Origin: an uncultured Verrucomicrobiae bacterium
Lineage (GTDB): Bacteria; Verrucomicrobiota; Verrucomicrobiia; Limisphaerales; Palsa-1400
DNA: 64,000 nt
NCBI GenBank assembly: GCA_963702845.1
Contig: OY969763.1
Location: 3,488,001 to 3,552,000, forward strand
Reading direction: 5' to 3'
In this document: piece by piece, positions 1-64,000 of the stretch
Numbering within the stretch: position 1 is the stretch's first letter
Layout: the number at the start of each line of letters is the position of its first letter
Translations under genes and position numbers: made by a program
Notes under the pieces: generated by a model
The model's input: only the letters and a program-made list of their open reading frames with translations
Databases searched by the model: none
What the model was told of the DNA's origin: nothing

Positions 1-450
1 GGGACGGGTGCCGCGGCTCTCCTCGACATCGCGATCGAGCTCCAGCTTCATCCGCCGCAAACTTTCATTCTGCGGCGCGACCTTCACAGCCGCATCCATT
101 TGGACCTTCGCTTCCACTAAATCGCCGTTCTTGCGCGCACGATTCGATAATTCCACACGCATCCGCACCAAACCGTCGATTGCCGCCGCCTTATCCGCAT
201 TAGCGCGCGGATCATTGGCCACGGAATATGGAATCAGGGCAACCGCTTCCTGGTAAGCCTTTGCAGCGTCAACAACACGGTGCTTATTCTCAGCCTCGCA
301 GGCTTCGATCACTTTCTGGTGAAGGCGGATAGTTGCTTCCTGGCGCTTCACTGCTTCATCTTCCGCGATGGTGGCGGCGTCCTGCGCGCGCAAGCCGGAA
401 GCAACGATAAGTACTGTCAATAGAACAATTAATTTGGCTGCGTCTCTCAT
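1..450 (-). CDS. N-terminal part of a probable type II/IV secretin (PilQ/GspD, Amuc_1098-like); runs off the window
   Basis: Manual translation from ATG at 450: MRDAAKLIVLLTVLIVASGLRAQDAATIAEDEAVKRQEATIRLHQKV..., signal peptide, open to the window edge. Identity is inferred from its position downstream of the pilM-like operon. Confidence 0.6.
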   Translation of the reverse strand, partial: MRDAAKLIVLLTVLIVASGLRAQDAATIAEDEAVKRQEATIRLHQKVIEACEAENKHRVVDAAKAYQEAVALIPYSVANDPRANADKAAAIDGLVRMRVELSNRARKNGDLVEAKVQMDAAVKVAPQNESLRRMKLELDRDVEESRGTRP

Positions 451-485
451 GGTTTTAATGGGAGTTTTGGAAAGCGAGATGGTTG

Positions 486-1277
486 TCAGGGTGTGGTTGC
501 GCCGGTCCAATTTATGGTTGTTTGTTTGCCGTTCGATTCGGCCGAGACTCTAACGGCATTCTTACTGATAGCAATAACTTTGTAAGTCTCTCCAGCAAGC
601 GTAAATGTGTCACCTACATGCTTGTTCTTCAGACTTAGATTTGGCTCGGGTGGATAGGTCAAATCGACCACGTAACCGTCCACTTTTTGGAACGGCACGG
701 TCTTGGTTACAGCTATCAATTCTTGCGTGTCGAGCATTTCAATTGAGAACTCCGTCGGATCTTCCGGAGCACCTTTGATGCCCATCAGCGTAAATACCGG
801 CTGTCCGGTAACTTTCGCCGTCTCTTTGACGTGCAGATAGACGTTGTGTTTCTTGCCCGATTCCTTCTGGTAATAGAAGTAATAACCAGTCCCCGCCGCC
901 CGGTCGAACGCCACTGTCAAATACAGAGGACGGATATCTTTCGCAACTAACGCGTCCGGACCTTCCACGTAAATCTTCACAAACGTATTGCTCGAAGTCA
1001 GCTTCCACGTCACCGGATTGAACAGGTTGTGGTATTCAGGTGGCGTCCCACGACCCAGTTTCACTTCCACTGGTTGCTTCAACTGTTCCAATGCATTTGA
1101 TTGCGAAGTGAAATCCGCCGCCTTCCACGGTCTGTTCGGTGGTTCGCTACCGGCCTGCACATTGATGGTTTCCTGCGCCGAGCTGATCATCTTCGGCAGC
1201 CACACCGCCACGCCGAGCAGGCACAGCAGCACCACGCTCATGATGATCTTTTCGTAATGTCTCTTAATGAATTCCAT
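486..1277 (-). CDS. Amuc_1099-like pilus-system protein (single N-terminal TM)
   Basis: 263 aa; MEFIKRHYEKII + TM, HNLFNP motif; third gene of the pilM operon. Confidence 0.6.
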   Translation of the reverse strand: MEFIKRHYEKIIMSVVLLCLLGVAVWLPKMISSAQETINVQAGSEPPNRPWKAADFTSQSNALEQLKQPVEVKLGRGTPPEYHNLFNPVTWKLTSSNTFVKIYVEGPDALVAKDIRPLYLTVAFDRAAGTGYYFYYQKESGKKHNVYLHVKETAKVTGQPVFTLMGIKGAPEDPTEFSIEMLDTQELIAVTKTVPFQKVDGYVVDLTYPPEPNLSLKNKHVGDTFTLAGETYKVIAISKNAVRVSAESNGKQTTINWTGATTP

Positions 1278-1290
1278 TTAACGAGCGCGG

Positions 1291-2268
1291 CTACGGTTTC
1301 ACGGGTTTAAGTTGAATGGCGTCCACCACCAACGTCACAAACAACGGTTTCTCACGAATAACGGTCACTGGACCTGACGGACCTGCTGCACGAGGCCCAT
1401 ACACCGGCGCTGCCGGAGTGGGCGTCGGCGCTCCGCCACCACCCGGACCATATCGCTCCGCCATGGTCAGCGGCCTTTGCGCCGCCGGTGACGGATACCG
1501 TGACTGAGCTTGTGGTGGCTGATAGCCAGGCGTCGCTCCCTGCGCTTGCGCCTTCGACGCCGCCACAACCACACTTTTCACAATGTAACAATTCGTCGAC
1601 GTAATAAACCCTTCCAATACCTGCGACAATTCGCGCGTGAAACAAACGAAACTGAGTTGATAAGGTGCAATCACACCAAGTTGATTCGTCACCCACGTCG
1701 TCTGCAGAAAATCAGTGCCGCCCTGATCGCAGGGATACACCGGCACTCGCTGAATTCCGTCCAGCTCATTGACGTGCGCGCGATAAATAATGTCCAAAAT
1801 TCCCTGCATCTCATTGAACTGCTCCAGCCAACTCGGAATGCAATTGGTCGGGAACGCCAATTGCCCCGTCAGTCCCGAAAACGAAAACGCATACTGCGGA
1901 TCCGGAAGTTTCACCGCCACCGTCTTCGCACCCGTTTGCCATTGCGCAATGTGCCGGCTCAACTCCGCGGCAAACATCTTCTCATCCATCGCCGGCACTG
2001 CCGGGAACGGCGCGAACACCGTTTGAAATTGTCCAAGCAAACCGCGCATCTGCGCCGCTTCAGCCTTCGCCGCGTCAATGTTGTCCGGCGTCGGATACGG
2101 ATTCATATTCCGCAATCCGGTCAATTCGTTCATCACGGAATCGAAATCGTCTTTGACCGCCTTGTCTTCCGACATGCTGTTGGTCAACGAATACCCAGCC
2201 CATCCGGCCAGCAGCAACCCCACCACTGCCGTGATCACAAAAATCAGATTGCGTTTGATCCAGAGCAT
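1291..2268 (-). CDS. Amuc_1100-like pilus-associated protein (PilO-like position)
   Basis: 325 aa; N-terminal TM, coiled coil, YAFSF motif, PYQLSFVC, Pro/Ala-rich linker; overlaps the pilM stop. Confidence 0.65.
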   Translation of the reverse strand: MLWIKRNLIFVITAVVGLLLAGWAGYSLTNSMSEDKAVKDDFDSVMNELTGLRNMNPYPTPDNIDAAKAEAAQMRGLLGQFQTVFAPFPAVPAMDEKMFAAELSRHIAQWQTGAKTVAVKLPDPQYAFSFSGLTGQLAFPTNCIPSWLEQFNEMQGILDIIYRAHVNELDGIQRVPVYPCDQGGTDFLQTTWVTNQLGVIAPYQLSFVCFTRELSQVLEGFITSTNCYIVKSVVVAASKAQAQGATPGYQPPQAQSRYPSPAAQRPLTMAERYGPGGGGAPTPTPAAPVYGPRAAGPSGPVTVIREKPLFVTLVVDAIQLKPVKP

Positions 2269-4130
2269 TACAATTTTGCTGGTTTCTTCAGGTTAACCGT
2301 CACCGTAAAAGTGAACGTGTTCGTCGACTCATCCTTCTTCCGCTCAAGCGTCCCGAGTTGGATCGGCGGCGCGAAAAACGGGCTGGCCCTCAATTCATCC
2401 TGTACTTGGTATGCCAGGGCGGAGTTCGCGACTTCCAGCGGTTGGTCCACCGCCCGGCAACGGAACGTCACGGAAGATATTTCATTCGCGTTCCCACCAC
2501 CCGGAGCACCTGCCGGTGGCGCTTGCGGCGCTGGCGTCGAAGAACGTTCCGCTATTCCGTAGCGCGCTGCGTTACCCATAACCGCAGAATTGCCACCGCC
2601 ACCGCCACCAGGATTGTCTGCCGCGCCTGCGACGAACGGCGTGCCATTCGGATAAATCGGGGAAAATTCTTCAACCCACACACCAACCTCGAGATTCGGC
2701 GCGTTGGTTTTCATCGCCGCCTTCGTCTTCAATTCCGATTGCAACATCACCCGGCGCAATTCCATCAAAAGTTTGGCCCAATACTCGCGATCCTCACCCA
2801 AACCGCCCAATTGATTCCCCTGCTCTTGCAGCATTCTGGTGTCACCCATCGCCGCTTTCAATTCACCAGCTTTTTGCTTCAGGGGCCCGAGTGAAGCGCG
2901 CAATTCTTCCAGCTTGTTCTTGCGCAACGTCACGATATGCGATTCCGCCCACCACACCGCAAACACCATCAACGCCAGCGCGTAAACAGCCGCGATAAAG
3001 AACGGCTTCTTCTGCGAAAATTCCTGCCGCTGAATCGAGCTTTTCGGCATCAGGTTCAGTTCCACCGGGCAATGCGCCAGGTCGCGCAATCCCAAGCCAA
3101 CTACTTCACCAAACGAATGGGCGTATTTTGAAAGGTCTTCCAGATCGATCGTCGGATCGATTTCGATATTCCGGAACGGATTGAAATACTCGACTGACAA
3201 ATTCAGCTTCTCAGCAAAAAATTGCGCCGTGTAAGGCATGATCGACGCGCCGCCCGACAGGAACAACTGCTGCGGCGCTGCCCCGCCCTGTTGTCCGCGG
3301 TAAAATTGAATCGTCTGATTAACCTGAATGTGCAAACGCGTCATCACCTGACGCGCAATCTTGGAAATAGCCGCCGCCTGCGGATCATCAGGCTCTTCGT
3401 AAGCACCACCGAGACTCACAAATCCCTTGTCGACCTTCACCGCTTCCGCTTCTGCAAATTTCAGCTTCGCTTCATTGCCAAACTCCTGCGTGATCGCGTT
3501 CGCGCCGATATTGATACTGCGCGAATACACCTTGCCCTTCTCGAAAAACAGCAAGTTACTCGTCTTCGCCCCGATATCCAAAAGCATCGTGCAACCTTCG
3601 AGATCGCCGTAATTATATCGGAACGCATTGCACAGCGCTGCCGGCGAAACGTCCACCAGCTTCAACTTCAAACCAGCCCCTTCCGCAACGCGGAACAGAC
3701 CTTCCACAATCTCCGCCTTCACCGCCACCAGCAACACTTCCAACTCATTCGTCGGCGACGTTCCAAGAATCTGGTAATCCCAGACAACTTCTTCCAGCGG
3801 AAACGGAACGTTTTGCTGCGCTTCGTAACGGATAATCTGCGTGACCTTCGAAGTATCTACCGGCGGCAGCTTGACGAACTTGGAAAAAACGTGAAAACCC
3901 GGCGCGCAAACATTGATCTGTTTTGCTCCAAAACTTTTTTCGGAAAGCACTTCCTTCAGTGCAGTCAGAATTGCAGCCTCGCGCGTGGACTCTTGCGCGC
4001 CCTCGGCGCCGAGCGGTTTGATGGCATATTGCTTAAGGCGCAATCCACCGGCTTCGTTCGGTTCGAATTCTGCCAGCTTTAGACTGCCCGCCCCAAAGTC
4101 AACTGCCAGGAATGATTTCGTGTTGAGCAT
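2268..4130 (-). CDS. pilM: Type IV pilus assembly PilM-PilN fusion (Amuc_1101-like)
   Basis: Actin-like motifs AVDFGAGSLK, LLDIGAKTS and LSGG; EAQQNVPF; then PilN-type ELNLMP + TM + periplasmic domain. Confidence 0.9.
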   Translation of the reverse strand: MLNTKSFLAVDFGAGSLKLAEFEPNEAGGLRLKQYAIKPLGAEGAQESTREAAILTALKEVLSEKSFGAKQINVCAPGFHVFSKFVKLPPVDTSKVTQIIRYEAQQNVPFPLEEVVWDYQILGTSPTNELEVLLVAVKAEIVEGLFRVAEGAGLKLKLVDVSPAALCNAFRYNYGDLEGCTMLLDIGAKTSNLLFFEKGKVYSRSINIGANAITQEFGNEAKLKFAEAEAVKVDKGFVSLGGAYEEPDDPQAAAISKIARQVMTRLHIQVNQTIQFYRGQQGGAAPQQLFLSGGASIMPYTAQFFAEKLNLSVEYFNPFRNIEIDPTIDLEDLSKYAHSFGEVVGLGLRDLAHCPVELNLMPKSSIQRQEFSQKKPFFIAAVYALALMVFAVWWAESHIVTLRKNKLEELRASLGPLKQKAGELKAAMGDTRMLQEQGNQLGGLGEDREYWAKLLMELRRVMLQSELKTKAAMKTNAPNLEVGVWVEEFSPIYPNGTPFVAGAADNPGGGGGGNSAVMGNAARYGIAERSSTPAPQAPPAGAPGGGNANEISSVTFRCRAVDQPLEVANSALAYQVQDELRASPFFAPPIQLGTLERKKDESTNTFTFTVTVNLKKPAKL

Positions 4131-4300
4131 TGAATTTCGTGCAGCGGTTTATTCGACCGCGGTGTTCGCCTGCCACGTGCCATCCCGCTCAACTGTGTTA
4201 TCTCGTCGCATTGAATTGAAAAAGTCCGTCGCTAGTTACAGAAATTCGCTCTACCGGTCAATCGTTTTGATAAAACTTTTGTGTCTCAAGTGTCCGTTTT

Positions 4301-4316
4301 AGCTAAACACATGCCA
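4301..4316 (-). promoter_or_regulatory. Candidate sigma54 -24/-12 promoter for the pilus operon
   Basis: Minus strand TGGCATGTGTTTAGCT (GG-N10-GC). A second candidate, TGGCACGTGGCAGGCG, lies at 4167-4182. Confidence 0.4.
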
Positions 4317-4638
4317 GCAACGAACTTTCGTTCAGTCGGCACGAATGCTGTGACGCGCGCCAGAGTGTCCCAATTGGCCGCACCTGCAATAAAAAAATTT
4401 TCAATCAGGTTTTTGCGGAACGTAAACTCCACCTTTCCCGCATCATTTCCACGCATTATGCGTGAATTTTCCGCAATCCATCAACAGCGTAATGGTCTAG
4501 GACTCACCCTCATATAGTGACCCTCCTCAAAAATTAGAGAAAAAAGTCGTATAATGGGAATGAACCAGCTCGGATTTCCGGTTTTCCGATCCACGTGCCG
4601 TTTCTCATTCCATCAACTCAATGCTATCTTTTTGACAG

Positions 4639-5097
4639 ATGAACGCCGAACTCTATGCCCTCGTGCAATCGGCCGTTGCGGTGGTGCTCGGCGGAGTCGT
4701 TGGATGGGAACGCGAACGCGCCAGCAAAGGAGCAGGCCTGCGCACTCATATGCTTGTCTGTCTGGCCGCGACGGTTTTCATGAGAGTCGGCGATTTTCTC
4801 ATGATTCACGCCAACGCGACTCAGGACCATGTCACCTTGCGCACCGACCCTATTCCGCTCATCAGCGCGATAGTCACCGGTGTGTCTTTCCTTGGAGCCG
4901 GAACAATTTTCCGCGACCGCAACGTGCATAGGGCTCACGGCTTAACCACCGCCGCCTCCCTGCTCGTCGTTGCAACCATCGGCATCTCGATCGCTCTTGA
5001 GCGTTATATTTTAGCAACCGGAATCACCATTCTCGCTCTTATTGTGTTGCGAGTATTTCTGGCCCTCGAACGTAAACAGATTCCAACTACTGAATGA
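4639..5097 (+). CDS. MgtC/SapB family membrane protein
   Basis: GWERE...AGLRTHMLV, GVSFLGAGTI and GLTTAASL motifs. Confidence 0.92.
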   Translation: MNAELYALVQSAVAVVLGGVVGWERERASKGAGLRTHMLVCLAATVFMRVGDFLMIHANATQDHVTLRTDPIPLISAIVTGVSFLGAGTIFRDRNVHRAHGLTTAASLLVVATIGISIALERYILATGITILALIVLRVFLALERKQIPTTE

Positions 5098-7000
5098 CGC
5101 CACGTTTCCGCAACATCGCTTCCATGGCCTTATCCATCAGCAAATCGGCCAAAGGCTTCGTTTCCTCGTCGAGCGCTGCGACCGCCGCTTTCAATTTAAT
5201 CGGGTCGCCAACTTTCGTCGTCGCGTCTTCGGCAGCAATGACCGCTTCAACGCCGCGCATTGCCGTTTCCACTTTCGTCGCGTAGTCGGCATCTAATTCC
5301 GCGGCGCAATCGGCCAAACCCTTCCTCGCCGCTGCCAACGTATCGTCCGCGCGCAACTTCGCTTCCACCCACTGCCGCGCCCGCAAATCATCGAACGCGT
5401 GCTCCACCGATTCCTCCACCATCTTCTGCACTTCCTCATCCGACACATCCACCGCAGACTTCATCTGCACAATCACCTGTTTCCCGGTGCGAATATCGCG
5501 TGCGAGCACGTGCAGAATTCCGTTCGCATCGATCTCAAATTGCACACCAACGCGCGGCACACCTTTGGGCGCGCGCTCAAAACCGAGCGTAAAATTCCCC
5601 AAACTCCAGTTGTCGCCAGCGCGTTCACGTTCACCCTGCAAGACGTGAATTAACATGTCCTTCTGATAATCCACCGCCGTCGTAAACACTTCTCCCGCCT
5701 TGAGCGGAATCGTCGAGTTACGCGGAATAATGACATTCATCAACCCGCCAAAAGTTTCAATCCCCAGCGACAACGGCGTTACGTCCAGCAAGAGCAAGTG
5801 TTTGAATCCGCCCGACAAAATTTCCGCCTGGATGGCCGCGCCGAGCGCAACTGCTTCGTCCGGATTCTGTGAAGTATTCAACTGTGGCCCATCGCCTTTG
5901 TGATACTCCGTCCCCAATCGAATTCCGCCGCGCGTTTCTTCAAACTCCGCGCAACCGAACCATTCCCCAACCAACTTCCTCACCAACGGCATTCGCGTCT
6001 GGCCACCGACCAAAATCACCTGGTCCAAATCACTCGCCTGCAACTTCGCATCCGCCAACGCCCGCACACAATGTTCACGCGTGCGTTCGACGATATCCCG
6101 CGTCAACACCTCCAAGTCCGCGCGCGTCAGTTTGTAACTGAAGCTGAAAGTCGCCGTCAAAAACGGCAGTGCAATTTCAACAACTTCTTCACTCGAAAGT
6201 TGGATCTTCGCGTCCTCCGCTACTTCGCGAATGCGCGACAACATTGGCAAATCATTAGCGGCATCGGGCCCACCCGCCGTCTTTATCTTATCGACAACAA
6301 ATTCAACAATGCGTCGGTCCAAATCATCACCACCCAGTCGCGTGTTGCCGCTCGTCGAAAGCACCTGAAACACCCCTTCGTTCAGTTCGAGAATCGACAG
6401 ATCAAACGTGCCGCCGCCCAAATCATACACCGCCACCTTCGCGTGTTCCTTCAGCTTATCCAACCCATACGCGAGCGCAGCCGCCGTCGGTTCATTCACG
6501 ATTCGCTCGACCGTAAATCCAGCAAGCTCCCCTGCCCGTTTCGTCGCGTTGCGCTGCGCATCATTAAAATATGCCGGCACCGTAATCACCGCTCGCGTCA
6601 CCGGTTCACCCAGCGTAGCTTCCGCATCGCGTTTTAATTTCTTCAAAACCTCTGCCGAAATTTCCTCCGGTGTCCACTTGCGCCCAAACAATTCGACTGT
6701 GACCGGCCCTGCCCCTTCACCGCGCACTGGATAAATCACCGAGGTCTCCTCGCGCGAAATTTCATTACCGCGCCGTCCCATGAAACGCTTGATCGAATAA
6801 ACCGTCTGCTCCGGCTTCAACGCACGCACACGATTCGCCTTTTCCCCAACAATCGGCTCCGCATCCGCCGCGGGAAAATGAATCACCGACGGCGTGAGCC
6901 GCCGTCCTTCCGCGTCAGCAATGACGTACGGAATTCCCGAATCCACCGTGGCCACCAGCGAATTCGTCGTGCCCAAATCAATGCCAACAATTTTGCTCAT
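5087..7000 (-). CDS. Hsp70 family chaperone (HscA/DnaK-like, short C-terminus)
   Basis: GIDLGTTNS, TVPAYFNDAQR, DLGGGTFD, LVGGQTRMP, NPDEAVALGAA; start taken at MSKIVG. Confidence 0.93.
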   Translation of the reverse strand: MSKIVGIDLGTTNSLVATVDSGIPYVIADAEGRRLTPSVIHFPAADAEPIVGEKANRVRALKPEQTVYSIKRFMGRRGNEISREETSVIYPVRGEGAGPVTVELFGRKWTPEEISAEVLKKLKRDAEATLGEPVTRAVITVPAYFNDAQRNATKRAGELAGFTVERIVNEPTAAALAYGLDKLKEHAKVAVYDLGGGTFDLSILELNEGVFQVLSTSGNTRLGGDDLDRRIVEFVVDKIKTAGGPDAANDLPMLSRIREVAEDAKIQLSSEEVVEIALPFLTATFSFSYKLTRADLEVLTRDIVERTREHCVRALADAKLQASDLDQVILVGGQTRMPLVRKLVGEWFGCAEFEETRGGIRLGTEYHKGDGPQLNTSQNPDEAVALGAAIQAEILSGGFKHLLLLDVTPLSLGIETFGGLMNVIIPRNSTIPLKAGEVFTTAVDYQKDMLIHVLQGERERAGDNWSLGNFTLGFERAPKGVPRVGVQFEIDANGILHVLARDIRTGKQVIVQMKSAVDVSDEEVQKMVEESVEHAFDDLRARQWVEAKLRADDTLAAARKGLADCAAELDADYATKVETAMRGVEAVIAAEDATTKVGDPIKLKAAVAALDEETKPLADLLMDKAMEAMLRKRGVIQ

Positions 7001-7018
7001 GTTCTGCAAGAGACGACT

Positions 7019-9559
7019 CTACCGCACAAAGGTCGCTTTGACTCGTCGCGAATTCTGCATGTAACTGCCCCAAAGCAACGCACCGAGAAAAATCGCAACA
7101 GGATTCGTGTATGTCTTCGCATCTCCTCCTTTGATCATGTGCACCAATCCCGCGTCAATGGCCACTCCGATCGCTTGCACGGTCAGAAAAAGAATAAACA
7201 ACGTTGGAAACAACCGCCGCTTTTTAAAAAACAATATTAACAGGAACACCGCGAAAATGCTCATGCCCAAATTAAAGAGCAGGTCAAAAATCAACGTCGG
7301 CGCCCACAGCGAATTGTAATCAGTTGAGCCCGGCATTGTCAGCGCTTGCCACGATGCCAGCGAATAAACCGGCCACGATTTTGCGACCGCTCCAAGTTTG
7401 GCGAATATTCCCATGATGAGCAGGAAGCAAAGCACCGCCAGCCACCCACCAAGTCCCTCCAGGTGTTTGTCTGTCTCTACGGCCATCAATGGCGGAGCCG
7501 CGGGCTGATACCGGCAAGCAAAGACTCCGCCGACCAAAACCAACGACGAAAAGCAAAAACCAATCCCGATGATCGCCCAGTTTGGATCGTTCGACACCAA
7601 TGACGCTATCGGTTTCGTAACAGTAAACGCCGCGTCATCGGTCACCTGATTTACAGCGCGTTTATACGCTCCAACTTTCGCAGCCGGCACCGTGTCGGTG
7701 AAAGTGCGATACTTGAACACCAATGTCGTGCGCGTAACCGAATCGGTGACGTCACTCGTAAAATCAAAAAACTCATTCCTGATTTCTTTCCGGTCCGGTT
7801 TGATTCGCCACTTGGCCGGGTGATTGATCTCAATCGTGTGCTCTCTGTTCGCAGGATGATACATCGCATACGGTGAACTGCGCGTTTCACTCACCGGCGC
7901 CCCGAGCAGGTCGCGTATCGTACGCGGCGAAAAAGAACACGATTTGCGCTCGTCACGACCCTCCACCCAAATATTCGGTATTCGATAGTTCTCCTCCGTA
8001 TCGACTGTATTCGCCCGTTCATCGTCATAAATCTTCACGCTACCGACCATTTCGATCCCGGCGTAGGCAGAGGCGTAGTAATTCAGATAACTTTTCTCCA
8101 ACTCCGCTTGTGAGACATTCGCCACTGCTCGCCGCAAACCATCCGCGTCCAACCCGCTCGTCCGCGACTTGACCTTCAAGTAGGTCATTCCATTTGTTCC
8201 GACAATCGAGAAGCTCTCCGTCACCGTCATGTGCGGAACGCCAGTCTGCATCGGCTCAATCCGCACCAACTGCGTCGCTTCCGGATCGACCACCAGCCCA
8301 AACCGATAATCTGGAAAATAACGGTCCTTCAATCCGCCGCGTTGTTGACTGATCGTTGGGTCCACATAGTAAGTTTTTTCACCAACCACCAACTGAACCA
8401 CGACATGGTTGAACGCGAACGGTGACGGCTGCCAATCTTCAATGCTGCGTCGCGCGTAACTATTCACCAGCACCGGTTTTGCCACGACACCGAGTTCGCG
8501 CAACATCGTGCACAACAAAAATGCCTTGTCCTTGCAATCGCCGAAGCGTCGCGCGAACACCGTCGATGGATCCGACGGTTCATGCGAATGCGGGCCAAAC
8601 TCGATTCCCATGTAACGAATCTGGTCCTGCACAAATTGAACCGCCGCAGTCGCCCGCACCTCTGCCTGCTTATTGAGCCCCCACAATCGCATGCTGTTTT
8701 GCAGCTCGGGCGACAGCTCGTTTTTCGAAACGTAAAGCTTGCACGCCCACCGCGCGACCTCTGCCCAATTTGCATATTCGGTCACGTTGATTTGCGGATG
8801 CGTTTCGTACCAAATCGGCGTTCCTGGCTCCGCCGCGAGGGCTGGAACGTTCGACCATTTCCAAACATATTCCGTTTCGTCATCCGTCCGCGTGACGGTC
8901 GGCTGCACAACCGTGCCCCGGTTCTGGATCGTAATCCGTCGTGATGACGGGCAGACCAGGCGATAGCGCTGATTTTGCACCGGCACCTGCCACTGAACGT
9001 ACCAGGCGTTCGCAAACCGGTTTTCAAGAATCGGATTCGTTCCTTTAACCGTGTAGCTGAAATCGATCAGGTCTCCCGGACGCACATCTTCCAGCAAACA
9101 AATCGCCGACCAACTTCCGTTGTAAATGTTTCGATCAAGATCCTTTTCCTGCTGAATGAGCTTGAACTTCTTTTCATCCATTTGACTCACCGCGTTGGTG
9201 CCGCGGATCACCCAAACACTGTGAATGATCAATTCCTGATAGGTCGGATCGAAATCGAACGAGAGTTGCGAGCCGTGTTCCACTCCCGTTTCGTTCAATA
9301 CCTGCCGGCAAATTCGCGTGTAGATTTCGCCTGTTCCAATATTTTCCTGCGAGTCGAGTAATAGAAATGCCTGACCCGACGATTCGTTCTTGTGCAGCGG
9401 CAACCTGTCGATGTGGTTCGTAAAAAGACGAACCCAGTCGGACTCAGGACCGAAGTTACATTTGGATTTCGGTTTCTCTTGCGCCGCAACCGGCATCACA
9501 TGAACCAAAACCAGCACTGCTATAAAAAATGCGACCACCCGTCGCGTTGTTTGGACCAT
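7019..9559 (-). CDS. DUF3857/transglutaminase-like protein with C-terminal DUF2569-like membrane domain
   Basis: Signal peptide; RRFGDCKDKA and FNHVV...YVDPT triad motifs; C-terminal GLGGWL TMs ending SRRVKATF. Confidence 0.85.
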   Translation of the reverse strand: MVQTTRRVVAFFIAVLVLVHVMPVAAQEKPKSKCNFGPESDWVRLFTNHIDRLPLHKNESSGQAFLLLDSQENIGTGEIYTRICRQVLNETGVEHGSQLSFDFDPTYQELIIHSVWVIRGTNAVSQMDEKKFKLIQQEKDLDRNIYNGSWSAICLLEDVRPGDLIDFSYTVKGTNPILENRFANAWYVQWQVPVQNQRYRLVCPSSRRITIQNRGTVVQPTVTRTDDETEYVWKWSNVPALAAEPGTPIWYETHPQINVTEYANWAEVARWACKLYVSKNELSPELQNSMRLWGLNKQAEVRATAAVQFVQDQIRYMGIEFGPHSHEPSDPSTVFARRFGDCKDKAFLLCTMLRELGVVAKPVLVNSYARRSIEDWQPSPFAFNHVVVQLVVGEKTYYVDPTISQQRGGLKDRYFPDYRFGLVVDPEATQLVRIEPMQTGVPHMTVTESFSIVGTNGMTYLKVKSRTSGLDADGLRRAVANVSQAELEKSYLNYYASAYAGIEMVGSVKIYDDERANTVDTEENYRIPNIWVEGRDERKSCSFSPRTIRDLLGAPVSETRSSPYAMYHPANREHTIEINHPAKWRIKPDRKEIRNEFFDFTSDVTDSVTRTTLVFKYRTFTDTVPAAKVGAYKRAVNQVTDDAAFTVTKPIASLVSNDPNWAIIGIGFCFSSLVLVGGVFACRYQPAAPPLMAVETDKHLEGLGGWLAVLCFLLIMGIFAKLGAVAKSWPVYSLASWQALTMPGSTDYNSLWAPTLIFDLLFNLGMSIFAVFLLILFFKKRRLFPTLFILFLTVQAIGVAIDAGLVHMIKGGDAKTYTNPVAIFLGALLWGSYMQNSRRVKATFVR

Positions 9560-9615
9560 GAACCGAATTGTGTCCGATGCACGATAAAACGAAAAGCGTT
9601 TTCACTTGGACAACG

Positions 9616-9668
9616 TTCGGATTGCGGGTTGCGAGGACGACGTTCGGCCTCGCAACCCGCAATCCGAA
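9616..9668. repeat. 21-bp perfect inverted repeat just after the terminase stop; related core at 11297-11321
   Basis: TTCGGATTGCGGGTTGCGAGG ... CCTCGCAACCCGCAATCCGAA; no U-tract on the minus strand. Confidence 0.8.
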
Positions 9669-9670
9669 AA

Positions 9671-11134
9671 TCAACACACGTGAGCACTCGGCCCTGAGCG
9701 CAGCGTCTTTGCCGCATACAACGCCAGGGCCAGTGCCCAAAAACGATCCGCATGACCGTTCTCGCTCCGACCCGCGCTAAAACGGATGTTGCCGCTCGCC
9801 GTGATTTCTTTGCGCACACTGCGCAGGTCGGCGCGAATTACGTTTTCATTTGGAGTACGAATGGTTCGCTGCTCGAATGCGGTGCGCAATGGGTAAGCGA
9901 GTTCTTCCTTCATCTCGGCCGTGAACGTCACCGGCCCGACGCGCCATTGGGTGTAGCGCTTCAAGGCGCGTTCGGCGAATTGGCGGCCGATCCCGGTATT
10001 GTCGATGCAAACGCGTTTGACGCGGTTCCATTGCATGAGCGCGTCGAGGCCGGCTTCCTGCGACTCGAAGGTTTCCTTCTCCATCGTTTCGACCAGACGT
10101 GTGTAATAGACGTCGCCCATTTTTTCGAGGAGCCACATGACCGACAAATCTTTTTCGCGCCCGATGTCCATGCCGAGAAACCAATCGTTCTGCGATTTGT
10201 TGATCATGTCTTGCGACAGTTCCCACTTGTCTTCCGGCGGGTATTCGCAACTGGCGATCAAATCATGTGGCAAAAACGCGGTGCGAATGTCGCTCGCGAC
10301 GCACATATATTCCTGCTGGAAAAATTGTTCGTCCGGACATTGGCTCCGCTGATAATTGAAATAATCCGCCTCATCCATTTCCTGCACCGGATCCTCTTCC
10401 GGCGAATGCAATTGAATCTTGTAGAGCAACCCTTGATCGAGCGCGTCTTGGAATGTCGTTTTATGGAAACTGAATTTCTTCGGATTCCCGCCATGGACAA
10501 TTTCTTCAACGAGGTCGTTGAAATACGTGTCGCGCCCGCGTTGCGTCGAAATAATTTCCAACTTGCTCCCGCCCCACATCGTGCCGGGAAAAGCGACTCC
10601 ATAAAGTTCGCGCGCGTGCGGATGCGTTGCGAACTCATCCAAAATACGATCACCCGTTTTACCCGCCTGCGCGTTGACGCTCGAGCTCATCGAAAAAATC
10701 CGGCACCCATTCGCGAACCGCAGCACATACGCCGTATGCCCCTCGTCATCGATAACCCTGAGCCCTTCCTTCTCCGCGTAAACCTGGATCCTCTGCGCAT
10801 ACGCGTAGCAACCTTCGAGAAACATACGGGCCTGCCCTTCATTGCTGCTGCACACCCATCCGTCGGTCGTACAACCCGCCAGGCTCTTGCGTTCCACCAA
10901 CGACATTTGCGACGATTTGCTCCCGCCGATCTGGCGCGACTTCAGCCAAAGCTTCAGCCGGCTATAATCGTCGATCCAACCGCGCTGATACGGCAGCGAG
11001 ATTCTTTCTTCCGGGATAATTTTAGCCCGCCCAATGTGACGGCTCGGCACGATGATCTTTGCCGGTTCCGGCAAAATCAATCCGTTCTCTGCTTTCAAAA
11101 CTCCACTCTCTGCGTTCAAAACTGTTGCATTCAT
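9671..11134 (-). CDS. Mu-like phage terminase large subunit (gp28-like)
   Basis: LPYQ Q-motif, KSRQIG Walker A region, ILDEFA Walker B, IIST coupling motif; RNase H acidic motifs GMDIG, IDNTGIG and GHADRFWALALA. Confidence 0.9.
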   Translation of the reverse strand: MNATVLNAESGVLKAENGLILPEPAKIIVPSRHIGRAKIIPEERISLPYQRGWIDDYSRLKLWLKSRQIGGSKSSQMSLVERKSLAGCTTDGWVCSSNEGQARMFLEGCYAYAQRIQVYAEKEGLRVIDDEGHTAYVLRFANGCRIFSMSSSVNAQAGKTGDRILDEFATHPHARELYGVAFPGTMWGGSKLEIISTQRGRDTYFNDLVEEIVHGGNPKKFSFHKTTFQDALDQGLLYKIQLHSPEEDPVQEMDEADYFNYQRSQCPDEQFFQQEYMCVASDIRTAFLPHDLIASCEYPPEDKWELSQDMINKSQNDWFLGMDIGREKDLSVMWLLEKMGDVYYTRLVETMEKETFESQEAGLDALMQWNRVKRVCIDNTGIGRQFAERALKRYTQWRVGPVTFTAEMKEELAYPLRTAFEQRTIRTPNENVIRADLRSVRKEITASGNIRFSAGRSENGHADRFWALALALYAAKTLRSGPSAHVC

Positions 11135-11172
11135 AAAAATTCATATTCCTTTCATCAAATAAACAAAACTTC

Positions 11173-11259
11173 GTAGCAGCCGACGTCAGGAGGCTCTAAT
11201 TTCCCTTCATTTCGGCAACACGCCGAAACAAGTCAGAGCCCCCTGACGTCGATCGCTAC
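11173..11259. repeat. GTAG-type REP doublet between the two terminase genes; partial copy at about 40170-40197
   Basis: GTAGCAGCCGACGTCAGGAGGCTCT ... AGAGCCCCCTGACGTCGATCGCTAC, imperfect inverted pair. Confidence 0.7.
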
Positions 11260-11322
11260 CCAACTCGATTCCAACCCCCCACCCTCTTCTTCCTCATGCG
11301 AGGCCGACGTTCGGCTTCGGCC

Positions 11323-11988
11323 TTAGATCCTCATATCCCGTTTAATCCGTTCCAATTCCTCGCGCGTGATCCCGCCCCTCTGGTTCTGCTTCGACGTCGT
11401 AGTCTTCTTCGCGCGCTCCAGCGCCCGATACCGTTTCAACTCCAGCTCCGCATGCTGCGTAAACACCTCGTTCCGCAACTGCGAATTCACCGCTCGCACC
11501 AACCGGAAAAACATCCCCGGCTCCTTCTTCGCCGCCGCGAGCAACTTCTCCCCATCAAACCGTTCCAACACATCATTCAACTGCTCCGCGACCACCACAT
11601 GATTCATCAGCGCGAACCCGCTCTTCCCCCGCATCCGCCGCACCTCCTTCGCCAAATCCCCGGCCTTCTCCCGTCGTTCCACGCGCCGCTCCTTCCGCAG
11701 CACCCAATCCTGGAACCCTGTTTTCCCCCAACGCGACAACGACGACTCCGAAACCTCAAATCCCGATTTCTTAAGTTCCGCCCCGATATCCTTTAAAAGC
11801 GCCCCATCCTCAAACCGCCGATTCACCATTTCCCTCACCTTCAGCGGCAACCGCGCGACCTTGCTGACACTCCGCCTCCGCCCCGGCAAAACCGCCTCCA
11901 CGACTGGCGGCAACACCGCAATAATTTCGCTACCATCACGTGCCCCTTCTGCGACGGACAACGGACTACTAACAACTGACTCATTCAT
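11323..11988 (-). CDS. DUF3486 / Mu gp27-like protein (putative small terminase)
   Basis: SKVARLPLKVREMVNRRF...GFEVSESSLSRW HTH-like N-terminus, C-terminal GGITREELERIKRDM; directly upstream of the terminase; true start may be later. Confidence 0.75.
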   Translation of the reverse strand: MNESVVSSPLSVAEGARDGSEIIAVLPPVVEAVLPGRRRSVSKVARLPLKVREMVNRRFEDGALLKDIGAELKKSGFEVSESSLSRWGKTGFQDWVLRKERRVERREKAGDLAKEVRRMRGKSGFALMNHVVVAEQLNDVLERFDGEKLLAAAKKEPGMFFRLVRAVNSQLRNEVFTQHAELELKRYRALERAKKTTTSKQNQRGGITREELERIKRDMRI

Positions 11989-12273
11989 AAAATCACCTTT
12001 CGTTCTCTCAAATCTCCAATTTCAAACTTCAGACTTTGTAATCTGTAATTTGTAATTACTTGCCGATTGTGACATGTAGCCGCGTTTCAGTCAAAAAATG
12101 TAGGGAAACCAGGGAAAGGAGGGAAAGAAATGATATTTTTATTTGGAAAAAAATGGTGATTTTAGAGGATTGGCATGGAAGTTGATTGAGCTCTGGCGAG
12201 GTAAAGGGGGAAGTAGAAAAACATCATTGTTTGAAAAGTCATGAAGTAAGTAATTGACACTGCAACGCTCCTG

Positions 12274-13202
12274 AATCCCAACGGGATTTAAATCACTCAG
12301 CCCAGGGTTGCGAGGAACGAGCTACCCTGGGTTACGATGCAAACCAATGACCTCAACGCTGAAAGCGTTGAATCAAATGATTGATTGTACACCGTCACAA
12401 ACATCATCGTATTCTTATGTCGCAATCATTGGCGAAAATCCTCGTCCACGGCGCTTTTCCACAAAAGAACGCCGTCCCTTTCTGCGGGAAAAACCATTGC
12501 GTGACGAGTTGCACCACTACATAGGCGGCATTCTCGGAAACCTCGACTGCGTTCCGATCATCACCGGCGGCGTGGAAGACCACGTTCATTTTTTATGCGC
12601 ACTATCGCGCACGGCGCAACCTGCGGAAGTGGTCAAAGAGATCAAACGCGGTTCCTCTTTGTGGATCAAAACCAAATCTAACGACCTCCGGGATTTTGCA
12701 TGGCAAAGCGGTTACGGCATGTTTTCGATTGGATATTCCCAAATCGAATCCGCACGCAAATACATCGGCAACCAGGAAGAACATCACCGAAACATTTCGT
12801 TCCAGGACGAATTGCGCGAAATATTGAAACGGTACGACGTGCAATTCGATGAACGGTATGTTTGGGATTGAACATTTGATTCAACGCTTTCAGCGTTGAA
12901 TAAATTATTGTCCACTAACCCAGGGTAGCTCGTCCCTCGCAACCTTGGGCTGAGTGACTACAATCGCTTCGCGATAAAAGCCCACTGATTGCAACCACCA
13001 ACGATTTCCAAAGGACTCCGCAGATCGACGTGTAACCTCCAACGAATCCCAAAGGGATTCCATCACTTAGCCCAGGGTTGCGAGGAACGAGCTACCCTGG
13101 GTCACAGCCAAATAAATCAATTCAACGCTGAAAGCGTTGCATCGAATCATTGATTGTTACACGTATGCCAACACCAATGTATTGGCGTGTCGCAATCATT
13201 GG
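12274..13202. repeat. Three ~100-bp REP/REPIN-like units (12274-12392 direct, 12877-12975 inverted, 13045-13202 direct)
   Basis: Each unit has three hairpins: AATCCCAA(C/A)GGGATT, CCCAGGGTTGCGAGGAACGAGCTACCCTGGG and CAACGCTGAAAGCGTTG. Confidence 0.9.
12417..12871 (+). pseudogene. tnpA: IS200/IS605-family / REP-associated Y1 transposase (RAYT) with a 1-nt frameshift near 12445-12458
   Basis: ATG 12417 gives MSQSLAKILVH; the -1 frame continues FSTKERRP...DHVH (HUH)...FAWQSGY...KYIGNQEEHH. Confidence 0.85.
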
Positions 13203-13374
13203 ACATTCCTAAACTGCCCGCCACCAGCATACCATCCCTGCCTGCTTGCGGTTGACTGTCCACCTATAGATGTCCAGCATTAATCAACACGCGGCTAAAC
13301 TTGAACGTCGGCGAATATGTTAAAATCGGGGCAAAACAACTTCATAATCAGTGGTTAGCCGCTACGCGCAACGC

Positions 13375-13785
13375 ATGGAGATTATCGAATATACTGTGGC
13401 TGAGTTTCATGGTCCGGACGGCCAGTGTCGTGGCACTGTTGCGGATTTGATGCTCGATGCACACATGATTCCGCGGTGCGGTTTTATTCCACCGTTTCGC
13501 GTTGTTGCCGCCGTCATTCGTTCAGGAGGTTCGCGTGGCGGCATGAGCCCCGGCTGTGTCTGGCAGCCATTCGAGTTGAGCGAGGACGACTATTATCAGG
13601 CGGTTGCTCGCCTTGAGGGATTTACGCCTGTTGATCTCAAAGGTCGGCATCGCGACCCGCACATCACGGGCGAGATTCAACCGGATTATGCTGCATCTGA
13701 CACGGATGATTACCGAGTTTGGATTGACTCGTTAGTGCAGAGGGGGCATTTGCCAGGCGGCCCATTTCGAGAGGTGAGACGATGA
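13375..13785 (+). CDS. Integron cassette 1, hypothetical protein
   Basis: ORF between core site GTTAGCC (13354-13360) and an attC. Confidence 0.75.
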   Translation: MEIIEYTVAEFHGPDGQCRGTVADLMLDAHMIPRCGFIPPFRVVAAVIRSGGSRGGMSPGCVWQPFELSEDDYYQAVARLEGFTPVDLKGRHRDPHITGEIQPDYAASDTDDYRVWIDSLVQRGHLPGGPFREVRR

Positions 13786-13792
13786 CGAGGTG

Positions 13793-13891
13793 GGCTAACA
13801 AATCGCTGCAGGCAACGCGAGATGACCGCTTCAGGTCCGCTTCGCGGTTCACGCCGAGTAGTCCCGCGCGCCTGAGCTCTGAACGTTATGC
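13793..13891 (+). mobile_element. attC recombination site
   Basis: R'' GGCTAAC, L'' GCT(G)CAGGC with extrahelical G, L' GCCTGAGC, R' GTTATGC; R'' is the exact complement of the upstream GTTAGCC. Confidence 0.9.
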
Positions 13892-14322
13892 CTGAAAGTC
13901 GAATGCTGTCGGAGCGATTCCGAGAATTGCGGGGGCGTGCGGGCCTCACCATAGAAGAGGCGTCGGCAAGGATGAACGTTTCGCCGTTCCACATCGAAAC
14001 CACAGACGATGACTTTACTATCAGCTATTCTCCTGCCGACGTGCGGCGATTCTGCAAGGTCTTAGCTGCGACGCCATGCGAACTTTTCGGGGTAATTATT
14101 GCTGAGTCGCCCGTTTCGGCTCAAGAGCTGGTGTCACGTATCAATGAAGAGTGTCTCAAGCGTGGTGTCACCCTTGAGCAGTTCGAGGATGTCGTGGGCT
14201 GGCCACTGAGTCACTGCATGGACCCTCCTGAGCGACTGCTCGACCACATGACATTGGACGGACTTCAATGGCTGTGTCGCGAACTCGGCATTCACTGGCA
14301 CAGGGTTATCTTGAGCTTATGA
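13888..14322 (+). CDS. Integron cassette 2, XRE-like HTH protein (two HTH-like halves)
   Basis: FRELRGRAGLTIEEASARM and RGVTLEQFEDVVG; ATG lies inside the attC R' box. Confidence 0.7.
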   Translation: MPESRMLSERFRELRGRAGLTIEEASARMNVSPFHIETTDDDFTISYSPADVRRFCKVLAATPCELFGVIIAESPVSAQELVSRINEECLKRGVTLEQFEDVVGWPLSHCMDPPERLLDHMTLDGLQWLCRELGIHWHRVILSL

Positions 14323-14328
14323 CAACCG

Positions 14329-14385
14329 GGCATAAAAAACGTGCCGCACTCAATGCCGGGCATTCATCCCGTTTTGATTTCGACC
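14329..14385 (+). mobile_element. Degenerate 5' half of a second attC
   Basis: GGCATAAA just after the cassette-2 stop, one mismatch from the expected GGCATAAC; no 3' arm or R' follows. Confidence 0.55.
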
Positions 14386-14408
14386 TTCCACCCAGTTATA
14401 GTGTCTGT

Positions 14409-14619
14409 ATGAAGAGCTGGATTGTCGCCGACGCCGAACATCTGGGCGGAAGTCTGCGGGTGCGCGGCACGCGGCATTTCCGTCGCTTTGATCCTCGAGT
14501 GCTTGGCCGCCAACATGACCATTCCACAAATCGTGGAAGCCTATCCAAGCCTTACTGAAGGTGCCGTTCGCGGCGCCCTCGCTGAATTCGCCGAAAAACA
14601 AGAATCATTGTCTGTTTGA
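14409..14619 (+). pseudogene. DUF433 family antitoxin-like gene with +1 frameshift at about 14475
   Basis: MKSWIVADAEHLGGSLRVRGTR / ISVALILECLAANMTIPQIVEAYPSLTEGAVRGAL; no partner toxin downstream. Confidence 0.8.
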
Positions 14620-14700
14620 GTCATTTCACCTCGCTTTCCGAACCGAACTCTTTGTGTTCTTTGCGATCTCTGCGGTTAAATAAAGTTCTTCACTGCATCT

Positions 14701-14729
14701 TTGACAAAGCCGCTACTTCATTCCATAAT
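14701..14729 (+). promoter_or_regulatory. Near-consensus sigma70 promoter
   Basis: TTGACA-17 bp-CATAAT. Confidence 0.6.
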
Positions 14730-14900
14730 CATGCGCTATGAAGACAAACAGGCAGACACAACAGAAAACAAAGCGGACGCACCGACCAGCACAACTGATC
14801 GCGTTCGCCTGCCTGCGTTTGCACCCTGTAGCCCCCGCCCCATCTGCTATTTGCTATTTGCCATTTGCTTTCCCCTGCCACCGCTCAATCCCGTCGAAAA

Positions 14901-15075
14901 AGTCAGCAAAAGTCACTTGCTGTCACCTACTGCCGGCTACTGCCACCAAAAAAATATTTTTTAAAAACACCCCAAAAACCCACTTTCCTCCACGCCCGCT
15001 TGCATTTCATCACATTATGAACGCTGTTTTTTGCCCCGTTTTTGCATGCTTTTCGCGCACCTTCACGACACTCAC
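14901..15075 (+). repeat. Phased 10-bp repeat element, copy 1
   Basis: AGTCAGCAAA/AGTCACTTGC/TGTCACCTAC/TGCCGGCTAC/TGCCACCAAA, then A/T tracts and GCCCCGTTTTTG; similar to the reverse complement of 39845-40016. Confidence 0.75.
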
Positions 15076-15148
15076 CTCCAGCGTTGAATCGCAATTCTCT
15101 CGATTGCTATTCGGTCGCCATTCCGATATTTCTTGCTCGACCGTCTCT

Positions 15149-16654
15149 ATGACTCGACCCAACAAAAGCGCGTTCGTCTTCACGTACTCTCTCGTCTTGC
15201 TCGTTTGCTCGGCAATCTTTCTACAGGCTGCAACGGAAACACCGCCGCCAATTCCACGCGAGTTTCGCGGGGTTTGGGTTGCGACGGTGGCGAACATTGA
15301 TTGGCCGCTTAAGAAAGGGCTTTCCACAGCCGAACAAAAAGCTGCCATGGTCAAGATCATGGATGAAGCCGTCGCGATGCATCTCAATGCGGTCGTTCTC
15401 CAGGTGCGCTCGCAATGCGACGCCATTTATAAATCGTCTCTTGAACCGTGGTCGCCGTCGCTCACCGGCAAGATGGGACAGGCACCCAGCCCCTATTACG
15501 ATCCGCTCGACTTCGCCATCGCCGAAGCGCACAAGCGCGGGCTTGAACTGCACGCCTGGTGCAATCCATTCCGCGCCGGCATCAAAGCGTATTGCAGCAA
15601 CGCGCCCGCATCGCACGTCACGCGCAAACATCCTGAGTTCACTTTGGATTACGGCAAAATGTATTGGCTCAACCCCAACGAGCCGGCCGCGCAGGATTAT
15701 TCTTACAAAGTCGTGATGGACATCGTCCACCGCTATGACGTCGACGGCATTCACTTCGATGATTATTTTTTCCCCTACAAAGAAGAGGACGCGAACAAGA
15801 AAGAGATGCCCTTCCCTGACGAGCCGACCTACCAGCGCTACGTCGCGCGCGGCGGTAAACTCGACAAAGCCAACTGGCGCCGCGCCAATGTCGACGCCTT
15901 CGTCAAACGCGTGCACGACGGCATCAAACAACAAAAGCCGTGGGTGAAATTCGGCATCGCGCCATTCGGCATTTGGAAAAACGGCGTGCCGGTTAAAGTC
16001 AAAGCGACCGATTCCTACGACACACTTTTTGCCGACGCCCGCAAATGGATGCTCAGCGGTTGGCTCGATTACACATCGCCGCAACTTTATTGGAGGGTCG
16101 ATTATCCCGAGCGCAGCTACGCCACCTTGCTGCATTGGTGGGCGCAACAAAACACGCTCCATCGCAATGTTTGGCCCGGCCTATACGATAGTGCGGTCAA
16201 CGAACCGGATAAGGAACTCGGAGGCGTAAAAATCACGACGAACGACATCGTCCGCCAGGTCCAGATCGCGCGTAACGAACCGGGCGTGTCCGGCACCATT
16301 CATTACAGCATGGTCGCTCTTGAAAAAAATCGCGGCGGCCTCAAAGAAGCGCTCGCCCCGCTCTACGCGCAACCGGCGCTCGTGCCCGCTTCACCGTGGC
16401 TTGGGTATTCCGCAGTCAAACAACCCAGCATCAAAATCAGTCATGGCGAACACATCACGGCCAAATGGAGCGGCGGCGGTCATGTCTGGCAATGGGCCGT
16501 GCAAAAGAAAATCAACGGCAACTGGATCACCGAAATTTTCCCGGGTTCACAAACTTCGTGCGTTGTGAAGGAACCGGCCACAGCGATTGCCGTGACCGCG
16601 ATCGATCGCGTCGGGAACGCGAGCCAACCCGCAATCATTAAAAGCAATCAATGA
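15149..16654 (+). CDS. GHL10 (family 10 glycosyl hydrolase-like, YddW/DigH family), exported
   Basis: REFRGVWVATVANIDWP, GLELHAWCNP, YDVDGIHFDDYF, PQLYW; start set at MTRPNK from the signal peptide. Confidence 0.9.
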   Translation: MTRPNKSAFVFTYSLVLLVCSAIFLQAATETPPPIPREFRGVWVATVANIDWPLKKGLSTAEQKAAMVKIMDEAVAMHLNAVVLQVRSQCDAIYKSSLEPWSPSLTGKMGQAPSPYYDPLDFAIAEAHKRGLELHAWCNPFRAGIKAYCSNAPASHVTRKHPEFTLDYGKMYWLNPNEPAAQDYSYKVVMDIVHRYDVDGIHFDDYFFPYKEEDANKKEMPFPDEPTYQRYVARGGKLDKANWRRANVDAFVKRVHDGIKQQKPWVKFGIAPFGIWKNGVPVKVKATDSYDTLFADARKWMLSGWLDYTSPQLYWRVDYPERSYATLLHWWAQQNTLHRNVWPGLYDSAVNEPDKELGGVKITTNDIVRQVQIARNEPGVSGTIHYSMVALEKNRGGLKEALAPLYAQPALVPASPWLGYSAVKQPSIKISHGEHITAKWSGGGHVWQWAVQKKINGNWITEIFPGSQTSCVVKEPATAIAVTAIDRVGNASQPAIIKSNQ

Positions 16655-18103
16655 AACCCAGACTAATTTTAATAGCGCTGCTTGCGCTTACCGGATGTCA
16701 CACGCCGACGCTTCCGCCCCCACCGACGGTGCAACGCGAATTTCGCGCGATGTGGATTTGCACGGTCAACAACGCCGATTGGCCATCCAAGCGCACGCTC
16801 AGCACCGACGAGCAGAAAAAAGAACTGACCGATATGCTCGATCGCGCCGCCGAGCTCAAATTCAACGCGGTCATTTTTCAGGTCCGTCCCTGTTGCGATG
16901 CGATTTACGATTCACCGATCGAACCATGGTCGCAATATCTCACCGGCAAAATCGGCCAGGCGCCCGAACCCTATTACGACCCGCTCACCTTTGCAGTTGA
17001 AGAGTCACACAAACGCGGTCTCGAACTGCACGCATGGTTTAATCCTTATCGTGTCGGCATCGGCAAACTCACCAACGAAGTTCCCGCCAAGCACGTCACA
17101 AAAACGCATCCCGAACTCGTGCACGTTTACGGCAAGCATCTCTGGCTTGATCCCGGCGAACCGGCCACGCGCGAATACTCGCTCAGTGTCATCAAAGACG
17201 TCGTCCATCGTTACGACGTCGACGGGATTCATTTCGATGACTACTTTTATCCGTACCAGGAAAAGACGAACAAAGACGACAAAGTTTACATTCCCTTTCC
17301 AGACGACGTTTCGTGGAAAAACTATCAAGAGCAACGGCGGCACACTTGGACGCGAAGATTGGCGTCGCGATAACGTGAACAAATTTGTTCAAGAATGCGC
17401 TAGCGCAATTAAGGCCGACAAACCCTGGGTCAAATTCGGCATCAGCCCATTTGGCATTTGGCAGCCCGGTTACCCCAAACAAATCAAAGGCCTCAATTCC
17501 TACGCATCATTGTATTGCGATTCGCGCATGTGGTTGAGCAACGGAATGGTCGATTACCTCAATCCGCAACTCTATTGGCGCATCGATAAAAAAGAACAAA
17601 GTTTCCCGGTGCTCCTGAAGTGGTGGACCGAACAAAATCCGCAAGGCCGACATCTTTGGCCGGGCATGATCGTCAAAGGCCCCACCGAACTGACAAACCA
17701 GATCGCCGTCACCCGCGCTCAACCTGGAACAACGGGCCACGTCATCTTTAAAGCCACCAGCGTGGTCAACAGCACCAATGGCGTCGACGCCGCTTTGGCG
17801 GAAGCTTACACAGTCCCTGCCCTCATCCCCACGACTCCCTGGCTCGGGACCAACACGCCAGCCGCCACCGAACTGTCGCTCAAACGCAAACGTTACGAAG
17901 TTAAACTCGCATGGAAACCGCTCGATGACGCCCGCTGGTGGCTGGTTCAGCAACAGCTCGGCTCGAATTGGACCACCGAAATTTTGCCCGGCTCCGAAAC
18001 CAATTACGTCATCAAAGCGACCAATTCCGCCGCGTTGCCCGAGCACGTTTATATTTCAGCCGTTAATCGCCTCGGCAACATTGGCGGTTACGCGGCGAAA
18101 TAA
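16651..18103 (+). pseudogene. Second GHL10 paralogue (lipoprotein) split by a +1 frameshift at about 17327
   Basis: LALTGC lipobox; N-half in ORF 16651-17373, C-half (SNGGTLGREDWRRDNV...) in ORF 16898-18103; collinear with the upstream paralogue. Confidence 0.85.
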
Positions 18104-18160
18104 CGCGCGTTTGTTGACTTAATATTTGCATCACGCGCTGAGTAAGGTTTCACTAACGGC

Positions 18161-19963
18161 GTGATTGGCAGTCTCTTACAGCCCGAGCTCGTCGAGCTCA
18201 TTCGCGAGCGCAATTTCAATCAATTGCGCGAAATTCTCGTTGAGTTCCCGGCGGCTGACATCGCCGAAATTCTTGCCGACCTCAGCGGCGAAGACAAAGC
18301 GGTTCTGCTGCGCATTCTGCCACACGACCTCGCTGCCGACGTTTTCGAATATCTCAGTCTCGAAGATCAGGAACGACTTGTTCAAGCCCTGGGCACCGAA
18401 CACGTCGCACGCATCCTGAACGACATTCAGCCCGACGACCGCACCGCCTTGCTGGAGGAACTTCCTGGGCCGGTCACGCAGAGACTTCTCAACTTACTCT
18501 CGCCCGAAGAACGTAAAGTCGCCTCCGACCTGCTCGGCTATCCGAAAGATTCGATCGGCCGTCGCATGACGCCCGAATACATCGCGATCAAAAACAATTG
18601 GACTGTCGGCGATTGCTTCGTCCACTTGCGTCGTGAAGGTAAAAGCCGCGAGGAAGTTTTGAGCCAGCTGTATGTCGTGGACGAAAAAGATCGTCTCGTG
18701 GATTTAGTTCGGCTGCGCAATCTCGTCGTCGCCGACCCAGCGACGCCGGTGACTGATTTGCTCGAAGGCCAAACGTATCCACTGCGTGCCAGCGACGATC
18801 AGGAAACCGCCATCGCGACTTTCAAGAAATATGACATGACGATGTTGCCGGTCGTCGATTCGCAAGGCGTCCTCGTTGGAGTGCTGACGATTGACGACGT
18901 GCTCGACTTGCTCGAACGCGAGACGACGGAAGACATCCAAAAACTCGGCGGTTCCGAAGCGCTGGACGAGCCTTACCTCACGATTGCGCTTCCGCGAATG
19001 ATCCGCAAACGCGCGCCATGGCTGATCATTTTGTTCCTGAGCGAAATGCTCACGACCACCGCGATGGGCTTCTTCGAAGACGAGATCGCCCGTGCCGTCA
19101 TTCTCGCGTTGTTCCTACCACTGATTATTTCCAGCGGCGGCAACTCCGGCTCTCAAGCGACGACTCTTATCATTCGCGCTATTGCAATCGGCGAAGTCAA
19201 ACTCTCCCATTGGTGGCGCGTTATGCGTCGCGAAATTTTCACCGGGTTAACGCTTGGCGTTATTCTCGGCGTCATCGGATTTTGTCGCGTCAGCGTCTGG
19301 CATTTTGCGTTTCACGCCTACGGTCAATACTGGTGGCTTATCGGGTTCACCATCTGTGTGTCCCTGATTGGTGTCATTATGTGGGGTTCACTCTCCGGTT
19401 CGATGCTTCCTTTCGTCTTGAAAAGATGCGGCCTCGATCCCGCCACTGCATCGGCGCCGTTCGTGGCAACGCTGGTCGACGTCACTGGCATTGTGATCTA
19501 TTTCAACGTCGCGTTTTTCGTTTTGGGTGGGAGCCTGCTCAAGGCACCCGCTCCTGGGGTTAAGGAATTCGGTCATAAACCATCCACCGAAATGGTCGCA
19601 AGCATCCTAGGACTTGATGAGCAATGGAACGTTACCAAGGTCGAACTCGACAGCAAACGCGACGTCCTAGTCGTCCAAATCGTGGACACACGCACTTTTG
19701 GCAAGGACTTTCATTGCAAAGATGGTGGAGGAATCGAAGTCGTTGGTCACAGTCCAATGAAGAAATGGAGCTACCCCGATGCATTCGGCCATCATGTCGA
19801 AATCGAATCTGAACTTCCCGAGGTGCGTTGCAAAAATAATCCTCAGGAAAAAATCGTCTATCCCGAAAAAATTCCCTGGGAAGATAAAGGTAAACCTCTT
19901 AGCCAATATTCTCCGCGGAACACGCTCGACCTTTTCTACAACTCATGCGCCTCGCCTGCATAA
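18161..19963 (+). CDS. mgtE: Magnesium transporter MgtE with extra C-terminal domain
   Basis: MgtE_N, CBS pair, SSGGNSGSQ, DPATASAPFVATLVDVTG; about 135-aa extension. Confidence 0.95.
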   Translation: MIGSLLQPELVELIRERNFNQLREILVEFPAADIAEILADLSGEDKAVLLRILPHDLAADVFEYLSLEDQERLVQALGTEHVARILNDIQPDDRTALLEELPGPVTQRLLNLLSPEERKVASDLLGYPKDSIGRRMTPEYIAIKNNWTVGDCFVHLRREGKSREEVLSQLYVVDEKDRLVDLVRLRNLVVADPATPVTDLLEGQTYPLRASDDQETAIATFKKYDMTMLPVVDSQGVLVGVLTIDDVLDLLERETTEDIQKLGGSEALDEPYLTIALPRMIRKRAPWLIILFLSEMLTTTAMGFFEDEIARAVILALFLPLIISSGGNSGSQATTLIIRAIAIGEVKLSHWWRVMRREIFTGLTLGVILGVIGFCRVSVWHFAFHAYGQYWWLIGFTICVSLIGVIMWGSLSGSMLPFVLKRCGLDPATASAPFVATLVDVTGIVIYFNVAFFVLGGSLLKAPAPGVKEFGHKPSTEMVASILGLDEQWNVTKVELDSKRDVLVVQIVDTRTFGKDFHCKDGGGIEVVGHSPMKKWSYPDAFGHHVEIESELPEVRCKNNPQEKIVYPEKIPWEDKGKPLSQYSPRNTLDLFYNSCASPA

Positions 19964-21348
19964 TCCTGCTCGCGCTCGTCTTGCGAGCAACCGCAGCAAC
20001 CGACGACGGCTATCGCGGCATTTGGTATTTCAACCAGGCCTCGCACGACGAATACAAATATAAATACAGCGGCGGCTTCGCGACTTACCCTCAGCAACAC
20101 GAGCCCATGGCCATCTACGCGCCTGCTGTTAAGAAAACTTTCTTCTGTTACGGCGGAACCACCGCTCGCAGCGCGGCCGACAAACAGGAACTGCTGCACA
20201 TGGTTTCATATTTCGACCACGTCACGCACCAGGTTCCCCGGCCCACAATTCTGCTGAACAAGAAAACCAATGACGCACACGACAACCCGACGATCGCGAT
20301 CGACGACGGTGGTTACATTTGGATTTTTTCGGCGTCGCATGGCACCGGTCGTCCGTCCTACATCCATCGCAGCAAGAAGCCTTATTCCATCGACGACTTT
20401 GATCGCATTCTGACGACGAACTTCTCCTATACGCAGCCGTGGTGGTTGCCGCACGATGGATTTGTTTTTCTGCACACGCGTTACAACAGCGGAACAGAAG
20501 GCACCACAGGCACGCGAGGTCTGCATTGGATGACCAGCCCGAACGGTACGAATTGGAGCGCGCCCAAACTACTCGCGAATATCGAAATGGGTGATTACCA
20601 GGTCAGTTGGCCGCATTCGAACACGCTCGCCACCGCCTTCGACTTTCACCCGAAACCGGGAGGACTCAACGCCCGCGCCAATATATATTATCTGCAAACC
20701 TCCGACGCAGGCCACACCTGGCAAACAATTGACGGCAAAGCCTTCAACACTCCTGCCCTGCAAACTAACAACGCCGCGCTGATCTACGACTCGCGCAAAG
20801 ATCATCGCCTCGTCTATCTCAAGGACCTCAATTTCGATGCCGCTGGTCATCCCGTAATTCTTTTTCTCACGAGCAAAGGATACGAGTCGGGGCCGAAGAA
20901 CGGACCGCGCGTTTGGAAAACGGCACGCTGGACAGGTTCACAATGGGAAGTGCGCGATATGACGACTTCCAATAGCAACTACGACCACGGCTCTCTTTAT
21001 ATCGAGCCCGATGGCACCTGGCGCGTCATCGCTCCCACCATTGCCGGACCGCAGCCATACAATCCCGGCGGCGAAATGGTGATGTGGACCAGTTCCGATG
21101 AAGGTAAAACCTGGAACAAAGTAAAACAACTGACCCACGACAGTCCTCTCAACCAGACTTACGCGCGACGTCCGCTCGACGCCGCGCCAGAATTTTACGC
21201 GCTCTGGGCCGATGGCAATCCGCGTCAGCCTTCGGAATCACATTTATACTTCACCGACAAAACCGGTTCGCATGTGTGGCGTATGCCAGCGAAAATGACT
21301 ACGGAAATGGCAACGCCAGAAGAAGTTGTCTTTCCGTCGTCTCATTGA
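19945..21348 (+). CDS. Secreted BNR-4 repeat (beta-propeller) protein
   Basis: Signal peptide; DAHDNPTIAIDDGGYIWIF, Asp-boxes TSDAGHTW and SSDEGKTW. Confidence 0.8.
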   Translation: MRLACIILLALVLRATAATDDGYRGIWYFNQASHDEYKYKYSGGFATYPQQHEPMAIYAPAVKKTFFCYGGTTARSAADKQELLHMVSYFDHVTHQVPRPTILLNKKTNDAHDNPTIAIDDGGYIWIFSASHGTGRPSYIHRSKKPYSIDDFDRILTTNFSYTQPWWLPHDGFVFLHTRYNSGTEGTTGTRGLHWMTSPNGTNWSAPKLLANIEMGDYQVSWPHSNTLATAFDFHPKPGGLNARANIYYLQTSDAGHTWQTIDGKAFNTPALQTNNAALIYDSRKDHRLVYLKDLNFDAAGHPVILFLTSKGYESGPKNGPRVWKTARWTGSQWEVRDMTTSNSNYDHGSLYIEPDGTWRVIAPTIAGPQPYNPGGEMVMWTSSDEGKTWNKVKQLTHDSPLNQTYARRPLDAAPEFYALWADGNPRQPSESHLYFTDKTGSHVWRMPAKMTTEMATPEEVVFPSSH

Positions 21349-21382
21349 ATACTGCGGCCCGTCAAATCTTCAAACATCCAGA

Positions 21383-22654
21383 ATGACTGCCGGCCGACTA
21401 CTCGCGCTAATCTGGATTTTGACACTCCCTTTCACTGCGAGCGCTGGCTCAAGATATAATGAACCGTTCCCGCGCGCGGCTTCGAAGAAAGGTCTCCAGG
21501 TCGAGATGATCGATGACGCGCTCGCCCTGGGCGTCAAACATGCGGCGCTCAACTTCGATCTCGCCCGGCTTGTTGATCCAGTCGGAGCGCCGGAGAACCC
21601 CAGCTACGAACTCAACGGAAAAACTTATCACTTCCGCCGCGCCTACGTCGAATCGATGGACAACCGCATCAAAGCCCTCTCCGACCACGGCATCCTCGTT
21701 TACATCATCGCCCTCGCCTATCAATCGAACGATCCTCAAGTCGATCGTTTGATGCTCCATCCGCGACGCGCTACGAATCTTCCCAACGGCCTCGCCGCCT
21801 TCAACACAATTACGGACGAAAGCCGCGATTGGTTCCAGGCCAGCCTCGAATTCGTCGCTGAGCGCTGGTCGCGACCAGACCAACATTTTGGTCGCGCCGT
21901 GGGTTACATTATTGGCAATGAAGTAAACTCCCACTCGGCCTGGTATAACATGGGCCCGGCCACCATGGAGCAATTTGCCGATGACTATCTCCGCACTGTT
22001 CGCCTCGCCCACACCGCCATTCGAAAACAATCCTCATCGGCGCGTGTCTATATTTCCCTCGAACACCATTGGAATATTCATTACCCGGCGATGAGTGATA
22101 AGGAAAGTTTCGCCGGCCATCCTTTTCTCGAATACTTCGCACGCCGCGCCAAAGAAGGCGGCGATTTCGACTGGAACCTCGCTTTCCATCCCTATCCCGA
22201 AAACCTATTCGAACCGCGTTTCTGGAACGACAAATCCGCCACCACCAGCACCAACACCGCTCGTATCACTTTCAAAAATCTCGAGATGCTCACGCGTTTC
22301 ATGAACCAGCCGGCCATTCGTTATCACGGCAAACCGCGCAGCATCATTCTCAGCGAACAAGGCTTCCACACTCCCGACGGTCCTGATGGCCAAAAAATCC
22401 AGGCGGCCGCTTTCTGTTACGCCTATAAAAAAGTCGAATCGCTGAAAGGCGTCGACGCCTTCATCCTCCATCGTCACGTCGACAATGCGAACGAAGGTGG
22501 CCTCATGCTCGGCCTGCGCGGCTTGACACCAGCCAACGGTGAACAACGTCCGAAAAAATTTATCTACGATTGCTTCCTCGCTGCCGATATGCCCGACTGG
22601 AAAAGCAAATTCCAATTCGCTCTTCCAATCATCGGGTTGAAAAGTTGGCGGTGA
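21383..22654 (+). CDS. DUF5722-like clan GH-A glycoside hydrolase, secreted
   Basis: IIGNEVN acid/base motif, AFHPYP, ILSEQG nucleophile motif. Confidence 0.75.
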   Translation: MTAGRLLALIWILTLPFTASAGSRYNEPFPRAASKKGLQVEMIDDALALGVKHAALNFDLARLVDPVGAPENPSYELNGKTYHFRRAYVESMDNRIKALSDHGILVYIIALAYQSNDPQVDRLMLHPRRATNLPNGLAAFNTITDESRDWFQASLEFVAERWSRPDQHFGRAVGYIIGNEVNSHSAWYNMGPATMEQFADDYLRTVRLAHTAIRKQSSSARVYISLEHHWNIHYPAMSDKESFAGHPFLEYFARRAKEGGDFDWNLAFHPYPENLFEPRFWNDKSATTSTNTARITFKNLEMLTRFMNQPAIRYHGKPRSIILSEQGFHTPDGPDGQKIQAAAFCYAYKKVESLKGVDAFILHRHVDNANEGGLMLGLRGLTPANGEQRPKKFIYDCFLAADMPDWKSKFQFALPIIGLKSWR

Positions 22655-22748
22655 CGTATCAGGAGGATTTCAAAAACGAAAGACGCTAAGATGCAAAAGC
22701 GCAAAGAGGATTTGAGGGTCAGAACTCAGTAAAAATCACTTAAACTTT

Positions 22749-23573
22749 TCAGAGGCTGTTCGTCTGGATGTTCGGTGGTTTATAAAACAAAACCCAACTA
22801 CCAGTGGCCGAACCAACATCGATCGTTGCGCGCGCATTCTGAAGTTTGAACGGATACCATTGCACGCGCCCGTCCTCGAAAAGGAAATTGCCGCCCACTG
22901 GTACGTTCGCGGCATCACGATGGCTCGCGGTTGGAAAATACGTTGTGCCATTGAGCGATGCCGACCACGCCAACGATCCCGTGCCCGCGCTGATATTCCA
23001 CGAGCCGGTTGCCTGGAGCCGATCACTCATGATCGGCGCGTTTCGAAACTGCCCGCCCAGTTTCTTCTTGAAGTGCCAATCAGGCACGCCCGCCGACGCA
23101 TAGTCCCAGGTATTTCCCGCGTTGTTTTCCCGTGCAAACATCGAAAAATATCCGATCAACTGTGCGGTGGTATCGGTACTGATCGTCGTTTCGGCTGCGC
23201 GATGCCACTCGTCCGTCGGACAATAAAGAACATCCTGCCGCGTGCGCTCGTGTTGCGTCGTGCTGCGCCGATTCGGATTTAGATAACCTTGGTAAAACGG
23301 GTTCAGATCAGGCGACATCCAACTTAAGTCACGTCCTTTCGAATTATCCGGAAAATAATTCCGGTTCTCGCCCGCGTACAAATTAATAGCTGTCCCCCAC
23401 TGCTTGAGATTGCTCATGCACTGCGCTTTGACCGCGCTGCTTTTTGCGCGTGCCAACGCCGGCAATAACATGGACGCGAGAATGGCAATGATTGCGATGA
23501 CGACGAGCAATTCGATCAACGTAAAGCCCAGTTCGCGCGGAGACGCGCGCTCACTCTGATCGGTCGGGGACAT
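22749..23573 (-). CDS. Prepilin-type N-methylation domain protein (DUF1559-like)
   Basis: [26 protein letters not shown]-terminal H...GGNFLFEDG. Confidence 0.9.
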
Positions 23574-23833
23574 GACCAATATTTACTCTGCCAACCGCGC
23601 TGGAGCAAGACGTACTATCAACCAAAAGAAGGTCGGTCGCTTCCTCAGCGCCCGTCAATTTTGTAATCGGGCACACAAATAACAGTTAGGTAAGTCACCG
23701 ATAGCGCCACACGAATTAATCTGATAACTGTAATATCCACTGGCTGCGAAAGTTGCAGTTGTAATTTACGCCGCTCTATGATTGAATAGGAACTGCAAAT
23801 ACTGACCCGTTGAGGCACATTTTTAATCCTGTC

Positions 23834-24607
23834 ATGCGAATCTTGATTCTTGCGGTCCTGGCTTTGGCTTCCTGGACTTCTCACGCCCTGACCATCCAGG
23901 TGGATGCTGATCTGCTCAAAGACTCGAGCGGCAACGCCATGCCCACTAACGGCCTCGTTGTTCTGGTTGCCAGCACGACCGACACTAACTTCAACGGCCC
24001 CACCGCCGGCGCTTTCGCCACGGGCGATGATATCGTCGTTGCGAAGTTTAATCTGGCCTCTTCCGGCGCGCCGGGCGTCTTGATCGATGTCGCCGCAAGC
24101 CTCAGCTTTTCCGGCAACTGGAATCCCGGCGACCCGCTCGCTATTTATTGGTTTCCCACACTGACAACGAATTCCACCGCTCCGACCGCCGGCATTCCCT
24201 ACGGCATGTATACGACGACCACTCCTTTGGACGGCAGCGATCCGTGGGTGACGCCTCAATCTTCCGCAAACATCGACCTGCGATTTATCACCACTGATTC
24301 CGATTCAGTCAATGGCCACCTCGCCGGCTCAAATCCCGCTTCGGCTGGATTGGCAAGTCTCGTTGTCACCGGCAGCGCCCCGTCGCCGAACCTGGCTATT
24401 CACATGCTTAGCGGCAGCACAGTTGGCATTCACCTCACCGGCGTCGCCAATGCAAACTATGCGTTGCAATACGTCACCGCGTTGCTGAACACGAACAACA
24501 GTTGGTTGACTCTCTCCAATGGCAAAGCTGACTCGAACGGTGTGATTGATTTCCAGGACACTCCCGGAGCCGCCCAACGCTCCTATCGTTCGCAGGTTCT
24601 GCCCTAA
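23834..24607 (+). CDS. Secreted hypothetical protein with verrucomicrobial-type C-terminal domain
   Basis: Signal peptide; ends ...YALQY...SW...FQD...QRSYRSQVLP. Confidence 0.75.
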   Translation: MRILILAVLALASWTSHALTIQVDADLLKDSSGNAMPTNGLVVLVASTTDTNFNGPTAGAFATGDDIVVAKFNLASSGAPGVLIDVAASLSFSGNWNPGDPLAIYWFPTLTTNSTAPTAGIPYGMYTTTTPLDGSDPWVTPQSSANIDLRFITTDSDSVNGHLAGSNPASAGLASLVVTGSAPSPNLAIHMLSGSTVGIHLTGVANANYALQYVTALLNTNNSWLTLSNGKADSNGVIDFQDTPGAAQRSYRSQVLP

Positions 24608-24635
24608 GTGGTTTTAGCGGCAGCTTCAGCCGGAA

Positions 24636-26843
24636 TTACGAGCTCTGAGATTCCGGCCGTAACGCCAGCACACTCAACGGTGGCAACGTCAGATTCAATG
24701 AATACGGTTGCCCGTGTGTTTTGACTTCGTCCGCATTCACGCCGCCGAGATTGCCATTGTTACCTCCGCCATAAGTTCCTGCGTCGGTATTGACGACCTC
24801 TTTCCAGAACCCCGGCTGCGGGACGCCGATTCGATAATTGTGACGGAGCACCGGCGTTAAATTCATAATGACGGCAACACGACGCGAACCGTCCTGGTTC
24901 TGTCGCATGAACGACAACACACTGTTCTCCACGTCACTGCAATCAATCCACCAGAAGCCGGACAGATCATAGTCCCCGTCGAAAACGGCCGGCTCATTCT
25001 TGTAAAAATGATTCAGGTCGCGCATGAAATTTTGCAGACCGCGATGAAACGGTCCGGCATCGAGCAGCCACCAATCCAGCGACGCGTTGGCGTTCCACTC
25101 CGCGGTTTGGCCAAATTCAGTGCCCATCATCAGCAATTGTTTCCCGGGGAAAAGCCATTGATACGCCAGCAGCGCGCGCAAGTTGGCAAACTTCTGCCAA
25201 TCATCACCGGGCATCTTGCGCAACAGCGATCCCTTCCCGTGCACGATTTCATCATGGGACAACGGCAGAATAAAATTCTCGTTGTGATGATAGAGCATCG
25301 CGAACGTCAGATCGTTCTGGTGAAATTTGCGATGAATCGGATCGCGACTGAAATAATTCAACGTGTCGTGCATCCAGCCCATGTTCCACTTGAACGTGAA
25401 ACCCAAACCGCCGAGATACGGCGGGCGCGTCACCAGCGGCCACGCCGTCGATTCTTCCGCCACCGTAATCACTCCTGGCGCTTCTGTGTGCACCACGTGA
25501 TTGAAGTGACGCAGAAACTCGACCGCTTCCAAATTTTCGCGACCACCATATTGATTGGGAATCCACTCATCGTGTTTACGCGAGTAATCGAGGTAAAGCA
25601 TCGAAGCCACCGCATCGACGCGCAGGCCGTCCATATGAAAGCGGTCGCACCAGAACAGCGCATTCGCCGCGAGAAAATTCCGGACTTCGTGCCGTCCGTA
25701 ATTGAAAATCAGTGTACCCCAATCCTGATGCGCGCCTTTGCGCGGATCTTCGTGTTCGTATAGGGCGGTGCCATCAAACTTGGCCAACGCCCATTCGTCG
25801 CGCGGGAAGTGCGCCGGAACCCAATCCATCAACACGCCGATGCCCGCTTCATGCAGACGATTAACCAAAAATTGAAATTCGTCCGGAGTTCCGAATCGAC
25901 TCGTCGGTGCGTAAAACCCGGTCACTTGATATCCCCACGAAGGAAAATAGGCGTGCTCCGCCGTCGGTAAAAATTCCACATGTGTGAATCCCATGTCCTT
26001 GACGTATTTGGCCAAAGGCTCGGCCATCTCACGATAGCTCAGCGATTCGACCTCATTCTTTTTCCGCCACGAGCCAACGTGTACTTCGTAAATGCTCATC
26101 GGACTGCGGAACGGATTTTGTTCCCGCCGCTTCTTCAGCCACGCCTCATCGTTCCACTTGAACTTATTATTATTCCAAACGATCGCGGCATTTTTCGGCG
26201 GTGTCTCAAAAAAGAACGCATACGGGTCCGTGTTCAACTTCACTCGGCCGTTGATATCTTTGATTTCGTATTTGTAATGCGCGCCTTCGCCAACATTGGG
26301 GATAAAAATTTCCCAAATACCCGATGCTCCAATCGAGCGCATCGCATGGCAGCGTCCATCCCACTTGTTGAAATCACCCACGACACTGACGCGTTGCGCA
26401 TTCGGCGCCCAGACGGCGAAACTTGTGCCGGCCACCCCGTCAATCGTGCGGAGGTGCGAACCAAGCTTATCGTAAATCCGACGTTCATTCCCCTGCCCAA
26501 ACAGAAACACATCCTGTTCACCGAGCGTCGGCAAAAACGAATACGGGTCGCGCATTTGTATTTTGCGACCGTCGTGTTCGGTGATCACAAGATCGTAAGC
26601 ATACACCTGGCTGACTTTGTCGACCTTGCCCTCGAACACGCCATGGTCATGAATGCGCTGTAATTTGACGGCGGGTTTATTTTTTTCGTGCGTGGGAACA
26701 ATCTCGACCTTTGCCGCTTGCGGCCAGAAGGCGCGCACCACCAGGCCTGCGCCATTGCCGAGCGGGTGCATCCCTAAAAATTGGTGCGGTGACCGGTGCT
26801 GGACGCGAATCAGGCCTTCCAATTCTTCCTGTGCCAAAATCAT
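24636..26843 (-). CDS. glgB: 1,4-alpha-glucan branching enzyme
   Basis: FAVWAPNA, SWGYQ, DWVPAHF, GLRVDAVASM, AEEST, LSHDE. Confidence 0.97.
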   Translation of the reverse strand: MILAQEELEGLIRVQHRSPHQFLGMHPLGNGAGLVVRAFWPQAAKVEIVPTHEKNKPAVKLQRIHDHGVFEGKVDKVSQVYAYDLVITEHDGRKIQMRDPYSFLPTLGEQDVFLFGQGNERRIYDKLGSHLRTIDGVAGTSFAVWAPNAQRVSVVGDFNKWDGRCHAMRSIGASGIWEIFIPNVGEGAHYKYEIKDINGRVKLNTDPYAFFFETPPKNAAIVWNNNKFKWNDEAWLKKRREQNPFRSPMSIYEVHVGSWRKKNEVESLSYREMAEPLAKYVKDMGFTHVEFLPTAEHAYFPSWGYQVTGFYAPTSRFGTPDEFQFLVNRLHEAGIGVLMDWVPAHFPRDEWALAKFDGTALYEHEDPRKGAHQDWGTLIFNYGRHEVRNFLAANALFWCDRFHMDGLRVDAVASMLYLDYSRKHDEWIPNQYGGRENLEAVEFLRHFNHVVHTEAPGVITVAEESTAWPLVTRPPYLGGLGFTFKWNMGWMHDTLNYFSRDPIHRKFHQNDLTFAMLYHHNENFILPLSHDEIVHGKGSLLRKMPGDDWQKFANLRALLAYQWLFPGKQLLMMGTEFGQTAEWNANASLDWWLLDAGPFHRGLQNFMRDLNHFYKNEPAVFDGDYDLSGFWWIDCSDVENSVLSFMRQNQDGSRRVAVIMNLTPVLRHNYRIGVPQPGFWKEVVNTDAGTYGGGNNGNLGGVNADEVKTHGQPYSLNLTLPPLSVLALRPESQSS

Positions 26844-27046
26844 TCAGCGGCAACGTAACACGAAATTTTATAAACGAACAAAAATTTTTTGTCAGTGACA
26901 GCAGTTCCAAAATCGCGAGCACCCAGTGAAACCATTACGCGGTCGTCAGGGGCATCTGTCGGTAGAATTTTGACATAGCGCGTAGGAACACCTCCTGATG
27001 CAACTTTCAGGACGACATCTTTTGAGCGATTTGTAGAATACAGGTC

Positions 27047-27217
27047 ATGGATCGTGACGAAGGCATGAACAGCTTAGCTTTGTTGAAACAATCCATTGAG
27101 GATTCCGAAGCTACTTTGCGCCAGATGAAACAAACGATCGAAGTCGTCGATGCCCGGTTGAAACAGCATTCACAGACGCAGCCGTGCGAAACTTTTTCCT
27201 CGAACCGCGAGAGCTAA
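27047..27217 (+). CDS. Possible 56-aa coiled-coil small protein
   Basis: MDRDEGMNSLALLKQSIEDSEATLRQMKQTIEVVDARLKQH...; fills the gap and stops 3 bp from the convergent gene. Confidence 0.4.
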   Translation: MDRDEGMNSLALLKQSIEDSEATLRQMKQTIEVVDARLKQHSQTQPCETFSSNRES

Positions 27218-27220
27218 CTA

Positions 27221-27673
27221 TTATTTGAAAGCTGCCCCTGGCGGAGCCTGGTTGATCGCCAGCCAGTAATAGCCGAGTTGTCCCATGATACTCTGGAAAT
27301 CCGAAAAACTGATTGGCTTCTGAATGTAGCTGTTCACCCCGTATTTATAGCTTTCCACCATGTCGCGTTGCTGATTGGACGAAGTCATTACCACCACTGG
27401 CACAGCACGAGTCCTCGGATCTTCCTTCAACTGCCGCAACACTTCGAGCCCTTCAACCTTCGGCAACTTCAAATCGAGCAACACGACTCTTGGCGGCGAT
27501 TCAAAACTGCGTTCGCAATGCGAGCCGCGACAAAACAGAAAGTCCAACGCTTCTTCCCCATCCCGCGCCACATGGACCTTGTTCGCGAGCTTGTGCTTCT
27601 GCAGCGCCAACAGCGTCAACTCGAGGTCCGTCGGATTGTCTTCTACCAGCAAAATTTCAATAGCGGTACTCAT
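27221..27673 (-). CDS. Single-domain response regulator (Rcp-like)
   Basis: LLVEDN, LLDLKLPKVEG, TSS, NSYIQKP. Confidence 0.92.
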   Translation of the reverse strand: MSTAIEILLVEDNPTDLELTLLALQKHKLANKVHVARDGEEALDFLFCRGSHCERSFESPPRVVLLDLKLPKVEGLEVLRQLKEDPRTRAVPVVVMTSSNQQRDMVESYKYGVNSYIQKPISFSDFQSIMGQLGYYWLAINQAPPGAAFK

Positions 27674-29151
27674 TTGGTTGCGCGCTGATCGGCTGCAAGG
27701 CCACGGAAAGTGAACCAAAAAGTCGCTCCTTTGTCGAGTTCGGACGACGCCCAAATCTTGCCATCGTGCAGGTCAAGGATGCGTTTGACGATCGCCAAGC
27801 CCACGCCGGTCCCTTCGAAATCTTCCGCCCGGTGCAATCGTTGGAAAACGCCAAATAACTTAGCGACATAGCGATTATCAAACCCGACGCCATTATCTCG
27901 CACTAAAATTGCCGGTGTGCCGTCGACCGTCTGCAAGTCAATACAGATGACGGCCCGTTCCCGCGGCCGTGTGTATTTAACAGCGTTGGCAATCAAGTTC
28001 GTAAACACCTGCTTCATCAAGCCGGGGTCACAGACAGCCGTCGGTAAGCGCCCGATCGTCCACTCGATATTGCGATGTTCGATTTCCGGTCGCATCTCAC
28101 CAATAACTTCGTCCACAAGCGCGTTAAGTGAAACCGGTTGTTGCGCTACTTCCACACGAGCGACGCGCGAGAGGTTTAGCAAGTCGTCGATCAGCCGCCC
28201 CATATTCTGAACTCCCACACGAATGCGCTCGATGTATTTGCGCAATTGCGGCGACGCACTGGTGGCGGTTTGCTCTTCGGCCAATTGCGCAAAGGCGTCA
28301 ACGTGCCGGAGCGGGGCCCGTAAATCATGCGACACAGAATAAGTAAACGCTTCCAATTCTTTGTTAGTCGCTGCCAATTCCGCGGTCCGGACCAGCACGC
28401 GTTCTTCCAATTCACGGTTCAACTGCTGCAGATCGCGCTGGCTGGCCTGCAACGCCGCCTCACGCTCCTGGATCTGGTTGAGCATATGGTTGAACGCCTT
28501 GGTCAAAGTGCCCAGTTCGTCGGCGCTTGAAGTCTTCGCCCGCACGTTGTAGTCGCGCTTTTCAGAAACCATCCGAGCCGTATTGGCGAGTTCGAGAATC
28601 GGTTGTGAAATTTGTCGCTGCAACCACTTCGTCAACAATGCAATGATTGCTATCGCCGTCAGCATAACCGCTCCAACGATCACCGCGTAGAGGCGAAAAC
28701 GGTCATAGAGAGGTGACAAGTCCGATTGCACATACAATGTTCCGACCCACCGCTCGTTCTCGTGTACCGGATAGAAAACCTCCAGCACGCCGTGACCGAA
28801 CCGCGACACTTCTCTAATTTCCACGGCGGGGTAATTTGTATCCGCCAGTGTTTTTGGATAATGCGCCAGGATTTTGCGGTCGCGCGTGTAAAGTGCCGCC
28901 TTAATCACGGTCGGTTCTGCCTGCAGTTTGGAAAGAATTTCGTTTGCGGTTTTCGGCTCCTCAAACAACAGCGATGCGCTCGCATTGGCCGCCGTAATTT
29001 CGGCGAGAATATTGAGGTTCACGACGAGGTTGCGACGCGCAGTGATCACCCCGTATGTCACGAACGCCATCGACGCAAGTAGCAAAACGCTGCCGCCGGT
29101 CAGCAACATTGCCAACATCAGCTTTCGTTTGATTGGGACGTTTCTCAGCAT
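27670..29151 (-). CDS. Sensor histidine kinase (periplasmic sensor, HAMP, HisKA, HATPase)
   Basis: Two TMs, SVSHDLRAPLR, NLIANAVKY, DNGVG, GTGVGLAI. Confidence 0.95.
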   Translation of the reverse strand: MLRNVPIKRKLMLAMLLTGGSVLLLASMAFVTYGVITARRNLVVNLNILAEITAANASASLLFEEPKTANEILSKLQAEPTVIKAALYTRDRKILAHYPKTLADTNYPAVEIREVSRFGHGVLEVFYPVHENERWVGTLYVQSDLSPLYDRFRLYAVIVGAVMLTAIAIIALLTKWLQRQISQPILELANTARMVSEKRDYNVRAKTSSADELGTLTKAFNHMLNQIQEREAALQASQRDLQQLNRELEERVLVRTAELAATNKELEAFTYSVSHDLRAPLRHVDAFAQLAEEQTATSASPQLRKYIERIRVGVQNMGRLIDDLLNLSRVARVEVAQQPVSLNALVDEVIGEMRPEIEHRNIEWTIGRLPTAVCDPGLMKQVFTNLIANAVKYTRPRERAVICIDLQTVDGTPAILVRDNGVGFDNRYVAKLFGVFQRLHRAEDFEGTGVGLAIVKRILDLHDGKIWASSELDKGATFWFTFRGLAADQRATK

Positions 29152-29158
29152 CGCTACG

Positions 29159-29740
29159 CTATTTGGTCGTCGAGACGATCTGCGCCATCTGCAGCAGCTT
29201 TGCGCTGATGCTCAACCCAGCCTGCTTCGCCGCCTCTACATTGATTCGAAAGCCGACACGGTTTCCATTCTTCACGAACCTGATCATCCCGCCGTGCTGG
29301 GCAAATTCCGGAATATCGCTCACAGTGAGAATGGGTCGGCCTTTCACGCGGGCCAAAATTACCGGCACCCGTCCGCCAGCAGATGTGCCTAGATACAACA
29401 TATTGCAGCTCGTGATTTCATCCAGAGACTTAAACCTCCTTACTTCCACGGCGTGTCCTTTGACCGTTTCGCCACGGACTGTATCCTCTAAAAATCCGTC
29501 GAATGGATCATTGCCATAAATCCCAATCACGAACGGACGGTTATCGCGTTCAAAAGCCTGCGATGGCCAAGTGACATACTCGGTGAAACGAAACAGGAAG
29601 ACCGCTTTGAGTTTGTATTCGGCAACCGCCGGTTGCGCCACGACAGGCGCCAAGTTCAGCCCAAAAATCAATAATGCAAGCAGCAGTCGCAGACCGCGTG
29701 CTGCGAGATGGTCCGCAAAAATGTTGATTCTTCGAGTCAT
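29159..29740 (-). CDS. YfiR (DUF4154) family periplasmic protein
   Basis: EYKLKAVFLFRFTEYVTWP, FRINVEAAKQAGLSISAKLL. Confidence 0.9.
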   Translation of the reverse strand: MTRRINIFADHLAARGLRLLLALLIFGLNLAPVVAQPAVAEYKLKAVFLFRFTEYVTWPSQAFERDNRPFVIGIYGNDPFDGFLEDTVRGETVKGHAVEVRRFKSLDEITSCNMLYLGTSAGGRVPVILARVKGRPILTVSDIPEFAQHGGMIRFVKNGNRVGFRINVEAAKQAGLSISAKLLQMAQIVSTTK

Positions 29741-29956
29741 TCAGTAGGTCAGCGTTAATTTCGCATAACAACTGCTTTAGACCTCATTGGCTTCGGCTAT
29801 AGTTCTGCTTTGCATACGAGTACATAGCTCTTGCGTGTTGATGTTGGCGCCGAATCTATTGAACTTTGTCATCCATACGGTTGCAAGCCTCGACTGCCCT
29901 TCTCACAGTCTCCCCTTTCCAAGCGCGCCCGCTCGTGCTTAGTTAAGGGCGATACT

Positions 29957-31066
29957 ATGACAGACCCGCGCTATACCAAATTGGCCGAATTGCTCGTGAA
30001 CTATTCGACGGAACTCAAAAAAGGCGAACACGTCATGCTCGACATGATCGATACGCCCGACCAAATGGCGATCGAACTAATGCGCGCCGTCCGTCGCAAA
30101 GGCGCCATTCCGCTGATCGAATGCCGCCACAGCCGCGTCACGCGCGAGATCGTCCGCGACACCAATGAGAAACAAGCGGCGACGCAACGCGATATCGAAA
30201 TGTTCCGCATGAAAAAGGTCCAGGCCTACATTGCCATTCGCGGAGCGGACAACGCGTCGGAAACTTCCGACGTGCCGAGTAATTTAATGGGGCTGCACAG
30301 CAAAATCATGCGGCCGGTTCTCGACCAACGCGTTAATAAAACCAAATGGTGCGTGTTGCGCTGGCCAACGCCGAGCATGGCCCAGGGCGCGAACATGAGC
30401 ACGGAAGCGTTTGAGAATTTTTATTTCGACGTCTGCACGATGAATTATCCAAAAATGGCCAAAGCGATGCTTCCGTTGCAGCGCCGTTTCAATCGCGCCG
30501 ATAAAGTCCACATCACCAGTCCCGGCACTGATTTGCGTTTCAGTATCAAAGGCATCGGCGCATTGCTCGCGGAAGGCAAACGTAATATTCCCGATGGCGA
30601 AGTGTTCTCGTGCCCGGTCAAAAATTCCGTTCAAGGGTGCATTCAATACAACACGCCCACAATTTATGGCGGCACGAAGTTTGAAAATGTGCGCCTGGAA
30701 TTTAAGGATGGCAAAATCATTAAAGCCACAGCGAACAATACCAAGCGCCTGAATGAAATTTTGGATACCGACGCCGGCGCGCGTTACATTGGCGAGTTTT
30801 CGCTCGGCTTCAATCCGTATATCCTCAACCCAATGTGCGACATTTTGTTCGACGAAAAAATCGCCGGCTCATTGCACTTCACTCCCGGCCAGGCCTACGA
30901 AGACGCCGACAACGGCAACCGTTCCGCCGTGCACTGGGACATGGTTCTCATCCAACGCAAAGAATGGGGCGGCGGCGAAGTGTCGTTCGACGGCGAACTC
31001 ATCCGCAAAGACGGCAAGTTCGTGCCAAAAGATTTGCAGCCGCTGAATCCGGAAAAACTGAAGTAA
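29957..31066 (+). CDS. M29 aminopeptidase (AmpS/AmpT family)
   Basis: NIPDGEVF, GEFSLG, LFDEKIAGSLH, SAVHWDMV. Confidence 0.93.
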   Translation: MTDPRYTKLAELLVNYSTELKKGEHVMLDMIDTPDQMAIELMRAVRRKGAIPLIECRHSRVTREIVRDTNEKQAATQRDIEMFRMKKVQAYIAIRGADNASETSDVPSNLMGLHSKIMRPVLDQRVNKTKWCVLRWPTPSMAQGANMSTEAFENFYFDVCTMNYPKMAKAMLPLQRRFNRADKVHITSPGTDLRFSIKGIGALLAEGKRNIPDGEVFSCPVKNSVQGCIQYNTPTIYGGTKFENVRLEFKDGKIIKATANNTKRLNEILDTDAGARYIGEFSLGFNPYILNPMCDILFDEKIAGSLHFTPGQAYEDADNGNRSAVHWDMVLIQRKEWGGGEVSFDGELIRKDGKFVPKDLQPLNPEKLK

Positions 31067-31090
31067 TCGTGGCGCTATAAAATCACGTGA

Positions 31091-31122
31091 AGCGTCTTGG
31101 ACTGCGGCAGTCCTCTGGCGCT
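31091..31122. repeat. REP-like half element, same family as 55334-55401
   Basis: TTGGACTGCGGCAGTCCTCTGGCGCT. Confidence 0.7.
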
Positions 31123-31124
31123 TT

Positions 31125-32207
31125 TCAATACACACCTTCGACGATGTTTTTCTCCATCGCCCCAAACGGCCTAACCTCCGCCACGCCATCCCAAGAATAA
31201 GCCCCGCGCGGCTTCCGCCGAATCGCCTCATCACGCTCCAAAAACCGCGGCATAAAAAACTCGCGCGTCAGCGTCGTCAGCTCAACACGTCCCCACTGAT
31301 CGTATTCCACCGTCTGCTCCGTCGCATTCGGATTCACCACACGCAACACCGCGCGTGGCTGCGGCGCATAATAAGTGATCGAAAATATATCTTCGGGCCG
31401 CAACGGCACACTCGCCGCCAAACCCATCAACGTATTTCCGTAAGTCGGATAAAACCCAATCCGATTCTCCAAAACTTCCTCCACGATATAGCGCACATAC
31501 TGCGGCGCCATTGTGGTGCCGCCGCAAAACACGCCGCGAATACCAGCTTCCCATAAATTGATTTTTTCACCGAGCGCTTCGAGCAACTTCGGCGTCGTGA
31601 ACAAACCCGCAATCTTGCGGTTCTTCAAAATCGTCACGCCTTGATCAACGACGTGATCCATGTAAGCGCGCGCGACCTCGAATTTCTTATCCGCAATCAC
31701 CTTCTTCACCCAACGCGGATCAAGATCAATGAAGTAGCACGAACTGCCGCGAAAATTCGCAAGATGCTCGATCGCCAGTCGCAGACGGCGAGGGCCAGTT
31801 GGACCAACCATCAACCACGCCGCGCCTTTCGGAAAATGTTCGTCCGAAATTTTTCCTGAGAACTCTTCGTAGTCAGTTTTGTAATCATCCCATCCAATGC
31901 GTTGCTTGGGCATGCCGGTCGTGCCGCCGGTTTCGAAAATATTAAACGGGCGGCCACGGAATTTCTTTGGCACCCAAACTTCCGGCTGCAAATCGCGCAG
32001 CCACTCGTCCTGGAAATGCGGAAACTTCAGCATGTCCGCGACCGTATTGATTTCCTTGCGCGGATCCCATCCCGCCTTGCTCGCCCACTCGAGCCAAAAC
32101 TGACTTCCCGTTTCCGGCGAGAAATGCCAATTGATGATCTCACGCAGATGCGCGTCGAGCTTCGTTTTCGCCTGTTCGATATCTGATTGAGCAACGGTCA
32201 TTTGCAT
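31125..32207 (-). CDS. EhpF/PaaK-like adenylate-forming enzyme
   Basis: WHFSPETGS-FW, ETGGTTGMPK P-loop, YGNTLMG, FLERD. Confidence 0.7.
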   Translation of the reverse strand: MQMTVAQSDIEQAKTKLDAHLREIINWHFSPETGSQFWLEWASKAGWDPRKEINTVADMLKFPHFQDEWLRDLQPEVWVPKKFRGRPFNIFETGGTTGMPKQRIGWDDYKTDYEEFSGKISDEHFPKGAAWLMVGPTGPRRLRLAIEHLANFRGSSCYFIDLDPRWVKKVIADKKFEVARAYMDHVVDQGVTILKNRKIAGLFTTPKLLEALGEKINLWEAGIRGVFCGGTTMAPQYVRYIVEEVLENRIGFYPTYGNTLMGLAASVPLRPEDIFSITYYAPQPRAVLRVVNPNATEQTVEYDQWGRVELTTLTREFFMPRFLERDEAIRRKPRGAYSWDGVAEVRPFGAMEKNIVEGVY

Positions 32208-32426
32208 TCGAAGCCGGTAACGTAGCGATTGTACGTGCACGCGACAAGGCCGCGATTCCAATTCCTGCGATACGTTGAAGTGGATGGCTACCTGTAAAAT
32301 CAGCCGGAAGATTTGCTGGCTCGTTGTGACCGGCACCATCGCCCGGCCTATTCCCCGATGCCGCCTACGGTCATGTACTGTTTACAAGGCCACAGCGAAA
32401 TCGTAGTCTCTCATCAAGCCACCGCC

Positions 32427-33410
32427 ATGCGACAGCAACCGAACTATCATCGGAACAACGTCATGACCGCTCGATTCACTTTATTCTCCGCACGGATAAA
32501 TCGAACATTCCGCAACAGCGCCTTCACGTTGATCGAGTTGCTCGTCGTGATTGCGATTATCGCGATCCTCGCGTCCATGCTCTTGCCGTCCCTCGCGCGC
32601 GCCAAAGAACGCAGCCGACAGATTTATTGCGTGGGCAACCTCAAACAACTCACCGCTGCGGCAAACCTCTATTCCGGTGATTACAACAATTTCTTTCCAC
32701 CCAACCCGGATGATCACAACTCGCTTTTCGGCCACAATTGGTGCGCCGGTGACGCAGGCGTAGGACAGGCGCAGGAATTTGATTCCTCTGTTCTGACCGA
32801 CACCAAAAAAACGATGATCACCCATTACATCGCTAAAAATCCAAGAATCTGGCGTTGTCCCGATGACGCTCGATCCGGGATTTTTAACGGTCAATCCGCT
32901 TTAGCGGCGCGCAGCGTCTCGATGATAGGCTCTGTCGGAAGCGCGTGCCAAACCTGGATCGCTTCCCCCACTTCCGGCAATCATTGCGCCAACAGCTGCG
33001 GATCTGGTGCGACTATCGGCCCGTGGCTCGACGGTACCCAACATGGCAATCGGCACGACAGCCCGTGGGCCACCTTCGGCAGAGCAACGGATTTCCGCAA
33101 AACCGGTCCATCGCAAATCATCATGTTGCTTGAGGAAAGTCCGTTCTCTCTGAACGACGGATGTTTTGGGGTCGATTGCAGCAGCCCACAAGCAATCGAT
33201 CGCCCGGCCGACTGGCACAATAACGGTTGCGGCTTCGGTTTCTGCGATGGCCACGCCGAAACACACAGATGGAAGTCCACCTTGTTTCACCTCACCGCCA
33301 AAGCCAGCGGCCATCCCAGCGCAAATTCCTTCGTCGGCGGATCGAACGACTGGTACTGGCTGGCCTCTCATACGTCGGTCAACATGCAAACCGTCGGCAC
33401 CGGCTTCTAA
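32427..33410 (+). CDS. Prepilin-type protein with H-X9-DG motif (DUF1559-like)
   Basis: [38 protein letters not shown]. Confidence 0.9.
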
Positions 33411-33493
33411 TTTGGGAATCTGTCCCATGAATGCTTACCGATCACTGCTTACTGTTTACTGAATCAGGAAAGGTGGTTAACGTGCAGGGACGT

Positions 33494-34018
33494 ATGCAAC
33501 GCTCTCTCGTCATGACCTTGATCGGGCCGGACCGCCCGGGCCTCGTCGAAGCTGTCGCCGAAATCGTCACCCAACATTCCGGTAACTGGCTAGAAAGCCG
33601 CATGTCACGACTCGGCGGTCATTTTGCCGGCATCTTGCGTGTTGAATTCCCCGCTGAACACGAAGAGAAAATTATTGCAGCGTTGCGCGCATTGGAATCA
33701 CGCGGCCTTAGCGTCATCATTCATCTCGATCATCCCACGCCCGAACCGACGGGCCATCGCTTTAGCGAAATCGAAATCGTCGGTCATGATCGCCCCGGCA
33801 TCGTGCGCGAAATTTCCCACGTGCTCGCCTCGCACGGCGTGAACGTCGAAGAGCTCGACACCGAACGCGGGAGCGCCGCCATGTCCGGCGAATCCATTTT
33901 CAAAGCGCGCGCGCAACTCCGAATCCCGAGCACCACCGACGTCCCCAAAATGCGCCGCGACCTCGAACGCATCGCCGCCGATCTGATCGTCGACATCTCG
34001 CTCAAGGAGCGCCTGTAA
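33494..34018 (+). CDS. Double ACT-domain protein (GcvR-like)
   Basis: GPDRPGLV...GNWLESRM and GHDRPGIV. Confidence 0.88.
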   Translation: MQRSLVMTLIGPDRPGLVEAVAEIVTQHSGNWLESRMSRLGGHFAGILRVEFPAEHEEKIIAALRALESRGLSVIIHLDHPTPEPTGHRFSEIEIVGHDRPGIVREISHVLASHGVNVEELDTERGSAAMSGESIFKARAQLRIPSTTDVPKMRRDLERIAADLIVDISLKERL

Positions 34019-34024
34019 ACGTCG

Positions 34025-36235
34025 ATGATCGCGCGAGTAACTCTCGAAATTGCTCTCGGCAAAGACTTCGACTACGCCGTTCCCGAAGAGTTGCAGGATG
34101 CGGTGCAAATCGGCACGCGCGTTAAAGTTCCATTTGGCAACCGCACCGTCATGGGCTGTATCACCGCGCTGCCTGACTCATCCGCGCACGCAAACTTAAA
34201 ACCCATCGTCAACGTCATCGGCAAACAATCCCAGGTTACACCCAACGTCCTCAAACTCGCGCGCTGGATTGGCGAATATTATTGTTGCCCGCCCGAGATC
34301 GCTCTCAAAACCGTTTTGCCCGAAGCCGTCCGTCGCGAGAAAGATGGCTGGCGCGAACTCCTTTTCGTGCGCGCCTTGCAATCGCCCGAGGCGCCCAAAG
34401 TCACCAAACGCCAGCAAGACATCCTCGACATCGTCAACGCCCGACGTGAATTGCGCTTGCAGGAACTGGCCACGCTCGCGAACACCACCGCAGCGACCAT
34501 TCGAAAACTCGAAGACAAGGGTCTGCTCGAAATTGCTTCCAAAATTTCCGAGCGCGATCCCTATGCGCGCGAAATCATTCTGCCCAGCCAACCCCTTCTA
34601 CTAAACGCCGAACAAACCGTTGTTTTCAGCCAAATCACCGCAACGTTGGATTTGCAACAGGGTAAAACGTTTTTACTCCACGGTGTCACCGGCAGCGGCA
34701 AAACTGAAATTTATCTCCAAGCCATCGCGCACACCTTGAAGCAAGGCAAAGGCGCGATCATTCTCGTTCCCGAAATCGCGCTCACACCGCAAACCGTCGA
34801 GCGTTTCAAAGCCCGTTTCAGCAACGGCCCTTTGCAAACACTCGTCGCCGTTCTCCACAGCCATCTTAGCGCCGGCGAACGCCACGATGAATGGCACAAA
34901 ATTCGCCAGGGTCGCGCCCGCATCGTCATTGGCGCGCGTAGCGCCATTTTCGCGCCCGTCGAACCGCTCGGACTCATCATCGTGGACGAAGAACACGAAC
35001 ACTCCTATAAACAGGAAGAAGCGCCGCGCTATCACGCGCGTGACGTCGCTGTCGTTCGCGGGCAAATGGAAAATGCCGTCGTCGTTCTCGGTTCCGCCAC
35101 GCCGTCGCTCGAAAGTTTTTATAACGTCAAAAACAAGAAATACCGCCTGCTCGAGATGCCCACGCGCGTTGACGACAAAAAAATGCCGATCGTCCGTGTC
35201 GTCGATATGCGCCACGTGGCGCGCAAAGAAAAACAAGGCCCGCCCGTTTTTTCGCCCGAACTCAAGGAAGCGATGACCAAGCGCCTCGAGCGCAAAGAAC
35301 AAACCCTTCTGTTCCTCAATCGCCGAGGCTTCGCGACATCACTGCAGTGCAACCTCTGCGGTTACGTCGCGCAATGCCCCAACTGCAGCGTCTCGCTCAC
35401 CTACCATCGCGCCGCCGGAAAACTCATGTGCCACATCTGCGCCCATGAAACGAAGGCTCCGACAGTTTGTCCTGAGCGGAAATGCAAAAACCCCGGCATC
35501 CGCTACTCCGGTCTAGGCACCGAACGCGTCGAGGCCACGCTTACGAAAATTTTCCCACACGCGCGCATTCGCCGTATGGATTCTGACACGCTCAAGCGCA
35601 AGGAAGATTACCGCAACATTCTCGGCGACTTTCGCACCGGCAAAATCGACATCCTTGTCGGCACGCAAATGATCGCCAAGGGCCTGCATTTTCCGAACGT
35701 CACGCTCGTCGGCATCATCTTCGCCGACCTAAGCCTGCACATCCCCGATTTCCGCGCAGCCGAACGCACCTTCCAACTCCTCACCCAGGTTGCAGGTCGC
35801 GCGGGCCGAGGCGATGTCGAAGGCGAAGTGTTCGTGCAATCGTTCACGCCCTTTCATCCCGCGATTCAATATGCGCGACGGCACGACTTCACCGGTTTTT
35901 ATGATCAGGAAATCGAATTTCGCCAGCAACTCGAATACCCGCCGCTGAGCCGTATCGCGTTGATCACTTTGAAAGGCGTCAACGAAGACAAAGTCAAACT
36001 CAGCGCCGAACACGTGAAGCGCGAGATTGAAAAGCTCGCGTTCCCCAAACTCATCATCGCCGGCCCCGCCCCTGCTCCACTGGCGCGCGCCGAAACGAAG
36101 TTCCGTTACCAAATCATGTTGCGCACTCACCAAATGAGTAAACTCAGCCAACGATTGGCTGAGTTAAACAAGAGCCTCACGCTCCCGGAAGATGTTTCGA
36201 TGATGGTCGATGTGGATCCGGTTAACCTGATGTAA
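34025..36235 (+). CDS. priA: Primosomal protein N'
   Basis: GVTGSGKT, DEEH, Cys-rich region, QVAGRAGR. Confidence 0.97.
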   Translation: MIARVTLEIALGKDFDYAVPEELQDAVQIGTRVKVPFGNRTVMGCITALPDSSAHANLKPIVNVIGKQSQVTPNVLKLARWIGEYYCCPPEIALKTVLPEAVRREKDGWRELLFVRALQSPEAPKVTKRQQDILDIVNARRELRLQELATLANTTAATIRKLEDKGLLEIASKISERDPYAREIILPSQPLLLNAEQTVVFSQITATLDLQQGKTFLLHGVTGSGKTEIYLQAIAHTLKQGKGAIILVPEIALTPQTVERFKARFSNGPLQTLVAVLHSHLSAGERHDEWHKIRQGRARIVIGARSAIFAPVEPLGLIIVDEEHEHSYKQEEAPRYHARDVAVVRGQMENAVVVLGSATPSLESFYNVKNKKYRLLEMPTRVDDKKMPIVRVVDMRHVARKEKQGPPVFSPELKEAMTKRLERKEQTLLFLNRRGFATSLQCNLCGYVAQCPNCSVSLTYHRAAGKLMCHICAHETKAPTVCPERKCKNPGIRYSGLGTERVEATLTKIFPHARIRRMDSDTLKRKEDYRNILGDFRTGKIDILVGTQMIAKGLHFPNVTLVGIIFADLSLHIPDFRAAERTFQLLTQVAGRAGRGDVEGEVFVQSFTPFHPAIQYARRHDFTGFYDQEIEFRQQLEYPPLSRIALITLKGVNEDKVKLSAEHVKREIEKLAFPKLIIAGPAPAPLARAETKFRYQIMLRTHQMSKLSQRLAELNKSLTLPEDVSMMVDVDPVNLM

Positions 36236-36261
36236 CCGGACCCACCCGACTTCAAAGTGCG

Positions 36262-39200
36262 CTAGCTGTTTCGGCTAACGGTAGTAACGGCTTTTCCGTT
36301 ACCGTTACCATTGGCGAAGCCCGCGGCATTCAAACCACCGATCAGCGCCGAGACCTGCATCAATTTGTTATTCAAATCATGCACCTGGCGGCGCTTTTCA
36401 AGCAAAGCCTGCTTGGCTTCATCACGTTCTTTCTCGAGCTTATCCGTAGCTTCAGATTGCGCAGCGAAACGAACGGCCAAATCCTGTTCGCGCTTTCTGG
36501 TGTCGGCCAAAACAGTCGCGTGCTTCTCTTCAATCGATTTGCGCAACTGAAGCTCAAGCTCCTTGATGTCGCGCGAACGTGACTCGGTAGCTTCCGCATC
36601 GCGACGGCGCAACTCCTCAGCGGATTGCGATCGCAATTCGCCGCGAACGTTCTCCAGCTTCGTTTGCCATTCCTGGTCGCGCTGGCGCAGCTTGGCTTGG
36701 AACATCTCTTCACGTTGCTGCGCGTCTTGCGCGAGCATCGCTTCAACGGCCTGGACGCGAGCGTCTGCCTGGCGTTGTGACTTCTCGTCGCGAGCGCGCA
36801 TGTCGGCCGACCACTGGTTCTGCAATTCGGCTTCGCGCGCCGCGGACTTCGCGGCGAGTTCGACTTCGCGCTGTTTGAGACGCGCGTGGAAAACCATTTC
36901 TTTCTGTTGCAATTCCTGCACCAGACGCGCATCCGCATCGTGCGCTTGTGCGACCAACTGCCGTTCCGTTTCAGCCTGGTGCCGGCGCAATTCCTCGTCG
37001 GCTTGCGCGTGCGATTCGTTCAAGCGCACTTCGGCTTGCGACTGCAATTGCTGCTCGCGTTGTTGGAGTTTGATCCGGGCGGATTCTTCGCGCTTATCAA
37101 CCTCTTGCTTCCAGCGTGCGTCCACTTCACGAACACGCGCTTCGAGCTGACGTTCCAAATCCATTTCGCGACGGCTCGACACATCTTCAGCGGCAGACTT
37201 CGCCTCGGCGACTTCAAGATCATGTGCCGCCGCTAATTCCTGCTCGCGCTGGCGCAAGCGACGTTCGAAATCTTCTTCGCGTTGGCGCAGCGATTTTTCA
37301 AATTCCATTTGTTGACGATCGGCACGTTGCTTCTCGTTGCGAACAGCCTTTTCAACTTCACGACCCGCATCCTCTTTGGATTGCGACATACGGACGACAA
37401 ACGCGTCCGACTGCTGTTTCAACTGCGCTTCGGCCATATCGCGAGCATGTATCGCTTCCTTCAAATCATGTGACATGTGGGCCGAAGCTTCCACCGCGGC
37501 CAACTCCGCATCAGCCATCTGCCGGCGCGCCTGGATGACCTGCGTTTTGCAATCTTCAGTCACCTCGATCAGTTTCTTCTGATGATCCGAAAGCATCGCC
37601 GTGCGTTCCGTTTCACTGGCGGCGCGTTGATTGTCCAATTCCTGGCGCAACTGCGTGATGCGCTCAGACCACGCATTTTGGCGTGCCTGAACCTGTCGTT
37701 CGATTTCCGACTTCTGGAAATCGCGCATCGCGTCCTTCTCCGCAATGGCGCGATTCAACGATTCAGCAAGGTCGCTAAATTTGGCGACCCACTCGCCTTC
37801 CTTCTGCGTCAATTCAGTCGCGTGCTGCACGGCAAACGCGTCAGCGCTTTCGCGAGCGGCCTGCAATTCAATTTCTTTTTCAGCAAGCGCTTTCTCGGCG
37901 GTTGCGTTCGCGTTAGCGATGGCGCGATCGCGAATCGCGATTTGCGCCGATGATTCACTCGCGAGACGTTCCGCGCGCAAAATCTTTTGCCGACCGGCGC
38001 GGATATAGAGCCAGTGCAGGCGACGACCGAAAAATCCGAGACGATGCGACGCACGTTTTTGTTCCGGCTTGAACAAGGTTGAGAACCCAATCTCGACCAT
38101 CAATGTCGGCAAAAACGCCACGATGAACGCGAGCACCGGATAGACCCAGATACGCACCATGCTGATCTGGTCCGTATACAAATCGCCACGTTCCTTGGCC
38201 GTTGCCTTGATCGTCACGGGACGTTGTCCGAGCAACAAACCGCGAACGATTTCAACCGTCGTCGCGATACGATAGACCTGCGTCTTCTTGATCGCCGCTT
38301 CGCGTTGGTCGTAAAAATCTGCCGCGGTTTTCGTCGCGGTATCGATCTGCGCCTGAATGCCGTCAACCTTTTGCGCCACCGCTGCGAACTCCTGGTTGAT
38401 CTGCTTCTCTTCTTCCGCGTATTGCGTGTCCACTGCAGCCTGCGCGACCATCAGCGCTTCACGTTTATGATCGGCTTCCTCGCGCTTGGCGCTGGAACGC
38501 GTATCAAACTGCTCGCGCAGCTTATGCGCATCATCCTCAATCTGCGCCACGCGCTGGCGACGCTTCGCGTTCACGCTGGCCAATTCCGATTCCTTCGTCT
38601 GGATCTGCGTATCGATTTCCGCGATCGCGGTTGGTTTCAGAATCGTATTATCCTCGCGCACAGGGGCGACGCCGGGATTGATCGGCTCTTTCATCAACTG
38701 CCGCTTCACAAAATTTGCGCCGTTATAAGCCGCCAGGTCCTTTTCATACGTTGCGCGTTTATTGGCGTAATCGGACATGCGGATTTTAAAATCATTTTCC
38801 AGCCGTGCTTCTTCGGCATTCCATTGCGAGGCCCGGCCGACTTCCGTTTCACGTTGCGCGCGCAAATCCGCGATCGCCTTCGTCAACTGTGCGCTATCGG
38901 CATCCGCCTGTTTGATGATCGTCGCCTGGCGCGCTTCCACTTCCGACAACTGTTGCTTCTGATAATCCGTCATCGAAATGGCATCCTGGCGCATCTCGCC
39001 GTTCAACTTCATTGCTTCGTCCAAATCCGATTTCGCTTTCGCCTTGCGGATACCCAGATCGACCAATTTAGCTTTGCGATCGACCTTCTTCACCGTAATC
39101 CCCACCAACTCACCTTTCAGTTGCGCAACCTTGGCATCTTCAGCAATCGCCTTTTCGAGCATCTGACTCGCCGGATTCATCGCCACGCCCATTTCATAAA

Positions 39201-39573
39201 CCGCCATGTCTTTGACGAGCTGAAACGTCAGCACGCAAATCAGCGGCAAACCGATCATCAACATGAAACCCTTCGCCCAACCCGTGCGCGACGCCGTCCA
39301 GATGGCCAGCGGCAACTTCAACGTTTCCACCGCAAGAATGGTCGCGCCAATCGGGCCGATGCCAAAGAAGCTGACGCCCATTCCCTGGGGCAAGCACACC
39401 ACCTGTTGATACTTCCAACCGGTGGCCAAAATCACAAATTCAACCACTGTCGCCATCACGATCAACGGCAGCGTCAAATACGAGATGCGTTTCGAATTCA
39501 AGAGCTGCCATAAACCCGACAAAACTCCGGCACGAGGGCCTTCTTGCGAACTGGCATAGGTATCGTTGTTCAT
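36262..39573 (-). CDS. Large membrane-anchored coiled-coil protein of unknown function
   Basis: 1103 aa; N-terminal TMs, about 350-aa coiled coil, one further TM, about 600-aa E/Q/R/A-rich coiled coil. Confidence 0.85.
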   Translation of the reverse strand: MNNDTYASSQEGPRAGVLSGLWQLLNSKRISYLTLPLIVMATVVEFVILATGWKYQQVVCLPQGMGVSFFGIGPIGATILAVETLKLPLAIWTASRTGWAKGFMLMIGLPLICVLTFQLVKDMAVYEMGVAMNPASQMLEKAIAEDAKVAQLKGELVGITVKKVDRKAKLVDLGIRKAKAKSDLDEAMKLNGEMRQDAISMTDYQKQQLSEVEARQATIIKQADADSAQLTKAIADLRAQRETEVGRASQWNAEEARLENDFKIRMSDYANKRATYEKDLAAYNGANFVKRQLMKEPINPGVAPVREDNTILKPTAIAEIDTQIQTKESELASVNAKRRQRVAQIEDDAHKLREQFDTRSSAKREEADHKREALMVAQAAVDTQYAEEEKQINQEFAAVAQKVDGIQAQIDTATKTAADFYDQREAAIKKTQVYRIATTVEIVRGLLLGQRPVTIKATAKERGDLYTDQISMVRIWVYPVLAFIVAFLPTLMVEIGFSTLFKPEQKRASHRLGFFGRRLHWLYIRAGRQKILRAERLASESSAQIAIRDRAIANANATAEKALAEKEIELQAARESADAFAVQHATELTQKEGEWVAKFSDLAESLNRAIAEKDAMRDFQKSEIERQVQARQNAWSERITQLRQELDNQRAASETERTAMLSDHQKKLIEVTEDCKTQVIQARRQMADAELAAVEASAHMSHDLKEAIHARDMAEAQLKQQSDAFVVRMSQSKEDAGREVEKAVRNEKQRADRQQMEFEKSLRQREEDFERRLRQREQELAAAHDLEVAEAKSAAEDVSSRREMDLERQLEARVREVDARWKQEVDKREESARIKLQQREQQLQSQAEVRLNESHAQADEELRRHQAETERQLVAQAHDADARLVQELQQKEMVFHARLKQREVELAAKSAAREAELQNQWSADMRARDEKSQRQADARVQAVEAMLAQDAQQREEMFQAKLRQRDQEWQTKLENVRGELRSQSAEELRRRDAEATESRSRDIKELELQLRKSIEEKHATVLADTRKREQDLAVRFAAQSEATDKLEKERDEAKQALLEKRRQVHDLNNKLMQVSALIGGLNAAGFANGNGNGKAVTTVSRNS

Positions 39574-39844
39574 AATTAGAAATCAGTTAACCGCGAATTC
39601 TCGGGAGCAGCTCGTATGCCAGTGGAGAAAAAGGCCGGGTAGAAACTCGCCTTGGCGCACGTCACGGAATGTCAATCAAACGACGCAACACATTGATTCA
39701 CAACTAACAGCACCGATGCCCCCCGCTCTCCGTTTATAACTGAGGAATAAACCGGCGGATGTGAGAACGTAGTTCGCGTGTTTGAGTGAGGAATGATTTC
39801 AAAATTTCAAAAGTTATGTTTTGAAACCAAAACTCAATTCGAGC

Positions 39845-40016
39845 TCTGAGGTGTTGCGAACGTCCACAAAAAAGCACAAAAACGGGGGCTAAAATCACCA
39901 CTTCTAACTGCGCAACCTGTTGCAGCTTTGGACATTGGTCGCGAATTTAACTTGTTTCTAAAAAACTTTTTTTAGGTGGCAGTAGGTGACAGTAGGTGAC
40001 CACAGGTGACTTTTTG
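39845..40016 (-). repeat. Phased 10-bp repeat element, copy 2
   Basis: Plus strand TTTAGGTGGC/AGTAGGTGAC/AGTAGGTGAC/CACAGGTGAC beside A/T tracts and CAAAAACGGGGGC. Confidence 0.75.
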
Positions 40017-40647
40017 GGCGGTTCCATCAAATCGCCAATCATCCACGAAAAAAGATCGCGGGAATGTTGCTACTAGTTGCTACAACCAGCTACTTGTCAC
40101 AACAGGTAGCAACTTTTCGGTATCGAAAGTTGCTATTTGCGAGCTGTCGATTTTTGATCACCCTTAGTGCCCCGCCTCCCCTACTCGGCGGTTACGGATT
40201 ATTTCAAAGAGCAAGCGCCGCTTTGCACAAGCCAGACGCACCAGGGATAACCCCAGCGAGGAGAGTAATACTAAGTGTCGCAACTACTTGTCAATCATTG
40301 AAGCGTTGATCAAAGCCAAGACACAAGGGCGGAGGAGGCGCAAAAACTGGAACGCGTTGTCCATTAATTAGACGTGAAATCTCGAACTTACTAAACTGTT
40401 CCTAATTGTGTGAGTTGACTTACTTTTTGAATAAGAGATCCAAATCAATTAGCTGACAGTGAAATAGAATTGATGCCCGAATCCTTTCCAAGCTCGAGTC
40501 CCCGAATCCATTCCCAAGCCCCATCGGAGCGCCATATTTATAGAAACAGCCCACCGTCAAATCACGCAAACTTCGACCTTCTATGTTCCACCGTTTGTGT
40601 CATGTTGACCTTAGCGAAGTGCCCTTCGCCAAGATCAGGAGCCGACT

Positions 40648-42036
40648 ATGTTCGAAAAACGCTTTTTCATACCCGGCCTCGCCCATGCTTCATATCTTTT
40701 TGGTGCCGATGGCCAAGCCGCCGTCGTCGATCCGAAACGCGATGTCGATGATTACATCGAAACCGCCCAACGAAACGGGCTCAAGATCGTCGCGATCTTC
40801 AATTCTCATCCGCACGCCGATTTCGCATCCGGCTTCATTGAACTGGCGCAGCGCACAGGCGCGAAGATTTACACCTCGCACCTTGCGCCGGCCACTTACC
40901 AGCGCGTCGCCGCCAAACATGGCGACCGCGTTCGCGTTGGCGGTCTCGAGGTCGAAATCCGGGAGACTCCCGGACACTCGCCAGACAGTCTCAGCTTCGT
41001 CGTGCATGAAAATGGCAAACCAATCGCCATTTACACCGGCGACTTGCTCTTTGTCGGTGACGTTGGCCGGCCCGACTTGCGCGATGCGGATGAAGATCCT
41101 TCCGCATTGGCCGCGAAACTTTACGATTCTCTCTTCAACGGAGTCTTCACTTTGCCGGACGACGTTCGTGTCTATCCCGCGCACGGCGCTGGCTCGCTCT
41201 GCGGACGCGCCATTTCGGACAGCCCGTTTTCGCTCATCGGTCAGGAACGCAAATTCAACTGGGCCGCCCAACTCAAGGACCAGAAAGAATTTGTCCGCCA
41301 GATGATCAGCAATCTGCCCGATCGTCCGGCCTATTTCAGTTACGACGTCGACATCAATCTGCGCGGCGCGACCCCTTTCAGCCAGCTTCCGGCCATCGCG
41401 CCGATCACTGAAACCGACCTGCAAACTGCAGCGGCCGAGGGCGCCGTGGTCATCGACACCCGACCGCCGCAAATGTTCGGCTCGGGACACTTCCCCGGCA
41501 GCCTTAACATCGGCCTCACCAGCGCCATGTTCGCCACCTGGGCCGGTTTCATGGTCCCGGGCGACAAACCCATCGCGCTCGTGGTCGGTTCGGCCGACGC
41601 GTTGCCCAAGGCGCGCCTGGAACTCGCGCGCATCGGGTTCGACAATATCATCGGCTACATCGAAGCCGACAATCTCACCAAAACCCGTCAGACCTCCCAA
41701 CTCAGCGTCAACGATCTCAAATCCGACCTCACCGTTGGCACCGCTCCGCTTGTCCTCGATGTCCGCACGCCGGGTGAATGGGCGTCCGACCACATCGAAG
41801 ACGCGCGGCACATTCCCCTGCCCCAACTCCGAAAAAAACTTAACACGCTCACCAAGACCCAGCGCATCGCCGTCATCTGCGGGAGCGGCTATCGCAGTTC
41901 TATCGCCACCAGCCTGCTCGCACGTGAACGTTTCGACCACGTTCAAAACGTGATGGGCGGGATGTCCGCCTATTCCGAAATCAAAACGCCCGAAATGCAT
42001 CCGGCCGATCTTGTTTTTCTAAGCGAAGGCATTTGA
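40648..42036 (+). CDS. MBL-fold hydrolase with two rhodanese domains (persulfide dioxygenase/sulfurtransferase-like)
   Basis: SHPHADF, TPGHS, GDLLF, PAHGAGSLCG, CGSGYRS. Confidence 0.9.
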   Translation: MFEKRFFIPGLAHASYLFGADGQAAVVDPKRDVDDYIETAQRNGLKIVAIFNSHPHADFASGFIELAQRTGAKIYTSHLAPATYQRVAAKHGDRVRVGGLEVEIRETPGHSPDSLSFVVHENGKPIAIYTGDLLFVGDVGRPDLRDADEDPSALAAKLYDSLFNGVFTLPDDVRVYPAHGAGSLCGRAISDSPFSLIGQERKFNWAAQLKDQKEFVRQMISNLPDRPAYFSYDVDINLRGATPFSQLPAIAPITETDLQTAAAEGAVVIDTRPPQMFGSGHFPGSLNIGLTSAMFATWAGFMVPGDKPIALVVGSADALPKARLELARIGFDNIIGYIEADNLTKTRQTSQLSVNDLKSDLTVGTAPLVLDVRTPGEWASDHIEDARHIPLPQLRKKLNTLTKTQRIAVICGSGYRSSIATSLLARERFDHVQNVMGGMSAYSEIKTPEMHPADLVFLSEGI

Positions 42037-42096
42037 GCAACGGGCGCGAGGCGCGGCGCCAAATGCAGGGCCCCCCACCCTTCCAGGGGGTTCGAA

Positions 42097-42189
42097 CCGT
42101 TACATCGTTACAACCCTTGTAAACATTGGGGATTTTTGCATTTTACCCGTTACAAAAGGCGTTACAGACCCTCTGCGGAGGCGTTACAA
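42097..42189 (+). repeat. Iteron-like array of five CGTTACA repeats (2 + spacer + 3)
   Basis: CCGTTACA TCGTTACA, ~34 bp, CCGTTACA..GCGTTACA..GCGTTACA. Confidence 0.75.
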
Positions 42190-42202
42190 GCCATCTCACA
42201 CC

Positions 42203-42757
42203 TCACCACGCCCGCGACAACCGCAATCCCCAATACGTGCTCGAGACCTCCGGCTCGATTTTCCAACCCTTATACGGTCGCGTGAAAATGTAACTGCTGA
42301 CAATCCCAATTCCCGCCCCCGCAACCACATCCTTCGGCCAATGATTATGAGACTCCACGCGGCTGTAGGCGACCCACGATGCCGCCGCATAACTCGGAAC
42401 TCCATACCACCATCCGTAACGCTTGCGCATGAATTCCGCCGCCATGAATGAAATCGACGTATGCCCCGAAGGCATCGAGTAATTGCCGCCGTTAGGCCGG
42501 GTCTCGTTCAAACCATATTTCAAGCCGTAGGTCACACCCTGGGACAGGAGGATCGATTCGCCGAGCTGGATCGCGCCCGGTTTATCTTTGTAAGCCAGCG
42601 TCAGCGTGGCTGCTGTCGCGGGCAGAACAAATTGCAAAATATCCCCCGAAGTCGCAATCGCACTACTCGCAACTGCTTGCGCAGTCACGACGGTGAGAAA
42701 CATCAGGACGAGAGGGTACACGGAAATCCGCGCGAGGGGGCGGCGGCTGGTTGTCAT
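42203..42757 (-). CDS. PAP2 family phosphatase (LpxE-like)
   Basis: KYGLNETRP, SMPSGH, SRVESHNHWPKDV. Confidence 0.9.
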   Translation of the reverse strand: MTTSRRPLARISVYPLVLMFLTVVTAQAVASSAIATSGDILQFVLPATAATLTLAYKDKPGAIQLGESILLSQGVTYGLKYGLNETRPNGGNYSMPSGHTSISFMAAEFMRKRYGWWYGVPSYAAASWVAYSRVESHNHWPKDVVAGAGIGIVSSYIFTRPYKGWKIEPEVSSTYWGLRLSRAW

Positions 42758-42924
42758 TCCACAATGATGCTTTCAATCCAAAGCGGCCGACGAAAGATTT
42801 ATTACACCGCAGATGAAATAATTAGTTGGACTCAGAAAATGTGCAGATTGACAGCGAAGCGTTGCGTGCGAGTGCCAGCACGATTTTTTAGTGTACAGGC
42901 AAAAAGGCAAACGATGCGCAAAAA

Positions 42925-43397
42925 CTTTACCGTTTCTTTACCGTCTCTTTACCGAATTTGACCGGTAAGGGGTTTCGCGCGACGGGCGTGAAGGAGCCGA
43001 AGCATTTCATCGATCGCGAATTGCGAATTGCGGATTGGTCATAAAGGGACAAAGGTTCCGACCGGCGACGGCCGAAATGATGCAAAAATGATGCAGAAAC
43101 GATGCAATTTTCTTCGAGGCCGGTCTTCATTGTGATTCGCGTTTTTGACATGCCTAGGCCAGAGAGGGGGGGTAGGCCTACCCCCATCCCCCCTCTGGAC
43201 CCGTCAGGCCGTCAGGAATGTTGATGGTCAAAGGGTTGAGAGGTAAGTTAGCCGTCAGGCTGACGGCAGGCACCCGTCAGGGCTGCAGTTTTTCGAGCGG
43301 GACATGTGACCAAAAGGTGACCAAAAGGTGACCAAAAGGTGACCAAAAGGTGACCAAAGGTGACCAAAGGTGACCAGATGACGGATGACGGATGTCC
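42925..43397 (+). repeat. Cluster of short phased repeat arrays
   Basis: CTTTACCG x3 (period 11), AAA(T/C)GATGCA x3 (period 11), CCGTCAGG x4 plus one variant, GGTGACCAAA(A) x7 at 43305-43376. Confidence 0.85.
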
Positions 43398-43411
43398 GGG
43401 CCGCGTTCGCA

Positions 43412-44380
43412 CTATTCCCCAACCATCCCTATCGTCCTCAACCACCTCTCCGCCAGCTCAGGCCATCCCGTGATCGGAAACTTCGTCGAGCGCAACCCGA
43501 ACGCATGTTTCCCTTCCGCATACAAATGCATCTCCACGGGAACCTTGGCGTTCTTCAGCGCAATATAGTAAACAAGCGAGTCGTTTACGTTGTCCACCGG
43601 ATCGTTCTCTGCCTGGAGTAAAAACGTAGGCGACGTCTGGCGCGTGATGCGCGTCGCAATGTCTGGATTCAGGTCAAAATTCGGATTCTCCGTTTCCGTC
43701 CAGTCCCATAAATGCCCCGGATAAAGAGCGAGCGCAAAATCCGGGCGGCAGCTTGCCTTGTCAGCCGCATCCACCGCCGGATACAAACGCTGCCCAAAAT
43801 GCGTGCTCATGGCTGCCACCAGATGTCCGCCGGCCGAAAACCCAAGCACGCCAATCTTATTCGGATCAATATGCCATTCAGCAGCGTGAAAACGTACCAA
43901 CCCAACCGTCCTCTGCGCATCCTCCAGCGCCATCGGTGCTTTCGGTGCGACGTGACGCTTCAGTTGCGCATCCCAATGTGGCCCGGAATCCGGCACGCGA
44001 TATTTCAACAGCACACCCGTGATCCCCTTGGACGTCAGCCAATCACACACCTCCGTCCCTTCAAGATCCATGGCCAGGACACGATAACCTCCGCCGGGAA
44101 AAATGACCACTGCAACGCCCGTATTCCTTCCCTTCGGCGAATAAACCGTCATCGTCGGCTGCGAAACATTCGTCACGATAACGACCGGTTTGCCGGCAAT
44201 CAGATCAGTTGACGTCATGACACCTTCCGGCCCCGGAGCTGGATGCGCATCCGGCACCGCCGCCGGCCAGATTCGGATTTGCGTATGACCCGCCGACGGC
44301 TCCCAGATATTCGTCTGCGCGCACAAACCCGTACACGCCAAGACAAAGCAGAGCCCAAAGAGAAAACGTTTTACCTCCAT
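43412..44380 (-). CDS. Secreted alpha/beta hydrolase (carbohydrate esterase-like)
   Basis: PGGGY, GFSAGG, ENDPV, GKHAFG. Confidence 0.9.
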   Translation of the reverse strand: MEVKRFLFGLCFVLACTGLCAQTNIWEPSAGHTQIRIWPAAVPDAHPAPGPEGVMTSTDLIAGKPVVIVTNVSQPTMTVYSPKGRNTGVAVVIFPGGGYRVLAMDLEGTEVCDWLTSKGITGVLLKYRVPDSGPHWDAQLKRHVAPKAPMALEDAQRTVGLVRFHAAEWHIDPNKIGVLGFSAGGHLVAAMSTHFGQRLYPAVDAADKASCRPDFALALYPGHLWDWTETENPNFDLNPDIATRITRQTSPTFLLQAENDPVDNVNDSLVYYIALKNAKVPVEMHLYAEGKHAFGLRSTKFPITGWPELAERWLRTIGMVGE

Positions 44381-44442
44381 CCCGCAGATGACACGCAAAG
44401 CGCCGGCCTCCGTCAAGCGAGAGTTCGAAAAGAATCACGATT

Positions 44443-44494
44443 ATGACTTATCGTCCATAGATTTTCAGCCGCGTTTCCATGGACTATAAGTCAT
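44443..44494 (+). promoter_or_regulatory. Paired C-box operators
   Basis: ATGACTTATCGTCCAT ... ATGGACTATAAGTCAT (15/16 inverted match, GACTTATAGTC-type core); the second box overlaps the start codon. Confidence 0.75.
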
Positions 44495-44720
44495 GGCGAA
44501 ACGCAACCAAATCCTCACCGCCTTCGGCTCCAATGTCCGGAAGAAGCGAGAGGCTCTAGATTTTACTCAAGAACGCCTGGCCGAAAAAGCCAACCTTGAT
44601 CAGACCTACATATCGGGCATTGAACGCGGCATTCGCAATCCAAGTGTTCTCAGCATCGTCCGTTTGGCAGTGGCGTTGGGGACGACAGTTTCAGACCTCA
44701 GCAAAGGGATTGAAAAGTGA
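44493..44720 (+). CDS. XRE-family HTH controller (C) protein
   Basis: FGSNVRKKR...TQERLAEKANLDQTYISGIERGIRNPS. Confidence 0.9.
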   Translation: MAKRNQILTAFGSNVRKKREALDFTQERLAEKANLDQTYISGIERGIRNPSVLSIVRLAVALGTTVSDLSKGIEK

Positions 44721-45886
44721 GGTCTCGTTCCGAAAAATCTGCAGGTAGCGCTAGCAAAGTTCAGCATTTGCGAGAAGACATCGTTCCGTATCGCATCAAT
44801 GGCGAAACTCATCAGCAGCCTCTCAAATTTATCGACCTTTTTTGTGGTATTGGTGGGTTTCGTATCGCATTTGAAAAAACAGGTTGCGAATGCGTTTTTT
44901 CTTCAGATTGGGATAAGCATTCGCAAGTCACCTACGAGGCAAACTTCGGCGAGAAACCCCACGGGGATATTCATTCCGTAGCAATCGCCGATATTCCGAA
45001 ACACGACATCCTATGTGGCGGATTTCCCTGCCAACCATTTAGTCTCGCTGGTGTTTCCAAGAAAAACAGTCTCGGCCGCAAACATGGCTTCGCCGATGAG
45101 AAACAAGGCAATCTTTTTTTCACAATCGCCGATATTTTGGAATACCATCGGCCGTCTGCATTCGTTTTGGAAAATGTTAAGCATCTCGTAAGGCACGATC
45201 AAGGTCGCACGTTCAAAATCATATATGACACACTCACCGATGCCCTCGGTTACCAAGTGTACTGGCGGATCATCAACGCTCAATGCGTCGTACCACAGCA
45301 ACGACAGCGCATCTTTCTTGTCGGTTTCAAGCCAGGGCGTGCTTTCGAGTTCCCGGAGTTTCCAGTCGAAGGACCGAAGCTATCGACGATACTTGACGAG
45401 CAAGTGCCGGACAAATATACCCTGACAGATCACCTTTGGAATTACCTTCAGAACTACGCAAAAAAACATCAAGCGGCGGGAAATGGATTTGGTTTCGGAC
45501 TTTTCACAGGCAATGATGTAGCCAGAACGCTCAGCGCTCGTTACCACAAGGACGGTTCGGAAGTGCTTATTTCACAGGGACCGCGAAAAAATCCGAGAAG
45601 GTTAACTCCTCGGGAGTGCGCACGGCTCATGGGTTACCCAAACAATTTCAAAATACCAGTATCTGATACCCAGGCATATCGACAATTCGGAAATTCTGTT
45701 GTAGTTCCGGTCGTTGAGCGCATCGCAAGAAGTGTGGTAGAGACCTTAAGAAGGCCAGTTGACTATCGCCCAGATTTGACCCTTGAAGATAAGAAGCGTT
45801 TGCAAATCCAAGCCGCCACTCCTGCGCTTGAGCCCATCCGTTATGTGATTAAGAAAAAACGTTCCCGAAAAGCGGCTTCCAAATAA
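44717..45886 (+). CDS. dcm: DNA (cytosine-5) methyltransferase, Dcm/M.EcoRII-like
   Basis: FIDLFCGIGG, GFPCQPFS, ENV, QQRQRIF; Dcm-type TRD (GNGFGFG...RTLSARYHKDGSE); RQFGNSV. Confidence 0.93.
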   Translation: MRSRSEKSAGSASKVQHLREDIVPYRINGETHQQPLKFIDLFCGIGGFRIAFEKTGCECVFSSDWDKHSQVTYEANFGEKPHGDIHSVAIADIPKHDILCGGFPCQPFSLAGVSKKNSLGRKHGFADEKQGNLFFTIADILEYHRPSAFVLENVKHLVRHDQGRTFKIIYDTLTDALGYQVYWRIINAQCVVPQQRQRIFLVGFKPGRAFEFPEFPVEGPKLSTILDEQVPDKYTLTDHLWNYLQNYAKKHQAAGNGFGFGLFTGNDVARTLSARYHKDGSEVLISQGPRKNPRRLTPRECARLMGYPNNFKIPVSDTQAYRQFGNSVVVPVVERIARSVVETLRRPVDYRPDLTLEDKKRLQIQAATPALEPIRYVIKKKRSRKAASK

Positions 45887-45896
45887 ATCGCTCCCA

Positions 45897-47111
45897 ATGG
45901 CCACACTTTTCGAATACGCGATAGCTGTGGCGGCAAAAGCCGGTAGAACAATCGTTTCCGGTCAAGTTTTCGCGAAGGTCCTAACTCGGAATGACGATGC
46001 CGGTCGGCACGGCGTATTGATCCCAAGCGAGGCCTACACGTTTTTTCCGAATCTTCCGATTCCAGATCCAACGCAAAACGCGACTGAAACATTCGAGGTA
46101 TTTGATGCGCTTTCGGCGACTCGGCGGAAGGTGGCGTTCAAATATTATCAGCGCTATCCCGAACGGAGAATAACCTGCGTTCACCCGATCCTAAATGATC
46201 TAGACAGCGGTAAGCGGCTGTTTATCGCGCTTCAGCTCAAACATTCAGACGGAACTACGAATTATTACTTCGACTATGCAAATTCCGCACTGGGTGGACG
46301 ATTTAACGAACTTTTCCGTCTCATTTTCGGTGAGCAAGTAGCGGATGTTCCAGCCAACTTTGTAATTAGGCCCGTTGATGTGGCCGCTTTTGCCACCGAT
46401 GAATCGTTAGCCGAGTTGTTGCGCAAGTTTGACGAGGTCAAGAGTTCAGGGTGGATCGATGCTATGCGTTTGGGCGACACGGGAATCGGCTATACATTTG
46501 AAACGCTCTTAGGGATCAAGGAAAATAATGACGAGTTTGGCGATTTTCGTGGGATCGAACTCAAATGCCAAAAAATCAAAGAAGGACGAACAACAGGCAC
46601 AGGAAAAATTAATCTTTTCCAAGAAGGACCAGTTTGGCTATCGAAAACAAGCGCCCGAGATCGCATTCGAATTCTAGGTCAAAAACGAGTCGATGGGTTA
46701 TACGCGTGTCATTCGCAGCTTTCCACAACTGCAAATAACCTGGGTTTACTTTTGGACGTTATTCGCTCTCAAAGCAAAATTGATTTGCGTAAGCATGCTG
46801 ATCCAGTCGGTTACTGGACATTTAAACAGCTGGAGCAACGACTAATAGAAAAGCATTCTCGCGCGGCTTTCGTGAAAGCAAAGACCCGCAGTATTCGGGG
46901 CACAACGCAATACGCGTATGACGAATTGGTCTATTGTGATAGGCCGAGCATTCAAAAGTTTATTGACCTAATTGACAGGCGAAACATCGTCTTCGAATTT
47001 ATTATGTCCGAACGCTCGAATGGCGAAATCCGGAACCATGGTTATCCGTGGCGACTAATACGTGCAGAGTTTCTGGACAACCTGTTCGCCTTTCGCATCA
47101 AACTTCGCTGA
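45897..47111 (+). CDS. MvaI/BcnI-family restriction endonuclease with EcoRII-N-like N-terminal domain
   Basis: GDTGIGYTFETLLGIKENN..GDFRGIELK and RNHGYPWR; N-terminal FAKVLTRNDD...HGVLIP. Confidence 0.8.
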   Translation: MATLFEYAIAVAAKAGRTIVSGQVFAKVLTRNDDAGRHGVLIPSEAYTFFPNLPIPDPTQNATETFEVFDALSATRRKVAFKYYQRYPERRITCVHPILNDLDSGKRLFIALQLKHSDGTTNYYFDYANSALGGRFNELFRLIFGEQVADVPANFVIRPVDVAAFATDESLAELLRKFDEVKSSGWIDAMRLGDTGIGYTFETLLGIKENNDEFGDFRGIELKCQKIKEGRTTGTGKINLFQEGPVWLSKTSARDRIRILGQKRVDGLYACHSQLSTTANNLGLLLDVIRSQSKIDLRKHADPVGYWTFKQLEQRLIEKHSRAAFVKAKTRSIRGTTQYAYDELVYCDRPSIQKFIDLIDRRNIVFEFIMSERSNGEIRNHGYPWRLIRAEFLDNLFAFRIKLR

Positions 47112-47585
47112 TTACGAAAAGTTTTTTGGAAATCGCAAGCAGCGCTTTGCCCATCCGTTTAAGTTAGCTGTATTGACGCGACACTCCCAAATCACAACTG
47201 AACGCCACCCGAGCTTCCGCATCGCACGTTGATGAATCTTGTCGCGTGCGGCATTCCCATTCAGTTTCGCCAGCCAGAATTTTCTGCGGTTCGTCGGTGT
47301 CGTGCAGTTTTTGCAACCTTTATGCCGATGCCAGAAGCAGCCGTGAACGAAGATGGCGGTTTTGTATTTGGGTAGAATGATGTCGGGGCGGACGTAAATT
47401 GTCTTTGGTTGAGAGTTGAGTGTTGAGGGGGGAATCGCAATGCGGACGTGGAGGCGGAAGCGGTAGCCCATTTTGTGCAGGAGGCTGCGCACGATTTTTT
47501 CGGGCGTGGTGTCCTTTCCCTTAATCCGGCTCATGTTCCATGAGCGTCGCGCTTTGGTGAGACGATCTTTAGATACGGGTTTCAC
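47112..47585 (-). CDS. vsr: Very short patch repair endonuclease
   Basis: RSWNMSRIKGKDTTPE, RPDI, FVHGCFWHRH, VIWEC. Confidence 0.95.
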   Translation of the reverse strand: MKPVSKDRLTKARRSWNMSRIKGKDTTPEKIVRSLLHKMGYRFRLHVRIAIPPSTLNSQPKTIYVRPDIILPKYKTAIFVHGCFWHRHKGCKNCTTPTNRRKFWLAKLNGNAARDKIHQRAMRKLGWRSVVIWECRVNTANLNGWAKRCLRFPKNFS

Positions 47586-47691
47586 GAATCACAGGAATTC
47601 TAACGCAAAGTCGCAAAGACCCGAAGGTGGAAATTGAAACCGCTCATCTGCGCTAATCAACGCTAATGGGACGGGCGTTTTTTCATTTTGC

Positions 47692-48394
47692 TCCCAGAGC
47701 GTTGCCCCGGGCTGGGGCTGAAGCGCGCCTTTGGCGCTTTGGAAGTGATCTTGTTTATTTTACCGGAGCATTTTCAGCGCTGTTCCGTCTAATCGTTCAT
47801 GAAGTCTCAAACGATTGCGGTTATGGTGGCAGCGCTGACGATGACAGGCTTGGTTTCAGCGCAAACGAACAACATCCCGAACCGCCTGATCGATTACGCC
47901 GCTTTCCAGAAACAAGTCAAAGAAGTCGGACAATGGCGCGAAGGACATCGGCTGACGGAAGAGCAATTTGTCGAGGCGTCGAGGCAACGCGACACCATCA
48001 TCCTCGATGCGCGCAGCAAGGATAAATACGCCCTGCTCCATATCGAAGGAGCGATTAACCTGCCGCTAACGGACTTCACTGCGGCCGAGTTGGCCAGGGT
48101 GATTCCCACGAAAGCCACACGCATCGTCATCTACTGCAACAACAACTTCCTCGACAGCCCGCGTGCGTTCGCGACCAAAGCAGCCCCGGCGTCGCTCAAT
48201 CTTTACACGTTCAACAACCTGGTCAGCTACGGTTACACGAACGTTTACGAACTCGGTCCCCTGCTCGACACCCACGCTACCAAAATCCGATTGGCAGGAA
48301 CGGATTCGCGCCAGTGATGAATTGGATTTTGGGGCGCCTAATTTGATCCCAGGGCGTTGCCCTGGGCTGCGGCTGAAGCGCGCCTTTGGCGCTT
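47692..48394. repeat. 48-bp REP-like direct repeats (47692-47739, 48347-48394) flanking the rhodanese gene
   Basis: TCCCAG(A/G)GCGTTGCCC(C/T)GGGCTG(G/C)GGCTGAAGCGCGCCTTTGGCGCTT, 45/48 identical. Confidence 0.85.
47799..48317 (+). CDS. Secreted rhodanese-like protein
   Basis: Signal peptide; ILDARS, HIEGAINLP, IYCNNN. Confidence 0.85.
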   Translation: MKSQTIAVMVAALTMTGLVSAQTNNIPNRLIDYAAFQKQVKEVGQWREGHRLTEEQFVEASRQRDTIILDARSKDKYALLHIEGAINLPLTDFTAAELARVIPTKATRIVIYCNNNFLDSPRAFATKAAPASLNLYTFNNLVSYGYTNVYELGPLLDTHATKIRLAGTDSRQ

Positions 48395-48402
48395 CGGGAC
48401 GC

Positions 48403-51400
48403 CTAGTGACCAATAAGGACGAGGTTGTGGTTTGCGCCGGTGGCGATGGCGGTCGCAGGTCCGGGTAATTGCGGTGGGTTAAGTTGGCCGTAGGTATTGT
48501 CACCCCAGCAATAGATCGTGCCGTCGTCCGTCAATGCAATCGTGTGAGAGTCGCCGGCGCCGACCTGCATAACGTCGGTCAATTCTTCAGGCGGAGTGCA
48601 TTGGCCAAACGTATTGTCGCCCCAACAGATCGCGGTGAGTTGACCATAGTCATCGTACCCCGTCGCGACGCTGTGGAACTTCCCGGCGGCGATTGCCGAG
48701 GGAGGAAAGTAGTACCGCCCGCTGGGGGTAAGAATTGACCAGTTCACGCGGGATGGGATGTCGATTTCTCCGTGGAGGTCGGCGCCCCAGCCGTGGAGTC
48801 CAGCGGTATCGCTCCAATCGAACGAATGGTCACCGCCAGCGGCGATCATGCTGCTGTAGTAGTAGATGTCGCATTGGCCGTTGCTGTTGTCGCCCCATGC
48901 AGCGACTTGATGATTGATGGTCAGGGCGACGTTGTGGTGGTCACCAGCGGCGATGGCGATGATGGTCTTGGGCAAGTTGGTTGGCGCATGGCATTGGCCG
49001 AATTGATTATTCCCCCACCCCACAATTGTTCCGTCGTTGCGCAGCGCGAGGCTGTGACTACGTCCTGCGGAAATGGCGACAACGTTTCGTAATCCAACGG
49101 GAACGGTGCATTGGCCGTCGGCGTTGGATCCCCACGCGACCACGGTGCCGTTGGCGCGAAGCGCGAGGCTGTGGGAACCACCCGCGGCGATAGCGATTGC
49201 GTTAGTAAGGTTTTGCGGCGGCGTGGACTGGCCGGCGCTGTTGTCGCCCCAGGCATAAACTCGCGATGGAACGGGCGCGACGATGAGGTGCGTGGCGGTG
49301 CCGTCGCTGGCAAATCTGTTTTGCGCGCCGACTTCGTAAGTGTCTGAATCGGCGGCAGTGACACTGGGAATCGTAAGGGTCGGGCCATCGACGATGACGC
49401 GCCATCCTGGTCCGGAATTCGGCGGTCCACCAAGGCGGTAGATATTGCGATACCACTCGTAAGCGATGGGTTTATCTCCCGCGATCGCGCGAGTGCGGAG
49501 CGTGACGTCGTGGCCAGTGATGGCGAGTGTGCTCGGCGGAAGCGCGACGAGTTTCGGCCGCACGTGGATTTTGAGATCGCAACTGGCGCTGCTGCGGCCA
49601 AGCGCGTTGGAGACGACGATTGTATATCTGCCGTCGAAGGACGTTGTGACTTTGCGAAGGTGGAGGAACTGGTTGTTCGCACGCGGGATGTTGTGGCCGT
49701 TAAGTTGCCATTGGTACCGCATCGGTTCGGAACCCGAAGCGCTGCAGTAGAAGGTCACGTCGCTGCCGTTTAAGGCGTTTTGCGCGGGCGGTGGCACCTG
49801 GTGCAAGAGTGGTCGTGTGCCGTGAACCGTGATGGTGAAATTGGTCGACGCGAAACCGTAAGCGTTGCTCGCGACAATCGTGTAGCGTCCTGCGTTGGTT
49901 CTCTGCGCGTCGCTTATTTGCAGAAAATTGTATGAGAAACCGGGAAACGGCGGGCGCTCGTGCGGGCGAGGCCAGATCGGTCGACCTTCGCGATACCATT
50001 GAAAGTTGATGGGTTCGGAACCTTTCGCTTGCAGGTAGAAGAAGGCGTTGTCACCAGCACGAACGCTTCTTGACTCAGGCGCGAGGGTGATAGTTGGTTT
50101 TGCGGGTTTGACGTGCAGGTGAGCTGGGCCGCGCGTTACATAGCTGCCGTCCCTGCGCAGAACGGTGGCGGTGTAGTCACCTTCATCGGCGGCTTGCACG
50201 TTGTCGATATCGAGGATGTAACTGTATTGGTAAGGGTAATCTTCACCGTTCCGTTTCCAGTCAACGATGTACACATCGTCTCCATCCAGGATGGGTCTGA
50301 AGGTCGCTTTGCTGCCGGCTTCGATAGTTTGGCTGACAGGTTCAATCGAGAAAGCAGCATCGACAACGACAATGTTGAAGGAGGAGGTTTCGATGTTGGT
50401 GCCGAGGGTGGCGGTGCAGGTGACGACGTTTGTGCCAACTGGAAAGTAGGAGAACGGCAGCGGGTCGCAGGCGACTGTCGCTTCTGGAGCAGCGGTGGCG
50501 AAAGGAAAGTCGACGATGGCGTAGGGTTCACCCGGCTGAACAACGACGGTGATGTCATTCGGGCAGACGAGACCGATGCAACGATTGCCCGGGTGGGCGG
50601 GATCGAATTCGAACGCGCCGATGTCGACGATGGCAACAGGGCCGGTGTTGGTTTTGCTCAAGACATTTCCAGTGCCACCCATGAGCGCACGAGGGTTGTT
50701 GTCAAAATCATTTTGGGGGAGATCCTGGACCATCGCACCGACGTCAATGCCCGGTGAGTTGGTGAGGAGCCGGAAGTTGAAACTTTCAGGGCAAACGAAC
50801 GCCGGCGGCGCGGAAATGTTTCCGTTGATGCCGATTTGCTCGACCATGGTGTAGCTTTGGCTGGGATAGATAAGGTTGTTTTTCCAGTCGGGCAGCACGG
50901 TTTCTCCAAACCGAAAAGTAACCTCCAGTTGAGTGCCGTTGTCTGCGAGCAAATTGTTCGCGAGGTCGTCGCCAGCATCATGACTGTAGGTAGCGAGACG
51001 AATACCGGCGGTATTGCCCACCAATGTGTTGTTGACGACGACGCGGCGGTTTTGTTCGGGCATGTCGAGGTTGATGGCAGCGCAGGCATTGCTGACGAAA
51101 ACGTTATTCGCAATGACAGGCGAGGAGGCGTCGGCAAAGCTGATCGCGCCGTTATGCCACTCGTAGGAAACGTTGTTCTGGAAGGTGTTGTTGATGATGA
51201 GAGGCGAGGCGTCGGTGCCTTCGATGGCTGCGCCGTCTGCGAAGCCGCCCTCGTTCAGTCGGAAAATGTTACTGACGATCGTTGGCGAACTTCCTCCGAG
51301 AGTGATGCCGCCGCCACGAACGGAGAGTCCCTTTTGGATGGTGAAGCCGCGGATTTGGGTGGTGGGTTGTTCGTGAGTCCAACAGGTGATCACCGCGCCC

Positions 51401-51789
51401 CTGTAGTCACCGTCGAGGATCGTTTGTTCCGGACCAGCGGCGCTTTGCAATCTGATTGGCTTGCCTTTGAGGTCGAGGTGTTCGAAATAGATCCCGGGCG
51501 CGACGGTGATGATGGTGATCTGGTTGGTGCGGGCCGCGTCGATTGCGGCCTGGATGGTGGAATAGTCGTGCGGCACGGACGCATAATGGACGTTTGTGTT
51601 GATACTGAGGCCGCTGCCGTTGAATGGCGAACGGGTTGCGTTGGTGTAATCACCGGCGGTCAGTGACGGCGTTTGGGCTGCGGCGAAAACCGCGTTAAAA
51701 CCGAACGCTGAGGCTTCGACTGCTAACATCGTCGCGAGGAGGACGAAGATGAAGATGACGTTGCGGAGTGTTGTTTGGACCCGGTTCAT
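48403..51789 (-). CDS. Large surface protein: beta-helix + HYR-like + Ig-like repeats + RCC1 propeller
   Basis: TIQAAID, parallel beta-helix repeats, VDIGAFE, Y(Q/E)W Ig motifs, repeated IAAGxxHSLAL..GTVVAWG.N..GQ. Confidence 0.85.
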   Translation of the reverse strand: MNRVQTTLRNVIFIFVLLATMLAVEASAFGFNAVFAAAQTPSLTAGDYTNATRSPFNGSGLSINTNVHYASVPHDYSTIQAAIDAARTNQITIITVAPGIYFEHLDLKGKPIRLQSAAGPEQTILDGDYRGAVITCWTHEQPTTQIRGFTIQKGLSVRGGGITLGGSSPTIVSNIFRLNEGGFADGAAIEGTDASPLIINNTFQNNVSYEWHNGAISFADASSPVIANNVFVSNACAAINLDMPEQNRRVVVNNTLVGNTAGIRLATYSHDAGDDLANNLLADNGTQLEVTFRFGETVLPDWKNNLIYPSQSYTMVEQIGINGNISAPPAFVCPESFNFRLLTNSPGIDVGAMVQDLPQNDFDNNPRALMGGTGNVLSKTNTGPVAIVDIGAFEFDPAHPGNRCIGLVCPNDITVVVQPGEPYAIVDFPFATAAPEATVACDPLPFSYFPVGTNVVTCTATLGTNIETSSFNIVVVDAAFSIEPVSQTIEAGSKATFRPILDGDDVYIVDWKRNGEDYPYQYSYILDIDNVQAADEGDYTATVLRRDGSYVTRGPAHLHVKPAKPTITLAPESRSVRAGDNAFFYLQAKGSEPINFQWYREGRPIWPRPHERPPFPGFSYNFLQISDAQRTNAGRYTIVASNAYGFASTNFTITVHGTRPLLHQVPPPAQNALNGSDVTFYCSASGSEPMRYQWQLNGHNIPRANNQFLHLRKVTTSFDGRYTIVVSNALGRSSASCDLKIHVRPKLVALPPSTLAITGHDVTLRTRAIAGDKPIAYEWYRNIYRLGGPPNSGPGWRVIVDGPTLTIPSVTAADSDTYEVGAQNRFASDGTATHLIVAPVPSRVYAWGDNSAGQSTPPQNLTNAIAIAAGGSHSLALRANGTVVAWGSNADGQCTVPVGLRNVVAISAGRSHSLALRNDGTIVGWGNNQFGQCHAPTNLPKTIIAIAAGDHHNVALTINHQVAAWGDNSNGQCDIYYYSSMIAAGGDHSFDWSDTAGLHGWGADLHGEIDIPSRVNWSILTPSGRYYFPPSAIAAGKFHSVATGYDDYGQLTAICWGDNTFGQCTPPEELTDVMQVGAGDSHTIALTDDGTIYCWGDNTYGQLNPPQLPGPATAIATGANHNLVLIGH

Positions 51790-51922
51790 TTTGGTTGCGC
51801 AGGAGGTCCGTGCCCGACCGCATGCGCAGCGATTATGCCCGGGTAAAACCCACCGTCAAGTGAATGGAAGAGCGGTTCGTCTGCGGACGTATTAAGCCGG
51901 ATCTTCAGAAGTCACTTTGCCG

Positions 51923-52057
51923 TTAACATGCGTTGATGAGCGAGGTGAGAATTAAGGGCGAGATCGGAATGCGAACATGCAACCGAAAGCCCATTTTGTG
52001 CAGCAGCGAGCGCACGATTTTTTCGGGCTTTGTGTCCCTGCCCTTGATCCGGCTCAT
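51923..52057 (-). pseudogene. vsr: Truncated second copy of vsr
   Basis: MSRIKGRDTKPEKIVRSLLHKMGFRLHVRIP...*, closely matching the N-terminal part of Vsr at 47112-47585. Confidence 0.85.
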
Positions 52058-52322
52058 GTTTGGCTTCCCAAGCCCGCCACGAGTGAGGTGCCCCATAAGA
52101 GACGTTCGCGTTGCGAAATGTGGTCAGCTCCGGCGCTCTTTGGTTAATCGATCTTTGGATACGAATTTCACTAACTCTAAAAATAGCCACAAAAAGGCAC
52201 AGAAGGCACAAAATTAGAAAATGCGGACGGCATAACGCAAGAGCGGACGACGGGAGATTTGAACAAATTATTTTGTTGTTCGCTGCCGCGAACCGTGCGA
52301 ATCGTCCCTACCATGGATGGTA

Positions 52323-52856
52323 TTAAGCGAGCTGCCGTTTACTGTGTCTCTTCGGTTTCGTGAATCGTTCGCCCGGTTTGCCGAGGCAGTTCGTCGCTAG
52401 AGCAAACCCTTCTTCATCCACCTGGGGGACTTCGCATTCGATCCAATAGTCGTGGATGTTTTTCAGGATCTTCTTAAATCCATCAAGATGATCCGGCTTT
52501 ACAACGAAGGAACTGGCGCCGAGAACGTAGGCGGTGCGAATATCGTCATCATCATGTGATGAAGACATCATGATCACCGGAATAACCGACAGCGCCGGAT
52601 GATTCTTGAGAAATTCCAGAACGGTGAAGCCGTCCCCGGGCGTCATGTTGAGGTCAGTAATGACAAAAGACGGAAACTCGAATTTAGAACGATTTGCGTA
52701 TTTACCTTCGCCGTCCAAGTAGGCCACCGCATCGTCCCCGCTGGTGGCAAGCTGGATATGATACCGATTACTGAATGAGCGGAATGCGCGTTCGATAAAA
52801 ATACGACTCGCCTCGTCATCGTCGATAACCAGAACTGTGGCGTTCCGCGCCTTCAT
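52323..52856 (-). CDS. Single-domain response regulator
   Basis: VLVIDDD, ITDLNMTPGDG, MSSS, SFVVKP. Confidence 0.9.
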   Translation of the reverse strand: MKARNATVLVIDDDEASRIFIERAFRSFSNRYHIQLATSGDDAVAYLDGEGKYANRSKFEFPSFVITDLNMTPGDGFTVLEFLKNHPALSVIPVIMMSSSHDDDDIRTAYVLGASSFVVKPDHLDGFKKILKNIHDYWIECEVPQVDEEGFALATNCLGKPGERFTKPKRHSKRQLA

Positions 52857-53332
52857 CACCTCGCAATAGAACACAAAACGGTAAGTATGGAATTGGGAAA
52901 CAGCCTGTTTCTGCTGCGAGTCCTATAGTGTTTTACGGTCACTAATTGTGTCGGCTAAAGACAAAGACTGCGGCAGCAAGCAGCATGGCTATTCCAACCA
53001 TGAGAATCCAGGAGTTCAAACTCACCGTGTCAAGTTACGGCTCAAAACAGGGTCGATTCCACCTTATGTCCGAATGCGGGAAAGCTGGTGACGGAAAATT
53101 CAACGCAAAGTCGCAAAGTAGCGAAGGCGCAAAGATCAAAGGATGGAAAACGAACCCCCTCATCTGCGCTACTGACCGCTAATCCAAGGTGCGATTAATT
53201 ATGACCCGGTAGAAGACGGTCCGCGCAGCGCGACGAGCGGCGGGCCCTACCTTTTGAATCAAGCTCTCCGGCCGCCAGCGGGAGAAACATGCAGCATCCG
53301 TTCCCGACTTCTTAACCTCACAACATCTTCCC

Positions 53333-53710
53333 TCACCTTTCAGTGCGCACCATCGCGATGACAACTTCCGTCGAGAGACCGATGTCTTTGAGGTAATTAA
53401 CGTCCACAATTGACAGCTTGAAATCGGCGTGAGATCGATTGACGTATCGCAAAAGCTTTTGGTTTTCGAACCCGTGATGATACAGCCAGACCACTTCCGC
53501 AGCTTCCGGAGAAATATCTTCTGGCAGCAAACCTACAGACGGGGAAACCAATTTATTCGCCCCTTTCGAGCCTGACGCTCTAGCGTCCCTGGCCCGGGCT
53601 GGAGTCGCTGCAAACAAAAGGGTCAAAACCGCACAGAACACCATCGCGGACAAAATCCTTGTTTTCGCCTGCTTGAAAAGAGAATTCGAAATCTTGATCG
53701 TGACTCTCAT
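53333..53710 (-). CDS. Small exported protein, paralogous to the core domain of the neighbouring gene
   Basis: LLRYVNRSH.DF...VNYL.DIG..TEVV.AM shared with 53782-54942. Confidence 0.75.
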   Translation of the reverse strand: MRVTIKISNSLFKQAKTRILSAMVFCAVLTLLFAATPARARDARASGSKGANKLVSPSVGLLPEDISPEAAEVVWLYHHGFENQKLLRYVNRSHADFKLSIVDVNYLKDIGLSTEVVIAMVRTER

Positions 53711-53781
53711 CGGGGAATTTTACCCGAACGGAGCCACCCTGAGCAATTCTGCATTTCGTCCGCAAACCTACGTACGAGCCA

Positions 53782-54942
53782 TTATCGTCTAGCCCCGCCA
53801 CGGCCGCCACCGCCACCGCCTCTGCTACCTCCGCTCGGTCTTGCCGCACCACCGCCTCCACCACCAGCGCCACCACCGCCATTCGGACGCATTCCGCCGC
53901 CGCCGCCGTTGAGTCTTCCACCACCTTGGCCATCGCCACCACCATTTGGACGGTTACCCCCGTTATTGCCGCCATTGCCATTCCAATTGCCATTGCCATT
54001 CCAATTGCGGTTCACCGTAGTGTTCCAATCACCGCCCCAGGATCCACCCCAGCCGCCCCCGTAGCCTGCACCCCAACCGAGACCGTATCCGCCGTACGGG
54101 TATCCACCCCCATATCCATATGGGTAGCCATAATCGTAGGCATCAGTGTTCTCGTGTTGTTCGTAGTAATTTGGAAAACTTCCCGCGCTGCTGTCCGAAC
54201 TGCTCCCGGGCGCGGCTTCCATCGACTGCTCAGGTTGCTGGGCGACAGGCGGTTGATTCTCAGGTGGCGGCGCAGCACCCGCAGCTTCTTCCACGTATTG
54301 TCGTTGCATTTTCGCTTCGGCGACTCTCTCACGCGCCGATTGCGGCCGGATCATGGCAACGACAACCTCCGTCGGCACCCCGATGTCTTCCAGGTAGTTC
54401 ACGCTGTGGAGGTTCATTCCGAAGTCGAGATGCGAACGATTAACGTAGCGTAACAAAGCGTCCCCATTCGCCCCTTTCCGAAAAAGTTTGATCACGTGGG
54501 CCGTGCCTTGCGAAAGATCCTTCGGCATGACCGGCGGAGGGAGTCCGTTTCGCATCGGATTGGCCGGAAAGTCCGGCATGGCCCCGGGCACCTGAGCTTG
54601 AGGAGCCGGAAGGGTCGAAGGCGCCGGCGCGGGCTCAGGGACCGGCATTGGCTGCGAGGCGTCGGGACTTTGCGTGGGTTCGGGATTCGGCGCAGCTTGA
54701 GGACTGGGTATGGTCTGAGGATTCGGCACAGCTTGAGGAGTTGGGACGGTCTCAGCCTGGGGAGTCGGCGTGGTCTCAGGAGTCGGAATTGCCTGGGGGA
54801 CCGGAGCGGCCACGGGAGCCGGAGTTGTCGGAGGGCCCACTTGCTTTAAAGTGTTGCTATCTCCCTTGCTGGCCGAAGTCACTGCTAGCAACAACGCCAC
54901 TGCTCCGCTCGCGAGCACCGTGAATGAAACCCGGGTTTTCAT
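53782..54942 (-). CDS. Exported low-complexity protein (Pro-rich linker, helical core, Tyr/Gly-rich tail)
   Basis: Signal peptide, PTPQA-type repeats, YGYPYGYGGG, NWNG repeats, poly-Gly tail. Confidence 0.8.
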   Translation of the reverse strand: MKTRVSFTVLASGAVALLLAVTSASKGDSNTLKQVGPPTTPAPVAAPVPQAIPTPETTPTPQAETVPTPQAVPNPQTIPSPQAAPNPEPTQSPDASQPMPVPEPAPAPSTLPAPQAQVPGAMPDFPANPMRNGLPPPVMPKDLSQGTAHVIKLFRKGANGDALLRYVNRSHLDFGMNLHSVNYLEDIGVPTEVVVAMIRPQSARERVAEAKMQRQYVEEAAGAAPPPENQPPVAQQPEQSMEAAPGSSSDSSAGSFPNYYEQHENTDAYDYGYPYGYGGGYPYGGYGLGWGAGYGGGWGGSWGGDWNTTVNRNWNGNGNWNGNGGNNGGNRPNGGGDGQGGGRLNGGGGGMRPNGGGGAGGGGGGAARPSGGSRGGGGGGRGGARR

Positions 54943-55192
54943 AATTAACTCCCACTTTTAGGTCGCCATAGGGGCAATGCTGGCGACACTCCTCTGGTGT
55001 CAAACTAAGGCATGATTGCTTTTGCGCAATCGCTGGAATCGATCACAAATAGCGAACTGAAAATTGAAAGTTTGAACGGACTGATTTTCCACTACACCCC
55101 CGTTCAGGCGTGTTCCCAATAGCGAAACCAACCTCTGCGGTTACCGTAATACAGGGAAGCATGAGCTTCCCGAAACAATAGGAGGAAGAATT

Positions 55193-55318
55193 ATGGTCGG
55201 CTTGATGATGGTTCCGATGTTTGGCGCGATCGGCTATTCAATATTGTATCTGTTGTTCGGCGGCGGGTTGTTGGGTGCGGTGGTGATCTTTTTCATCGCG
55301 CGTGCGTTTGGGCGTTAA
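55193..55318 (+). CDS. 41-aa hydrophobic membrane peptide
   Basis: AGGAGG Shine-Dalgarno; MVGLMMVPMFGAIGYSILYLLFGGGLLGAVVIFFIARAFGR. Confidence 0.7.
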   Translation: MVGLMMVPMFGAIGYSILYLLFGGGLLGAVVIFFIARAFGR

Positions 55319-55333
55319 TCGAGTGGCGAAGCT

Positions 55334-55401
55334 TTGGACTGCGCCAGCCCTCTGGTGCTGTCGAACCGGGAAAAAAGCGCCAGAGGACTGGCGCAGTCCA
55401 A
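55334..55401. repeat. REP-like inverted repeat
   Basis: TTGGACTGCGCCAGCCCTCTGGTGCT ... AGCGCCAGAGGACTGGCGCAGTCCAA. Confidence 0.8.
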
Positions 55402-55434
55402 GACGCTCCGCGAGTTATTTGGTCTTGGTTTGGC

Positions 55435-55655
55435 TTACGGCGCCCGGAAACGATAGAAGCGCGTGGGGGCGTTTGTCGCGGGAATGTCGGTCACCGGGAT
55501 TGCGCTGCTACAGGCGTTTGTCACGATGCCGATTTGGACCCAGTTGGTCAGATCAGTTGACGAGTCGATGGCATAAATCTGATTGGGATCGCCTTGGACG
55601 ACGAATTGGAATCCGCCGGGACCTTTCGTTGAATAATCCGATGTCCACGATTTCG
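55435..55655 (-). pseudogene. Orphan C-terminal domain fragment of a secreted protein
   Basis: GGFQFVVQGDPNQIYAIDSSTDLTNWVQIG...TDIPATNAPTRFYRFRAP*, no in-frame start after the upstream TGA. Confidence 0.6.
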
Positions 55656-55666
55656 TTCATCGTTCA

Positions 55667-57139
55667 TCAAGATTCTTTCGCTTTTTTGTTCCGCTTCTTC
55701 GCTTTGCCTTTTCCATCTTTCGATAACTCAGGTGTCTCGCCCTGGTCTTTGGTTTCTTTGATCCAATTTTGCAACGCGTCTCGCAGCCGTTTCAACGCGG
55801 CCTGGTCTTGAGGATCGCTCGAGTTCGCCAGATTTTTTATTTCATGAGGATCGGATTGGAGGTCGTAAAGTTCCTCGTCCGGCATGCGTGGAGCGCAAAG
55901 GACGGCTTGCACCGGCGTCAATTTATTAGCGGCGTTTAATTCTTTGAGCAGGTTCCAGACGGGATATTGCTTCTCTTTATAATTGTTTGGCGCGAGGAAC
56001 GGCACCTCCGGGGTGAAGTTGCGGATGTAACGGTAGTGTGCGTCGCGCACGGTGCGGATGCGCATGGCGGTTTCATCGCAGCGATCGCGCGCACCGAAAA
56101 TATATTCTTTTGGTTTGCCGGTCTTTTCACCAAGGAATGGCCTGCCCTGCATTTTCGATGGAATGTCTGTTCCCACCCAGGACAGCATCGTTGGTGCGAG
56201 ATCGATTGCTTCCAACAAACGGTCATCCACCGAACCCGGGCGGAAGTTTTTCGGGGCGGTGATCGACTTGGGCCAACGGATGATGAGTGGAACGTGCAAT
56301 CCTTCTTCGTAGCAAAATTGTTTTCCGCGCACGTGCGCTTCGCCATTGTCGCCGATGAACAGGATGATGGTGTTTTCAGCAAGGCCTTCTTTCTTCAATT
56401 GATCGAGTATCAAGCCGACTTTGCGATCGAGTTCCATCATGGCATCGAGGTAGCGCGCGTAATCCTGCCGTGTGATGGGGTGATCCGGGTAATAGGGCGG
56501 CAATTCAATTTTGGATGGATCAGCCTTGTTCGGTCCATTGAACTTGCGATGTGTTTCATGGAAGTTGATCTGCGCGAAAAAGGGTTGGTGCGAGCTTAAA
56601 TCCGACCAATCGCTGGAATCGAAATCCGGCGCGGGCGAAAGAAAATTCCAGTCGGTTTTCCCGGCGCCTTTGAACCCGAACGAGTCGGGAAGCTTCTCCA
56701 CGTTGGCTGTGAAATAACCGGCATCCCGCATCCAATGAGGCAGGACGCGCACGCCTTCGGGAAGCGGCTTTTTATTCTCAGTCCGGTGCTGATGCGCGCC
56801 GATGGTCGTTTGATACATGCCCGTCATGAAGGCTGAGCGTGCCGGCGAGCAGACAGGAGACGTGGTATAAAAATGGTTGTAGCGCACACCTTGGTGCGCG
56901 AGCCGATCGAGGTTGGGCGTAGAAACGTTTTTCTGCCCGTAGCATCCCAATGCGGGTCCGAGATCTTCGGCGATGAGCCAGAGAATATTCGGCTTTGCGG
57001 CATTGGCGGCAGGAGCCGGGACGGTCGCGCAAAGGATGATCGCGCTACAAAGACATAAAGCCAGATGTCGCCAAAGGGAGCGGAGTTGCCTTTTCATGTC
57101 CTTGAAAGGACGGTGAAATGTTGTGTGGGGTTTCATCAA
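55667..57139 (-). CDS. Sulfatase (formylglycine-dependent), exported; start possibly 57097
   Basis: PNILWLIAEDL, CSPARSAFMTG, GDNG, ELYDL..DPHE. Confidence 0.93.
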   Translation of the reverse strand: MMKPHTTFHRPFKDMKRQLRSLWRHLALCLCSAIILCATVPAPAANAAKPNILWLIAEDLGPALGCYGQKNVSTPNLDRLAHQGVRYNHFYTTSPVCSPARSAFMTGMYQTTIGAHQHRTENKKPLPEGVRVLPHWMRDAGYFTANVEKLPDSFGFKGAGKTDWNFLSPAPDFDSSDWSDLSSHQPFFAQINFHETHRKFNGPNKADPSKIELPPYYPDHPITRQDYARYLDAMMELDRKVGLILDQLKKEGLAENTIILFIGDNGEAHVRGKQFCYEEGLHVPLIIRWPKSITAPKNFRPGSVDDRLLEAIDLAPTMLSWVGTDIPSKMQGRPFLGEKTGKPKEYIFGARDRCDETAMRIRTVRDAHYRYIRNFTPEVPFLAPNNYKEKQYPVWNLLKELNAANKLTPVQAVLCAPRMPDEELYDLQSDPHEIKNLANSSDPQDQAALKRLRDALQNWIKETKDQGETPELSKDGKGKAKKRNKKAKES

Positions 57140-57161
57140 GGTTTTTTGTTTGTCAGTAACA

Positions 57162-58412
57162 TCAGAACGTCAGCCGGACCGTCCGCCACTCACGATCCTT
57201 GTAAGCGTGGTGCGCGCGAGGATAGGTCAGCACGATCTCGTGCGTTTCGCGGTCTTCGAACATCGACAGGTGCGAGATGTCGAGCCGGCCTTGCGCGTCG
57301 TCTTCAGGACGATGTGTATCGATGGTCACGATGGTTTTGCGGATGAGTCGGAAGGTTTGCGGGTCCACTTCGCCGATGACCAGCGGGTAGCGTGGAAGGT
57401 TTCCCGCACAGTTGGTCGCAGTGAGGTTCCCGGCCCAAAAACAGCGACCACTTGAATGCATGAGGAGCGCAGACATGCTGCTGGGGGAGTAAGCGGGCGT
57501 GCCATCATCGTAGGTCAGTGGTTCCGGTTTCGACCATGTGAGTCCGTCGTTGATTGAGATCGACGTCCATTTGGAGCTGGGGAGTTCGTTGTGTGGATCG
57601 CTTTTGCCACCGTTGCTACCGCGCATGACCATGAGAATTCGGCCATCAGGAAACTCGGTCAGCGTAGGTTCGATCAGTCCGCGCGTGGTGCGCAATGGAT
57701 CGCTACGGACGCGATCTGAAATTTTCCAGGTGAGACGGTTGTGGTTGGTCCACGTGCCAATGAGGACGAGGACGTCGGTATAGGTGTGGCCGCCGCTGGG
57801 GTTGTAGAGTTTGTTGTCAGGACCGATGGGTGTGGCTTGTGTCGGAACGAGGATTTTGCCGGAGCACGTAGCCACGGGAATGCAGCCGACGTCGCCCAGA
57901 TAGATTGCGTTGGTGCCGATCCAAACACCGTCGACGGGATGTTTGGCGTCGAAGCTCCCCTGCTCTACGATCGGTTCGTCGAGGAGCCATGTGCGCGCGG
58001 CGTCCAGGGAAACGCGGTAGCGAAGGTAGTAAGTTTGTTGGGCGATTTTCGGTTCGTGCGCTTTTGGGTCGAGGTTGGGTGTGTCGAGGGAATTGAGGAT
58101 GTTGACGAGCCGTCCGGTGTGAGGGTCGAGCACGGTGGTAACGGAATCGCGGCGGTAACCGAAAGGAAGGTTGGTTTGAAACTTGGTTTGTGGTGTGAAG
58201 GCATTCCAGGTGCGACCGTTGTCGGTTGAGAGTTGGCCGGGACTGATTAGCCGGGAGGTTGTTGAATCGGCGTAGTAAGCGCGGTAGTAGCTGGGTTGGT
58301 TTGTGGAAACGGTGCGTTGAATGACTGCAAGCGGATTGCGAGCGCGAGGTTGGGAAATACAACCGGACGCAAGACAGATGAGCGCGACGAGCAGTTGGAG
58401 CGGCTTGTTCAA
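57162..58412 (-). CDS. Sialidase/BNR-repeat lipoprotein
   Basis: LASGC lipobox; Asp-boxes STDNGRTW, SLDAARTW and SINDGLTW; start set at TTG 58412. Confidence 0.75.
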   Translation of the reverse strand: MNKPLQLLVALICLASGCISQPRARNPLAVIQRTVSTNQPSYYRAYYADSTTSRLISPGQLSTDNGRTWNAFTPQTKFQTNLPFGYRRDSVTTVLDPHTGRLVNILNSLDTPNLDPKAHEPKIAQQTYYLRYRVSLDAARTWLLDEPIVEQGSFDAKHPVDGVWIGTNAIYLGDVGCIPVATCSGKILVPTQATPIGPDNKLYNPSGGHTYTDVLVLIGTWTNHNRLTWKISDRVRSDPLRTTRGLIEPTLTEFPDGRILMVMRGSNGGKSDPHNELPSSKWTSISINDGLTWSKPEPLTYDDGTPAYSPSSMSALLMHSSGRCFWAGNLTATNCAGNLPRYPLVIGEVDPQTFRLIRKTIVTIDTHRPEDDAQGRLDISHLSMFEDRETHEIVLTYPRAHHAYKDREWRTVRLTF

Positions 58413-58496
58413 GACGGCATTTTTATCGGAATGTGGAACAATCCCACGCGAAAGAGAAGTTTGAGCGGACTGGCGCGGGCTGCTAGAAATAGAAGC

Positions 58497-59774
58497 ATGA
58501 TCAGACCTGCCCTGCTGCTCGCCTTGGTTGCGACGGCGTTGAATTGTTCGGCTGCACCGACTGCTGAAATTAATCGCGCAGCGGAATCCTTGCGGGCATC
58601 GATGAGCGCGCAGCGACGGGATTTTCATATGCACCCGGAACTGGGTTACCACGAGGTGCGCACGTCGGGAATTGTGTTGGAGCGGTTGAAGGCGCTGGGG
58701 TTCACCGATATTCGCACGAATGTGGCGGTGCACGGAATTGTGGCGTTGCTCAAGGGCGGCAGGCCCGGACCGGTGGTGGCGTATCGCGGTGAGATGGATG
58801 CGTTGCCGATCGAGGAGCTGAACGATGTTCCGTATAAATCGACGGTCGCACATGTCATGCACGCGTGTGGGCATGATGCGCACACGACGATTGCACTGGG
58901 TGTTGCAGAGGTTTTGAGCCGGATGCGCGATGAGTTGCCAGGCTCGGTTAAATTTGTTTTTCAACCGGACGAGGAAGGTCCCCCACCGGAAGGAATGCTC
59001 GATGGGGCGATGGCGATGGTGAAAGACGGCGCACTGGAGAATCCGCGACCGTCGGCGATTTTCGGTTTGCATACCACGGCTGAGATTGAAACCGGCCAAA
59101 TTGGTGCGCGCGACGGTGGCGCGCAGGCTGCGGCGGACTTGTTTGAAATTGTGATCCACGGCAAGACGGCGCACCCAGCGCATCCGGAGGAAGGCGTGGA
59201 TTCGATTTTGGTGGCGTCGCAATGTGTGGAGGCGTTGCAGGCGATTCGCAGCCGGCGCATCGACCCGCTGGAGCGTGTGGTGTTGACGATCGGAAAAATT
59301 CAGGGTGGCAAAACTGCGGAGACGCTCGCGCCGACGGTGACGATGAATGGGATGTTGCGGAGTTTCGATGAGAAGGTGCGCACGCAGATGAAAGCGCAGA
59401 TGCGGCAGACGCTGGAGGGCGTGTGCAAAATTTATGGCGCGAGTTTTGACCTGAACATCACGGAGGAAACGATGGTCGTTTATAACGAGCCAAAGTTGAC
59501 GGATTTTGCGATGAGCTCGATTCGTCATTCGCTCGGCGACGCTGGCGCAATTGAACCCGCGTTGCGAATGGGTGCGGAAGATTTTTCGTATTACCAAAAG
59601 GTGGTGCCTGGAATTCTTTTTCGGCTCGGTTCGGGAAATAAAGCGCGCGGCATTACTTCGAACCAACACACGGCGACGTTTGATATCGATGAGGAGTGTA
59701 TGGTGGTCGGCGTGAAATCGATGGCGAATTTGATTTGGGATTATCTGGAGGCCAGTGGGAAGTTGGGGCACTGA
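58497..59774 (+). CDS. M20D amidohydrolase with signal peptide
   Basis: HPELG, MDALP, MHACGHD, FQPDEE, AEDF. Confidence 0.92.
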   Translation: MIRPALLLALVATALNCSAAPTAEINRAAESLRASMSAQRRDFHMHPELGYHEVRTSGIVLERLKALGFTDIRTNVAVHGIVALLKGGRPGPVVAYRGEMDALPIEELNDVPYKSTVAHVMHACGHDAHTTIALGVAEVLSRMRDELPGSVKFVFQPDEEGPPPEGMLDGAMAMVKDGALENPRPSAIFGLHTTAEIETGQIGARDGGAQAAADLFEIVIHGKTAHPAHPEEGVDSILVASQCVEALQAIRSRRIDPLERVVLTIGKIQGGKTAETLAPTVTMNGMLRSFDEKVRTQMKAQMRQTLEGVCKIYGASFDLNITEETMVVYNEPKLTDFAMSSIRHSLGDAGAIEPALRMGAEDFSYYQKVVPGILFRLGSGNKARGITSNQHTATFDIDEECMVVGVKSMANLIWDYLEASGKLGH

Positions 59775-59785
59775 CCTCATACATA

Positions 59786-61507
59786 TTATTTTTGATACAC
59801 GATTTTGCCGTCGACGATTGTCATCGCGACTTTAGCGGTCGGGATGTCGTTCGGATTTATTTCGAAGATGTTTTTGTCGAGCATCACGAGGTCAGCGTAT
59901 TTGCCGGCGGTGATCGTGCCTTTTACTTTGTCCTGAAATTCAGCGTAGGCGGAACCGAGGGTGTAGGCGCGGACGGCTTCTTCGACGGAGATTTTTTGCT
60001 CGGGCACCCAACCGTTTGGATGTTTGTCATCGAGAGTGCGACGGGTGACGGCGGCGTAGATGGTGAGCATCGGGTCGAGAGGAGCGACGGTCCAATCGGT
60101 CCCGAACGCCAGGATCGCTTTGGAATCGAGCAACGATCGGAACGCGTAAGTGCCTTTGGCGCGTTCATCGCCAATGCGGCCGTCGCACCAACGGCCATCG
60201 TCGATCGCATGATAAGGCTGCATCGAGGCAACCACGCCCTGCTCCCCGAAACGCTTGATGTCACTCATGCGCAGGTGTTGCGCGTGTTCGATGCGGAAGC
60301 GGCGGTCATGCGGGCCGTTTTTCTCGGCGACTTTTTTATAAATTTCGAGGATCTCAAAATTCGCGCGATCGCCGATGGCGTGAATCATCACTTGCAGGCC
60401 AGCGGCATCGGCACCGAGAGCGCGTTGCAACATGACGCCTTCAGGGAACATTTGATCGCCGAGCAAGCCGGTGTTCTTCGGGTCGTCACTGAATGCATCA
60501 AACATGTAGGCAGTGGATGAACCGAGGCTACCGTCGGCAAAACCTTTGAGGCCGCCGACGCGAACCATGGGACTGCCGAAATTGGCGTGGATGCCCTTTT
60601 TGGCGAGCGATTCCCAGCGGGCAATCGGATTCATGCCGTAGATGCGGACCTTCAGTTCGCCGCGATCGGCCAGCGCCTGGTATAGGTCCGCGTCGTTGCC
60701 GGCGGACATATCCTGGACGCTCGTGACGCCGAATTTCGCGCACTGTTCACTGGCGGCGATTGCCGCAGCCATTTTGTCGGCAAAATCCGGTTGCGGCATC
60801 GCTTTCCAAATCGGATCCATGCTCGCGTCTTTAAGAATGCCGGTTGGCTCGCCCTTTTCGTCACGCACAATGAATCCGCCGTGGACGTTGGTGGTGTCTT
60901 TGGTGATGCCGGCGAGTTTCAGGGCGAGGCTGTTGCCAAGGCCCATGTGACCGTCGGTGCGACTGACGAACACGGGATTGTTCGGCGTAACCGCGTCGAT
61001 CATTTGTTTCGTGGGCAACGGTGTGCCGGGCCATTTTTCGTGGTCCCACTCACCGCCGGTGATCCATTTGCCGGGCGCGAGTTTTTTGGCAAATTCACCA
61101 ATGCGACGGGCGAATTCTTCTGGAGTGGTGGCGTCGCGCAGATTGACGTTGGAAAGGGCAAAACCGCCGTCGAGGAAATGGACGTGGGAATCGTTGAAGC
61201 CAGGCAGGACGAGTTTGCCATTGGCGTCGATGCGCTTGGTTTTCGGACCGGCGTGGCGCTGGACTTTTTCGAGTTCGCCAACGGAGACAATTCTACCACC
61301 GGTGATCGCCACGGCCGTTGCGCGCGGCATGTTTTTGGCCATGGTGCGGACGTCGGCGTTGAAAATCAAAAGATCGGCGGCGGCGGTGTCGCCAGCTTTG
61401 CGTCCGGCATCGTCAGGAAGTTTATCAGCGCCAAAACTCATAAGTCCGGCCATCATCCACAAAACCGTGCCAAAGGCAATGCCTCCAATAATTGCAGTGA
61501 GTTTCAT
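59786..61507 (-). CDS. Amidohydrolase 3 (YtcJ-like), exported
   Basis: PGFNDSHVH, KGFADGSLG, HAIGD, RIEHAQ, GTDW; start MKLTAII. Confidence 0.92.
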   Translation of the reverse strand: MKLTAIIGGIAFGTVLWMMAGLMSFGADKLPDDAGRKAGDTAAADLLIFNADVRTMAKNMPRATAVAITGGRIVSVGELEKVQRHAGPKTKRIDANGKLVLPGFNDSHVHFLDGGFALSNVNLRDATTPEEFARRIGEFAKKLAPGKWITGGEWDHEKWPGTPLPTKQMIDAVTPNNPVFVSRTDGHMGLGNSLALKLAGITKDTTNVHGGFIVRDEKGEPTGILKDASMDPIWKAMPQPDFADKMAAAIAASEQCAKFGVTSVQDMSAGNDADLYQALADRGELKVRIYGMNPIARWESLAKKGIHANFGSPMVRVGGLKGFADGSLGSSTAYMFDAFSDDPKNTGLLGDQMFPEGVMLQRALGADAAGLQVMIHAIGDRANFEILEIYKKVAEKNGPHDRRFRIEHAQHLRMSDIKRFGEQGVVASMQPYHAIDDGRWCDGRIGDERAKGTYAFRSLLDSKAILAFGTDWTVAPLDPMLTIYAAVTRRTLDDKHPNGWVPEQKISVEEAVRAYTLGSAYAEFQDKVKGTITAGKYADLVMLDKNIFEINPNDIPTAKVAMTIVDGKIVYQK

Positions 61508-61837
61508 ATTTTGAGGAATCCACGTTACGCAGAAAGGGTCGGGCATGTCACGGACGGAACCGCGTTGCGGTTCGGGAACGGTTTGTTTGAAGAGTCGACG
61601 CGCTCCGTCCGGTGCGAGCAGGTCGTTTTGGACCAACAGGCTGTATCGGCGTTGCGCGGTAGCTGGATCAACCGTTTTTGTTCATTTTTCTAATGGGACG
61701 ACGTGGAAGTCTTCCCTGCCGTCGCATTTTTAATTTTCATGGAGGCAGTGTAGCACCGTCACTTGGACAAAGGCTGTCCAAGTGAAAACTTTCCTGAAAT
61801 TAATCTGCAGCCAGTGATGTGGCTGGAGTGGAGTTAC

Positions 61838-62866
61838 TTACGGAAGAATGACGGCTTTTCCCTGGATCCGGCGGTCGCGTAAATCGGCGAAAGCCTGGAC
61901 GGTTTTATCGAGAGGGTAGGTTTGGTGAATGGCGGCTTTGATAATGCCTTTAGCGGCCCAGTCTAATGTGGCGCTAATGTCGTCGCGGTTTCGGCCGTAG
62001 CTGCCGACGAGTTTTTGTTCTTTGACGAAGAAAGACCAAAGTTTGAGGCAGGCTTCGCGGCCCGAAGATGCGCCGCAGGTAACGATCGTGCCGCCTCGCG
62101 CGAGGCAGTTGAACGCGCCGAGCAACACTTCGCCGCCAACATGTTCAACAACCACGTCGACTCCGCGTTTTTGCGTGATCTTTCGAACTTCGGCGGGCCA
62201 ATCTTCCGCCGTGATGTCGACGGTGTAATCGGCTCCGAGTTGTTTGGAAAAGTCGCGCTTCGCTTGGGTCGAGGCGGTGGCGATGACGTAGGCGCCGAGG
62301 TGCTTGGCAATTTGAATCGCGGCTGAACCAACGCCGCTCGCGCCGGCGATGACGAGCGCCCAATCGCCAACGCAAACCTGTGTTCGTTTGGTCAGCATGT
62401 GCATGGCGGTGCTACCGGCGAGCGTGAGTCCGGCTGAGGTCGCAAAATCAACGGTTTCCGGCAAACGCACCAGGGCGGCCGCGGGCGTGAGAACCTGCTC
62501 GGCAAAACCACCGTCGCGCTGCACGCCGAGAAGCTGGCCGTTCAAGCAAATCGATTCTTCACCTTGCAGACAAAACTCGCACTTGCCGCAAAAGATATTT
62601 GACTGCACGGCGACGCGATCTCCCACACGCCACTTACGAACGTTCGCGCCGAGCTTTAGAATTTCGCCGGAAATTTCGCCGCCGAGCGTGCGAGGGAGAG
62701 TGATGGGAACGGGCAGCTCAGCTTGTTCAACCCACAGGTCCAACCGATTCAGTCCACAGGCGCGCACTCTGACGACAACGTCGTCGGGGCCGGGAACTGG
62801 ATCCGGCAATTCGCGGAGTTCCATAATCCCCGGTGCGCCGTGTTTGATCAGTTGGACGGCTTTCAT
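61838..62866 (-). CDS. Zinc-binding MDR family dehydrogenase/quinone oxidoreductase
   Basis: CGLNRLD, CGKCEFCLQGEESIC, GASGVG. Confidence 0.92.
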   Translation of the reverse strand: MKAVQLIKHGAPGIMELRELPDPVPGPDDVVVRVRACGLNRLDLWVEQAELPVPITLPRTLGGEISGEILKLGANVRKWRVGDRVAVQSNIFCGKCEFCLQGEESICLNGQLLGVQRDGGFAEQVLTPAAALVRLPETVDFATSAGLTLAGSTAMHMLTKRTQVCVGDWALVIAGASGVGSAAIQIAKHLGAYVIATASTQAKRDFSKQLGADYTVDITAEDWPAEVRKITQKRGVDVVVEHVGGEVLLGAFNCLARGGTIVTCGASSGREACLKLWSFFVKEQKLVGSYGRNRDDISATLDWAAKGIIKAAIHQTYPLDKTVQAFADLRDRRIQGKAVILP

Positions 62867-62898
62867 GTTCCATTGTGCGGACGTGACCGTCCGCGCTC

Positions 62899-63657
62899 CT
62901 ATTTACCGTAACCCTTCTCTGCCTGGCCGCGCTTGTCCAGTTTATCGCACGACCAGAGCAAGCCGCGCGCAATCAATCCAAGATAATCGGAATTCTCCGC
63001 CGTTTTCATGTCGTGCCCGAGGGTCGTCGCGAAGACGCGGCCTTTGCCGTAGGTGTGGGTCCAGCAAACAATGTGTTCGCGTCCATCTTGCGGACTGCGC
63101 GCGCGCAGCAAGGCATCGGACGTTTTCGGAAATTCGATCGTTTGATAAAGTTCGTCACCAGGCGTCTGCCAATTGTCCGGGAATCCGACCAAAATCGGGC
63201 TGCGCTTATCGACCTTCACGGTTGCGAAGGGGCCATATTTATCATGGACCTTCGAACGCATGCCGACGCCATTTTCCCATTCGCGGATGTTCGGGTCGCG
63301 TCGGAAGGCGTGGACCGCGCAATGAATCATGACAGCCGGTTTGCCGTCGTGAATCGCTTTGAGCGCGTTATCGATCAAGGCGGCGTCGACTTCATCGAAG
63401 CAGACGTCGAAGACCAACACGTCGTAAGATTTTGCAAAACCCGGGTCGCGCAATTTTTCCATGTCCCAAATGGTGTCGAACTGGACATTGACGCGTTCGC
63501 CAAAGGTGTTGAGCAAATGTGGTGCGAGTTTTTTGTAATCGTGATAACCGCCGCCGATGAGAAAGAGAGCGTGAATCGGCGGGGTCTCGGCGGCGACGCA
63601 CGCGGATGCGAAGAGGAAACTGGCAAACAGGAGAGTCAGGCGAGCAAGTGATTTCAT
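62899..63657 (-). CDS. ThuA-like (class I glutamine amidotransferase-like fold) exported protein
   Basis: GGGYHDY, IHCAVH, DELY, GRVFATTLGH. Confidence 0.88.
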   Translation of the reverse strand: MKSLARLTLLFASFLFASACVAAETPPIHALFLIGGGYHDYKKLAPHLLNTFGERVNVQFDTIWDMEKLRDPGFAKSYDVLVFDVCFDEVDAALIDNALKAIHDGKPAVMIHCAVHAFRRDPNIREWENGVGMRSKVHDKYGPFATVKVDKRSPILVGFPDNWQTPGDELYQTIEFPKTSDALLRARSPQDGREHIVCWTHTYGKGRVFATTLGHDMKTAENSDYLGLIARGLLWSCDKLDKRGQAEKGYGK

Positions 63658-63725
63658 GCTGTGCTAATAACAACCATCCGTGGGCGGGGCCAGAAAATTC
63701 CCATGCGCATGGGGATTTAAATCTA

Positions 63726-63791
63726 TTTTTCGGCGGCGCGGCGGAACACGGTTGGTTAGTCTTTGGCGTTAATCGCCGCGCCGCCGAAAAA
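63726..63791. repeat. 18-bp perfect inverted repeat (REP/MITE-like)
   Basis: TTTTTCGGCGGCGCGGCG-30 bp-CGCCGCGCCGCCGAAAAA. Confidence 0.75.
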
Positions 63792-64000
63792 CAAAATTGG
63801 GGTTTGGTGATTGGCGCAGCTATAGACATGTCACTCCTACATAGTTTGGATTATTGGAGCTTCGCTGGAGGTTGGATTTTGAAGTTTGAAACTCCTCTGC
63901 ACATATCTACGTATCACGATATGTTGATTTTTCCTATTGCCCCATTATCTTTAGCTCTTTAGACTACGAAAAGTGATTGTTACCGAAGCACAAATCAAAC

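Follow-up and report, generated by a model that had tools for sequence, protein, structure and literature searches.

Portal-less terminase genes in a Verrucomicrobiota chromosome and their probable role in the packaging of host DNA

Results

A terminase pair within a variable island

The window that we analysed is a stretch of 64,000 nucleotides (contig OY969763.1, positions 3,488,001 to 3,552,000) from the genome of an uncultured Verrucomicrobiae bacterium, here called G000 and assembled as a single 6.03-Mb contig. Its minus strand carries a gp27-type small terminase gene, terS (11323..11988, an open frame of 221 aa), followed by a large terminase gene, terL (9671..11134, an intact frame of 487 aa with ATPase and RNase H-like nuclease domains). 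TerL matches the Pfam families Terminase_6C (E 8e-18) and Terminase_6N (E 9e-7). It keeps the catalytic residues Q50, the Walker A region K65-S72 and Walker B D166-E167, as well as the motif at S196-G200 and the nuclease residues D323/D378/D463, and its ATPase and nuclease residues are those of its prophage relatives. These checks of frames and residues agree with the initial annotation of the locus, which had described both genes as uninterrupted and the TerL motifs as intact.

The nearest cultured relatives of the window TerL are phage B3 and related transposable phages (49–51% identity), and it is 52% identical to the TerL of a Mu-like prophage in a member of the same family (G012). For TerS, a Pfam search returned nothing at E<=0.01, but the protein matches PHROG 426 'terminase small subunit' (2e-8) and falls with Atlas clusters bearing PF11985 Phage_Mu_Gp27 at 0.94. 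Two of its paralogs match PF11985 directly, a family that we take to be the former DUF3486. The predicted TerS structure (pLDDT 79) has a disordered N-terminal tail, a helical HTH-like domain at about residues 43–95 and long helices. The model resembles G20C TerS (4xvn) weakly (Z 6.0, rmsd 9.2, 94 aligned residues), and a Foldseek search yielded no TerS at E<=0.001. In general, the locus has the anatomy of a terminase: catalytic domains in TerL and, upstream, a TerS for which sequence, modelling and a weak fold match suggest N-terminal DNA-binding and oligomerisation helices.

What the pair lacks is its usual company. In Mu/B3-like prophages, including those with the B3-like gp27/gp28 terminase, the portal gene directly follows terL, and transposase and tail genes share the locus; none of this holds here. 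Genome-wide searches, one of which had a silent control, gave no match in the window to two portal families, two capsid families, the prohead protease or the tyrosine integrase, and the nearest integrase match (PF00589) lies more than 800 kb away. The absence of head genes and integrase noted earlier was thus borne out. The missing neighbour had been named as Mu gp29, which has to be corrected: since the related prophages of the order use an HK97 portal, that is the absent partner. A query with the single TerL against collections of genome contigs and viral contigs returned no matches.

Upstream of terS lies a putative promoter, M2 (12066..12140, minus strand), in which three to four 9-bp direct repeats (~12100-12129) precede a -35 element at 12089-12094, a 17-bp spacer and a -10 element at 12066-12071; judging by this consensus, it would drive the pair. 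A leader with 7-bp tandem repeats (11995..12062, minus strand) stands ahead of the terS start, and locus L106, which holds the closest relative of the window TerL (see below), has a leader with 7-bp repeats at the same position. Between the two genes there is a REP-like inverted doublet (11173..11259) whose family occurs at 18 loci, some of them near other terminase units. A hairpin core follows terS (11297..11321, core at 11297-11319), and a long hairpin with the same core (at 9630-9652) follows terL (9616..9668) and is, by its sequence, probably a terminator. The core is found at 20 genome sites and at 1 in the reversed control. These repeats had been read as marks of long residence; they are present, but as common genome-wide families they have no dating value. 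Beyond the long hairpin lies a half site of the M1 palindrome (9600..9612, plus strand), the full form of which heads the other class of terS units.

The next gene, encoding a DUF3857/transglutaminase/DUF2569 protein (7019..9559, minus strand), begins 112 bp past terL. The distance of about 110 bp given in the initial annotation therefore holds, but the gene is not part of the conserved host backbone, as it is missing from this site in the congener G001. There, the position is an empty site: the hscA-like and GHL10 genes lie about 150 bp apart, and in G000 they are about 8.1 kb apart. Because these flanking genes adjoin in G001, we regard window positions 7010 to ~15150 as a variable island.

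The other cargo of the island is located upstream of terS. It consists of a RAYT gene (Y1_Tnp, ORF 12308-12871) with flanking REP arms (12275..13147, plus strand), then two cassette-like frames with an attC-like repeat between them and a DUF433 frame (13351..14619, plus strand). The attC-like repeat recurs at 6 loci of the genome, and the RAYT and cassettes reported earlier were recovered together with the DUF433 gene. The right end is formed by a collapsed sister element without terS (14640..14970, plus strand), which retains -35 and -10 elements (14701-14729), a leader, a 10-bp-phased array (~14905-14950) and an A-tract.

Three soil DNA runs from one study contain 6–7% of the sequence words, and no RNA run was among those listed. 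At 85% likeness, the 24 of 34 matching pieces listed include 7 of 151 nt that match the terS-terL region perfectly and none spanning an island junction. As these runs possibly come from the source study of the assembly, we do not count them as independent evidence.

Terminase paralogs in the genome and its congeners

Profile searches of G000 revealed 8 terL and 14 terS loci. Six are terS-terL pairs without a portal gene, one pair is accompanied by a lone HK97 portal gene, and one terL belongs to a distant head module; another six terS genes are solo. All of the dispersed units sit among ordinary genes, and no other phage gene adjoins any of the six portal-less pairs.

We compared these units with the congeners G001 and G002 and with the metagenome locus L106, which is a congener by its host genes. 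The closest relative of the window TerL is that of L106 (68% identity), likewise portal-less and located before rpoD. Between the two, dN is 0.244, dS 1.55 and dN/dS 0.16; four host genes in the same comparison gave dS of 0.68–2.06 and dN/dS of 0.03–0.09. A TerL fragment of G001, 70% identical to that of the window, lies at a third site, also without a portal. The dN/dS and the search for portal-less pairs in relatives, both proposed in the initial annotation as checks, hence point to purifying selection and to several such pairs (in L106 and elsewhere in G000).

In a TerL tree, the window and L106 copies are joined with support of 100. One clade (SH-aLRT 99) unites the window TerL with three further portal-less copies of G000, the copy next to the lone portal and the head-module TerL of both G000 and G007; two G000 copies fall outside it. 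This was a quick run with no bootstrap, from which 6 partial TerL sequences were excluded; an outgroup row, that of G037, was not in frame.

The positions of the units differ between species. Among the congener units with an informative flank, 0 of 11 adjoin a G000 unit, and 44 of 47 ordinary gene adjacencies are conserved (the 11 do not include C585, C445, L196 and L202 of G001 or L204, L206 and L208 of G002, which have no informative flank). We rejected the idea that non-synteny is merely rearrangement, given the 44 of 47 control adjacencies that are kept. That all sites are old shared slots fits only the 2 of 11 sites that hold relics (background 121 of 3000), with a third visible by eye. 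The orthologous slots carry different contents in the congeners.

The simplest account of such genes would be that they are neutral remains of repeated prophage insertions, or that the junction is a misassembly. It draws on the 80 metagenomic relatives closest to the TerL, at least 45 of which are portal-linked (13 have a cellular gene next and 22 were not classed), on the interruption of 2 of the 8 terL loci in G000 and on the junction with the DUF3857 gene, which no read bridges. Debris would not be expected to show a dN/dS of 0.16 against a portal-less sister at host-level divergence, nor to place portal-less copies in one clade with a head TerL. The six pairs free of other phage genes and the same anatomy repeated at many loci and in congeners speak against it as well. 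We therefore consider this account largely refuted and most improbable. With purifying selection, portal-less relatives and many copies, the pair is not a simple remnant. Nor is it fixed at this site as 'a domesticated two-gene module', as had been put forward: relatives lie elsewhere, the congener site is empty and many copies have collapsed.

A distant head module without tail genes

The initial annotation had pointed to head and tail genes elsewhere in the genome as a further check. A head module was found, but no tail. The single HK97 module lies 1.7 Mb from the window (contig C1, 5.223-5.251 Mb, 28 kb), lacks tail and integrase genes and comprises genes for a cI-like repressor, a divergent HTH_17 (Xis/AlpA-like) protein, a primase-helicase, protease, capsid, adaptor and portal, as well as terL, terS and holin-like genes. 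The HTH_17 match, in the gene at C1:5223943, is below the Pfam cut-off (E 0.0017). Host genes are interspersed within the module, which is syntenic in G002, including the regulator pair and the junction with gcvH. Its head genes show dN/dS of 0.10–0.25 between G000 and G002.

No PF00589 match is nearer than 85 kb to the module. A search with 13 multi-member late-gene families from relatives gave G000 homologs of the adaptor, capsid and protease only, the one exception being a weak match (E 3e-4) to an unrelated long protein. The gene families that six tailed relatives conserve behind the adaptor have no homolog in G000, and neither a head-closure homolog nor one of the transposase, Gam or tail of the Mu-like prophage in G012 was found.

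In G000, G002 and G007, the match of the module's own TerS to the 217-position profile begins only at position 87-95 and extends to 211, and no HTH is encoded upstream of the gene in any frame. The dispersed TerS, that of the window included, retain the DNA-binding domain. Known TerS proteins of gene transfer agents (GTAs) are also without a DNA-binding domain, according to PMC6854486 and PMC11841831. In G000, codon 113 of the head terL is an in-frame TAG, which is absent in G002 and may be a sequencing error; if it is genuine, a TerL would have to be supplied to the module in trans. Another island in the genome set, unrelated to this module, encodes heads only and has a lone pair of its own.

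Promoter motifs of the terminase units and the head module

A weight matrix for M2 found 32 sites in G000, all intergenic, and 0 in the reversed genome. M2 stands ahead of 4 intact terS genes, and 4 further sites head the three head operons and the primase gene. No intact phage gene follows the other 24 of 32 sites; M2 may therefore have spread as a repeat element rather than being a kept regulon. Eight sites carry the same leader and start-codon stub, which are those of one terS; at others, the stub is that of terL or of a second terS gene. A broader promoter pattern was set aside: it gave 36 matches against 41 in the reversed control, though 35 of the 36 were intergenic.

Exact M2 was found in 0 of 40 relatives. 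Its scaffold occurs in G002 at 3 sites (the adaptor gene, the holin-like/terS operon and one dispersed terS) and in L106; both use a 9-bp unit that differs from that of G000. Searches of G001 (73% complete), G007 and G146 did not recover it. The predicted recognition region of the HTH_17 protein differs in G002 too. A precedent is BldC, a MerR/Xis-like protein that occupies 9-bp direct repeats in head-to-tail order (PMC5859096), and by analogy the Xis/AlpA-like protein of the head module may bind the M2 repeats.

M1, the palindrome of the second unit class, has 28 sites in G000 and 1–2 sites in 12 of 300 other genomes. It also stands ahead of genes for WYL regulators, mfd, ligA and a recA-like gene, a set that suggests damage control. 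Its likeness to the PafBC motif is loose, with one extra spacer base relative to the form given in PMC8635444. A reading of M1 as tandem LexA boxes was dropped, and the two PF01726 matches are not full LexA genes.

Such a gene set also fits an anti-phage function. Upon infection or DNA damage, the pair would poison packaging as a decoy TerS/TerL or cut DNA abortively, and diverged copies would cover many phages. The many TerS of the genome are only 20–33% identical to that of the window, the island also carries cassettes and a DUF433 gene, and the M1 units share their motif with the genes just named. Against it stand the complete set of ATPase motor motifs in the window TerL and the promoter that the pair has in common with the genes for capsid, portal and primase, on which selection also acts. 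PADLOC 2.0 (2023 library) matched 0 of 6 island proteins. We hold this function to be improbable.

TerS genes and phased arrays across the order

The TerS profile was positive in 49 of 301 genomes of the order, and 16 of these have at least 5 copies, with no more than 9 scored in any one genome. Across the order, terS is mostly solo and often located beside 10-bp-phased arrays. In 40 hand-picked terS loci from 14 genomes, some of them close to contig ends, the neighbourhood included a 10-bp array in 23 cases, TerL in 7 and a portal in 5. The arrays number 25 in 39 kb near terS and 3 in 194 kb farther off, i.e. they are about 40-fold denser near the gene. G000 itself has 198 intergenic 10-bp arrays, as against 1–32 at five other lags. 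Of its terminase-type units, 10 of 18 have an array within 400 bp, compared with 114 of 1500 two-gene spans, but there is none at this distance from the window pair. TerS sequence, in turn, does not correlate with the array unit (Spearman 0.03, p 0.52). For these two reasons no pac site could be identified.

A hand-picked sample in which kin are not independent comprised 26 terS-positive and 9 terS-negative genomes. Of the positives, 19 gave a TerL match and 16 a capsid match; of the negatives, none gave either. Four of the 26 (G137, G172, G191 and G291, all with several terS) have neither TerL nor PF05065 capsid matches, and 7 have no TerL. This suggests that the wider terS family needs no resident head.

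These data raise the question of whether the units are selfish minimal satellites, independent of the resident head. In that case terS, with or without terL, and its array would hijack infecting B3-like phages, and the promoter would be merely inherited. The dominance of solo terS, the concentration of arrays around it and the four genomes with no TerL or capsid matches would follow naturally, as would the recent duplicates, which are 92% identical. There is also a precedent, since the TerS of phage-inducible chromosomal islands (PICIs) is known to redirect packaging, as stated in PMC10085698. On the other hand, no integrase, replicase or att site accompanies the examined units of G000. Moreover, hijacking by TerS needs no intact, selected TerL, and the promoter in G002 is limited to head operons and one terS. 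On balance, independent satellites seem unlikely.

A role apart from packaging would be a further option: TerS paralogs would wrap or regulate DNA at phased arrays, and the TerL nuclease would drive cassette shuffling at hotspots. The excess of 10-bp arrays in G000, the solo terS of TerL-less genomes and the different contents of orthologous slots are all consistent with it. It leaves the selection on capsid and portal and their common promoter unexplained, and TerS sequence is not linked to the array unit. We regard such co-option as very unlikely.

Discussion

Many movable copies, and a promoter common to a distant capsid set that the host keeps, indicate that the window pair, rather than being a leftover of a prophage, probably takes part in loading host DNA into virus-like particles. 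Three roles had been offered for the pair in the initial annotation. The packaging arm of a split GTA fits best because the promoter of the pair is common to the distant tail-less head module. With a probability of roughly one half, we therefore propose that the host maintains a split capsid system resembling GTAs or capsid-forming PICIs (cf-PICIs), for which the window pair would serve as a mobile cassette that sets the start of packaging.

Such a system might work as follows. The Xis/AlpA-like protein would bind the 9-bp repeats and switch on the heads and the window pair together. TerS would bind at or near its own unit; TerL would cut there and pump chromosomal DNA from the unit into the resident procapsid, or that of a helper. 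TerS-TerL would thus initiate headful packaging at their own chromosomal sites. Filled heads would be completed with the tails of other phages, in the manner of cf-PICIs, and the result would be transfer like lateral transduction from many chromosomal start points. The units would spread and reshuffle via shared flanking repeats and often collapse, leaving promoter, array and start-codon stubs. One observation is at odds with this model. Lateral transduction moves DNA downstream of the packaging start (PMC12829572), but in the window the cargo is found on the upstream side of terS, from which it would not be carried.

The system can be compared with GTAs. Their structural genes are vertically kept, often in several loci, and the head module agrees with this, albeit in two species only. 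Loss of the DNA-binding domain from TerS is true of the head module in three genomes and untrue of the window TerS. Unlike GTAs of the RcGTA type, which have a head-and-tail cluster, the system has no tail genes that we could find, and its head module keeps a primase-helicase and a repressor/Xis-like pair. It also differs by its many extra terS-terL units, which change sites and have a DNA-binding domain.

The distant module, and not the window pair, carries the cf-PICI gene set (regulators, primase, protease, capsid, adaptor, portal, TerS and TerL, without a tail). According to 10.1101/2025.02.11.637232 and PMC10085698, cf-PICI heads leave the cell tail-less and then acquire phage tails. The module yielded only one of the two neck proteins, and there is no cf-PICI-like integrase (PF00589) within 85 kb. 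Whereas cf-PICIs are compact (median 14 kb) and excise and package themselves, the module spans 28 kb, has host genes inside and occupies the same locus in G002. Unlike in cf-PICIs, the terminases are dispersed across the chromosome.

Likewise chromosomal are the TerS of PICIs and SaPIs, with which lateral transduction offers another parallel: from its position in the chromosome, a unit might initiate packaging and so mobilise the host DNA downstream of it (compare PMC12829572). The difference is that a unit consists of one or two genes in up to 14 copies and lacks integrase, replicase and att sites. Hence we propose that the system is GTA- or cf-PICI-like in its working and yet a member of neither group, having no tail and no integrase. 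In the literature that we covered, partly as excerpts and mostly outside the subscription journals, we found no prior description of such a system in this order.

A bolder extension, which we consider doubtful, is a packaging arrangement that is new in kind. One tail-less, sequence-blind capsid kit would be served by dozens of movable cassettes (terS with or without terL, and phased arrays at about 130 array loci per chromosome) that act as address labels for the start of packaging. The whole chromosome would then be exported in particles with borrowed tails, and the cassettes would be the smallest satellites known, spread across a large order of soil and freshwater bacteria.

It is worth stressing that lone terminase genes are an unsafe marker of prophages. 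The predictions made here for the regulator, the promoter and the start sites are specific enough for direct testing. If the proposed reading is true, the system would represent an intermediate state between a phage satellite and a gene transfer agent. It would also outline a route by which GTAs may originate: a head sheds its integrase and the specificity of its TerS, and this specificity shifts to separate mobile cassettes. The whole order would thereby gain a route for chromosome-wide gene transfer.

Head genes and portal-less terminases

A tail-less HK97 head module is located in the window's own genome (G000) at C1:5222700-5251300 (loci L059 and L056). It carries a cI-like/HTH_17 switch and a primase, host genes are interspersed in it, and codon 113 of its terL is an in-frame TAG. 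We found a second head-only island, with another terminase family, at C1:1716000-1741300 and 2814196-2816502 (L229-L231). This island bears cassette cargo, and its lone terS-terL pair is headed by a variant of M1, the palindrome that precedes one class of terS units. Two solo 123-aa HTH genes (positions 877015 and 1556891) belong with it.

On contig C3 of both G008 and G014, we observed a cluster of head and probable tail genes with a portal-protease fusion (L062-L065), in which no integrase or replication gene was seen. The same RND efflux operon adjoins it in both genomes, and the HK97 head module of G000 contains a homolog of this operon. We regard the cluster as a candidate GTA-like element.

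At L068 (G010 C135), a Gam gene lies upstream, and lysis-like genes, a terS-like gene and terL are followed directly by host genes; head genes are on a different contig. Seven loci (L126, L128-L130, L133, L134, L145) form a tight TerL clade in which no portal was found downstream of TerL. One member has a CHC2 primase upstream, and the clade is possibly a satellite family. Further portal-less TerL clades occur in other bacteria (L138, L143, L151-L154, L174, L179, L185 and others), with HU, phosphoglucomutase or desaturase genes after TerL.

Sequence features and repeats

The window's terS (11323-11988) has an extreme third-position GC skew of +0.72. Values among terS genes range from -0.71 to +0.81, and fewer than 1% of similarly sized genes exceed +0.6. 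Separately, a REP-like hairpin sits in frame within a terL paralog (G000 C1:4754623), and similar repeats extend the N-termini of several TerS proteins.

Genome-wide, G000 has 198 intergenic 10-bp-phased arrays of about 52 unit types, often terminated by an A-tract. They fall into about 130 loci separated by a median of 35 kb; three arrays are in the window (14929, 39985 and 43349). The window also holds tandem GHL10 genes (14738-18103), the second apparently split by a frameshift near 17370.

M1 has 28 sites in G000 in all, including one at about 61760-61784 in the window. It lies upstream of genes for WYL regulators and for a conserved protein of 65-69 aa, as well as mfd, ligA, a recA-like gene and five terS genes. 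M1 may be a WYL-type damage box that has been amplified in this genus.
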